A DNA stretch of 64,000 nt from Eledone cirrhosa. Lineage: Eukaryota. The number at the start of each line of letters is the position of its first letter. Positions within the stretch are counted from its first letter, which is position 1. Location of the stretch: positions 122,698,001 through 122,762,000 of the forward strand of contig OZ024742.1 in assembly GCA_964016885.1 (NCBI GenBank), written 5' to 3'. The position numbers and the translations under genes are program-made. The notes under the pieces are model-generated. The model made no database searches, had not been told where the DNA came from, and saw only the letters and a list, made by a program, of their open reading frames with translations. Shown here one piece after another: positions 1-64,000 of the stretch.

Positions 1-3000
1 TGTCTCACCTATGTATGTTGTTGTCATGTTTCTGCAAGTACCCTCTGTACATCTTATGCTATAGACTACGTTTCTAGTTTTACAGTTTATCCGGGGGTTC
101 ACCTTACATATGATACATTTCCTATTGGTACAGTGGGTTTTCTTAAAAGGGTAGGTTTTGCTGATCAGGGATTTTATGGTGGTTCCTGGCTTTTCTACCA
201 CCTTTATTTTTAAGTGGGTCTTTCTCAGGACCTTTCAACTGGTTAGCTAATTTCCCTCCAGGGGTGGCGTCCACAAACATGACACTCTGGTATCTCTGGT
301 TGTCGTACCATGATGTGGCTTTCCCTATCTTATGTCTAGCCCTATCTAAGTTATTCCATGATTTGCTCCTGTATAATGGGCAAATTCCTTAGATGTCCAG
401 TTCTATGAGGGTCTTATACTTTTCCATGGCTCCTTCGTATACTCTGACTCTGTCTCTTTGGTTGTAGCCAGAGAACTGCATGCGGTTGATGAAGTGTTGG
501 ATGTGTCTTTCCATTTCTGTTGGGTCGCACATGCGGGACACATTCTTCATCACTCGTACCAAATCTGCGATCAGAATATTAAACTTAGCACTACTGGACA
601 TTGCTAAGTTTTTGAGTATCAGGTATTTGGAGGCCATGGGTTTAGCATAGTGTGAGTGGAGAATTTGGGCTCGCTCGTCTATAGTGTTAATCCAGAGTTC
701 TGTGTCTAATACAGGTAGTCTATTGTTAGGGTGTTTGGAAGGGAAGTCGATAGTTACAGTTATACTCTGGTGTATGGAATTAGCTATCTGCTGGATGCTT
801 TCCATCGTGCTACGTTCTAAATCAAACTTGTTAGTACTCTCTAGTGGGGGTGTTCTTATAACTATATTGATATCGTCTACATAACGAGAGTACATGATGA
901 GGTTTATGGAGCTTTCATTAAGGAGATCTTTAAGTCTCCTTTCCCACCATACCATGAAAAGGTTGGCAATATCACCAGCTATGCTGACGCCGATGGCTGC
1001 TCCCTCATTTTGAGTGTAGATTTTCTCATTGAACTTAAATATGTGGCCCTTTAGTGTAGTTTTGATACTAGCCACTATTGCATGTGCGACCATTTCTCTT
1101 ACCTGATCATTGTTTTGGGGGGTCCGTATATCTTTGGTCCACCCAATCCACCTTCCCATGGGAGTCTTTTTTGCCATTGAGGTTATGGTGTGGGTGTCTA
1201 CCTCTGATAAGTCTACTAGGGCAGAAACATCTAAGGTCATGGCTGTCTAGGTAGTCAGTGTCGTAGGTAAGTCTAAGTAGGAGGCCCAGTTCGTCTGTGT
1301 CGACGTCGCAGAACTCCACCTCACTCTCAATGATCATCTCCACACATCTTTTCACAGCAAAATCAATGTTAATGGATGGGTACAGTGACACCACATCCAT
1401 GCTGCCTATTATGCAGTTGGATAGGCTCCTGTTTTTGTTGCACTCACTGATTCTGCTGAGGAGGTCCTCTGCACTGTCACATACATCTGGGGACATCTTG
1501 ATTATGGGGCGTATAACCATTGAGAGGAAGTAGGAGATCCTGTAGTTGCTAGCTATATTAGCTCCGCATACGGGTCTTGTTGGTGGTTCTGTTGTCGGGT
1601 CGTCGACTGTCTTGTGGTCTTTGCGGAGCCCATACAAGGGTGGTATGCCATTGTTAGTCGCCTGGAAGTTGTTGGCAGTGCGTCTGCTTGGCTTTAGGAT
1701 GTCATTCCATATCATCATGTGAGCGTTGAGGATTTTTTCTCTCCCATCGTGTGTTTGTTGTGCAATTTCGCTCGTGTTGGGGATGTGGGGTTGCATAGCC
1801 TCGATGTAGTTCGGCATGCTATCTATTGACATCCTACCAGACTTATCTGTGGGTAGACACACTACCTCACGATCCCTTGTGCGCTGCTTGAGGCTAACCA
1901 TGCCTTCTACAGGTTTCCTCCCAAGTTGTTGGGCCTCTGGTCTGCTCTGTCTCTTAGTATACCTGTCTACTATTTGTCTAATCTTATTTCTAGCTATGGT
2001 GAACTGTGCCTCTGTCTCGTCATCTATTTGTTGTGGTATGCAAACTCTTTTATTAAAGGGTAACCTCGTAGGATAGATATTACCCATCTTATATGTTTTG
2101 TCAGCTGGGTTGAAAAATAGTTTCTCTAAGGGGTTGTCATTATATCTATCGTCATAGTTGTGTGTGTTGCTATTGTTGTTATCAGGGTGGTTGTTGTTGT
2201 TTCTATCATTAGCATTATTATTATTGTTATGAATGCTAGATGTATTGTTGTTTACTTCACCGTTATTGTTGTTGTTGTTACTGTTATTTCTACCATTGTG
2301 CTTGTTACTTTTATTATGTTTCTTGTTTTTGTTGTGTCTATCATTGATGTTGCTACATGTACTATTTCCATTATTACCACTGTGGTTATTGTTATTGTTG
2401 TTCGTATTGTTACCGTTATTACTACTGTAGTCGCTGTTGCTGTGTCTGTGGTTAATGTTTCTATTATTATTATTATTGTGGTTGTTGTTGTTCTGTCTAT
2501 CGCTAGTATTATTAACATTATCACTATTTCTCACTTTCCTGTTATTGTTATGGTTATGGCTGTTATTTCTATACCCAGAGTTGTTGTTTATATTACTACT
2601 ACCGTTATTATTGTTGTTGTTGTTTACCTTTGCATTCCAACATATTTTTGTGAAACACTTTTCCAGCTCCGTTTTGCACTCCATAGGGTTAATCTTTTTG
2701 TAGATGGCAAATTTTGGTGGTAACCGTAGGATTTGTTGTTCTTGTTCACTGATTAAAGTGTTCCCATAGATATTTACTGTGTGGTCATTGGTAAATTCAT
2801 CCGGTAGTTTTACATCAGTCATACGGATATTGTCGATGTTATCTGGGTATTTTAGAGAATATTCGATTTTCCTTTCTTGTAGTTTTTTCTTATTCATCCA
2901 TTCTAATTTCTTCTTGAAATGCCTATTGCATTCGTTTCGAGCGTATTTCGTTTCACGTTGGATGGCGCTCATGAAGTTATCTCTCTCGTTTGCTGTGATG

Positions 3001-3218
3001 AGATTTCGGATATCCTTACCGTTAATGCGTTTCTGTCTGTAGAGTGCGTTGAATTTTGTGTATGTTGTTCTTTTCATATTAACTGTTATTGTGTGTTTTA
3101 GTCGTCCGGCTTGTGTTTTGTTCAATAATAAATTATTTACTTGTTTTGATATGTTTGTTGTGTATGTTTTGGAGGAAACACGGTGTTTTAAGAAGCGGAT
3201 TTGTTCTGTTGTTATTGT
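1..3218 (-). mobile_element. Penelope-like retroelement family A, inverted arm (RT + start of GIY-YIG; runs off window start)
   Basis: ORFs 1107..3314 and 389..1240 carry RT motifs (LPTDKSG, LYGLRKDHK, SMDVVSLYPSI, GAAIGVSIAG, RYVDD). Reverse complement of 3219-6310. Confidence 0.93.
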
Positions 3219-6200
3219 CTCATCACAGCAAACGAGAGAGATAACTTCATGAGCGCCATCCGACGTGAAACGAAATACGCTCGAAACGAATGCAATAGGC
3301 ATTTCAATAGGCATTTCAAGAAGAAATTAAAATGGATGAATAAGAAATACGCTCGAAACGAATGCAATAGGCATTTCAATAGGCATTTCAAGAAGAAATT
3401 AGAATGGATGAATAAGAAAAAAACTACAAGAAAGGAAAATCGAATATTCTCAAAAATACCCAGATAACATCGACAATATCCGTATGACTGATGTAAAACT
3501 ACCGGAAGAATTTACCAATGACCACACAGTAAATATCTGTGGGAACACTTTAATCAGTGAACAAGAACAACAAATCCTACGGTTACCACCAAAATTTGCC
3601 ATCTACAAAAAGATTAACCCTATGGAGTGCAAAACGGAGCTGGAAAAGTGTTTCACTAAAATACGTTGGAATGCAAAGGTAAACAACAACAACAATAATA
3701 ACGGTAGTAGTAATATAAACAACAACTCTGGATATAGAAATAACAGCCATAACCATAACAATAGCAGGAAAGTGAGAAATAGTGATAATGGTAATAATAC
3801 TAGCGATAGACAGAACAATAACAACCACAATAATAATAATAATAATAGAAACATTAACCACAGACACAGCAACAGCGACCACAGTAGTAATAACGGTAAC
3901 AATACGAACAACAACAACAATAACCACAGTGGTAATAATGGAAATGGTACATGTAGCAACATCAATGATAGACACAACAAAAACAAGAAACATAATAAAA
4001 GTAACAACCACAATGGTAGAAATAACAGTAACAACAACAACAATAACGGTGAAGTAAACAACAATACATCTAGCAATCATAACAATAATAATAATGCTAA
4101 TGATAGAAACAACAACAACCACCCTGATAACAACAATAGCAACACACACAACTATGACGATAGATATAATGACAACCCCTTAGAGAAACTATTTTTCAAC
4201 CCAGCTGACAAAACATATAAGATGGGTAATATCTATCCTACGAGGTTACCCTTTAATAAAAGAGTTTGCATACCACAACAAATAGATGACGAGACAGAGG
4301 CACAGTTCACCATAGCTAGAAATAAGATTAGACAAATAGTAGACAGGTATACTAAGAGACAGAGCAGACCAGAGGCCCAACAACTTGGGAGGAAACCTGT
4401 AGAAGGCATGGTTAGCCTCAAGCAGCGCACAAGGGATCGTGAGGTAGTGTGTCTACCCACAGATAAGTCTGGTAGGATGTCAATAGATAGCTGCCGAACT
4501 ACATCGAGGCTATGCAACCCCACATCACCAACACGAGCGAAGTTGCACAACAAACACACGATGGGAGAGAAAAAATCCTCAACGCTCACATGATGATGTG
4601 GACTGACATCCTAAAGCCAAGCAGACGCACTGCCAACAACTTCCAGGCGTCTAACAATGGCATACCACCCTTGTATGGGCTCCGCAAAGACCACAAGACA
4701 GTCGACGACCCGACAACAGGACCACCAACAAGACCCGTATGCGGAGCTAATATAGCTAGCAACTACAGGATCTCCTACTTTCTCTCAATGGTTATACGCC
4801 CCATAATCAAGATGTCCCCAGATGTATGTGACAGTACAGAGGACCTCCTCAGCAGAATCAGTGAGTGCAACAAAAACAGGAGCCTATCCAACTGCATAAT
4901 ATGCAGCATGGATGTGGTGTCACTGTACCCATCCATTAACATTGATTTTGCTGTGAAAAGATGTGTGGAGATGATCATTGAGAGTGAGGTGGAGTTCTGC
5001 GACGTCGACACAGATGAACTGGGCCTCCTACTTAGACTTACCTACGACACTGACTACCTAGACAGCCATGACCTTAGATGTTTCTGCCCTAGTAGACTTA
5101 TCAGAGATAGACCCCCACACCATAACCTCAATGGCAAAAAAGACTCCCATGGGAAGGTGGATTGGGTGGACCAAAGATATACGGACCCCCCAAAACAATG
5201 ATCAGGTAAGAGAAATGGTCGCACATGCAATAGGGGCTAGTATCAAAACTACACTAAAGGGCCACATATTTAAGTTCAATGAGAAAATCTACACCCAAAA
5301 TGAGGGAGCAGCCATCGGCGTCAGCATAGCTGGTGATGTTGCCAACCTTTTCATGGTATGGTGGGAAAGGAGACTTAAAGATCTCCTTAATGAAAGCTCC
5401 ATAGACCTCATCATGTACTCTCGTTATGTAGACGATATCAATATAGTTATAAGAACACCCCCACTAGAGAGCACTAACAAGTTTGATTTAGAACGTAGCA
5501 CGATGGAAAGCATCCAGCAGATAGCTAATTCCATACACCAGAGTATAACTGTAACTATCGACTTCCCTTCCAAACACCCTAACAATAGACTACCTGTATT
5601 AGACACAGAACTCTGGATTAACACTATAGACGAGCGAGCCCAAATTCTCCACTCACACTATGCTAAACCCATGGCCTCCAAATACCTGATACTCTAAAAC
5701 TTAGCAATGTCCAGTAGTGCTAAGTTTAATATTCTGATCGCAGATTTGGTACGAGTGATGAAGAATGTGTCCCGCATGTGCGACCCAACAGAAATGGAAA
5801 GACACATCCAACACTTCATCAACCGCATGCAGTTCTCTGGCTACAACCAAAGAGACAGAGTCAGAGTATACGAAGGAGCCATGGAAAAGTATAAGACCCT
5901 CATAGAACTGGACATCTAAGGAATTTGCCCATTATACAGGAGCAAATCATGGAATAACTTAGATAGGGCTAGACATAAGACAGGTAAAGCCACATCATGG
6001 TACGACAACCAGAGATACCAGAGTGTCATGTTTGTGGACGCCACCCCTGGAGGGAAATTAGCTAACCAGTTGAAAGGTCCTGAGAAAGACCCACTTAAAA
6101 ATAAAGGTGGTAGAAAAGCCAGGAACCACCATAAAATCCCTGATCAGCAAAACCTACCCTTTTAAGAAAACCCACTGTACCAATAGGAAATGTATCATAT

Positions 6201-6581
6201 GTAAGGCGAACCCCCGGATAAACTGTAAATCTAGAAACGTAGTCTATAGCATAAGATGTACAGAGGGTACTTGCAGAAACATGACAACAACATACATAGG
6301 TGAGACAGCTCGTAGCATAGGTGAAAGGATAGACCAACACTGGGGGGGAACTAAAAGGACGAAAAAACGGGTCAGTACTATACGAACATGCTAGACAACA
6401 ACATGAAGGTAACATAGACAACATAGAAATTAGAATAATATCTAAACATAGAAATGACCCGGCAGATAAGCAAATCAGAGAGGCCAGTGAAATAGAAATT
6501 AGAAGACCAAAGCTAAACAGAAAGAATGAATGGAATAACAACAACACCCAAACAAACAACACTGACCTAAGAGAAGTATAA
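3219..6581 (+). pseudogene. PLE RT/GIY-YIG polyprotein, frameshifted, with Asn-rich N-terminal insert
   Basis: ORFs 3484..4593, 4512..5201, 5068..5697, 5707..5919 and 6107..6394 are consecutive pieces of one protein; compare the less disrupted copy at 17046-18930. Confidence 0.9.
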
Positions 6582-6813
6582 ATAAGTAAATAAAATAAGA
6601 TAAATAAATACATACACAAGCACAATAACAACAAGCACATAAACACACACTAGTCACCCATCACAAAGCAAATAAAACACTATACACACACGCAAACGCA
6701 TGCGCAAAGAAGACAAAATAAAATAAACAAACAAGCAAATAAATAAATAAATATATAGACAGACTGAATAAAAAATGGCGTAGACATACAACACAACAGG
6801 AGGAAAATATAAC

Positions 6814-6855
6814 ACCACTGACGATGTTGCAGATGTGCAACGAAAGATTTATGAT
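6814..6855 (+). ncRNA. Minimal type I hammerhead motif, PLE family A pLTR
   Basis: acca-CTGACGA-t-gttgca-gatg-tgcaac-GAAA-gatt-TA-tgat; stem I is weak with a C.A mismatch. Confidence 0.7.
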
Positions 6856-6953
6856 AAACTATATATGTGTTTGTGTCTATATTGTATCTGTATTATTTTT
6901 GACCGTCGGTCAGTCAATGGCAACGTTGAGGACCGAGTAAGTTAGATTACAGA

Positions 6954-7034
6954 TATAAAAGACAGCGAGAAGCGAAAACCAACCAAACAGTGAGTGTGTT
7001 CTGTTATTAATTCTGGCAATATTACACAAATATG
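6954..7034 (+). promoter_or_regulatory. Putative pLTR Pol II promoter (TATAAAA, Inr-like CAGT) and ORF start ATG
   Basis: TATAAAA at 6954, CAGT at 6988, ATG at 7032 opening MTLPKYN. Same layout in the 14.8 kb and 19.3 kb copies. Confidence 0.45.
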
Positions 7035-7142
7035 ACCCTCCCCAAGTATAACTATATATATATATATATACATTATGAAGAGAGAAGAAACATTTAGATA
7101 TAATTAGTAATAAAATGTATCATACCTAAACTGTTCCTAAAT

Positions 7143-7231
7143 TCCTCGACTACGTAGTTTCGTGGCATAAACAAAAAACAATATATCAAAGATATAGAGT
7201 CCTTGCGAGGTCTGCCGACTTATCAAGAGGA
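7143..7231 (-). ncRNA. Type I hammerhead, U3-A8 variant (inverted copy)
   Basis: Reverse complement of 7408-7496. Confidence 0.75.
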
Positions 7232-7407
7232 TACCTCATTTTACTAGTCTCAAGAACGCGTCTACACGACGTGGTATTTTCTTCGTGGTTATAAGAGGCT
7301 TAGCTCTGTTTCTCGACCGTTATATCGCGTGACTGTCTCCCCCTCCGCCTTTTGGGATTCTTTCTCACGTCGTGTAGACGCGTTCTTGAGACTAGTAAAA
7401 TGAGGTA

Positions 7408-7496
7408 TCCTCTTGATAAGTCGGCAGACCTCGCAAGGACTCTATATCTTTGATATATTGTTTTTTGTTTATGCCACGAAACTACGTAGTCGAGGA
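7408..7496 (+). ncRNA. Type I hammerhead, U3-A8 variant
   Basis: tcctc-TTGATAA-gtcggca...tgccac-GAAA-ctacgtag-TC-gagga. Confidence 0.8.
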
Positions 7497-7930
7497 ATTT
7501 AGGAACAGTTTAGGTATGATACATTTTATTACTAATTATATCTAAATGTTTCTTCTCTCTTCATAATGTATTTTTAACTCTGATACTGGTTCAGTCTGGT
7601 TCAAACTGAATTGGTCTGTCCCAGTCATTCATTGAGCAACATCGGTGAAGTTGGCATCCTTAACTCACAGTTGGGTGCGGATGCATTCATGTATATATGT
7701 GTGTGTCCGCATGTATCTGTGTGTTTCTAAATATATATATATATATATATATATAGTTAGGGAAGCAGAAATTGTGATCCACTTCGTGGTTAAGAAAGCC
7801 ATTTTCATGGATGGTTTCAACGTACGGTTAGGGGTAACTACACAAGTTTGTAAGAATTCCGTTCAATCTTGGAGTATAAAGTATAAAAGAGAAAACACAG
7901 GTAAGCATTAAGAGAAGGATTTTATCCAGG

Positions 7931-8032
7931 TATTTACGACCGTTTCATTGGTATGTGCAACCTTATATTGCTATACTGCAAATAGCAGCCACTTGATTAT
8001 AATTGTTGTTCACAGTCCAAATTTTCAAAATA
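7931..8032 (-). ncRNA. Type I hammerhead, U3-A8 variant (UUGAAAA)
   Basis: Reverse complement of 8184-8285. Confidence 0.6.
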
Positions 8033-8183
8033 GTGAATAAGTTACTCTTGAAATAATTCTTAATATATAGAGAAAAACATTTATTTGGAATTATATTTAC
8101 TAGTATAGAGAGAGAGGAATCAGAAGGTGAGGGGACAGACGGAATAGTATAGAGAGAGAGAGGAAGGGGGAAGTGTTACTCAC

Positions 8184-8285
8184 TATTTTGAAAATTTGGA
8201 CTGTGAACAACAATTATAATTGAGTGGCTGCTATTTGCAGTATAGCAATATAAGGTTGCACTTACCAATGAAACGGTCGTAAATA
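8184..8285 (+). ncRNA. Type I hammerhead, U3-A8 variant (UUGAAAA)
   Basis: tatt-TTGAAAA-t-ttgg...ccaa-t-GAAA-cggtcg-TA-aata. Confidence 0.65.
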
Positions 8286-8332
8286 CCTGGTTAAAATCCT
8301 TCTTTTAATACTTACCTGTGTTTTCTCTTTTA

Positions 8333-8433
<101 letters not shown>

Positions 8434-8909
8434 TATACATATATACATTTATATATGAGTGTGGGTGTATGTGTGTGTGTGTTTTTATGTGTATATATAT
8501 ATATATAATCTTCCTCTAACCTCCGTTCATGTCCATTCTACACCACAGTGTCATTCCTCTTTGTTTGCACGTTCAACTGCAGTCCATATTATTCTTTTCT
8601 GTTTTTTTTCTATTTCTCTCCTTTCTATATTCTTTTCGCCCTTGTCTATCCTCTGTCAGACCGTTCAATCCCTTTTTTCTCAGTTGACGCACTCAGGATA
8701 TTTTTCACTTAATTTGCGTAATTCGCCGAAAGTCATAACTTTTCATGATTTTTCCTCTACCTTTTTATTACGTCCCAATGTACAGTGGAATGGATGGTAT
8801 TAACTTTAGAGACCGAAACCATAATGATTTCTAGAGATTGATTGAGGAGATGGGACTGTTTGTTCTTCATTGCCTTTGTCCTGAGCAACCCCTATTTTGA
8901 ATATATATA

Positions 8910-9137
8910 CAGGGTGAGCATAAAGTCTTTCCCTGGTTAAAATATAACATATCTCGGATACTATTTGAGATTTTACTCTTCCCTAGTTTTAATTTATAAA
9001 TTTCAAGTTTAAAGGTTTTCTGAACATGCTCTACATCTTTTTTTCTAGAGGTAATAGTTGAAATGTTCAGTTACTAAATGGCGTCTATGAAACAAAGACC
9101 TAGGTGTTTTTTCTGGTTTCAAAGACTATATGCTCAC

Positions 9138-9141
<4 letters not shown>
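8910..9141 (+). mobile_element. Tc1/mariner-derived MITE
   Basis: TA-CAGGGTGAGCATAAAGTCTTT ... AAAGACTATATGCTCACCC imperfect TIRs; retains MASMKQRPRCFFWF, resembling a mariner-type transposase N-terminus. Confidence 0.65.
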
Positions 9142-9185
<44 letters not shown>

Positions 9186-9189
<4 letters not shown>

Positions 9190-10024
9190 ACATAAACAGA
9201 GAAAGCTTTAAGCCATACTCCGACCAATTCCATCTCACTCAACAAATATTAGGATATACTTAAGTATTGTCCCAATTTAGTGTTTGGGGTGCTAACTAAT
9301 CAGTATTTACTGGATAGTTGGTTGTATTATTGTATAGAGACATTATTAAATAAATATATCTTTCCTTCCAGACGGCCGTTTCGTTATAAGATTTCTACAA
9401 TTTGGGATAAATAATTTCCAGGTTATGTAGAAACTTGCATATAATCCGTAGTTTTATACACAAGCGGGCTCTTATAAACTCATCAGTGGATGCCCAAACA
9501 ATATCGATATAAGAATTATATCGACATTGATAGAATTGTGATGGTCTCCCTCAGCGCTAAGAAGAGACTGGTAGATTAGAATCCAGCAGTTCTCCCAAAG
9601 AAAAATTACACGCTGTCCCCAAAAGGGTAAAGGGAGGTCATCTTAAAATAAACAATATACACGCTGGTCAATTAAATCTGTTAGGTATTAACCACGTGTA
9701 TAATAACTCAATTGGAAATTTAAAAGAATAATCATAATGTATATATAACCAATGTCAAACACAGATATTAAAACATAATAAATATATGTATGGATCACCC
9801 ACACATACACATAGTTATTCTCTAAGGCTAAATCAGACATGGGATACAAGGAAGATCAATCAGTATTTCATATACAAAATAATAATAATAAAGAGAGTCA
9901 TACCTTAATTCTGAAATCCATATCATGCTCCCAAGAGTATATATTCAATACATAAACAGAGAAAGCATTAAGCGATACACCGACCAATTCCATCTCACTC
10001 AACAAATATTAGGATATATTTAAG

Positions 10025-10028
<4 letters not shown>
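9186..10028 (-). mobile_element. Non-coding HHR element with about 83-bp terminal redundancy (about 760-nt unit)
   Basis: 9186-9268 is repeated at 9946-10028; contains an HHR; lies between (TA)n tracts. Confidence 0.7.
9367..9490 (-). ncRNA. Type I hammerhead with long stem II
   Basis: tcca-CTGATGA-gtttataaga...tcttataac-GAAA-cggccg-TC-tgga. Confidence 0.8.
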
Positions 10029-10061
<33 letters not shown>

Positions 10062-10066
<5 letters not shown>

Positions 10067-13000
10067 ATAGGGAGAAAACAACGTCTTCGAATTCGATGCC
10101 AAATACTACACACGGAAATCTGGGACTGCCAAGGGCACGAAAGTAGCCCCCTCATACGCCAACCTTCTCATGGGATATTTGGAAACTACTCTCTACCATA
10201 AAGTTCAAGACAAATCCGGTAACCACTTCTACCTACACATAGAAAAAAAACTGGAAGAGATATCTGGACGACTGCTTCATCCTCTGGCATGAAAGTATAG
10301 AAAGACCGATTGAGTTTAAAACCCTTCTAAATGGACTCAACACAAACTTACAATTTACAATGAATTACAGCCATGAACCGACAACCTCATCAAGAAAACA
10401 AACAACAAAATAGAAACAGACATATATTACAAACCCACAGACTCCAAACAATATCTTCCATTTAACTCGTGCCACCCTCGCCATACCAAAATGGCAATTG
10501 CTTATAACCTAGCCAGATGGATCTGCACAATAGTTTCAGATAAATACACATGCTACACACGACTAGAAGAATTGAAGAACACTCTTATCAGCAGAAACTA
10601 CCCACCCTCCCTAATCAACAACGTGCGCTAAAACTCAACATCCAGGAACTCAGATACCCCAAACCCAGGAATAAACCGCAACAGAAAACTCTACCATACA
10701 TCTCCACACACAACCCACTCAACAATGAGGCATTCGACACCATCCTCCAGAACATTCCTTTAATAAAAAGAGACCCAAGAATGAACAAAATCCTCCAAAC
10801 GCACAACATCATAAAGAGCAAAAGACAACCTAAATCCATAAAAAAACATCCTCACACAAGCCAAAATCCAACCAATCCTCGCAATGAACCCTACAATAAA
10901 AAAAAATGCGGAAGGCCCAACTGTGGTATATGCATAAATCTAATATAAGGTCTAACATTCCATTTTAAACAAGGACAACATTTTACAGTTAAATACAACT
11001 TTATATGTGCATCTGAAAGCATAATCTATGTTTTGACCTGCTCAGGTTATCGAGAGCACTACATTTGACAGACAAAAAAATAGCCTCCGACAACGTATGA
11101 CCGTCCATAGATCACAAATCAAAATAGAGGAATACAGAATGATTGCTTTTAGTGAACATATCGCCAATCGTACACCTAACCAACATCCAAACATCAAAAT
11201 TTTCCCCATTTACAAATTCATAGATAACGCTTTTTTCATCCATCGTACCAATAAGGAAACGTACTTCATTAACAAATTCCAACCTCTACTTAATGGACTA
11301 AACTTCGGACTAAACTAAAACTGGAACGAACAATGAACCAAAGCCCAATCCCTATGTTCTCTAAAGAGTTACCTCCCTACACCCTATCTAATCCTTTTTC
11401 TTATATAAATGAATTACCCCTCTCATTTCTGTCTCTCCTAACTGACCACCCTGAATTACCTCCCCCTGCATATTAACACACTAAAAAGGGAAATCATATA
11501 AAACCTCAGACTACCATTTGCCTCTATTATGAACCAACCAAGCGCTCTTGCCATAATAATACATTTTGAACTGCTTATCCTCAAGAACTATGCCTTTAAA
11601 TAATATTATTCTTTCTTTCCCATTTACTTAATATGTTCAACATCACATTATTTTCTCTCCAACATTTTATACCAATACAAATTCCCCCTTTGATAACACT
11701 GGTCAATTGCTAAAATTGTTCTTACATTTGAAAATGTGCATCTTACTAAATTCATAGCACTAAATTCAGTTTTGATATTAATTTTTTGCTATCGGACCAG
11801 AATGCCTTAATATGAGATCGAAAATATGTTTCTCGTATTGCATTATTTATCCATTGCGTAACATATGATGACTTAGATATAAACATATTAACTTATTAAT
11901 ACAAATATATAAACATATTTTCATTTATTTTTTTAACACTTAGTATATTAACAAAACATTTCTGAACAACATTCTAAACGTAACAAAATATTTCAAAACA
12001 TTTCTAAAAAAATTCCTGAATTTTGCTTTTATGCTTGTTTTGCTGGCTCTCCTCACGTTGCAGTGTCCAGCAGTAGTCGCCGATCATGTTGGGATTGAAC
12101 CGACCTGATACCTACTCTCTATTATGGCAATGTCTTGGTGAAACCTCTCTCCATGTTCATCACTGATGTCTCCTAGATTACTTCGGAAGAAATCCAGATG
12201 AGAATGGAAGAAATGAAGCTTCAACGACATTCGTGAACCCAGAGCGCGATAATTTTGTATCTTTTTTTCAATAATTTCTTTATAGTTGTCTGCACGGTGG
12301 TTTCCAAGAAAGTTCTATGTCACATCTACAAATGATTTCCATGAAGTAGTCTCCAAATGGTTTAGTGTTTTCGTAAACTCGCCATACGAACCAGCACCGT
12401 TAACCAGCATACGAATATGAGGACCATTCAAAACACCTACTTTTAGCTTTGCTTCAGATACCACTCTACCCAATTTCTTACACAAGTACTGAAACCCATT
12501 ACATGTATGATCCATGCTTTTAATAAAGTTTTTGACCAAGCCTAATTTGAGATGTAATGGAGGGAGGAATACTTTTTCTGGATCCACAAGAGGTTTGTAC
12601 AGACAGTTAAATCTACCGGGTGCATCCTTTGGTCTTGTTGGCCAATCCTTCTTCATGTAGTGCTCCGCATCTGCTCTACTATTCCACAAACATAGAAAAC
12701 ACATGCTTTGTGTAACCAGTCTGAAGACCTAGAAGTAGACTAATTAAGTTGTTTATGAAGATGACAAGTTGTTATAATGCGGACGCCAGGTTCCAGCAGG
12801 TTTCGTGGCTTCAGTTTTGATCCCATGAGCTCTGCCTTTTCTTTAGACAAATGTAGGTCTCTAATGAGATCGTGAAGAGCTTCCTGGTTAACTGTATGGG
12901 TTCACTTGTCTCATGTTCGTCTTGATAATCAACATCAATAGGGGTGCTACTGGAATCACAATCAGCGATTAGCTCGTGTTCAGCAGGTGGAACTGGAACA

Positions 13001-13800
13001 GGTAATTCGTCACTGTGAGGTACTGGTCGGATTGCTGACGAGATATCGGGGTATTGAAGTGTAGTTCGTGTCTTCACAGTTATTCCTTGGATGTTATATG
13101 GCAGAAGTAGCAATCGTTATTGTGGTCTTTTGGTTCTCGCCACACCATTGATACGGCAAATGGCAAACCAGAGCTTCGTTTCCCATTCTTCCATTCACTT
13201 AGGTTATTAACACATGACCTACACGCTATATGAGGCGCCTATTGCTTCTCCTGGTATCCTAATGGACATTTGAATTAGCATTTGTAGTTTACTCAAACTG
13301 CTTTTGAGATTGGTTTCTTTATGCTTTCTGGGGTAAAGATTCCACAAACATAGCAAAATCGGTCCGGGTCATTTACACATTTCCGGCGTTCCATCTCTCC
13401 CACTAGTCAAAGTTGTAGTGAATTATCCAAGAATAGCTGAGGATAGTTAAAATTCTGTGATCTGAAACAAAAGGAGTAAGTATAAATTAGTTAACAACTA
13501 AATATAGTGGATAGAATTGGATGAAATAATATGAGTCGCATAGCTCTGGGCCATAAATATCGATATGCTGGTTCTCGAAAACTAGACCCGATACAGCTTA
13601 ACCGTTGTAATATTAAGATTTTGCACACTTAATTACACTAGAATCATACTAAAATATAACAGAACCATGAAATGAATATATTTTTGTTTACCAGTGTAAT
13701 GCAGAAAATGCTGAAACCGGTAATAGACAATCATTAAATATATAAATGAATAAATAAATAATTGCCATACAACGAAAACTATTTTATTTTAAACATTTTC
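10062..13800 (+). mobile_element. Degenerate PLE (Neptune-like), 3' region interrupted by a Chapaev transposon
   Basis: GTAKGTKVAPSYANLLMGYLE, WKRYLDDCF, IYYKPTDSKQYL, CGRPNCGIC linker, YVLTCSG..Y..QT GIY-YIG; many stops and frameshifts. Confidence 0.85.
11697..13696 (-). mobile_element. Chapaev3-type DNA transposon (CMC superfamily), decayed transposase
   Basis: CACTGG...CCAGTG termini with TAA 3-bp TSD. Minus-strand MERRKCVNDPDRFCYVCG, WREPKDHNNDC, PPLHLKLGL, SDEHGERFHQDI. Confidence 0.85.
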
Positions 13801-13936
13801 TAACCCAGAAAAAAAGAGAAAGAAATAAAACGAAAAAAAATATTTTTCTTCCTAATAATCATCTTTTTCTCCATATTTTCATATATATATATATATTCGA
13901 ACTCGTGTGCTCCTTCTCCACATTTTATAATTATTT

Positions 13937-16147
<2,211 letters not shown>

Positions 16148-16148
<1 letters not shown>

Positions 16149-17048
16149 TTCGTTTCTGAATTTGTTTAGCAAGATTCTTTATCTGAAATCGTGTGTTGAA
16201 ACCGATATTGTTATACTTTGGGAGGGTCATGTTGCCAATAAGAAGCACACGCGCCAGTTGCTTTCACTTCAATATATTATATATTTATAAATTTACAAAT
16301 CTATAAATTTATAAATTTCTGGTTGGTTGGTTGGTTCCACAACCAGATAGTTGTTTATATATAGTCATAGTTCTTTCGTCACACACTCTGTGACCTCTTC
16401 AGTGGCTGGGGACTCCTTTCTTTGTTTCTGTGCCTCTCCTTTGTTCTGTCCTACGCCATTTTGTTTCTCTGTGTGTGTTGTGTGCTCAGTCTGCGCATGC
16501 GCCACATCCGGGTGTCTATGTGTGTTTATGTTGATTTATCTATTTGTTAATTTACATGTTACTGGTTGGTTGTTTGTTCTATGTGTGTGTGTGTTTTCAT
16601 TTTGTCCTTAATTGTAAGGTGTGATGTTGCTATTCCACTCATATTTTCTATTTAATTTTGGTTGTAATTCTATTATGTTTATTGCCTCTGTGATTTGTCT
16701 AAACATTGCGTCTTTTCTGTGTGTAGATTCTATTTTTATTTCTATGTTCTCTAATTTACCCTTGTGTTCTATCTTAGCATGTTGGTAGAGTACAGATGAT
16801 ACTTTATTATCTTGAAGGTCTCGCCAGTGTTCATTTATCCGATCCCCTACACTACGAGCTGTCTCACCTATGTACACTATATTTTTGTCTCTACATTGTC
16901 CTTCAGTACATCTTATGCTATACACTACATTTCTAGTTTTACAGTTAATATGGGGGCTTATTTTACAGGTTATACATTTCTTATCTATACATGAGGGTCT
17001 TTGAAAAGGGTATGTCTTGCTAATAAGTGTTTTTACGGAGGTACCAGT
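16148..17048 (-). mobile_element. PLE family B 3' part (GIY-YIG + pLTR + tail)
   Basis: ORF 16608..17108: CIDKKCITC, NVVYSIRC, YIGETARS, RQITEA, LNRKYEW. Tail reads [22 protein letters not shown]. Confidence 0.9.
16363..16407 (-). ncRNA. Minimal hammerhead motif, family B
   Basis: agcca-CTGAAGA-g-gtcaca-gagtg-tgtgac-GAAA-gaac-TA-tgact. Confidence 0.72.
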
Positions 17049-19409
17049 CGACGACCCGACAACAGGACCACCAACAAGACCCGTATGCGGAGCTAATATA
17101 GCTAGCAACTACAGGATCTCCTACTTCCTCTCAATGGTTATACGCCCCATAATCAAGATGTCCCCAGATGTATGTGACAGTACAGAGGACCTCCTCAGCA
17201 GAATCAGTGAGTGCAACAAAAACAGGAGCCTATCCAACTGCATAATAGGCAGCATGGATGTGGTGTCACTGTACCCATCCATTAACATTGATTTTGCTGT
17301 GAAAAGATGTGTGGAGATGATCATTGAGAGTGAGGTGGAGTTCTGCGACGTCGACACAGACGAACTGGGCCTCCTACTTAGACTTACCTACGACACTGAC
17401 TACCTAGACAGCCATGACCTTGGATGTTTCTGCCCTAGTAGACTTATAAGAGGTAGACCCCCCACCATAACCTCAATGGCAAAAAAGACTCCCATGGGAA
17501 GGTGGATTGGGTGGACCAAAGCTATACGGACCCCCCAAAACAATGATCAGGTAAAACAAATGGTCGCACATGCAATAGGGGCTAGTATCAAAACTACCCT
17601 AAAGGGTCACATATTTAAGTTCAATGAGAAAATCTACACCCAAAATGAGGGAGCAGCCATCGGCGTCAGCATAGCTGGTGATGTTGCCAACCTTTTCATG
17701 GTATGGTGGGAAAGGAGACTTAAAGATCTCCTTAATGAGAGCTCCATAGACCTCATCATGTACTCTCGTTATGTAGACGATATCAATATAGTTATAAGAA
17801 CACCCCCACTAGAGAGCACTAACAAGTTTGAATTAGAACGTAGCACGATGAAAAGTATCCAGCAGATAGCTAATTCCATACACCAGAGTATAACTGTAAC
17901 TATCGACTTCCCTTCCAAACACCCTAACATTAGACTACCTGTGTTAGACACAGAACTCCGGATTAACACTATAGACGAAAGAGCCCAAATTCTCCACTCT
18001 CACTATGCTAAACAAATGGCCTCCAAATACCTGATACTCAAAAACTCAGCAATGTCTAGTAGTGCTAAGTTTAATATTCTGATCGCAAATTTGGTACGGG
18101 TGATGAAGAATGTGTCCCGCATGTGCGAACCAACAGAAATGGAAAGACACATCCAACTCTTCATCAATGGCATGCAGATCTCTGGCTACAACCAAAAAGA
18201 CAGAGTCAGAGTATACGACGGAGCCATGGAGATGTATAAGCCCTCATAAAACTGGATATGAAAGGAATTTGCCCATTATACAGGAGCAAATCATGGAATA
18301 GTTTAGATAGGGCTAGACATAAGATAGGGAAAGCCACCTCATGGTACGACAACCAAAGATACCAGAGTGTCATGTTTGTGGACGCTACCCCTGGAGGGAA
18401 ATTAGCTAACCAGTGTAGAAAGGTGCTGAGAAAGACCCACTTAAAAATAAAGGTGGTAGAAAAGCCAGGAACCACCATAAAATCCCTGATCAGCAAAACC
18501 TACCCTTTTAAGAAAACCCACTGTACCAATAGGAAATGTATCATATGTAAGGTGAACCCCCGAATAAACTGTAAAACTAGAAATGTAGTCTATAGCATAA
18601 GATGTACAGAGGCTACCTGCAGAAACATGACAACAACATACATAGGTGAGACAGCTAGTAGCATAGGTGAAAGGATAGACCAATACTGGGGGGGGAACTA
18701 GAAGGACGAAAAAACGGGTCAGTACTATACGAACATGCTAGACAACAACATGACGGTAACATAGACAACATAGAAATTAGAATAATATCTAAACATAGAA
18801 ATGACCCAGCAGAAAGGCAAATCAGAGAGGCCAGTGAAATAGAAATTAGAAGACCAAGGCTAAACAGAAAGAATGAATGTAATAACAACAACACCCAAAC
18901 AAACTACACTGACCTAAGAGAAGTATAAATAAGTAAATAAAATCAAATAATTAAATAAATAAATAAATACATACACAAGCACAATAACAACAAGCACATA
19001 AACACACACTAGTCACCCATCACACAGCGAACAAAACTCTATACACACACGCAAACGCATGCGCAAAGAAGTCATAATAAAATAAACAACAAGCAAAATA
19101 AATAAATAAATATATAGACAGACTGAATAAAAATGGCGTAGACATACAATACAACAGGAGGTTAATATAACACCACTGACGATGTTGCAGATGTGCAATG
19201 AAAGATTTATGATAAACTATATATATGTGTTTGTGTCTATATTGTATCTGTATTATTTTTGACCGTCGGTCAGTCAATGGCATCATTGAGGACCGAGTAA
19301 GTTAGATTACAGATATAAAAGACAGCGAGAAGCGAAAACCAACCAAACAGTGAGTGTGTTCTGTTATTAATTCTGGCAATATTACACAAATATGACCCTC
19401 CCCAAGTAT

Positions 19410-19415
<6 letters not shown>
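17046..19415 (+). mobile_element. PLE family A, 5'-truncated (RT core, GIY-YIG, pLTR)
   Basis: ORFs 17017..18249 and 18258..18701; closely similar to 4699-7052. Confidence 0.95.
19172..19213 (+). ncRNA. Minimal hammerhead motif, family A
   Basis: acca-CTGACGA-tgttgcagatgtgcaat-GAAA-gatt-TA-tgat. Confidence 0.65.
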
Positions 19416-19495
<80 letters not shown>

Positions 19496-19602
19496 AAATA
19501 TTGCGTCTCTGCAAAGAAATACGGTTTTAGGAAGCCATAGCTATGAAAACACCGGGGTTGGCTGACGCCCTCTGCTGATGTCTAGCAGAAGTATGGGGGA
19601 CA

Positions 19603-19646
19603 ACCGTCTATGCATTTCAGGCTTAACTGGCCATCATCAGGACGGT
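19603..19646 (-). ncRNA. Minimal type I hammerhead
   Basis: accgtc-CTGATGA-t-ggc-cagttaa-gcc-t-GAAA-tgca-TA-gacggt. Confidence 0.88.
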
Positions 19647-19917
19647 CCCTCCCACCGCTTGCGACTAATGGACAGGGGAGAATATATAGTTTTCTTGTCT
19701 GTGTAAACGAGCTGATTAAATTAATTTGCATATTGAGCTGTATAAGTTGGCTCAACTTATAATAAAAAAGAAATAGGATTTCGCTTCAAGCATAGCTTTA
19801 TACGATATGTATAAATATTTCGTATCTCGAAAGAAATACGTTTTGAGTAAGCTGTAGCTATGCAAACACCGGGGGGCTAACGCCCTCTGGTGATGTCGAG
19901 CAGAAGCAAGGGGGACA

Positions 19918-19960
19918 ACCGTCTATGTATTTCGGGCTTAACTGGCCATCGTCAGGACGC
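19918..19960 (-). ncRNA. Minimal type I hammerhead (second unit)
   Basis: cgtc-CTGACGA-tggccagttaagccc-GAAA-taca-TA-gacg. Confidence 0.8.
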
Positions 19961-20002
19961 CCCCCCCCTATATATATATATATATATAAATATATATATA
20001 TA

Positions 20003-20290
20003 TGTAGAGGTTATATTTAATTTGTTGGGATACAAAAAGCAAAATATTTTATAACTGATATAAAACACTCAACAAATTATTGTAGTAAATATACAATATA
20101 TTAACAAATGGAAACTATATTTATAAAACCATATTTATTTCATTATACATATTTCAAGGTCCACCAAGGCAAATTATGGTGCGCTTTCATCAGATAAAAT
20201 ATAATATAGGTTAGTTTTATAAATAAATACCCTGTACATACCCTGAAAAAATGCAACAATTCTGGTTGGAATCTCCAGGAGATTCCAAAG
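20003..20290 (-). mobile_element. 3' pLTR fragment of the PLE family found at 45400-48197
   Basis: Reverse complement of 47920-48197. Confidence 0.8.
20136..20201 (-). ncRNA. Type I hammerhead
   Basis: tattttat-CTGATGA-aagcgcacca...tggtggacctt-GAAA-tatgta-TA-atgaaata. Confidence 0.8.
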
Positions 20291-20398
20291 TTTTAGTATA
20301 TACATAACCATAAATAGTATGCTTAATATTATACATATATATATATATATATATACATATATAATATATACATTTATATAATATACATATATATATAC

Positions 20399-20434
<36 letters not shown>

Positions 20435-20439
20435 ATATT

Positions 20440-22692
20440 ATATATAAGATCAAAAGATGGTTAAAAGAGTTCACTGTATTTTATTATGCGCATTTCAAAA
20501 ACAAATATCATCATGCTATGACATTTGCGTTTTCGTCAGATAAAATAGGGAGACATGATATGAAGGTTAAAAAAAATTGTGCATAGTGCAGTTTTAAATC
20601 AACATATGAAAAGTAGTTTTAGATTGATGTGTGATATTGGGGAAAAAATGGGGGGGATGAAAAAGAGGAGGAGATGAGAGTAAAGAATGGAGGGGAGGAG
20701 TATAATAAGGAAGGATGAGATAGGAGGAGAGATGGGTGATAGAGAGTGAGAGAGATAGCTTTTATAACTGAGAAAAATATATTGTTTTAGAGAGAGAGGT
20801 TAAAAAACCGTTGGAAGATAATATATAAATTAAAAGAATTTGAAAATTAACGAAGAGAAAAATTTAAGAATAATGTTAAATTAAGGTTTGTATATTGAAG
20901 AGTTTAATAATATGTGCGATGAAAAGAAATTGTTAATATGTATTAAGAATAATATTAAGTTAATATTTGAATATTGATGGGTTTAATAATATGTGCGATG
21001 GAAAGAAATTGTTATGTATTATTAAAAATAATAAAAATAGTAATGTAATTAAGAATATATTGTGAAAAGAAGTAGAGGAGTGGATGAATTATGAATTTAG
21101 AGGAATTAGTTAGTATTTAAGTTTGTTTTTATGTAATGTAATATGTCTGTGTAATATATGTAAATAGTTTGTTTACAAATGAGCGCAGAAAGCAAAGAAG
21201 GAGATAGTGTTTAAGGAGAAGACCTTAACATCAAAATATGTATGTTTATGAAGTATTTCCTAATGGTAATAATATAATGTAATAAAGGAGATTAGTTAGG
21301 GTTTAAGTTTGTTTTTATGTGTTGTGATGTGTAATATGCAGAAGTTAGACGAGCATGAGAGGGAGAAAAAAATAATGAATTGAGGAAGAATAATCTAACG
21401 TCAAAAAAATGTTTATGTTTACGAAGGATTTTTCAACATGATACTATAAAGTATTTAAAAAGGTCATAGTAAGTTTTATGGCCAGTGATAGGGTGGAAGA
21501 AGGAAGAGTGGATATACTGTGGTGAGTAATAATGAGAATTGAGAAGTATCTAGGAAGAAAAGGTACAGATTAGAGGTTAGAAATTTAAAAAAAAAAGGAA
21601 AAAAGGAAGAAAGGGAAGTGATAAATAGGAATGATATAGAATGAGTAACTAGTATTATATAATGTATAATAAATAACATTGAAATAAGGTAGAAAGATGG
21701 GTATATTTTTAAAGAAATATATATATATATATATATGTGCCTTTGAGAAAAAGGATTTTAAATTGGTAAAGTATTAGATTATTAGCTGTATACATTATGG
21801 AATGTTCTGTGGAATTTATGCAAGCAGAGAGAAAACAAGTCAGTGCGTCTATTTATTATAGAATCTAAATTAGATATAATGGTAAATTTCTCACATAAAC
21901 ATAGATTACATGTTTTGGATAGATAGGCATTCAAGGCAGAACAAACTTTCCTCCAAGAGATGTTATAGTTAATATTTTTGTCTTTCAAGGACCATATGAG
22001 TTCTGAGAGTGCCGTGTTGGTTTTTTAAGTTGGTATTTAAAAGACGAATGATGATTATAAAGACGAGCTTTAAAGGAGGTGGAAGTGGAGCCAAAATAGG
22101 TAAAGGTATTGGTGTCAGTTATAACTTTACATTCATAGATTAATTTTTTTTCAAGACAATAGTTGTTGAGAGGACATTTATTTTTAACAGAGCAATTACA
22201 ATTGCGATTAGAGAAATTAACAGAGTTATTAACAAGTGACCTAGTGTTATCTATAGGAGGAATTGGATTGGAGAAGTTATTTACGATAGGAATAATAGTT
22301 TCTTGATTTAGATTGGGATTAAGAACATTTAACGAAATTGCGTTTGACGTTGTATTTGGGTTTGCAGAAATTAATCTAGAGTTAACAATGACGTCGGGAG
22401 TACTATTACTATTATTATGATATTCAGTGTTGGAAGGAAGAGATTTAGTATTTAGTATTTTATTGTTGTGTTTAGAAATAATGTTGGAGATGTTGGAGGA
22501 GGTCGAATAGGAAAATGTTATAGTGTGTTTGTTATATATTTTACTATAGATATGTGAGGGAGGGAAGCATTTATTTAAGGCACTAAAGAATAATTTAGGA
22601 ATATTATTATTAATAGAGATGGAGAAAGGAGCATTATACCAGATTATGTTTTTGTATCTGCTATATTGTACCACAATAAAACTCACCTTCTA
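20440..22692 (-). mobile_element. 5'-truncated PLE with CxCx5C linker (Hydra-clade-like) and long 3' UTR
   Basis: ORFs 21985..22686 and 21782..21988: IIWYNAPFS, CNCSVKNKCPLNNYC, YFGSTSTSFKARLYNH, CNLCLCE. Short inverted tip at 22655-22692. Confidence 0.88.
20477..20547 (-). ncRNA. Type I hammerhead
   Basis: tattttat-CTGACGA-aaacgcaaatgtc...gatatttgttttt-GAAA-tgcgca-TA-ataaaata. Confidence 0.85.
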
Positions 22693-22717
22693 CATATATA
22701 TACATATATGTATATAC

Positions 22718-22816
<99 letters not shown>

Positions 22817-23311
22817 TTAGAAACACACAGATACATGCGGACACACACATATATACATGAATGCATCCGCACCCAACTGTGAGTTAAGGGTGCCAACTTC
22901 ACCGATGTTGCTCAATGAATGACTGGGACAGACCAATTCAGTTTGAACCAGACTGAACCAGTATCAGAGTTAAAAATACATTATGAAGAGAGAAGAAACA
23001 TTTAGATATATTTAGTAATAAAATGTATCATACCTAAACTGTTCCTAAATTCCTCGACTACGTAGTTTCGTGGCATAAATAAAAACAATATATCAAAGAT
23101 ATAGAGTCCTTGCGACTTCTCGCCTTCTTCACTACCTCTTCTACGGCCTCGATATGAATACCCCCTCCGCCTCCGTGGTATTTTCTTCGTGGTTATAAGA
23201 GGCTTAGCTCTGTTTCTCGACCGTTATATCGCGTGACTATCTCCCCCTCCGCCTTTTGGGATTCTTTCTCACGTCGTGTAGACGCGTTCTTGAGACTAGT
23301 AAAATGAGGTA

Positions 23312-23399
23312 TCCTCTTGATAAGTCGGCAGACCTCGCAAGGACTCTATATCTTTGATATATTGTTTTTGTTTATGCCACGAAACTACGTAGTCGAGGA
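23312..23399 (+). ncRNA. Type I hammerhead, U3-A8 variant
   Basis: Same motif as 7408-7496. Confidence 0.8.
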
Positions 23400-23902
23400 A
23401 TTTAGGAACAGTTTAGGTATGATACATTTTATTACTAATTATATCTAAATGTTTCTTCTCTCTTCATAATGTATTTTTAACTCTGATACTGGTTCAGTCT
23501 GGTTCAAACTGAATTGGTCTGTCCCAGTCATTCATTGAGCAACATCGGTGAAGTTGGCACCCTTAACTCACAGTTGGGTGCGGATGCATTCATGTATATA
23601 TGTGTGTGTCCGCATGTATCTGTGTGTTTCTAAATATATTAATAACTCCCCCTGGTCGAGCAATCTTTGAAGTGTGGGGACAACTGGAAAGCTTCCATTA
23701 CTCATACTTCTCGCCTTCTTCACTACCTCTTCTACGGCCTCGATATGAATACCCCCTCCGCCTCCGTGGTATTTTCTTCGTGGTTATAAGAGGCTTAGCT
23801 CTGTTTCTCGACCGTTATATCGCGTGACTATCTCCCCCTCCGCCTTTTGGGATTCTTTCTCACGTCGTGTAGACGCGTTCTTGAGACTAGTAAAATGAGG
23901 TA

Positions 23903-23990
23903 TCCTCTTGATAAGTCGGCAGACCTCGCAAGGACTCTATATCTTTGATATATTGTTTTTGTTTATGCCACGAAACTACGTAGTCGAGGA
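23903..23990 (+). ncRNA. Type I hammerhead, U3-A8 variant
   Basis: Same motif, 591 nt downstream of the previous copy. Confidence 0.8.
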
Positions 23991-24056
23991 ATTTAGGAAC
24001 AGTTTAGGTATGATACATTTTATTACTAATTGTATCTAAATGTTTCTTCTCTCTTC

Positions 24057-24180
<124 letters not shown>

Positions 24181-24209
24181 CATATATAAATATACATATA
24201 TATATATAC

Positions 24210-24271
<62 letters not shown>

Positions 24272-24287
24272 GGATAGATATATACAT

Positions 24288-24380
<93 letters not shown>

Positions 24381-24503
24381 GGAGGTGAGTTTTATTGTAG
24401 TACAATAAAGCAATGCAGATATCGGATAAGAAGCACACTACAGTTTGTAGGACTGGAGTATACATAATATATAAGATCAAAAGATGGTTAAATGAGTTCC
24501 ATG

Positions 24504-24574
24504 TATTTTATTATGCGCATTTCAAAAACAAATATCATCATACAATAACATTTGTGTTTTCATCAGATAAAATA
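24504..24574 (-). ncRNA. Type I hammerhead
   Basis: tattttat-CTGATGA-stem II-GAAA-tgcgca-TA-ataaaata. Confidence 0.85.
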
Positions 24575-24692
24575 GGAGGACATGATATGAAGGTTAAAAA
24601 CACTTGTGGATAGTGCAGTTTTAAATCAACATATATGTTGATTTAAAACTGCACTATCCACAAGTGTTTTTAACCTTCATATCATGTCCTCC

Positions 24693-24763
24693 TATTTTAT
24701 CTGATGAAAACACAAATGTTATTGTATGATGATATGTTTTTTAGAAATGCGCATAATAAAATA
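24693..24763 (+). ncRNA. Type I hammerhead (mirror copy)
   Basis: tattttat-CTGATGA-aaacacaaatg...-GAAA-tgcgca-TA-ataaaata; stem II carries some mutations. Confidence 0.75.
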
Positions 24764-24798
24764 CATGGAACTCATTTAACTATCTTTTGATCTTATAT

Positions 24799-26268
<1,470 letters not shown>

Positions 26269-26458
26269 GAGAGAGATAATTTAATATATCTACTAACATA
26301 AGCGCACAGATGTACGCTAATACAAGCATATACACAGGTTATGTCATAGTACCTAGGTGGTTCAATGCAGGAGAATGCAGAACAATAATATAAAAGACGT
26401 AAAATAAGAAAATATTTTAAAAAAGATTTTAAAAAAAATTAACTTACTTTAATTTTCA

Positions 26459-26538
26459 CTCCAACTAATTAGTTTCTGCAATGGGATAAAGACAGTTACG
26501 TAATGAACTGTTGAGAATTTCATTGCATCATCAGGGAG
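26459..26538 (-). ncRNA. Type I hammerhead
   Basis: ctcc-CTGATGA-tgcaatg...cattgca-GAAA-ctaattag-TT-ggag. Confidence 0.82.
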
Positions 26539-26748
26539 GTCATTCTCAGCCGAGTCTCCAGGCGATGCGCGGACACTGGGGACTCATATAAAAATAATAA
26601 TAATTCGGTAAATGGAACAGCAGTGGCAGTGAGAATTTTCAGTAGCTGGAATCCAGTCCTCGATAGCTGTTCCATTTACCGAATTATTATTATTTTTATA
26701 TGAGTCCCCAGTATCCGTGCATCGCCTGGAGACTCGGCTGAGAATGAC

Positions 26749-26827
26749 CTCCCTGATGACGCAATGAAATTCTCAACAGTTCATTACGTAACTGTTTTAT
26801 CCCATTGCAGAAACTAATTAGTTGGAG
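26749..26827 (+). ncRNA. Type I hammerhead
   Basis: ctcc-CTGATGA-cgcaatg...cattgca-GAAA-ctaattag-TT-ggag. Confidence 0.8.
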
Positions 26828-27351
26828 TGAAAATTTAAGTAAGTAAGTTAATTTTTTTTAAAAATATTTTAAAAAATATTTTCTTATTTTACGTCTTTTA
26901 TATTATTGTTCTGCATTCTCCTGCATTGAACCACCTAGGTACTATGACTTAACCTGTGTATTTGCTTGTATTAGCGTACATCTGTGCGCTTATGTTAGTA
27001 GATATATTAAATTATCTATATTTAACTCCAAATCACTGATTTATCGAGCAAACCTGCCAAAAGCACTTCTAAAAATTTTTTGGGTGTGTTAGTAGGCACC
27101 TGTCATCTTACCATCCCATTCCTACTGACTAGCATCTGTGTCACGTGATTGATTCTTTAGAATCGGCTATATGACCAGTGGCAGTGAGAATTTTCAGTAG
27201 CTGGAATCCAGTCCTCGATAGCTGTTCCATTTACCGAATTATTATTATTTTTATCTGTTTTATCCCATTGCAGAAACTAATTAGTTGGAGTGAAAATTTA
27301 AGTAAGTTAATTTAAAAAAAAAATTTTTTTTAAATATTTTCTTATTTTACG

Positions 27352-28149
<798 letters not shown>

Positions 28150-28412
28150 GGAAGATGGACATTGTTTAGTGTACCGAACTTAGATGGTACACCGTTCATC
28201 CAATTTTCATGAAACCTCACACATATATAAAACTCAAGGCGTAGAGTGGAATAGGCTACTTGAAATTTTTGAAAAATCGATAATCGGGCCCTATGACAGA
28301 ATGATTTTCGATTCCAATGAAATTTTATGTGAATTCGAACACAAGAACTCTTAGTTTACATCTGGCGCATTAAAAATAAGTTTCATATGCCCATATAAGG
28401 ACGTGCGTTATT

Positions 28413-30331
28413 GATTGGACGGCCAGCTGCATGTCTTCCCAGCTGTCTCAGTAAAGAGTTTATCTTTTCATATACTGAGGGCGGCTGGCTTTGGGCCCGT
28501 CTTCAGAGGCTGGATCGTTGCCATGCACAGCGACATCTGCTCTGTGGTGAGAGTGAACGGTCACCTTTCGGAACCGTTCAACATCATGCGCTCGGTCTGC
28601 AAAGGATGTCCCCTCTCGTCTCTCTTGTAGGTATAGACTGTCGAGCTATTACTGCACAAACTGGAGACTTTGAGGGGCGTCCCGCACGAACTACGATGCG
28701 GAAGATCCGTGTCAGCTTATGCGGACGATGTCACCGTAGTGGTGTCGAACGCTAAACACATCGAGGCGATCGGCACTACACTAAGAGAATACGAAGCGGT
28801 GACAGGAGCAATGATCAACCAGGAAAAGTCAGTGGGCATGGAGCTCGGCACCTGGAGAGGCAGGTCCATGCCGTCCAACAGCGTCGTCGGACGCTGGACG
28901 GACGGACCGGTTAATTGCTAGGGGTCTGGTTCGGTCCGGACCTCCAGACGGACAAAAACTGGGACGAGGTGACGAGCAGGGTGGCTTCTCTCACCCAGAA
29001 ATGGGCCGAGAGGAAGCTATCCCTGAAAGGTCGAGCGGACGTGGCCAACGCGTACATCGCGTCTGTCATCTGCTACCGCCTGACCGTCGTACCTTGTCCT
29101 AAGCCCCGCCTGACTGCGATGAAGCGTTTGCTCTTCGCTTTTTGTAGAAGGGACGCGCTCCGATGGTCAGGCGCTCCATCTGCTGTCAACACCCGCCACG
29201 TGGAGGGCTGGGAATGCCGTGGCTGATGATGCGCAGACACGCGCTCAGGCTACGACATCTCCACCTCTTCCTCGACGGTGATCAGGTGTGGTCGCCGTTT
29301 GCTAGACACGTATTTCCCCAGCTCGTTTCCTTGCCGGAGCTGCAGTCCTGGGTCAAGCGAAGACCGAGAGAGAGCGCCTGGAGACTGGAATGTCTTCAGG
29401 CGCTCACAGCCCTCGACCAATCGGGCAATGTGATCGGTGGAAACTCCACCTCGGCGTTCTATAGCGGATTAGTGGAAAGGAAGAACGATGACGTACTTGG
29501 GGAAACTCTAGGCGTCGACGAAAATCAACTAGCCAATCTCTTCGGAAGAACTTTCGGGCCGGGACCTGTGGACAACTTCCAGAAATCTCTGGCCTGGCTG
29601 TGCTACCGAGGAGCCTTGCCAGTACGGGATAAACTCTACAGGCATGGAGGTGCCGCCAGCCGGGCATGTCCGAGATGCGCGCAGGGCGACGAAACCGTCC
29701 TGCACGCACTCGTCCAGTGTCCGAAATTTGCTGACTTGTGGGTTTATGTCGAACACCTGTTGTCGCGTGTAGGACGGATCCGGCTATCATCTGAGTCCAT
29801 CGTGAGGATTGACCCGCCCTCTTCCTTTAGCCGGGAAGGGCAGGCAGTGTTTATCTGTCTGGTGGCCATGGCGAAAGAGATAGTAAGGTGGACACGTTTG
29901 AAAGGGCTGAAGACGAGCACTTACCTCTTCGGTGATGCCCTGATTGACTTTTTTAAATTTCATTTGAAAAGCCAAATCAGAGTAGAGAGCGAGGTGCTCT
30001 CTTCCCAGCATTTTGTTGAAAGATGGGTGAGAGAAGCACGAATGGCCCGAGTGAATGGGTCTACTCTGAGTATGTGTCTGTAAATTAAAAGTGGAAAACT
30101 GGGAGAGGGCACGTGCCTTGGTGGTCAGGGTCACTGTGGCCTTTTACTGGGCTTTCTCCACAAATGTCCCTGCGAAGTTTCCCCCCTATTGGGGAATTTT
30201 CATTGTTATTTTTTTGTTACATCCTCTGTTTTTGTTTTTTACACGCAGAAATTCCCATTTGTACCGTTCTGTATTGTCCTGCACTGTCCTTAATGTCTAC
30301 TTTATGTAAACCCTTGTGGTTAATAAAGAAA

Positions 30332-30381
<50 letters not shown>
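28413..30381 (+). mobile_element. 5'-truncated Tx1/L1-clade LINE (RT C-half + zf-RVT) with (TTA)n tail
   Basis: RSVCKGCPLSSLL, SAYADD, LGVWFG, LSLKGR, GGLGMP, CPRCAQGDETVLHALVQC; GC-rich; tail at 30333-30381. Confidence 0.9.
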
Positions 30382-30383
<2 letters not shown>

Positions 30384-30644
30384 AAGATAGGAGGCCATAA
30401 TCGGTTGACAGTGGCATTGGACCCGTGCAAAGCCTTTACTCACTTCAAAATGCTTCAAGCACAGACATCGCTTGATATATGATATGTTTGCGATGCATGG
30501 AATTGTTGGCCATAGGCAAGTCCCTAACAGGACTAAAAGGCAGCCTTCGTGATGCCTATGCCCCAGTATCAGGCCATGGCGTTACTGAAAATTGAATTGC
30601 AGCCATCATGTATGCAAGTATGTGTGCATGTATATATATATATA

Positions 30645-30926
30645 TAGTAATAATAAATTTGAAGACTAAAATCCAAAGAGGGCTCGATAAGGATAAATAT
30701 ATATCCAATATATAAGAACCGTAGTGCAAATATTTATTAAAATAACAGATTAAATTTTAAGCAAAGAATCGCTGATTTCACCCTTAACGGGATCGTCTGA
30801 AACTAACAAAGTCAATCTGTAAACGCAGAAGTGAATATTTCAAAAAACGTTGCAACCGTAGGAAGACAGGAAGACGATACTTTGGTTCGTGGAAACGTTC
30901 CCTGGCAAAGAACGGGAAAAAATGAA
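30645..30926 (-). mobile_element. Short non-coding repeat family (copies at 60.4 kb and 62.75-63.22 kb) with variant HHR
   Basis: Reverse complement of 62940-63220. Confidence 0.75.
30754..30804 (-). ncRNA. Hammerhead-like motif, A4 variant (mutated copy)
   Basis: agttt-CAGACGA-tcccgttaagggt-GAAA-tcagcgattctttgctt-aaaat. Confidence 0.45.
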
Positions 30927-30962
30927 TATATATATATATACATATATATATATACATATCTA

Positions 30963-31112
<150 letters not shown>

Positions 31113-31240
31113 TATACATATCTATATATATATATATACATATCTATATATATATATATACATATCTATATATATATATATACATATCTATATATATATA
31201 TATACATATCTATATATATATATATACATATCTATATATG

Positions 31241-31318
<78 letters not shown>

Positions 31319-31422
31319 TATACATATATATATATACATACATATATATACATATATATATATATATACATATATATACATATATATATATACATACATA
31401 TATATATACATATATATATATA

Positions 31423-31457
<35 letters not shown>

Positions 31458-31772
31458 TTAAGGGTACTATTTATGGTTATGTATGCAATAAAACCTTAAA
31501 TGGTAATATATTATGCACGGAAGATTGTGTCATACACTGACTACTCTAAGCTTTCCTCTTGCTTTATCTTCATAGACTGCCAGCGCTTCATGTTTATCTT
31601 TATTTTCACTTTTATTTTCACTCTTGTTTTTATTTTATTTTTATCCTGTAACCTTTATATGGAAATTGCCATGCTATATCATTTGATGAATGTCACCCCA
31701 CTGTTGATCAATATGCGCATATGTTTTATATGTCTCTTGGGTTGAAAAGGAGGTCAAGTATGTTATAAATAG

Positions 31773-31821
31773 TTGCTCCGAAGAATCCAAACCTCGGTTT
31801 GGAGGAAACAATTGTAAGCAA
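31773..31821 (+). ncRNA. Type I hammerhead, C4 variant
   Basis: ttgct-CCGAAGA-a-tccaaacc-tc-ggtttgga-g-GAAA-caattg-TA-agcaa. Confidence 0.7.
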
Positions 31822-31855
31822 ATAAATGACTTAAACTGAACTTTGATTACTGTAA

Positions 31856-31999
<144 letters not shown>

Positions 32000-32137
32000 A
32001 GAGTTAAACAAGATTCAATGAATACATCAAAGAATGAGTTTTACAATAGATTGGAAGCACTCTACAGTGAATATTTTCCTGAGTTATTAATATTAATTCA
32101 AAATATTATCAAAATATATATTCTTGTGATCAATTAT

Positions 32138-32202
32138 ATTTTATTATACATATTTCAGAGGTACTGAATTAAGTTCGACAGTACGTCCTCATCAGATAAA
32201 AT
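32138..32202 (-). ncRNA. Type I hammerhead
   Basis: attttat-CTGATGA-ggacgtactg...cagtacctct-GAAA-tatgta-TA-ataaaat. Confidence 0.8.
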
Positions 32203-34796
32203 CTAATGATACATGACTAGGACTTATATATTTATAGTTTATTTCAACTAAATGAAAATAATTGATATAAAACATCAATTCTTTAACAATATTTTTAACT
32301 GCATATATTTTGAGCAATATCTTCAGGAAACTATTTACTATTTTGCAATACTGCATTATTGTAATATAATAATATATTATTTATATTTGAAAGGTATCAC
32401 CTCAACTATGAACAAATAATAAACTTAATCTTGGTATATTATGATCAATAGATATATATAGTTGAACATTCTGACTTCTTTAATTTTGCTTATAAGGCCA
32501 GCTGATACTTTAGGCACCCAAACTATTTAACAATACCTTCTTTAATAATTATAACTATAATTATCTTATAAATTATGTTATAGAAACTGTTGTCAATATT
32601 ATAAGTAATTTTGGTAAAGATTAACTTCGTAGGGATATAAAACATTATATATATATATTTTTTTTTCTCGTGTTTCGTAAATCCTTTAAATTTGTTTTCA
32701 TAAAATTTGAATTTTAGAAATTTAACAAAATTGTATAATAATATTGTTACAAATACCTATTAACTTTTAAAACCTAAAATATGATTCTTTACTCTGAAAT
32801 AACGTAAATTAAATATTTTGAAAATTAACCGCCAACGATATTACATAGAAATCTGTGTGTATAGAAACTTAATCATACATTACTTCCCTTTGTCTCACTC
32901 TCTCTTTAATCATCTTTCATCTGTCTTCTCAAGCCACATATTATATATGTTATCGCATCAGCTGTTTCTTCCTCTATGCTTACTTTTACCTCCTCTTTCT
33001 CTAGTAGTTTTTTTTAAATTAAAAATTATATAACTGTTATATTGATGCCATGTAATTCTTAAAATATATTTCTCGCACCCTCTCTATTGTTTGTATTACC
33101 TTATCTCATGTTCTCAAAATTAGTGTATAGATATTGAGTTTTGTCATAAGTTAATCACTACATTGAACACCAATAGTTAATCTATTTTTTAAAGCTTTAG
33201 ATAGTTCATTCCCTAGTCAACATAAATACCATTCCATATTTAATAGACACACAATTAAACTGCCTTATTCTACAACTATGAATATGGCCCAAAACATCGC
33301 TAAAATAAACAGTATAATTCTAAATCAAAATCAACATAATGATATTAATAATAGTGTTAATATAAATAATAATAAATCATAATGTAATTGTAGAAATAAA
33401 CCAGATTGCCCTCCGCAAAATAATTGTTTGCATAGAAAGCTGGTGTATAAATGCACCGTAAAAACAAATAAAAACACATACAACTACATAGGAGCAACTT
33501 CTTCGACATTTAAATCGAGATTTGCGAATCACAAATGCTCATTCTCAAACATAAATAGGAAGTCTTCGACTTCTTTATCACAGCTTATATGGTCATTAAA
33601 AGACAAAAATGTAAAATACTCGATCTTGTGCACAAAGCTTTGTAATAGTGGAATTTATACCAACTCTTCAATATCAATTAACTGCAAACTCTGTACAAAG
33701 GATACCCTTTTAATAATTAATAATTATGAAAACTTAATTAACAAAAAAAGTTAATTATTCTCAAACTGCCTTCATAAAGCTTTGTCTACATTCCAAGCCT
33801 CGCAAAAAGTCCGGAAAAAACAGTAAACAATCAAGCATGATTTTCGAGGTCTATTATCAACTGTTGAACATATAAGTCATAACGGTTTATAAAACTTTAA
33901 TAATGCTTTATCTTCTAATCATTTATAATAGAATTAATAAATGAAGGACGCTTGTTTGATAACTTGTCTACTTGATAGATATACATACCCTATGATTTTT
34001 TGGATATTTATACAGATCTATATTTTTCTGTCTCTGTTTTAAATATATAGTTTGGATATCTAACTTTTAAATTAAAATGATTATAATTTGAACTGTAGAT
34101 CATTCATGCGTTTGCATATTTTATATATATATATTTTACTCATTTTGAGTATGTTTTTAGAGACTCAGAAAGTTGGATTTGCACTTCGTTTTTTAATGTA
34201 TATCTAGGTATAAATTTAACAAACCATAATAGCTGACAAATATTGGTCTATCTTTCCACTGAACTGGAGGTAAAACTACAATTATAGCATTACTAACAAT
34301 GATTATAATTATTATTTTTATTAAATAATCATATAATCATATCTATATATAGTTGTACAAATATCTTTATCTAGTGTAATAACATAATCGTAGTTACATT
34401 TATAAATAATTTATTACAATAATCAAATAACATTATATATTATTATAAGTATTTGCTTTACCCTGGAATGTCGAACTCATATAATCATTTACTTAATACA
34501 ATATAAAATAATATAATATAATTTAACTTAACTTATTTTGTTTAATCTTATTTTAATTAAATTTAGATTACCTTCAGCTTTTTCAAATATTCAGCGCTTC
34601 TTTATATCACTTCACTAAATTATTTTAGGGGTATCTTTTCTGTACTTTATTAAAACCATATTTCATCTATTTCTAAATATGGGCATCTTTAAATTTCACA
34701 AATAATTCATTTTCTTTTATTTGTATATTTACTTATTTTGTATCTAGCCCCTATCACTAGGAATCATATAGTGTTGACTTAAATCTTTATAGTATA

Positions 34797-35727
34797 CTAG
34801 CAGTAAAGCCCGGCGTTGCTCGGGGTCGCTCAGTAGCTGTGTTAAAGTTACAATGTTAAGTTTCTTTCTTGGCTTAAAAACTGTAGTGTCTACTGTGCAG
34901 ACTTGCATGTGGTGTTTTTGATTAATATTCCCTCAACCAACAATATGCCTTATGAAGTTAAGAAAACATAACGATAACCCGAATGTTATAACAAAAGAGG
35001 ATGCTGGGGATAGAAACTGCACTGGTTATTTATTAACAAAGATCGAAAATGTAAACACTGAAACGCAGAGAAAAACATTAGCGTAACCAAATTATCAGTT
35101 ATGTCTGTCTGCACGCCTATATCACCTCTCTGCACGACTGTCTGTCTGCACGCCCATATCACCTCTCTGCACGACTGTCTGTCTGCACGCCTATATCACC
35201 TCTCTGCACGACTGTCTGTCTGCACGCCTATATCACCTCTCTGCACGACTGTCTGTCTGCACGCCTAACGACGAAATATTTGCTTGTTTTACGTAGTCTT
35301 TAAATAGACTTGTTTTCAAGTAAAAATATTGTTTAAAAATGCTTTTAAATGGAAATGAAGCAAAACGGAAGCTTAGTGTTCGAACTGATGAATTTTGCAG
35401 GTCAATATTTTGCTGGCTCGACAACTGTTCGTGTATTGTGTTAATGTCATTTTAAACGCTGAGAAAGCCAGCGTAATTTTTTACGTAAGACGCTCAATGT
35501 AAACAGAACAAAGGGAAATAACTGATAACTTACGCTCAAAAATCGATACATTATATTCGATTTCGTCACATAGGGTGGGTCAATTTGAAATATTTTTTTT
35601 CCGATGTCTTCGCTAGGGCTCAATGTACAAGTATAGCAATTTCGGTGCAATTCCGTGAGAGATTCTAAGAGGAGATGTGTGCCAAAATCGATAGACAGAC
35701 AGACAAGCACAGTTTTATATATATAGA
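34797..35727 (-). mobile_element. Non-autonomous Helitron
   Basis: Minus strand: A|TCTATATATATATAAAA, (TGTC)n, 3' hairpin CCCGAGCAACGCCGGG, then CTAG|T. The empty site is visible in the paralogous UTR near 32240. Confidence 0.85.
35102..35267. repeat. 37-bp minisatellite, about 4.5 copies, inside the Helitron
   Basis: Unit TGTCTGTCTGCACGCCTATATCACCTCTCTGCACGAC, head-to-tail with no spacers. Confidence 0.95.
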
Positions 35728-36692
35728 TATCAACTAAATGAAAATAATTGATATAAAACACTAATTCTTTAACAGTATTTTTAACTGTATATACTGTGAG
35801 CAATATCTTCAGGAAATTATTTATTATATTGCAATACTGCATTATTGTAATATAATAATATATTATTTATATTTGAAAGGTATCACCTCAACTATGAACA
35901 AATAATAAACTATAATCTTGGTATATTATGATCAATACATATATATAGTTGAAAATTCTGACCTCTTTAAGTTTACTTATTGGGCCGGCTGATACTTTAG
36001 GCACTCAAACAAGTTAACAAAAAATTCTTTAATAATTATAACTATAATTATCTTATAAATTATATTATAGAAACTGTTGTCAATATTATAAGTAATTTTG
36101 GAAAGAATTACCTTCCTGGGGATATAAAAGATTATATATATATATTTTCTTTCTCGTGTTTCGTAAATCCTTTAAATTTGTTTTAATAAAATTTGAATTT
36201 TAAACATTTTACAAAATTGTATTATAATATTGATACAAATACCTATTAACTTTTAAAACCTAAAATATGATTCTTTACCCGGAAATAACATAAATTAAAT
36301 ATTTTGTAAATTAACCGCCAACTATATTACATAGAAATCTGTATGTATAGAAACGTAAACATAAATTATTGTCTCTCTCTATCTTTAATCATCTTTAATC
36401 TGTCTTCTCAAGCCACATACTAAATATGTTATCGCATCAGCTGTTTCTTCTTCTATGCTTTCTTTTCCCTCCTCTTTCTCTAGTAGTTTTTTTTTAAATT
36501 AAACATTTTAGAACGGTTATATTGATGCCATGTAATTCTTAAAATATACTACTCGGACCCTCTCTATTGTTTGTATTACGTTATCTCATGTTCTCAATAT
36601 TAGTGTATAAATATTGAGTTTGGTCATAAGTTAATCACTACATTGATTAAATCTTAACCATCTACCATGTCAGGGTATGTCATGTATCATTT

Positions 36693-36759
36693 TATTTTAT
36701 CTGATGAGGATGTACTGTTGAACTTAATTCAGTACCTCTGAAATATGTATAATAAAATA
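36693..36759 (+). ncRNA. Type I hammerhead
   Basis: tattttat-CTGATGA-ggatgtactg...cagtacctct-GAAA-tatgta-TA-ataaaata. Confidence 0.82.
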
Positions 36760-36802
36760 TAATTGATCACAAGATTATCTATTTTGTTAATATTTTGAAT
36801 TA

Positions 36803-36925
<123 letters not shown>

Positions 36926-37100
36926 TGGTGGCTGCCAACTCGTTTTCGAGTACGGCCACTACTTTATATCCATGTAGGAGAACCCCTACCGATGCGCTGA
37001 ACGAGTGTGACTTTTTAGTCCAGCCAGCGACTTGAAAAAATATACATATATACATATATATACATACATATATATACGTACAAATACATACATATATATT

Positions 37101-37156
<56 letters not shown>

Positions 37157-37223
37157 CATACATATTTATACATACATATATAAACACATATATATACATA
37201 TATATACATACATATATATATAC

Positions 37224-37260
<37 letters not shown>

Positions 37261-37564
37261 CATATATATACATATATATATACATATATATACATATATA
37301 TATATATGTGTTTGTATTTGTCTATATATGGGCATGTAAGCTTACGCATAGATAAATGTCCCAATCTTTTTTCTCTCTCTCACTCGCTCTCTCTCTCTCT
37401 CTCTCTACCTTACTCTCAGAACTCTCGATTTCCTGAAGAAAGACATACATTCGAAGCGCCGAACACACCTCTAATTCCTACTAAGCGTGATTGTAATAAT
37501 ACTTTGATTTCGCATCCCCGAGTTCGTATTGTCAAATCTTTAACTATATATATATATATATATA

Positions 37565-38508
37565 TATGTAGATAAATCTACCAAAAGTTTACGGTAGTGT
37601 CCAATCCGTATGAAGAACTCAATGTAATCCGGATATCATGGAAAGAAGAGATGCATTCAAAAATCACTTTCGGTGAAAGATAAACGGAATACAGAGTCAA
37701 GATAAAATATTTAAAAAATAATGAATAAAACAATGAAACAGTTCCTTATATTAAACAAAAAAAGTTCATTATTTAACGATCGTTTCTAGGACATATATGT
37801 GTTAGAATTGGCATGCATATTCAAAAGATCTATGTACAAAATTATACAAAATTATACAAACTATCAAATAGAATATACGTACCAACACATACATATGCCG
37901 TCTTCAGAAATAATGAAGTATATTTATTGATAATAACAACAATTCAAAATTACAGGTCTGTTTGGGAACAGATTTTAAATAGACCAATGAAATACATAAA
38001 AATACATCAAGAAAATACAGTTAGGTGTGTGTATATATGCAAATAACTTCGTTCACAGATATGCATAAAAATGTATGTTCACATGCATACGCATGTCGAA
38101 AAAGTGTATGTAAATACACAAATTCAGGGCTAATGTCTCTGTATGTTTATAATCCACAGACAAAATACACATATGTGTACATAGATATATACACTCATAT
38201 ATACACACATATACATACATTCATACACACACACGCATATACACATAAACATACACATACCCACGAACACACACACACACATACGTATATATTATTATTA
38301 TAACTATATGGATATTGAGGGGCACACATAAACACGGCCACATACACTTACATCTAGATGCAGAACTAAAAATAGGTAAGGGAGTAAGTAAATTACAGAG
38401 GGTGTCAGACTCAGCATATTTATAAAAATGTATCTATAAATTTAGAAATAAAAAGAAATATATTAAAAAAATAAACAAGTAAAAGATATACTCATACATA
38501 TAAATACA

Positions 38509-38604
<96 letters not shown>

Positions 38605-38764
38605 TATACATATATACATATATATATATACATACATATACACACACACACATATATATACACACATACTCACAACAAACATATATACATATATGTACAC
38701 ACACACATACATACATATACATATATATATACATACATATACATATATACATATATACACAGAC

Positions 38765-38795
<31 letters not shown>

Positions 38796-40895
38796 TACAC
38801 ACACACACACATACATATACGTATATATACATACACACATATATCTACACACACATATATATATATATATATATAAAAAATAAATAAATACACACAGTCA
38901 GACAATTATGCACATATATACACATACATACACACATCTCTACAAATACATATACATACACATACATACATACACATATATATACATGTATATATGTATA
39001 CATATATATATATACACTCATACACACTTATTTACATGTGCACATATGTATTTTTATACTCACATACAAACACACAAACATACATACATACTTACATACA
39101 CATACATACATCCACACTTACAAATACGCATAATTATAGGGGGGGGGGATTAACATTATTAGTGGGAAATAGTAAATATAGGTTTCAAGGAGCATAGAAT
39201 ATTAATCTGCATTTAAATCATAATATGTGTTTACATAGTAGTGTCAGAAAGAAGGCAAAATTATGCATTTTAATATAAGTAGACTATTAATTATAGGTTA
39301 ATTAAAGTAAAAATAGTTAATATATTAATTTCTAAGGTGTATACTACTTAGGTTTATAATATTTAAAGCGGAATTTTTGAAGTTAAACAGTAGTAGAGTA
39401 TTAATTATAGCATAACTAAATTAAAAATATTAACATGATGGTATCAATTTTAGGAAATGAATTTAGTAATAGGGAAAGCCAAATCAAGTATTTCATCGGT
39501 AGTAGAATATTAATTATAGGTTAACTAAATTAAAAATTATATATTAATTTCTATAGTATATGTTAATTAGGTTTATAATAATTAAAGCAAATTTTGTATT
39601 TTATCTATAGTAGAATATAATTATAGGTTAACTAAAATTAAAATTAATCTCTATATTTATTTGTAAAGAATATATTAATTAGGTATATATTTAAAAGTTT
39701 TTCTCAGTTTATGATTACATGATATTCTGCAATCCATCTATATTAGAATTTTAATTTTAAGCTAACTAAATTAAAATTATAGGTTAACTAAATTAAAATT
39801 AATTTATAAATTAATTTCTAAATTGTACATTAATTAGGTTTATAATATTAAAAAGTATTTCTCTGTTATTGATTACACGATATTTTGTTATATTTCATCT
39901 GTAAAGGAATTTTAATAAAAGGTTAAATAAACTAAAATTAATCTATAAATTAATTTCCAAAGTATATCAATATATACTTTGGAAATTAATTATGTTAATA
40001 ATATTTAAAAGTTTTTCACAATTTATGATTACACAATATTTTTTAAAATTCATCTGTAGTAGAATTTTAATTAAATTAAAATTATAGGTTAACTACATTT
40101 AAATTAAATTATATATTAATTTCTAAAATATATATTATTAATTAGGTTTATAATATTTAAATGTTTTTCTCAGTTTATGATTACACGGTATAATTAATTC
40201 CTGTCGCTTATTTAATAGGATATCCTTAGATTTCATTATTTCAAATAGTTCTTGGGAACACAATCTACATTCATTTCTATTATTTTGATAAGGGGTGGCT
40301 CTTTTGAGCACACTCCAGGTCATATCATATTCTATATTCTTATTTCTATAACTATTAATTTTTTCTGCTAGAGATGTTGTATTAGCCAGTGCGGCATTTT
40401 TAAAACTATGTTTGTGGGTATTAAACCTTACCTTAAAATTGTTAGAAGTAGCTCCTATATATGAGCAAACAGAATCTTTAGTTTTAACTTTACATTTATA
40501 AACTATGTTGTTAACAAGACAATTTCCTTTTAATGGGCAGTTTGCTTTGTTTCTACAGTTACAACCTTTCGTTAATTCTGTATTTGAGGAGATATTATGG
40601 TTAGTTTGATGTATTGGTGGTATACTTATGTTTTTTTTTACATTTATATGCATTATAAGCACTTATATTTTGTTTTATGTTTTTGGTTGTTGAGTATGAG
40701 AATTTAACTGTTGATCTATTTAAGATTTGATGGTATTTGTGGTTTGGCGGGAAGTTTTTCTCTAGGATATTAAAAAATTTTTTAGCAATATTATCCTTAA
40801 TTTGTAAATTAAATGGAGCATTATACCAAGTAACTCGTCTATTACGGTTTCTATGTTGTTTATTGTTTTTATAGGATGCATCGTGATGTTTACTA
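37565..40895 (-). mobile_element. Hydra-clade-like PLE, inverted arm (GIY-YIG + 3' UTR)
   Basis: ORF 40138..40662 (CNCRNKANCPLKGNC, YIGATSNNFKVRFNTH); reverse complement of 41910-45229. Confidence 0.92.
37765..37917 (-). ncRNA. Type I hammerhead with about 114-nt stem II
   Basis: Reverse complement of 45014-45166. Confidence 0.8.
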
Positions 40896-43775
40896 AAACA
40901 CTTCCCAGGTAATTAACTGGTTTAAAAATATTAGATGTAAATCTTCTGCTTCATTTCTACAATTTGATACAGATAATTACTATACTTCTATATCACCTAT
41001 ACTCCTGAACAAAGCTTTGATATTTGCTAAAAATAGATCCAACTTAACTTTGGATGACATTAATATTATTACACATGCTAGACTAACACTTATTGAATTT
41101 CAGAATGAATACTGGACCAGAAACACATATAGTAATCTATTTGATATTACTATGGGTTCAAGCGATTCTGCCCAAATTACTGATCTTGTGGGCCTCTTTC
41201 TTCTTTTTAACATAAATGCTTCCTTTCCCCACCTTAAAGGTGATTTATATCGTGATGACTGTCTTCTTCTTTCCAACAACCTTAGCCTCTCAGAAATAGA
41301 AAAAAACAAAAAGCTTATTAGAACTTTCCTTAAAGACTATTATAGTCTTCATATTACTTTTGAAAACACAAGTAAAGTAGTTAATTTCCTAGATATAACT
41401 TTAGACTTAGATACGGGTATCTACCAACCTTACCATAAACCCAACCAAAACTTACACTACATACACTCACAATCTAATCACCCTAAATCTATCCTTAAAA
41501 ACCTTGCATATAATATATCACTTAGAATTTCTAACCTTTCGTCTAACCAAGATGTATTTGATAAAAATGCGACCTTCTATAACGAAGCTCTAGCTAGAAG
41601 TGGCCACAAAAATAGATTGGAATATATACCTTCTACTAATAACACTATAAACATACAACCTAATATTACCAACAAACACCAAATGAAAAGTACACACCTA
41701 AATGCCACTCACACTATACCCCAAAATACCAACATAAAACCAATTTTCTCTAACTCCTCTAATATAAAGTATAGTAACTCTCAACAAACTACTCATCATA
41801 CAACTCTAATAAATGTTAATAATAAAACTCCTAATAAACAAGATAAAACACCTAAATCAATAAATCTAACTAAAAATGTGCGTGGTGAGGTCATTAACAT
41901 TAATCCTCCTAGTAAACATCACGATGCATCCTATAAAAACAATAAACAACATAGAAACCGTAATAGACGAGTTACTTGGTATAATGCTCCATTTAATTTA
42001 CAAATTAAGGATAATATTGCTAAAAAAATTTTTAATATCCTAGAGAAAAACTTCCCGCCAAACCACAAATACCATCGAAATCTTAAATAGATCAACAGTT
42101 AAATTCTCATACTCAACAACCAAAAACGTAAAACAAAATATAAGTGCCTATAATGCATATAAATGTAAAAAACCCATAAGTATACCACCAATACATCAAA
42201 CTAACCATAATATCTCCTCAAATACAGAATTAACGAAAGGTTGTAACTGTAGAAACAAAGCAAACTGCCCATTAAAAGGAAATTGTCTTGTTAACAACAT
42301 AGTTTATAAATGTATAGTTAAAACTAAAGATTCTATTTGCTCATATATAGGAGCTACTTCTAACAATTTTAAGGTAAGGTTTGATACCCACAAACATAGT
42401 TTTAAAAATGCCGCACTGGCTAATACAACATCTCTAGCAGAAAAAATTAATTGTTATAGAAATAAGAATATAGAATATGATATGACCTGGAGTGTGCTCA
42501 AAAGAGCCACCCCTTATCAAAATAATAGAAATGAATGTAGATTGTGTTCCCAAGAACTATTTGAAATAATGAAATCTAGGGATATCCTATTAAATAAGCG
42601 ACAGGAATTAATTATATCGTGTAATCATAAACTGAGAAAAACATTTAAATATTATAAACCTAATTAATAATATATATTTTAGAAATTAATATATAATTTA
42701 ATTTAAATGTAGTTAACCTATAATTTTAATTTAATTAAAATTCTACTACAGATGAATTTTAAAAAATATTGTGTAATCATAAATTGTGAAAAACTTTTAA
42801 ATATTATTAACATAATTAATATATACTTTGGAAATTAATTTATAGATTAATTTTAGTTTATTTAACCTTTTATTAAAATTCCTTTACAGATGAAATATAA
42901 CAAAATATCGTGTAATCAATAACAGAGAAATACTTTTTAATATTATAAACCTAATTAATGTACAATTTAGAAATTAATTTATAAATTAATTTTAATTTAG
43001 TTAACCTATAATTTTAATTTAGTTAGCTTAAAATTAAAATTCTAATACAGATGGATTGCAGAATATCATGTAATCATAAACTGAGAAAAACTTTTAAATA
43101 TATACCTAATTAATATATTCTTTACAAATAAATATATAGATTAATTTTAATTTTAGTTAACCTATAATTATATTCTACTATAGATAAAATACAAAATTTG
43201 CTTTAATTATTATAAACCTAATTAACATATACTATAGAAATTAATATATAATTTTTAATTTAGTTAACCTATAATTAATATTCTACTACCGATGAAATAC
43301 TTGATTTGGCTTTCCCTATTACTAAATTCATTTCCTAAAATTGATACCATCATGTTAATATTTTTAATTTAGTTATGCTATAATTAATACTCTACTACTG
43401 TTTAACTTCAAAATTCCGCTTTAAATATTATAAACCTAAGTAGTATACACCTTAGAAATTAATATATTAACTATTTTTATTTTAATTAACCTATAATTAA
43501 TAATCTACTTATATTAAAATGCATAATTTTGCCTTCTTTCTGACACTACTATGTAAACACATATTATGATTTAAATGCAGATTAATATTCTATGCTCCTT
43601 GAAACCTATATTTACTATTTCCCACTAATAATTTTACCCCCCCCCCCCCCTATAAATTATTCGTATTTGTAAGTGTGGATGTATGTATGTATATGTAAGT
43701 ATGTATGTATGTTTGTGTGTTTGTATGTGAGTATAAAAATACATATGTGCACATGTAAATAAGTGTGTATGAGTG

Positions 43776-43806
<31 letters not shown>

Positions 43807-43912
43807 GTATATATATGTGTATGTATGTATGTGTATGTATATGTATTTGTAGAGATGTGTGTATGTATGTGTATATATGTGCATAATTGTCTGACTGTGT
43901 GTATTTATTTAT

Positions 43913-43986
<74 letters not shown>

Positions 43987-44208
43987 ATATATATGTGTGT
44001 ATATATATTTATATGTATGTATATATGTATATGTATATATGTGTGTATGTATGTCTCTATATTTATGTATGTCTGAGTTGTGTGTGAGTTTGTGGTTGTG
44101 TGTGTATATATACATGGGTATGTGTGTGTATGTATATATACGTATATGTATGTGTGTGTGTATATATATGTGTGTGTATATATATATATATATATGTGTG
44201 TATATATG

Positions 44209-44241
<33 letters not shown>

Positions 44242-44359
44242 GTATATGTATGTATGTGTGTGTGTGTGAGTACATATATGTATATATGTGTGTTGTGAGT
44301 ATGTGTGTATATATATGTGTCTGTGTGTGTGTGTGTATATGTATGTATATATATATATG

Positions 44360-44392
<33 letters not shown>

Positions 44393-45220
44393 ATCGGTGT
44401 GTATTTATATGTATGAGTATATCTTTTACTTGTTTATTTCTTTTAATATATTTCTTTTTATTTCTAAATTTATAGATACATTTTTATAAATATGCTGAGT
44501 CTGACACCCTCTGTAATTTACTTACTCCCTTACCTATTTTTAGTTCTGCATCTAGATGTAAGTGTATGTGGCCGTGTTTATGTGTGCGCCTCAATATCCA
44601 TATAGTTATAATAATAATATATACGTATATGTGTGTGTGTGTGTCTATGTGTGTGTGTGTGTGTTCGTGGGTATGTGTATGTTTATGTGTATATGCGTGT
44701 GTGTGTATGAATGTATGTATATGTGTGTATATATGAGTGTATATATCTATGTATACATATGTGTATTTTGTCTGTGGATTATAAACATACAGAGACATTA
44801 GCCCTGAATTTTTGTATTTACATACACTTTTTCGACATGCGTATGCATGTGAACATACATTTTTATGCATATCTGTGAACGAAGTTACTTGCATATATAC
44901 ACACACCTAACTGTATTTTCTTGATGTATTTTTATGTATTTCATTGGTCTATTTAAAATCTGTTCCCAAACAGACCTGTAATTTTGAATTGTTGTTATTA
45001 TCAATAAATATACTTCATTATTTCTGAAGACGGCATATGTATGTGTTGGTACGTATATTCTATTTGATAGTTTGTATAATTTTGTATAATTTTGTACATA
45101 GATCTTTTGAATATGCATGCCAATTCTAACACATATATGTCCTAGAAACGATCGTTAAATAATGAACTTTTTTTGTTTAATATAAGGAACTGTTTCATTG
45201 TTTTATTCATTATTTTTTAA

Positions 45221-45229
<9 letters not shown>
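40896..45229 (+). mobile_element. Hydra-clade-like PLE (RT + GIY-YIG + about 2.6-kb 3' UTR)
   Basis: ORF 41017..42090 (FDITMGSSDSAQITDLVG, LYRDD, NFLDITLDL, SNHP); GIY-YIG runs to 42667. Confidence 0.93.
45014..45166 (+). ncRNA. Type I hammerhead with about 114-nt stem II
   Basis: ttcattattt-CTGAAGA-cggcatatgtatgtgttgg...ctaacacatatatgtccta-GAAA-cgatcg-TT-aaataatgaa. Confidence 0.82.
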
Positions 45230-45264
<35 letters not shown>

Positions 45265-45280
45265 TATAGATATATATATA

Positions 45281-45383
45281 CTAGCAGATTTACCCGGCGT
45301 TGTTAGGGGTTTGAAATTATGCTAAGGATATACAAAGTTGTCCACACACACACACACATCCTCGCTTTTATATATATAGAAGA
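45281..45383 (-). mobile_element. About 100-bp mini-Helitron
   Basis: Minus strand: TCTTCTATATATATAAAA ... CCCCTAACAACGCCGGG ... CTAG|T. Confidence 0.65.
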
Positions 45384-45399
45384 TATATACATATATATA

Positions 45400-46981
45400 T
45401 ACAATATATTAACAAATGGAAACTATATTTATAAAACCATATTTATTTCATTATACCGGAGATGACCGGAGGTTTATATCGCGACAATATGCTATTACTT
45501 ATAGAAAATAATAATAACTGTGAAATAAATAGGAAAAGAAAAGAAATTATATAATTGTTTAATTACCTTAATCTTAAAGTAGAAATAGAGAATAATTATA
45601 AAATAGGTAACTTTCTAGATGTAACTTTAAACCTTAACACAGATCTTTATTATCCATTTCACAAAATAAACGAGAACTTAAACTACGTTAATTTTAATTC
45701 CAATCATCCCAGATCCGTTAAAAACACTATAGTAAACTCTGTGCAGCAACGTATTTCTAGAATTTCAGCTAATAAGAATATTTTTGAAGATAAAGCGCAA
45801 TATTATAACGAAGCGTTAGCTAGAGCTGGATATAGTAATAAAATTAAATACATTGATAATAATGATATGACAAATAACCATCATTTTAACAACTATAATA
45901 GAAAACCTTACAGTAATTCGAAAAACAAAAAAAAAGAAATAGAACAAGGAATATATTATGGTTTGCTCCTCCTTTCTCATTAAGTATTAAAACTCCTATT
46001 GCTAAATTATTCTTTAAAGCTCTAGATAAATGCTTCCCTAGAACACATAGGTATTACCCAATATTTAATAGACATACTATAAAATTAACGTATTCAACCA
46101 CCAGTAATTTAGCGTAGAATATTAATAGAATTAATAATAGAAACTTAAAACCTAACCAGAATACCATTAATAACCCCAGCAATATCCAACTGAATAATAC
46201 AGTTCATAGAAACTTAAATTTTGATAAATGTAACTGTAGAATAAATCTAACTGTCCGTTAAATAACAATTGTTTAGTTAAAAATATAGTATATAATTGTA
46301 ATGTAAAAACTAATTTAAATTCATTTAATTACGTGGGCTCTACCTCCACAGATTTTAAGTCCCGTTTTAATAACCATAAATGCTCTTTTACGAATATAAA
46401 TAAAAAATCTTCAACTTCTCTATCTAATTTACTATGGGACCTAAAATCAAAGAACAGTAACTATTCTTTACTTTGGAATATTATCTCCAAAGCTTCTCCA
46501 TTCAATGATTCTTCTGATAATTGTGCTCTTTGTATAGAGGAAATATTCTTTATATTAAAAAGTAAGAATTCTGTTAATTTAAGGAATAATCTTTTCAGTT
46601 CTTGCAAACATAGATTGAACTCAACGTTTAAATATATATATAAAATGTAATACATAACTCATCTTTATTAAACCTATCGATAATTCATTAGATTCCTTCA
46701 TATGACTGCTTATGACTCTCTTAAAAGAAAACATTTTTCTTGAAAACCTTTCTTGATAAACGTACTGAAAGATTAGAAGAAGGATGTTTTGAAAATTCCT
46801 ATGATGGGTATAAGGAAATAATAATTCATAATTCATATTTTATACTGTGTATTTTATTTTCTATATTCTTATATTTTAAAAAATTATAATCAAATTTAAA
46901 ATTATAATAAAATTATAATTTTTAAAATTATAATTCATATTTTATATTGTATATTTTATATTTATGTATTTTTCAAATGCT

Positions 46982-47017
<36 letters not shown>

Positions 47018-48193
47018 AAATGTATATATATATATAAAATTTATATTTTAAAATATTTTATAGATATATGAAAGAGTTTTTCATGGTTTATGCTTTAAAT
47101 ATATTCCTATGAAGACATTTTAAATGTTAAGACGTTATAGCAAACAAATTTATGTTTTAACAGGTAGATTTATAAATTTATAAAATTATAACTTGCTATA
47201 AAATAACATAATCTTCATATTCTAATTACATTATTAAGATGGAAAATTTAATTTTTTAACATTAATTTATAGCATTTAATCCTTAGAGCTATTTAAATTA
47301 TTAATAAATCGCTAGCAATTTCCTTTACGCTCTACTGCTATTACAAATAAGGGATTATTCTTCTGTAAACTCTCGGAATTTCCATGGGCTTAGAAATATT
47401 CGGATATTTTAAACTTACACATTTTTTAAAATAATTAATTAATAATTAATAAAATTATATATGGTTTTGTAATAATAACATATTTTCTAATAATATTTAT
47501 TTTAATAATATACATTCTTTGATAATATATAGGTCTCAATTTTAATAATCTAACATACACATTTAAACTACGGATTGAATTGATAAATTATTAATTAAAC
47601 ATTAGATAAAATTCTTCAACTTATCATTATAATAAATCCGGATATTATTTATCCACGCTTTATTATTTATTGTTTATTCATCCACGCTATATTCATATCT
47701 TCGCCTCTTCTCTCAAAATTACTCTATTCATCCATGCTATATTCATTTCTTCGCCTCTTCTCTCAAAATTACGCTATTCTCTCTCACTTAAATATACGCA
47801 GGTTTTTTCTCTTTCTTTCTTTTTTCCCTATTCCAACAGCTTAATTTAAATATACTGTTATTTAAACCTTTCCGACACTAATTTGCATAATAAACCAACA
47901 ATAAATCTAATAACTCCACTATCCTGGAGATTCCAACCAGAATGGTTGCATTTTTTCAGGGTATGTCAATATTTATTTATAAAACTAACCTATATTATAT
48001 TTTATCTGATGAAAGCGCACCATAGTTTGCCTTGGTGACCCTTTAAATATGTATAATGCAATAAATATGGTTTTATAAATATAGTTTCCATTTGTTAATA
48101 TATTGTATATTTACTCCAATAATTCGTTGAGTGCTTTATATCAGTTATAAACATATTTTGCTCGTTGTATCCCAACAAATTAAATATAACCTC

Positions 48194-48197
<4 letters not shown>
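45400..48197 (+). mobile_element. Hydra-clade-like PLE, 5'-truncated, with short inverted tip
   Basis: GGLYRDN, NFLDVTLNL, SNHP, CNCR, YVGSTSTDFKSRFNNH (ORFs 45555..45983 and 46333..46650). 45402-45456 is inverted relative to 48050-48107. Confidence 0.88.
47998..48063 (+). ncRNA. Hammerhead relic (GAAA mutated to TAAA)
   Basis: Same family as 20136-20201 with G12 lost. Confidence 0.55.
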
Positions 48198-48268
<71 letters not shown>

Positions 48269-49107
48269 CTATGTATGTATGTATGTATATATATGTATGT
48301 ATGTATACAAATACGTGTATATATACATATCTACATCTAAAGAGAGAGAGAGGGAGAGGGATAAGTGTCATTGTGTGTATGTGTATAGGGTTATGTATGT
48401 TTGTGTAAAATACTATGGCGCCACATTAAAATGAAGAACAGTGAATGCTGATCAGTGAATTGCAAACATAGACAAAAGTAATGCAATTTACGTCCAATAC
48501 ATTGAGTCATAGAAATTTCCACATACAAGAACCACAGATATACAGATGAGAATGTCTGATACAATTGAATGGAAAATTAGTATTCGCTAGAAAAGTTATT
48601 AGCTATAGATAAATATAAAATAGTTGAAAGGATTGTGGGAGGGTAATTCTGATACGTGAATGAAGCAAAAATGATAAATTTCAAAATCGCTGACATTTAA
48701 ATAGGAATTATGCAATCAGTAAAGTATGCATAATTAAACAAGATACAAAAAAAGATGTATCTATTATCGTCAGCTTAATACAGTAAATTGTTCCTTCGTA
48801 GTATGTCAATTTAGGTGGCTATAACTCAAGCAGAAAATACAATAGGCTTATCAAACTTGGTGGGTCTACTAACAAAACTCTGATTAACTGCTATTGTCGC
48901 AATGCTCAGGCGTAAAACCGGCAACAAAGAAGTAAAATGAAATAAAAGAACTATGAAAGCAGTTGTTTAAACGTTGATCATATGGGAGGAAGTTTATACT
49001 CAAATAGCGAGCAGGTTTAATGTATACATCCATACAAGTACACTTACATGCAGGTATATCTATATGCATATACAGATCTACGCACACACATACACACACA
49101 CACACAC

Positions 49108-49164
<57 letters not shown>

Positions 49165-49271
49165 AGATTATACAGAACATTTTCATATATATATATATAT
49201 ATATACCTTTACAATCATATACAACGTTACACACACACACACACACACAGATAGATAGAGAGGGAGAGGGA

Positions 49272-49337
<66 letters not shown>

Positions 49338-50229
49338 CGTCAAAGATTCATGCATACATAAATATATATGTATGTAAACACTCGTTGTTTTGTACATATT
49401 TGGAATTCTGTAGATATAAGTATCTCTGCACTTAAAATCATACAGCAACTTATAAATTGTACCATTTTCGGGTGCTTTGTTTTGTATTTGCAACACGAAG
49501 CAACACTATAACATTATGATAGGAATTCGCTTGATGTATAAAATACTAAATCTAGTTAGAAGGCTACTAGAAATTCTGAGCAATCGTTTCATCTACATTA
49601 TCACAGCAGGTATTAGGAACGTCGTGTGAGTGAAAGGGATAATGCCTTCCGGAAATTGTACCGGTCCTCTGTGCTGCAAGTTTATTTTCATTTCTTTTAT
49701 TTCTTTTGGTGTTGAAAGAATATCGTTACACTCTAGAGCAGTGGATTGGCAGAATTCTGCGAGTGATAATCGAGATCCGTTGGTGGTATTTGTTCCGGCT
49801 CTTGCGTTGAGTCTTCAAATAACACAGTGGTCTCAATTTATTGTAGAATCTACTCGTTATCCTGTTTAACATCCAACCACCCCTAGCGTTTTGGTGCTTT
49901 ATGTGGAGTTTACTGTGTTGTGAATATTCAAACCTGGTTTTCTATATGTGCTTACTCCTTCCCTTAATCCAGGAGACCCGGAAATGGGTGAAAGACATTG
50001 CTCTTTTCTCACAAATAAAGCTAAAATATATGACTACAAGTTTCTATCCAAATGTTTTAGGACACATTGTGATACCTATTTCATAAATAGTAGGATTACC
50101 AAATATACGTTGACAATATTATACATGTCACTACTCTATAATAAAGTAACATTTCACCGTGTGAATTTAATATCTAGTAAGTGAGTCTAACTCGAAGATC
50201 GGAGAGTCGCTCTAGGTAGAGCCGCTATT

Positions 50230-50500
50230 CATGCGAATTGAGAGATCGCAACCCCGATACTCCGGCCATGGGTTAGGTCTCAGGAAAAAAATCACTGAAC
50301 CGATTTTACGGGCACAAACCAACCGACAGGAGACCCAGGTGTGGATCCAAAGCATGATAATTGAATGACATCCATGAGCTCGACTGGTCTTGCTTGGAGA
50401 TCCAGCCGGATCTTTTGGAAACAGTTGCTTCTGAGAAGACCCGTTGGAAGGTGTGCCTGAGTTCTTTGTTCCTACAACCCGCTCAGGAATAAGTGAGTGA
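50230..50500 (+). mobile_element. Possible 3' fragment of an RTE-like LINE
   Basis: GC-richer patch with RP..G.PK..W..DI-like remnants; weak. Confidence 0.3.
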
Positions 50501-51214
50501 CGAAGTAGAAAAGTGTATAAATAGGTGGTGAGCTTTTTCGTTTTGTCCTGGGTGGAATAGCCGACATTCTCAGATGCGTATATCTATATTTACAAGGAAT
50601 AACCCCGTAATCATGAATATATAAGTTTGAAACTGTGAGCAATTTTGAAACGGAGATTGCTAGTATCTTATTTAGAGAGAAGTGGTGTGATATTAATGAT
50701 TTATAAAACCTGTTGTTAATAGAAGCGGAACTGAACAATGGAATTTGCATTAGGAATTCATTACAGACTCGTATCAAAGTTCTATAAAAACAATCATTGT
50801 ATGTATTACAGATATTTGGGGTACTATATTATAATATAAACTATTTCTATTTAATCTTAGCTGGTCTGGATTGGTGGTTCAACCATGCTGAAGGATGATT
50901 ATAATTATATGAACTTACTAAATTCCAGTGAGCTAAGAGTGAATGAGGTTTTCTGTTGACCCAAAAGGAGTGAGATTCGACAAGAATTGGAAACACTAAT
51001 ACAAATTAATGTCTTAAACACATCAATGGTAACCGTAAAAATAGCACAGAAACATAGCCATTTCATGAATTCATCACTGCATCCTATGTTTAAAGCAATA
51101 CATTATACATATTTAAGTTAAGTAAACATGGATTAAGGATTTATAAACAAAGATATACAGTGCATTATACATGCTACGTGTTTGAGCTAAACCGTACAAA
51201 CAATAATCGTAATG

Positions 51215-51385
51215 AGTTCTACTACAGGCACAAGGCCAGCTATTTACGGGTAGGGGAAAGTCAATTAAATCGACACCAGTGCATTACTGGTGCTTTATTT
51301 TATCGCTTCGTAGGGGTGAAAGACAAAGCTAATCTCGGCAGGATTTGAACTGAGAACGTAAAGGGCCGTAACTCTATATCACAAA
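51215..51385 (-). mobile_element. tRNA-derived SINE
   Basis: Reverse complement of the 60997-61190 family. Confidence 0.75.
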
Positions 51386-51389
51386 GCAA

Positions 51390-53130
51390 GTTGTCCGACT
51401 CCACCCTTATTTTCCTTTTCAGGTGAAACCTGAAAAAGGAATTGAGAGCTTCGCCGAAGAAGAAAGTGCCCGTCTTCAACCGTTTCAGATGCGTCCACCT
51501 TACGACCAATTTCACCATGGCCACCACGCAGATAAAAACTGCCTTCTCTACCTGGTTAAAGAAAGGTGATGCGGCAATCTTTCTGATTTATGGGATCAAC
51601 CTTTAACCGGATCCGTCCCACACCTGACAGTAGATGTTCGACATAAACCCACAAGTCAGCGATACTCGGACACTGGACGACGGTGTGTAAAGGCAACCAT
51701 ACCTGTACACCATCTAGGAAAATCTGGAGATTACGTACTCTCAGCGCATGTCTGCGCATCATCGTAGCGGGTGTTGACAGCAGATGGACAGCCTGACAAT
51801 TGGAGTGCGCGCGTTTCACATAAAGCGAAAGAGCAAATGCTCCAGTGCGGTAGTAGATCATGGACATGATGTATATGTTCACCAGATCCATATGACCTTT
51901 CAGAGACCGCTCTCTCTCGGCCTATTTCTGGGTGCGAGAGACAACCTTGCTCGTTATCTATTCCCAGTTTCTTCCCATCTTCCTATCTGGAGTTCTGGAC
52001 CAAGCAAGACCCCTAACAATTTAAACGGTCTGTCCGTCCAGCGCCCGACGATGCTTTTGGACGCCATGGACCTGTCTTTCCTTGTGCCTCGCTGCAGGCC
52101 CACCGAATTTTCTTGGTTATTCTTTGTTCCTATCACAGCCTCGTAATTCTCTTAGAGTAGTGCCAATCGCCTCGTTGTGTTTGGTGGTTGACACCAATTC
52201 GGTGACATCATCGGTATAAGCTGATACGGTTCTCCCTCATTCCAGTTCGCACTGGATGCCCCTCAATGACTCCAGTTTGTGCAGTAATGGCTCTAGAGTC
52301 AATACATACAAGAACGAATGGGCACACCTTGGCGAACAGAACGCACTATGTTGAAAGGTTCCGAAAGGTGACCGTTCACTTTTACCACAGAGCAGATGTC
52401 ACCGTGCATGGCAGTGAAGCACTCTCTGAAAACGGGCACAAAGCCGGCTGCTCTGAGGACGGCCTCCAGGTTTTGATGGTCGAATCTATCGAAAGTTTTC
52501 GATAGATCTAAATTGATCAGGGCCCATCCGTGCCAGGTTTCTTAGCTACTCTCTCTACTATGTATAGAATGAGGTGGAGGTGTATGGATCTCTTGAGAAT
52601 GAGGCATGTCTGCAGCTCTCCTACAAGACTCCCGACGACAAGCGCCAATTCGGGTAAACACTTGGCTAAAAACTTGGTCAAAATTTTCAACGAATAATAA
52701 TAATTGTTTTTTTTATTAGAATCAATGACCGACATATAGGGAACAATACAAAGACAGGGGCACTGTGGGTTTACAAGGAAATCGAGTCAATAATCCATAA
52801 TAACGAAAAAAATTAACAATAAGATATATAAAAATATGTAAAAATATAAGAATATTGAAAACTATAAAATAAATTCCCCAATAGGGGAGTGTGTGTGTGT
52901 GTGTGGGGGGGGGTGAATCAGCCAGAGGAAACTCAAGTGCCCCACCATTCCTGAACCACCTGACGCTTCGAGGGCATCCCTCTCCGTCTCAAATTAACAG
53001 GCACATGCTCAGACTAGGCACATTTAAACGGGTCAATCTCGCCACATTCACCCACCTTTTAGCAAATATAGAGAGGGATAGCACTTCTCTCTCCAGACTC
53101 ACCTTCCTTTCCTATTGAAATTCGAAAAAG
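51390..53130 (-). mobile_element. Decayed Tx1/L1 LINE fragments (same family as 28413-30381)
   Basis: MMRRHALR, ADLWVYVEHLLS, VGRWTD, VVRWT..KRLKT; a second 3'-end fragment at about 52740-53130. Confidence 0.8.
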
Positions 53131-53504
53131 TCGTTGTTGTCGTCGTTCTCATTACTTGTTTCACTCTTGTTGTCGTTGTTTATGTTGTTTGTGAAGTTGT
53201 TGCTAAATGTGTTGTTGCATGTGGTTTATGTCATGGTGTCCCTCCTCTCAAATTCGTAATCACTATCACAAGACGGCAGACTTTGTATGGGGGGGGGGTA
53301 ATTCTTGTCTCGTCTTTTTTTTAAATAGGCAATGAATATACAACGTTTAAATATTTGGGCCCTCCCAGGGAAGAGACGGTTGTCTCATGACCCCTTTGCA
53401 ACAAGAAATTACAATGAAATACAAATTTAAACAACTTAATTCAACACAACTATCGGAGCTCACAATAACATGTCTTCACCCTCTGACAGCCAATAATAAT
53501 AATA

Positions 53505-53790
53505 ATTGTTCCTACTTTAGGCACAAGGCCATCAATTTGAAGTGGAAGGGGAAAGTCGATTAAACTGACACCAGTACGTTACTGATACTTTATTTTATTG
53601 ACCCCGTAAGGATGAGAGGCCAAGCTAACCTCGGCGGATTTGCACTCGTTCTGAGTACAAATACCGCTAAGATTAGCTTTGCCTTTCATTTTTACGGGGT
53701 TGTTAAATAAACCAGCAGGGGTCGTTTTAATCGATTTTCCCCCTCCCCCAAAATTGCTGGCCTTGTGCCTAAATCAGAAACCATTATTAT
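53505..53790. mobile_element. Two back-to-back tRNA-SINE fragments
   Basis: 53505-53652 on minus and 53672-53790 on plus; GCCTTTCAT..ACGGGGT core and GGCCTTGTGCCTAAA 3' ends. Confidence 0.7.
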
Positions 53791-53992
53791 TGTTGTTGTT
53801 ATTGTTATCATCGTTCAGACGTGTATTTGTTCCCTTCCAGTAAGTTTGTTAATTTTATATGTATGAAGTCCTTGTTTATTAAAAGATTCTTCATTATTTA
53901 AACATGTGCCTCTTCGTTCATTATAGAGAACATTTGTTTATTAGAAGGAAACGAATTTTGAAGATTTCGGTTCAACACTCAATTGATTGATA

Positions 53993-55810
53993 CACCGTGT
54001 AACAAAAAAATTATTTTTCTCTGTTCCTGGTTTGTAATCACTTTTTTTGTGTTGCTTAGGTCCCAAATAAATTTAAAAAATTGCTATTAAACAGTTAAAA
54101 GTTTGGGTTTGTAAAAATTCTAAATTATTCACTAGAATTATTTGTATGCCAGTTGGGGACCAGGACAAGCCCTGGGCGGAAAGAAAAGAATGCTGCTGAT
54201 GTAGATTATCCAAATCTTCCATCATCAATTGCTCCAATTCCTCACTGCACCAAATATCCCGTGCCAGTGCCACCTGCTCCAGATGAAGTCCAAGACAAGT
54301 ATTATGATGAAGAGGAGGAGATGGATGCTGAGGACTTGGATTACCTGTCTGAGGTACCAGAAAAAGTTCCTCACTTCCCAAACCAAAAAGAAGTCAATGG
54401 CTTGGTCAGGTATATGGGTCTGACCAAGTCCAATGCAGAGCTATTCGTCTCCAGGATGAAGCAGTGGAACTTGGTCAAGGAGGAAGTGCAGGTGACAAGT
54501 CAGAGAAGTCGACACGAACCTTTCTCAGGCTTTTAGCGATGGCCTCTGCTTCTGCCATGACGTGCCTGGACTGTTTGACGTTATTGGGGTGCCGTTTGTG
54601 CCCAAGGAGTGGCGGCTATTTATAGACAGCTCCACCACAAGTTTGAAGGCTGTCCTCCTCCACAATGGAAACAAGTTCCCGACACTGCCCCTAGCTCATT
54701 CAGTCTGCCTGAAGGAAGATTACTACAGTGTGAAAGTCCTCTTGGAAGCTCTGCAATACAACCAGTACAACTGGGAAATCATTGGAGACTTCAAGATGGT
54801 GGCTTTCCTGCTTGGACTCCAAGGAAGCTTTATTAAATTCCAATGCTTCCTCTACCTTTGGGACAGCGGAGCTACATCTGACCACTACAAAAGAAAGAAC
54901 TGGGAGCAGCGAACAGAATCTGTAGTTGGGACCCGGAACGTCGTGTGGGAGCCACTGGTTGATCCCAGGATTGTGCTCATGCCGCCACTGCACATTAAGT
55001 TGGAGTTGATGAAGCAGTTTGTGAAGGCTCTCAACCAAGAATCAGCCACTTTTAAGTACCTTCTTGATTTCTTCCCCAAGTTATCTGAGGCCAAAATTTA
55101 AAGGTGGAATTTTTGTTGGACCTCAGATAAAGAAGGTGTTTGAGTCTCCCGAGTTCTCCAATGAGCTCAATAGGATTGAGAGAACATCATGGAACTGTTT
55201 CAACTGTTAAGGGCTTCCTGGGCAACTACAGAGCTGAAAACTACTAGCAACTGGTGCAGGATATGTTAAAGGCTTTTGGTGCCATGTGATGCATGATGGT
55301 GCTTAAACTCCATATGCTTGACGCTCACCTCGAATAATTCAAGGACAATATGGGCGCCTACTCAGAAGGACAAGGCGAACGATTCCACCAAGATGTGAAA
55401 TAGATAGGATGGAGGTACCAGGGCCACTACAATGAAAAAGTGATGGGGGACTATATCTGGAGGCTAATGCGGGAATGCGACCTGGACTACAACCGCAAAT
55501 CCAGGAAATCCAGTCATTTCTGACGTGTATAAGTTGCTTTATAAGTGTTATTTGTTTTTACTTGTTTGCTTTTGATAAGCTTGTGTAATCAGATAAATAT
55601 ACATACACTCTGTTGATTTAACTATATGAACTGATACATTTTTAAAAAATGTGTTTTTTCTTGAAAAATATGAACATTTCGAAATATCAAACTCCTGACC
55701 ACAAACCCAAACTTCTGATTAAATAATAGTGTTTTTTTTTATAATAATGGGATATAAAAAACCAGTAAATGACACTTAGAACCGGGGAACCAAAAATATG
55801 TTACACAGTG
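53993..55810 (+). mobile_element. Chapaev3-type DNA transposon, decayed and lacking the N-terminal Zn finger
   Basis: CACCGTGTAACA...TGTTACACAGTG termini; YPNLPSSIAPIPH, EWRLFIDSS, KAVLLHNGN, PPLHIKL, GERFHQD. Confidence 0.85.
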
Positions 55811-57384
55811 TAATATACAGTTTTCTAGATTTTAATACCAGTAACTTTCTCCTAACACTCTCGGAATCCCTACAAACATTATGTGCACACAAAATAAAGA
55901 TCTTCGATTTCTGCTAAATTTTGTATTTGCTAACTCCATCCCCGTTATCTATTTTAATATTTTAAAAAATATTACAGTGAGAATAAACGCAGATTGTTCT
56001 GTCGCATTGGTTGAATATTGTTGATACTCCAGAAGTTTGAGAATAGTTAGTTCCACATATATGTGTACAACATTGTCTATGGGAAATTCTGTCTTCTATT
56101 CTTTATACTATTTTCACAAATTTGCTGTTTATAATATAATGATTAATCTAAAGTACATCATTTAATTTATTAATATTTACTGATAAATATTAGAAAATGT
56201 ATGCGTAGACAGATATCTTTTAAAAAGTTAAATATAAATGGTTAATAATGTCCAGAAACACAACAATTTATTAATATGCGCGTTCTCAATATTGACATTG
56301 ATTAATGTTAAGCATAATAATCGAGTTATTAGGATCTAGTATAACTTTCTATCGATGTAAACTGTCTTTGTCTCAACTGATCATTGGGGACTAAAAGTCT
56401 GCATGGGTGTATCGCAGATAACATTGACTTCAAAAATGTGTTGGGAATAACCTTCATAAACCCAATCAAGTGAAATGAAAAATTTCGATTAAACACAATG
56501 GCTTCATATAAAGTGTAAGTACACATTGTAGAAATGTATGAACAGAGGGAGAGAAGGGGACATGTATAATAAGATGAAAAGAAAGAAACATGTAGAAAAT
56601 ACAGAAATGATGGAGAGGTAGAGGACAAAAGAAGATAGAAAGTGTATGATTGTATGAAGGTATGTAGCACGAAGTGAGAAAAATGGCTACTTTGCTAAGT
56701 AGTTTGTTGGAATGTCCGTTAGGCAGATGAGAGATTAGTTCAACAAGAATGATTGAGTGAAGTGAGAAAACAGATCGACCAAGTAGTCTTTCATATACAG
56801 ATGATAGCATGACTATTCATTAAAATACAGTAAGTTTTGCATCAATTTCGAAATATCTGTGATGATATGACCGAAGTGCCTAGTAATATCATGTATTCCA
56901 CAACAAATCCTTGTATAAAACCTACTTCGCGGCACAGTTCGAGGGGAGGTGTAGAATAGGCCAATAACATAAACCCTGGTCCGACATCAAAGCTGGACTG
57001 GTCACAACAGCAAGACACTTTTAAGTATAACGGAGAATAGACAACTGGCTGCACCAATTGTGGTCATATGACGATATAGTATGTTTGAAACGTAAATCTC
57101 CCATTTATTCCAAGGGTGTATCAAGCTTCAATCCACATATGGGATGTAATCAACAAGTGTCTTCCTTCCTGCCTCGATTTTACCAAATGCCATAAAAATT
57201 GAAATGTAGTTGAGATGGATCTATTGTATCGAGACGAATAATATGGAGTTGGATAATTGCTATTGATTAGTCATAATATCGATTCCTCATAGTCGATGCT
57301 TCTCCTGAAACGTTCGTAAAACGTAAAATAATGAATAAATTGACAACTAAACTTCGCTTTTGGTTTTTATTGTTCAACATTATA

Positions 57385-57540
57385 GGGTCGGACGCCATGC
57401 TTTGATGCATAGTTAGGGCCCTTGCCATTCTGAGTACAAATCCCGCCGAGGTTAACTTTGCCTTTCATCCTTACGGGGTCGATAAAATAAAGTACCAGTA
57501 ATGTACTGGTAATTTGTGGCCTTGTGCCAAAAGTAGAAAC

Positions 57541-57546
<6 letters not shown>
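57385..57546 (+). mobile_element. tRNA-derived SINE (5'-truncated)
   Basis: Near-identical to 61022-61190. Confidence 0.8.
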
Positions 57547-57597
<51 letters not shown>

Positions 57598-57811
57598 TAA
57601 TATGTCTAAGGGTACAAGGTACCCCAGAAATACATAGGTTGTCTATGATTCAAGGTGGTTCTATGGTAATAATTTGATATACCAGAACTTAATATCAAGA
57701 TAAGCAGAACAAGTAAAATTCAACCAATTTTTCAAAATAAATCAAAATTTATTTAAAATTAAAATTAATCAAAATAAAAAAATATAATATAAATATTTAC
57801 TTATTCAAATG

Positions 57812-57892
57812 GCCCTTACTGTACAGTTTCACTTTGCAAAACATTAGATATTACATGGATATTAATGGAAAAACAAAGATCATCAGAGAAGC
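57812..57892 (-). ncRNA. Type I hammerhead
   Basis: Reverse complement of 58299-58379. Confidence 0.78.
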
Positions 57893-58298
57893 ATTTACCT
57901 TTCCTAGGGTTAAAAAACCCCAGGAACGATAAAATATATGACCTCGTCCCCAGCTAACACAGGCCTGAAAGGTCGTAAAAGTGACCCGTATGTACGCCGG
58001 TGTGGAGTGAAGGCGGGAAATCACAGACTTGTTGTCTATAGTCGCCACTAAAAAATAGCAGCTAGATAGAACGACAGATTTGTTCTCTACATAACGGAGA
58101 ATAATGAATATTATGTCTAAAGGTACAAGGTACCCCCAGAAATACATAGGTTGTCTATGATTCAAGGTGGTTTCCCACCTTCACTCCACACCGGCGTACA
58201 TACGGGTCACTTTTACGACCTTTCAGGCCTGTGTTAGCTGGGGACGAGGTCATATATTTTATCGTTCCTGGGGTTTTTTAACCCTAGGAAAGGAAAAT

Positions 58299-58379
58299 GC
58301 TTCTCTGATGATCTTTGTTTTTCCATTAATATCCATGTAATATCTAATGTTTTTCAAAGTGAAACTGTACAGTAAGGGC
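58299..58379 (+). ncRNA. Type I hammerhead
   Basis: gcttct-CTGATGA-t-ctttg...caaag-t-GAAA-ctgtacag-TA-agggc. Confidence 0.8.
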
Positions 58380-58493
58380 CATTTGAATAAGTAAATATTT
58401 ATATTATATTTTTTAATTTTGATTAATTTTAATTTTAAATTAATCTTGATTTATTTTGAAAAATTGGTTGAATTTTACTTGTTCTGCTTATCT

Positions 58494-58568
<75 letters not shown>

Positions 58569-58758
58569 CAGTCTCGCTCATTCCCCCTATTTACGTGTCC
58601 CAACGACTTTCTTTAGCCGTTGCTCGCACCAACCAGAGGTATATGGTCTTTAAAGCGATGAAATACCAATGAAGGCTCGAAGATCACTGATGAAGCACTA
58701 AATTTATTCATATGTAACCCACTTGCAACCACACAGCATGCCATGTTTTCATATTTTA

Positions 58759-58820
<62 letters not shown>

Positions 58821-58949
58821 AAAAAGACGACTGAGTTCCGGCCGTTTCGACAGCTAGATCCGAACTTTTTCTTATTATCCACTCTAGTACCTTAAGTATT
58901 GAGTACTCTGGTGCATTATTGTCCACCTGGAATCTTACCACACTCTCTT

Positions 58950-58993
<44 letters not shown>

Positions 58994-59292
58994 AAATAAT
59001 CGAGAATCGGAATATCAGCCCACGAAATCACGATAAACAATATCCGATATATGTGGCAGAGGGCTCAATAATTTGGAAAAATCAGAGCTATAACTATCGT
59101 TAAAATACCAACACATAGAGATCATACCTAAAATCACCCATGCAGCCGAAAAAGAACGACCAGGAAGATTCGGGTCACTCAAATAAAATATCAATAATTT
59201 AATAAATTAAATGAATGTAAAAAACTCACCCGGACCCGCTAGAACGATGTTAAATCTCTCTCTCTCCCTCTCTCTCTCTCTCCCTATATATA

Positions 59293-59405
<113 letters not shown>

Positions 59406-60034
59406 GTTATGAAACGAAAAGAGCTGTGTGGTTACTAAAAACAAGGTTTTGGATGGTGGTTTGGACGGAACAGGTGGAGAAATGAAGAAAGAAGTTTCCA
59501 TCGTCAGCTGTAAATGTATCCCGAACCGATGTTTCGGCGCTGATTTACAGGACATCGGTGTAGATCTGGTGCGCCCCAGGCCTTTTATTAATTAAAAGAC
59601 CAGGTAGAAAAGTAGAGAGAAAAATGGGAGAGAGAAAAAAGGGAGAGAAAAGGAAAGAGAGGGAAAGGAGGAAGAACAGGGGGAAAATGATGAGGAGAGA
59701 TGAAAAAGGGGAAAATACAAAAGCAATAGAAGAAAAAAGTGTGCATGTCCCATCGTGGGAAGACACAGGTGAAAGAAACATGCAAAAAAGTAACCGGGGA
59801 AAAATAGGGAAAGTAAGTTGTGGCCAAGCTGGGAGACTTTGCCAGTGGTCAGCCATGACTGAGAACTGGATTGATCGTCCTGCCTCTTGCATAGACAGGA
59901 AAAAGTGAGAGAGAGACACGGGCAAGCGAAAGTGAGGAGAAGGGATACATGTATATATATATAATGTGTATATATACATATATATTAATATATATATATA
60001 TATTTTTTTCTTTTTATAAGTATACATGTATAGT

Positions 60035-60223
60035 AAAAAGTATGACCCCGACGGCAGAGCTAAAGCCGTTTCGACGGCTATTTCAGTCCAGAAATAGCCG
60101 TCGAAACGGCTTAAGCTCTGCCGTCGGGGTCATACTTTTTCCTATTGCCCAATCTACTACCCTAAGTATTGAGTACTCTGGTGCGTTAACGGTCCATCTG
60201 GTTCCTTACCACAATTTCTTCGT
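60035..60223 (+). mobile_element. Fold-back 3' end of an HHR-bearing element (half ribozyme)
   Basis: Palindrome at 60035-60140 containing GAAA-cggc...gccg-TC-ggggtc; relatives at 58820-58950 and 60611-60819. Confidence 0.6.
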
Positions 60224-60244
60224 TATATATATATATATATATAG

Positions 60245-60358
60245 TAATTGTTTCTACTTTAGGCACAAGGCCAGCAATTATCCAGTGCATTACTGGTACT
60301 TTATTTTATCGACCCCGTAAGGCTGAAAGGCAAAGTTAACCTCAGCGTTGAACTCTGA
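60245..60358 (-). mobile_element. tRNA-derived SINE fragment
   Basis: Reverse complement of the SINE 3' half. Confidence 0.75.
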
Positions 60359-60497
60359 TCGTAATATATATATTTCGAATATATATATAGTAATAATAAT
60401 AAATTTGAAGACTAAAATCCAAAGAGGGCTCGATAAGGATAAATATATATCAAATATATAAGAACCGTAGAGCAAATATTTATAGATTGAATTTGTT

Positions 60498-60548
60498 AGT
60501 TTCAGAAGATCCCGTTAAGGGTGAAAGCAGCGATTCTTTGCTTAAACT
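60498..60548 (+). ncRNA. Hammerhead-like motif, A4 variant
   Basis: agttt-CAGAAGA-t-ccc-gttaa-ggg-t-GAA-agca-gcgattctt-tgct-T-aaact. Confidence 0.6.
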
Positions 60549-60564
60549 TTAATCTGTTATTTTA

Positions 60565-60610
<46 letters not shown>

Positions 60611-60611
<1 letters not shown>

Positions 60612-60819
60612 ACGGATGAGTTGTGGTAAGGAACCAGAAGGACCATAACGCACCAGAGTACTCAATACTTAGGGTAGTAGAGTGGGTAATAGGAGAAAGT
60701 ATGACCCCGACGGCAGAGCTGAAGCCGTTTCGATGGCTATTTCTGAGATAAAGTCAGACTTTAGTCCAGAAATAGCCGTTGAAACGGCTTGAGCTCTGCC
60801 GTCGGGGTCATACTTTCTC
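60611..60819 (-). mobile_element. Second fold-back 3' end of the same family as 60035-60223
   Basis: Palindrome at 60693-60819. Confidence 0.6.
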
Positions 60820-60996
60820 ATATATATATATATATATGTATGTATATATATATATATGTGTGTGTGTATGTGTGTGGTGTGTGTGTGTGCGTGTGTGTGT
60901 GTGTCTCTGCGAGTCGTTACCACGTATGTAAACCCTCATACATTTCACAGTTAATACACAGCACCCACTCATGCTGTGTAATTATTATATATTCTA

Positions 60997-61190
60997 GGGC
61001 GGTGAATTGGCAGTATCGGTAGAGGGTCGGACACCATGCTTTGACGCATAGAGTTATGGCCCTTGCCATTCTGAGTTCAAATCCCGCCGAGGTTAACTTT
61101 GCCTTTCATCCTTACGGGGTCGATAAAATAAAGTACCAGTAATGTACTGGGATAATTGCTGGCCTTGTTCCAAAAGTAGAAACAATTATT
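60997..61190 (+). mobile_element. Full-length tRNA-derived SINE
   Basis: A-box TGGCAGTATCGG, B-box GAGTTCAAATCCC, conserved GCCTTTCATCCTTACGGGGTCGATAAAA core, (ATT)n tail. Confidence 0.85.
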
Positions 61191-61442
61191 ATATATTCTG
61201 TAAATAACAGAAAAATTGTCTATAATTCGACCGCGCTTGACGCGTGGCGACATGTGCCGAAACGGTGTAAACACTCATCAAGAATAACTAGCTCTTTTAG
61301 ACTAGAAAATGCGTCTATATGATTTATATATAAGTATGTTTGCATTTATATATTCGTGCATACGTATCAATCCACGTCACTTGCTTTTGTATATTTAAGC
61401 ATGTGCTATATATCTATGTATATATATATATATATATATAAA

Positions 61443-61513
<71 letters not shown>

Positions 61514-61853
61514 TTTGCAGCGGGTCACTTTGTGGCTCAATGAAGAGTTAATAAATTAAATAATAAGAGCTATATATCATAAAACATGTCTATAGTATCA
61601 CCAGATAAAATATATACCATTTCCTCTCCCAATTAGCATAATTAACCATATACAAAATCGATTAGACCAAGCTATAAGAATAAAGGCTTCTATGAAGAAA
61701 TCTCCGACAAATAACCAAAAGCAGCCCTTCGCGTCGGTTGTGATGGAATATTTATCGAGTATTTCGACAGCGTGTATTAATCGCTCAGATATACAGTCCA
61801 TTAAACAGAATTAGGTGTAAAATAAACAAGGAGAAAAGTGAACATATTTAGTT

Positions 61854-61931
61854 ACCTCTACCATGGTTTCGTCCGCATTTTAAGATATCTGATAGCATCG
61901 GACACCTAGAGCACCGGACTCTTCAGGAAGT
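61854..61931 (-). ncRNA. Type I hammerhead
   Basis: acttc-CTGAAGA-gtccg...cggac-GAAA-ccatgg-TA-gaggt. Confidence 0.85.
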
Positions 61932-62108
61932 TAGCTCAAATTTAGACAATAAATTTTCCAAAGTGATCGCGCAAAGAATACATTCAAAAATGGCTAAGAA
62001 TCGTGAAGTAGCAGCGATTTTTTATATGGTTAATTATTTTAATTGGGAGAGGAAATGGTATCTGGTGATTCTATAGACATGTTTTATGATATATATATAT
62101 GTATACAT

Positions 62109-62336
<228 letters not shown>

Positions 62337-62613
62337 CGTTTTCATCTACGAATCTACGGTTTTTCTTGCTATCATATATGGCCCTTTAGATTAGAGCACA
62401 TGTTGAATATATTTCTCAATGAGTTTCTTTTGTGTATGTTTGTATATATTTATTCCGGTCGGCATTTATCTATATTAAACCTTCAACTCCTACAACCAAG
62501 CAAGCCACAACAGGCAACCACCTACACAAACATCTATCATTTAAGTTGTGCTTTCCATATACTCATAAACACACACACGCACAAGCACGCATACACACAC
62601 CTATACACACACA

Positions 62614-62658
<45 letters not shown>

Positions 62659-62749
62659 ACACACACATACACAAACACATATATGTGCACTCACACAAAC
62701 ACACACACATACACATATATATATATATATAATATATATGTATATATAT

Positions 62750-63220
62750 ATATTTATTAAAATAACAGATTAAAGTTTAAGCATAGAATCGCTGCTTTCA
62801 CCCTTAACGTTCATTGCCAGAGAACGTCTCTATGCACCACCTAAGAGAACATTAGTCTACGACCTCTTTTATACCATAAACGTGGTTCTGTCTTTGCGCG
62901 TAATTGTTTTTCACCGCTCCTATTAATGACGTATTATTCGTTTTCTCTCGTTCTTTGCCAGCGAACGTTACCACGAACCAAAGTATCGTCTTCCTGTCTT
63001 CCTCCGATTGCAACGTTTTTTGAAATATCCAGTTCTGCGTTTACAGATTGACTTTGTTAGTTTCAGAAGATCCCGTTAAGGGTGAAAGCAGCGATTCTTT
63101 GCTTAAACTTTAATCTGTTATTTTAATAAATATTTGCTCTACGGTTCTTATATATTTGATATATACTTTCCTTATCGATCCCTCTATGGATTTTAGTCTT
63201 CAATTTTATTATTATTACTA
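62750..63220 (+). mobile_element. Non-coding element with inverted tip and A4-variant HHR
   Basis: 62752-62809 is inverted relative to 63075-63131; same family as 30645-30926. Confidence 0.75.
63059..63109 (+). ncRNA. Hammerhead-like motif, A4 variant
   Basis: Identical core to 60498-60548. Confidence 0.6.
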
Positions 63221-63252
63221 TATATATATATATATATATATATATCCAGAGA

Positions 63253-63294
<42 letters not shown>

Positions 63295-64000
63295 TAGAGA
63301 GAGAGAGAGAGAGATAGAGAGTGAAAGAGAGAGAGAGTGAGAGTGAGAGAGAGATATATATAGAGAGAGAGTCAGACGGAGATATCGATAGATATGTGTT
63401 TGTGTGTATATATATACATATTGACAGTAAATATTTTTGAATATTTAATATTTAATATCTAAGGAAATCACAGCCCCGATACTATTTTGGGGTGTCTCTA
63501 AGTTGAACATTAATAAATTGAAATGCTTGACACAAATTTTGCGTTTTGACTTCAATGTTGCGTATTTTCATAAACATTGATTTATTTGCACAAAATTTAT
63601 ATTTATTTTGTATCCATGTGAATATAAATATGATGTGTATCTAACGTACGTTATATTTAAAACTGTTAAGTGTCTTTATTGATTTTGTGTACAATTTTTG
63701 AACCCACATTATTTTGGCATGGAAACAGTTATATGTATACTTAGAGTCTGTTGTTTTATCTATTATAGATTGTTTTTTCTAAATTGAAATGTCCGACTGC
63801 TCATTGGCTCTTCAGTACATTTGGTGTTCTCCACAGTGCAAAGTAATTAAATGTTTAACTAGGAACATGACAGATATTTCCTATGCCAGGAATCAGTTAG
63901 TTTACAATTAATAGAAAATGAAATCAGAATGATGAGATTCAAAATTACATATATTAACTACCAATATAATTAAGTGTGTGACGGAAAGTAAATTTATCTG

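What the first reader, a model, noticed from the sequence alone, without database searches (positions are those of the whole stretch)
19490..19968. 315-nt tandem mini-retrozyme with octamer/TATA and CTCF-like motifs
Seen: two diverged units, each with a compact HHR (6-bp stem I and palindromic TGCA loop III in unit 1). On the HHR strand, ATGCAAAT (19724-19731) and TATATA (19683-19688) precede the ribozyme. Each unit has CGCCCTCTG(C/G)TGA (19566, 19881), resembling the CTCF consensus. The ribozyme is conserved while the flanks have drifted. Inference: a self-promoting small RNA element that could also disperse insulator-like sites.
Basis: partly seen in the sequence, partly recalled or inferred. 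Interest (0 to 1): 0.7.

Follow-up and report, generated by a model that had tools for sequence, protein, structure and literature searches.

The report
Retrozyme with hybrid snRNA-type promoter
This is a decayed copy of a short, protein-less repeat found in thousands of copies in this animal's genome; it carries a hammerhead (predicted self-cutting RNA) motif behind DNA words that match the host's own small-RNA gene promoters, so it likely starts its own transcription and is likely pasted into TA repeats by Penelope-type jumping genes, while its CTCF-like word shows no sign of being kept by selection.

Summary
The motifs are present. The insert is 1.5 units (not two) of a ~323-bp family of about 3,000 units, with a type I hammerhead on the minus strand. 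Stems I and II change compensatorily between subfamilies. Family copies show the Penelope-like (PLE) signature: inverted two-arm inserts in (TA)n, with 3' ends at two sites about 45 nt apart (112 of 131 arms), usually one site per arm (36 of 40 pairs). The octamer is part of a 12-nt box found ahead of the host's top U6, U6atac, MRP and tRNA-Sec genes (7 of 7) and none of 19 U1/U2/U5/U11/U12/RNase P regions. The unit also has the word typical of U1/U2 genes at -57, so the promoter looks hybrid. Other repeat families share box + TATA + hammerhead core (17,935 matches, control 1). Not supported: 'ribozyme conserved, flanks drifted'. The CTCF-like word is a real match but decays neutrally, is one arm of an RNA hairpin and is absent from sister families. 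This copy cannot make a 315-nt circle from its own promoter. No RNA evidence was available. The scan noted the promoter-bearing retrozyme reading earlier on other DNA of this genome.

The parts
19490..19968 (-). Whole insertion: 1.5 head-to-tail units of a ~323-bp retrozyme family, single arm, 3' end running into (TA)n
19490..19806 (-). Full unit (317 bp; 8-bp deletion behind the TATA relative to the family majority; about 90% identical to other copies)
19807..19968 (-). 5'-truncated partial unit, beginning inside stem I of its ribozyme
19603..19646 (-). Type I hammerhead 1: stem I 6 bp, CUGAUGA, stem II 3 bp with U.U at its base, GAAA, palindromic AUGCAU stem/loop III; predicted cut between 19609 and 19608
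   Evidence: cleavage not tested
19918..19959 (-). Type I hammerhead 2, damaged (stem I 4 bp, U.C mismatch, UACA loop); predicted cut between 19924 and 19923
19721..19732 (-). Octamer-containing 12-nt box TATGCAAATTAA (family TATGCAAATGAG), matching the box 77-80 nt ahead of host U6, U6atac, MRP and tRNA-Sec genes
19711..19715 (-). TCAGC word 27 nt ahead of the TATA, where host U1/U2/U5/U12 genes have TCAGT/CCAGY
19681..19688 (-). TATA-like box TATATATT, 43 nt behind the ATG of the octamer (host U6-type genes: 46-48)
19764..19769 (-). T6 run at the second preferred 3' end (site B) of family arms; possible Pol III terminator, but absent at this place in subfamily A2
19490..19501 (-). First preferred 3' end (site A), joined to (TA)n
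19565..19578 (-). CTCF-like word, copy 1 (2 of 14 mismatches to a recalled consensus); 5' arm of a predicted RNA hairpin
19880..19893 (-). CTCF-like word, copy 2 (2 of 14 mismatches)
19414..19489 (.). (TA)n target microsatellite at the 3' end, shared with the end of an adjacent Penelope-like element
19969..20003 (.). (TA)n at the 5' junction

Best explanation
The stretch is a decayed 1.5-unit copy of an abundant non-coding hammerhead repeat (non-LTR retrozyme) whose unit carries words matching the host's snRNA-type promoters; these likely drive transcription through the next unit, and the RNA is likely copied into (TA)n repeats by a Penelope-like element's enzyme. Steps: (1, shown) each unit holds box - YCAS word - TATA - hammerhead. 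(2, inferred, ~0.65) in the few copies about 1.4 units or longer this block starts transcription about 30 nt behind the TATA; I favour a Pol II snRNA-like read-through (0.55) over Pol III (0.35). (3, predicted) ribozymes in successive units cut, probably as dimers through the AUGCAU palindrome, freeing a ~323-nt monomer that contains the promoter and can be circularised, which lets an upstream-type promoter survive retrotransposition. (4, inferred from shown junctions, ~0.85) a PLE RT/GIY-YIG protein nicks AT-rich DNA and starts reverse transcription at two sites about 45 nt apart on the multimer or circle, giving inverted two-arm inserts with a 'tail' on one arm. (5) Most copies, this one included, lack a promoter followed by two cut sites and are dead ends. 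The CTCF-like word is likely a passenger in an RNA hairpin.
For: Family: 2,507 first-look candidates; 1,092 exact matches of a 24-mer, control 0; rough estimate ~3,300 units from 13 exact of 39 spanning segments; mean pairwise identity 95.7% among 37 units. Ribozyme: one stem I pair and three stem II pairs swap on both sides between subfamilies; 49 such cells vs 18.4+-6.1 shuffled, 0/500. PLE signature: of 131 arms in 76 loci, 56 end at site A and 56 at site B, windows covering 10.5% of the unit; 50 inverted pairs, 36 of the 40 with both ends at A/B have one of each (p=2e-7); in the 48 loci not picked for full length 68 of 81 and 20 of 23; 85 of 131 3' ends run into (TA)>=4. This matches the inverted copy and one-sided tail described for PLEs (PMC8557442 passages) and the two RT start sites shown in vitro (PMC11167929). 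Promoter: box in 7 of 7 chosen U6-type upstream regions, 0 of 19 others; YCAG word at -55..-58 in 16 of 18 Pol II snRNA regions, 0 of 7 U6-type, and a YCAS word in 9 of 11 retrozyme representatives. Box+TATA+CUGANGA with this family's majority excluded: 17,935 matches, control 1, from at least five further sequence types. 5' ends are scattered, with no peak at the predicted start (11 vs 8.1 expected) or the cut site (4 vs 8.1), and 67 of 131 arms cross the T-run: templates were multimers or circles.
Against: No transcription, cleavage or circle was observed. Box-to-TATA spacing is 43 (40-43 in most families) against 46-48 in host genes; only family C has 47. No host gene examined combines both words. 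19 of 30 copies of subfamily A2 have C at the first TATA position (counted by eye). Within the family the box is only marginally better kept than background (14 vs 23 expected, p=0.057) and the TATA not at all. The box is absent at its place in 8 of 20 U6 loci (6 displaced by an insert, 2 lacking) and 7 of 8 U6atac loci, which I set aside as probable pseudogenes. The multi-family pattern search demands the box, so it cannot show how many hammerhead repeats lack it; seven other hammerhead-like motifs with long stem II or pLTR position in the window have no such box. The families may share ancestry, so they are not independent. Covariation rests on two subfamilies (about four events), and rows were picked by an intact core. 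Loci were picked by patterns in or near the ribozyme, which inflates arms crossing the cut site (109 of 131). No autonomous partner with matching ends was found in the window. Rfam finds no hammerhead.
Confidence: 0.7

Rival explanations
1. Pol III (U6-type) variant: the box and TATA recruit Pol III, giving a ~216-nt RNA from the predicted start to the T6 run, cut by the ribozyme into ~58 + ~158 nt; rare read-through supplies the multimers that transpose.
For: The box is specific to host Pol III type 3 genes (7 of 7 vs 0 of 19); the only T>=4 run of the main subfamily lies at 3' end site B; family C has exact U6 spacing; Schistosoma hammerhead repeats use Pol III (PMC6765202 passage).
Against: Spacing 3-5 nt short; no excess of arms starting at the predicted +1 (11 vs 8.1); subfamily A2 ends at site B without a T-run there; the long helix closing stem I extends about 7 nt upstream of the predicted +1.
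Confidence: 0.3
2. The promoter-like words are inherited remnants; RNA arises only by read-through from host or PLE promoters, as the current retrozyme model assumes.
For: Review statement that metazoan retrozymes seem to have no promoters (PMC7761336 passage); neutral decay of TATA and near-neutral decay of the box among copies; TATA variant in A2; only 2 of 131 arms hold promoter plus two cut sites.
Against: Box, YCAS word and TATA stay in fixed order and near-fixed spacing across sequence types whose spacers have diverged; 0 of 20,000 shuffles give box+TATA. Neutral decay is expected in dead copies, since selection acts on source copies.
Confidence: 0.2
3. The family is a CTCF-site disperser: inverted two-arm inserts place back-to-back (divergent) motif pairs that act as chromatin boundaries.
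For: 2 of 14 mismatches in the main subfamily (9 of 300 shuffles as good), 1 of 14 in A2 (1 of 300; 1 of 1000 on the GC-rich part); 12 of 48 unselected loci hold a minus-then-plus pair 40-443 bp apart, 26 single or tandem sites, 10 none; precedent in mammals (PMC3368268, listing and abstract start only); CTCF arose in bilaterians and a CTCF-like motif is enriched at squid TAD borders (PMC10658181, PMC9023564 passages).
Against: No constraint among copies (62 vs 55.2, p=0.34); on the GC-rich part of the main subfamily 68 of 1000 shuffles match as well; 11 window sites match as well or better, 9 outside this element; 3 or more mismatches in 8 of 8 sister-family sequences; replaced by another hairpin in one divergent copy that keeps box, TATA and ribozyme (L253, single copy); the word is a hairpin arm. 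The motif was chosen after the fact, the consensus is recalled, and CTCF was not looked up in this genome.
Confidence: 0.12
4. A local DNA-level tandem duplication or satellite with chance motifs.
For: Microsatellite-rich window; Rfam silent.
Against: Dispersed on many contigs, longest arm 2.3 units, fixed 3' ends, ragged 5' ends, inversions, compensatory stems.
Confidence: 0.02

Closest known systems
Metazoan non-LTR retrozymes (Cervera and de la Pena 2020, PMC7229834: abstract, Introduction, Discussion, passages; Li, Clavereau and Pollet bioRxiv 10.64898/2026.07.22.740005: parts 1-3 of 5, abstract to Discussion)
   Same: ~300-bp ORF-less unit, type I hammerhead per unit, thousands of copies, U.U at the base of helix II as in axolotl HHR_Amex2, PLEs in the same genome and proposed as mobilisers.
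   Different: Mostly 1-2 units in dispersed inverted inserts. Carries host snRNA-type promoter words, which PMC7761336 says metazoan retrozymes seem to lack. Shows the PLE tail/inversion signature directly. Circular RNA not shown here.
Newt satellite 2 (Coats, Zhang and Epstein 1994: paper not held; title and one citing sentence seen in PMC2220036)
   Same: ~330-bp hammerhead repeat with an internal snRNA-type promoter, reported as Pol II.
   Different: Here the octamer box is the host's Pol III-gene word placed next to a Pol II-gene word and a TATA. That newt satellite 2 uses an octamer plus PSE is my recall, not seen in a call.
Schistosoma Sm-alpha hammerhead SINE-like repeats (PMC6765202 passage)
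   Same: Promoter followed by hammerhead; tandem copies needed for propagation.
   Different: Reported as Pol III-transcribed; here an upstream-type (U6/U1-like) promoter.
Penelope-like elements: pLTR, tail, inverted 5' copy (PMC8557442 passages; PMC11167929 main text parts 1-2 of 4)
   Same: Partial tandems, inverted arm, tail at one end only, microsatellite targets, palindromic short stem III.
   Different: No ORF; tail about 45 nt against 30-40; no sequence match to an autonomous pLTR found in the window.
Retrotransposon-dispersed CTCF sites in mammals (PMC3368268, listing and abstract start only)
   Same: A mobile repeat carrying a CTCF-like word in many copies.
   Different: No binding data, no sign of constraint, motif limited to one family.

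Membership tests
Non-LTR retrozyme | Type I hammerhead in each unit | tested here: met
   Core intact in 32 of 37 units; compensatory stems; Rfam gives no hit
Non-LTR retrozyme | Short (170-400 bp) ORF-less unit in head-to-tail copies | tested here: met
   323-bp unit; 60 of 131 arms longer than one unit, maximum 2.3; no ORF of 100 aa or more inside the insert apart from a frame running over the TA repeat
Non-LTR retrozyme | Self-cleavage and accumulation of monomeric circular RNA | not testable with these tools
   No RNA holder listed; approximate monomer (19614-19928) folds better than shuffles, z -3.46
Non-LTR retrozyme (Li et al. 'active' criterion) | Two consecutive units with complete hammerheads in this copy | tested here: not met
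   The upstream ribozyme is truncated and mismatched; met by other copies such as L005
Non-autonomous Penelope-like element | Partial tandems with inverted 5'-truncated arm and one-sided tail | tested here: met
   50 inverted pairs in 76 loci; 36 of 40 one-tail pairs
Non-autonomous Penelope-like element | AT-rich/microsatellite targets | tested here: met
   85 of 131 3' ends into (TA)>=4
Non-autonomous Penelope-like element | Sequence similarity to the pLTR of an autonomous PLE | tested here: inconclusive
   No match in the window, although RT and GIY-YIG ORFs lie next to it; no genome-wide partner search
Host U6-type (Pol III type 3) promoter | 12-nt octamer box upstream of a TATA | tested here: met
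   window copy differs at the last base
Host U6-type (Pol III type 3) promoter | Box-to-TATA spacing 46-48 nt | tested here: not met
   43 here; 47 only in family C
Host U1/U2-type (Pol II snRNA) promoter | YCAG word at -55..-58 and TATA at -30 | tested here: inconclusive
   TCAGC in the window copy, TCACC in the family majority; a 5-nt word is weak
Host snRNA promoters | Distal TTACCTCCCTT word near -260 | tested here: inconclusive
   3 of 11 mismatches at -260 in a dimer, inside an RNA helix, not constrained
Functional CTCF site | Match to consensus | tested here: met
   2 of 14 (A1) and 1 of 14 (A2) mismatches to a recalled consensus
Functional CTCF site | Constraint beyond background or across related families | tested here: not met
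Functional CTCF site | CTCF binding or insulation | not testable with these tools
   No ChIP, ATAC or Hi-C data available

The most novel reading that the evidence does not exclude
A clade of animal retrozymes has solved the problem of retrotransposing an upstream promoter: each circle carries a chimeric snRNA promoter (the host's Pol III-gene octamer box joined to its Pol II-snRNA word and TATA), is made by its own ribozyme, and is read by a Penelope RT from two start sites. In this family the inverted insertion geometry also stamps back-to-back CTCF motif pairs at hundreds of sites, a ready-made source of chromatin boundaries. The self-promoter part alone I put at 0.6, the CTCF-boundary part at 0.12.
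Probability: 0.12. Interest if true: 0.8.

Novelty: new variant of a known kind. Interest (0 to 1): 0.55.

Why it matters
Two questions on animal retrozymes are open: what transcribes them (a review says they seem to have no promoter, PMC7761336) and what mobilises them (PLEs are a candidate, PMC7229834; support so far is co-occurrence and pLTR similarity, bioRxiv 2026.07.22.740005). This family gives named words, positions and mutable sites for the first question, and junction-level evidence (one-sided tail, inverted arms, templates spanning promoter and cut site) for the second. It also gives this animal's snRNA promoter grammar, useful for U6-driven tools. Precedents exist (newt satellite 2, Sm-alpha), so it is a variant rather than a new class. 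Searches for a prior description found none for this hybrid layout in the held library.

Tried and rejected
Rfam scan of the window: no hammerhead family; AT-repeat miRNA hits are noise. Sequencing runs: no RNA holder listed; contigs of X1 and X4 laid on L005 show presence only, run type unknown; neither is evidence on expression. Excess of 5' ends at the predicted start or cut site: none. T6 as the cause of site B: weakened because A2 lacks it there. Distal promoter word at -260: weak and explained by an RNA helix. Private variants shared within loci: 17 of 446 between inverted arms, 5 of 165 between tandem units, 68 of 10,776 between loci; a modest excess that does not separate circle from linear multimer. 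Structure-first hammerhead scan of locus flanks: dominated by family B (21 of 22 with box), other types 0 of 6, 0 of 3, 0 of 3; too small and biased to use. Search for a subfamily lacking the CTCF-like word: one copy only. Co-fold of two left-hand ribozymes pairs the palindromes (-35.1 kcal/mol): compatible with dimers, not a test. Some pattern hits (L193, several C and D copies) have broken or no hammerhead stems. A regex count of A2 TATA states misfired and was not used. Autonomous partner, host lineage and presence of a CTCF gene were not established; 'octopus-like' comes from earlier AI notes. Coats 1994 was not held; bioRxiv supplements were not seen and could list promoter or junction features.

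Full report
Observation. The insert, 19490-19968 on the minus strand between two (TA)n tracts, is one full unit plus a half unit cut inside stem I of its ribozyme. Octamer and TATA therefore occur once, between the two ribozymes. The left ribozyme forms stems I and II and has a palindromic AUGCAU stem III; the right one is damaged. Unit-vs-unit identity is 39/44 in the ribozyme and 96/111 in the flanks (p=0.80), so the claim of drifted flanks fails. Rfam reports no hammerhead among 146 matches.

Family. A search of the own genome gave 2,507 candidates, 40 scored. Exact patterns gave 161 matches for the window-type ribozyme core and 1,092 for a 3' 24-mer, controls 0; about 3,300 units is a rough estimate. 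Thirty-seven full units are 95.7% alike and the window copy is about 90% like them; 34 of 37 keep the octamer, 34 the TATA, 28 the CTCF-like core and 32 the ribozyme core. An older subfamily, A2 (30 loci), differs by two-sided swaps in one stem I pair and three stem II pairs (49 cells vs 18.4 shuffled, 0/500, on 34 rows picked for an intact core). This is about four independent events, but it shows that source copies kept the fold.

Insertion signature. Of 90 loci fetched were dropped as the window itself or duplicates. In the remaining 76, 131 arms of 50 nt or more were mapped. Their 3' ends fall at two places: 56 at site A (unit end) and 56 at site B about 45 nt further, windows that cover 10.5% of the unit. 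Fifty loci-pairs are inverted with 5' ends joined; of the 40 with both ends at A or B, 36 have one of each (p=2e-7). In the 48 loci not chosen for full length the counts are 68 of 81 and 20 of 23. Eighty-five of 131 ends run into (TA)>=4. This is the inverted copy and one-sided tail described for Penelope-like elements (PMC8557442 passages), which in vitro work traced to two reverse-transcription start sites (PMC11167929). The window holds PLE-type RT and GIY-YIG frames (both Pfam hits just under the curated cut-off), but none shares sequence with the unit, so the partner is unidentified. 5' ends are scattered, 67 arms cross the T-run and 109 cross the cut site (the latter inflated by how loci were picked), so templates were multimers or circles that included the promoter region (inference).

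Promoter. I compared the unit with the host's own small-RNA genes. A 12-nt box TATG(C/G)(A/T)AAT(G/T)AG lies at -77 to -80, 46-48 nt ahead of a TATA near -30, in three U6 types, U6atac, MRP and two tRNA-Sec genes (7 of 7 regions chosen). It was in place in 12 of 20 U6 loci and 1 of 8 U6atac loci; the rest were displaced by an insert or lacked it and were set aside as probable pseudogenes; 3 weak tRNA-Sec hits and 5 further U5 array copies were not examined. None of 19 U1, U2, U5, U11, U12 and RNase P regions has the box; 16 of the 18 snRNA regions have a YCAG word at -55 to -58, which none of the 7 U6-type regions has. The retrozyme unit has the box (43 nt ahead of its TATA), TCACC or TCAGC at -57, and the TATA. 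Box plus TATA arose in 0 of 20,000 shuffles. A pattern of box, TATA and CUGANGA that excludes this family's majority base gave 17,935 matches against a control of 1; a narrower one gave 330. They come from a very abundant 430-500-bp family B and at least four more types, many with hammerhead stems, spacings 40-43 and, in family C, 47. The search demands the box, so it shows recurrence, not prevalence. Against: off-register spacing, no host gene with both words, C at the first TATA base in 19 of 30 A2 copies (by eye), and near-neutral decay of box (14 vs 23, p=0.057) and TATA among copies. Which polymerase is open. I lean to Pol II-like read-through because arms cross the T-run, A2 has no T-run at site B, no arms pile up at the predicted start, and newt satellite 2 is cited as Pol II with an snRNA promoter.

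This copy. Only 2 of 131 arms hold a promoter followed by two cut sites. The window copy does not: its promoter lies ahead of the last ribozyme only, has an 8-bp deletion behind the TATA and a changed last base of the box. A 315-nt circle would need outside read-through and the damaged ribozyme. It is most likely a dead insert.

CTCF-like word. Against a recalled 14-letter consensus it has 2 mismatches in the window and main subfamily (9 of 300 shuffles; 68 of 1000 on the GC-rich part) and 1 in A2 (1 of 300; 1 of 1000). Eleven window sites do as well or better. It decays like the rest of the unit (62 vs 55.2, p=0.34), is the 5' arm of a predicted hairpin, is missing from 8 of 8 sister-family sequences and is replaced in one divergent copy that keeps box, TATA and ribozyme. 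The inverted geometry does yield minus-then-plus pairs in 12 of 48 unselected loci, the boundary-type orientation (recalled convention). CTCF is reported as bilaterian and a CTCF-like motif as enriched at squid TAD borders, but I did not establish this host's lineage or CTCF gene. The insulator reading is possible, with no support beyond the sequence match.

Comparison and verdict. It works like, and at family level is, a metazoan non-LTR retrozyme (PMC7229834; bioRxiv 2026.07.22.740005) and behaves as a non-autonomous PLE. It differs in carrying host snRNA-type promoter words, which a review says such elements seem to lack, though newt satellite 2 and Schistosoma repeats are precedents. Earlier notes of this scan reached the promoter reading on other DNA of the same genome; I had formed it before looking and tested it here. 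New variant of a known kind; interest 0.55.

Noticed in passing
window 17005-19413 (+); related copies 389-6650 and 16608-17108: Penelope-like element with broken RT and GIY-YIG frames and a Cys-rich linker; its end abuts the same (TA)n. A hammerhead-like CUGACGA...GAAA without a clear stem III recurs in its terminal region at 6818, 14675 and 19176.
   Followed up: partly
window 20193(-), 20539(-), 24566(-), 24701(+), 32195(-), 36701(+): A second group of type I hammerhead motifs with AT-rich stem I and long stem II, without the octamer box upstream; two lie in the next TA tracts beside the finding.
   Followed up: partly
L161-L190 (G000 C1): Family B: 430-500-bp unit with box, TATA, hammerhead with palindromic ACUAGU stem III and an internal TA tract; arrays of up to six units; makes up most of the listed part of 17,935 matches.
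   Followed up: partly
L192, L195, L201, L218-L221: Family C: older, decayed hammerhead repeat with exact U6 spacing (47) and often a T-run about 40 nt behind the ribozyme; best candidate for a true Pol III element.
   Followed up: partly
L254 (G000 C24): The RNase P RNA gene has a U1/U2-type upstream region (TCAGT word, TATA, distal word) and no octamer box, which suggests Pol II transcription, unlike MRP.
   Followed up: no
L061-L130, L254-L268: Host promoter grammar: both snRNA classes have a TATA near -30, and many share a distal TTACCTCCCTT-like word at -257 to -288.
   Followed up: partly
L067, L068, L070-L073 (G000 C19 U6 array): 6 of 16 array copies fetched carry a ~190-bp insert that separates the promoter from the U6 gene.
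   Followed up: no
L092, L093: U6atac copies directly behind TA tracts, without promoter: probable retrocopies.
   Followed up: no
window 24590-24677 and 60696-60816: Long near-perfect hairpins that give false miRNA hits; the first lies between two opposed hammerheads and may be an inverted-arm junction.
   Followed up: no
window 28915-30083, 40138-42667, 45555-46650, 54099-55101: Further transposon-like ORF fragments, not classified (no Pfam hit for the two tested in 40897-42664).
   Followed up: no
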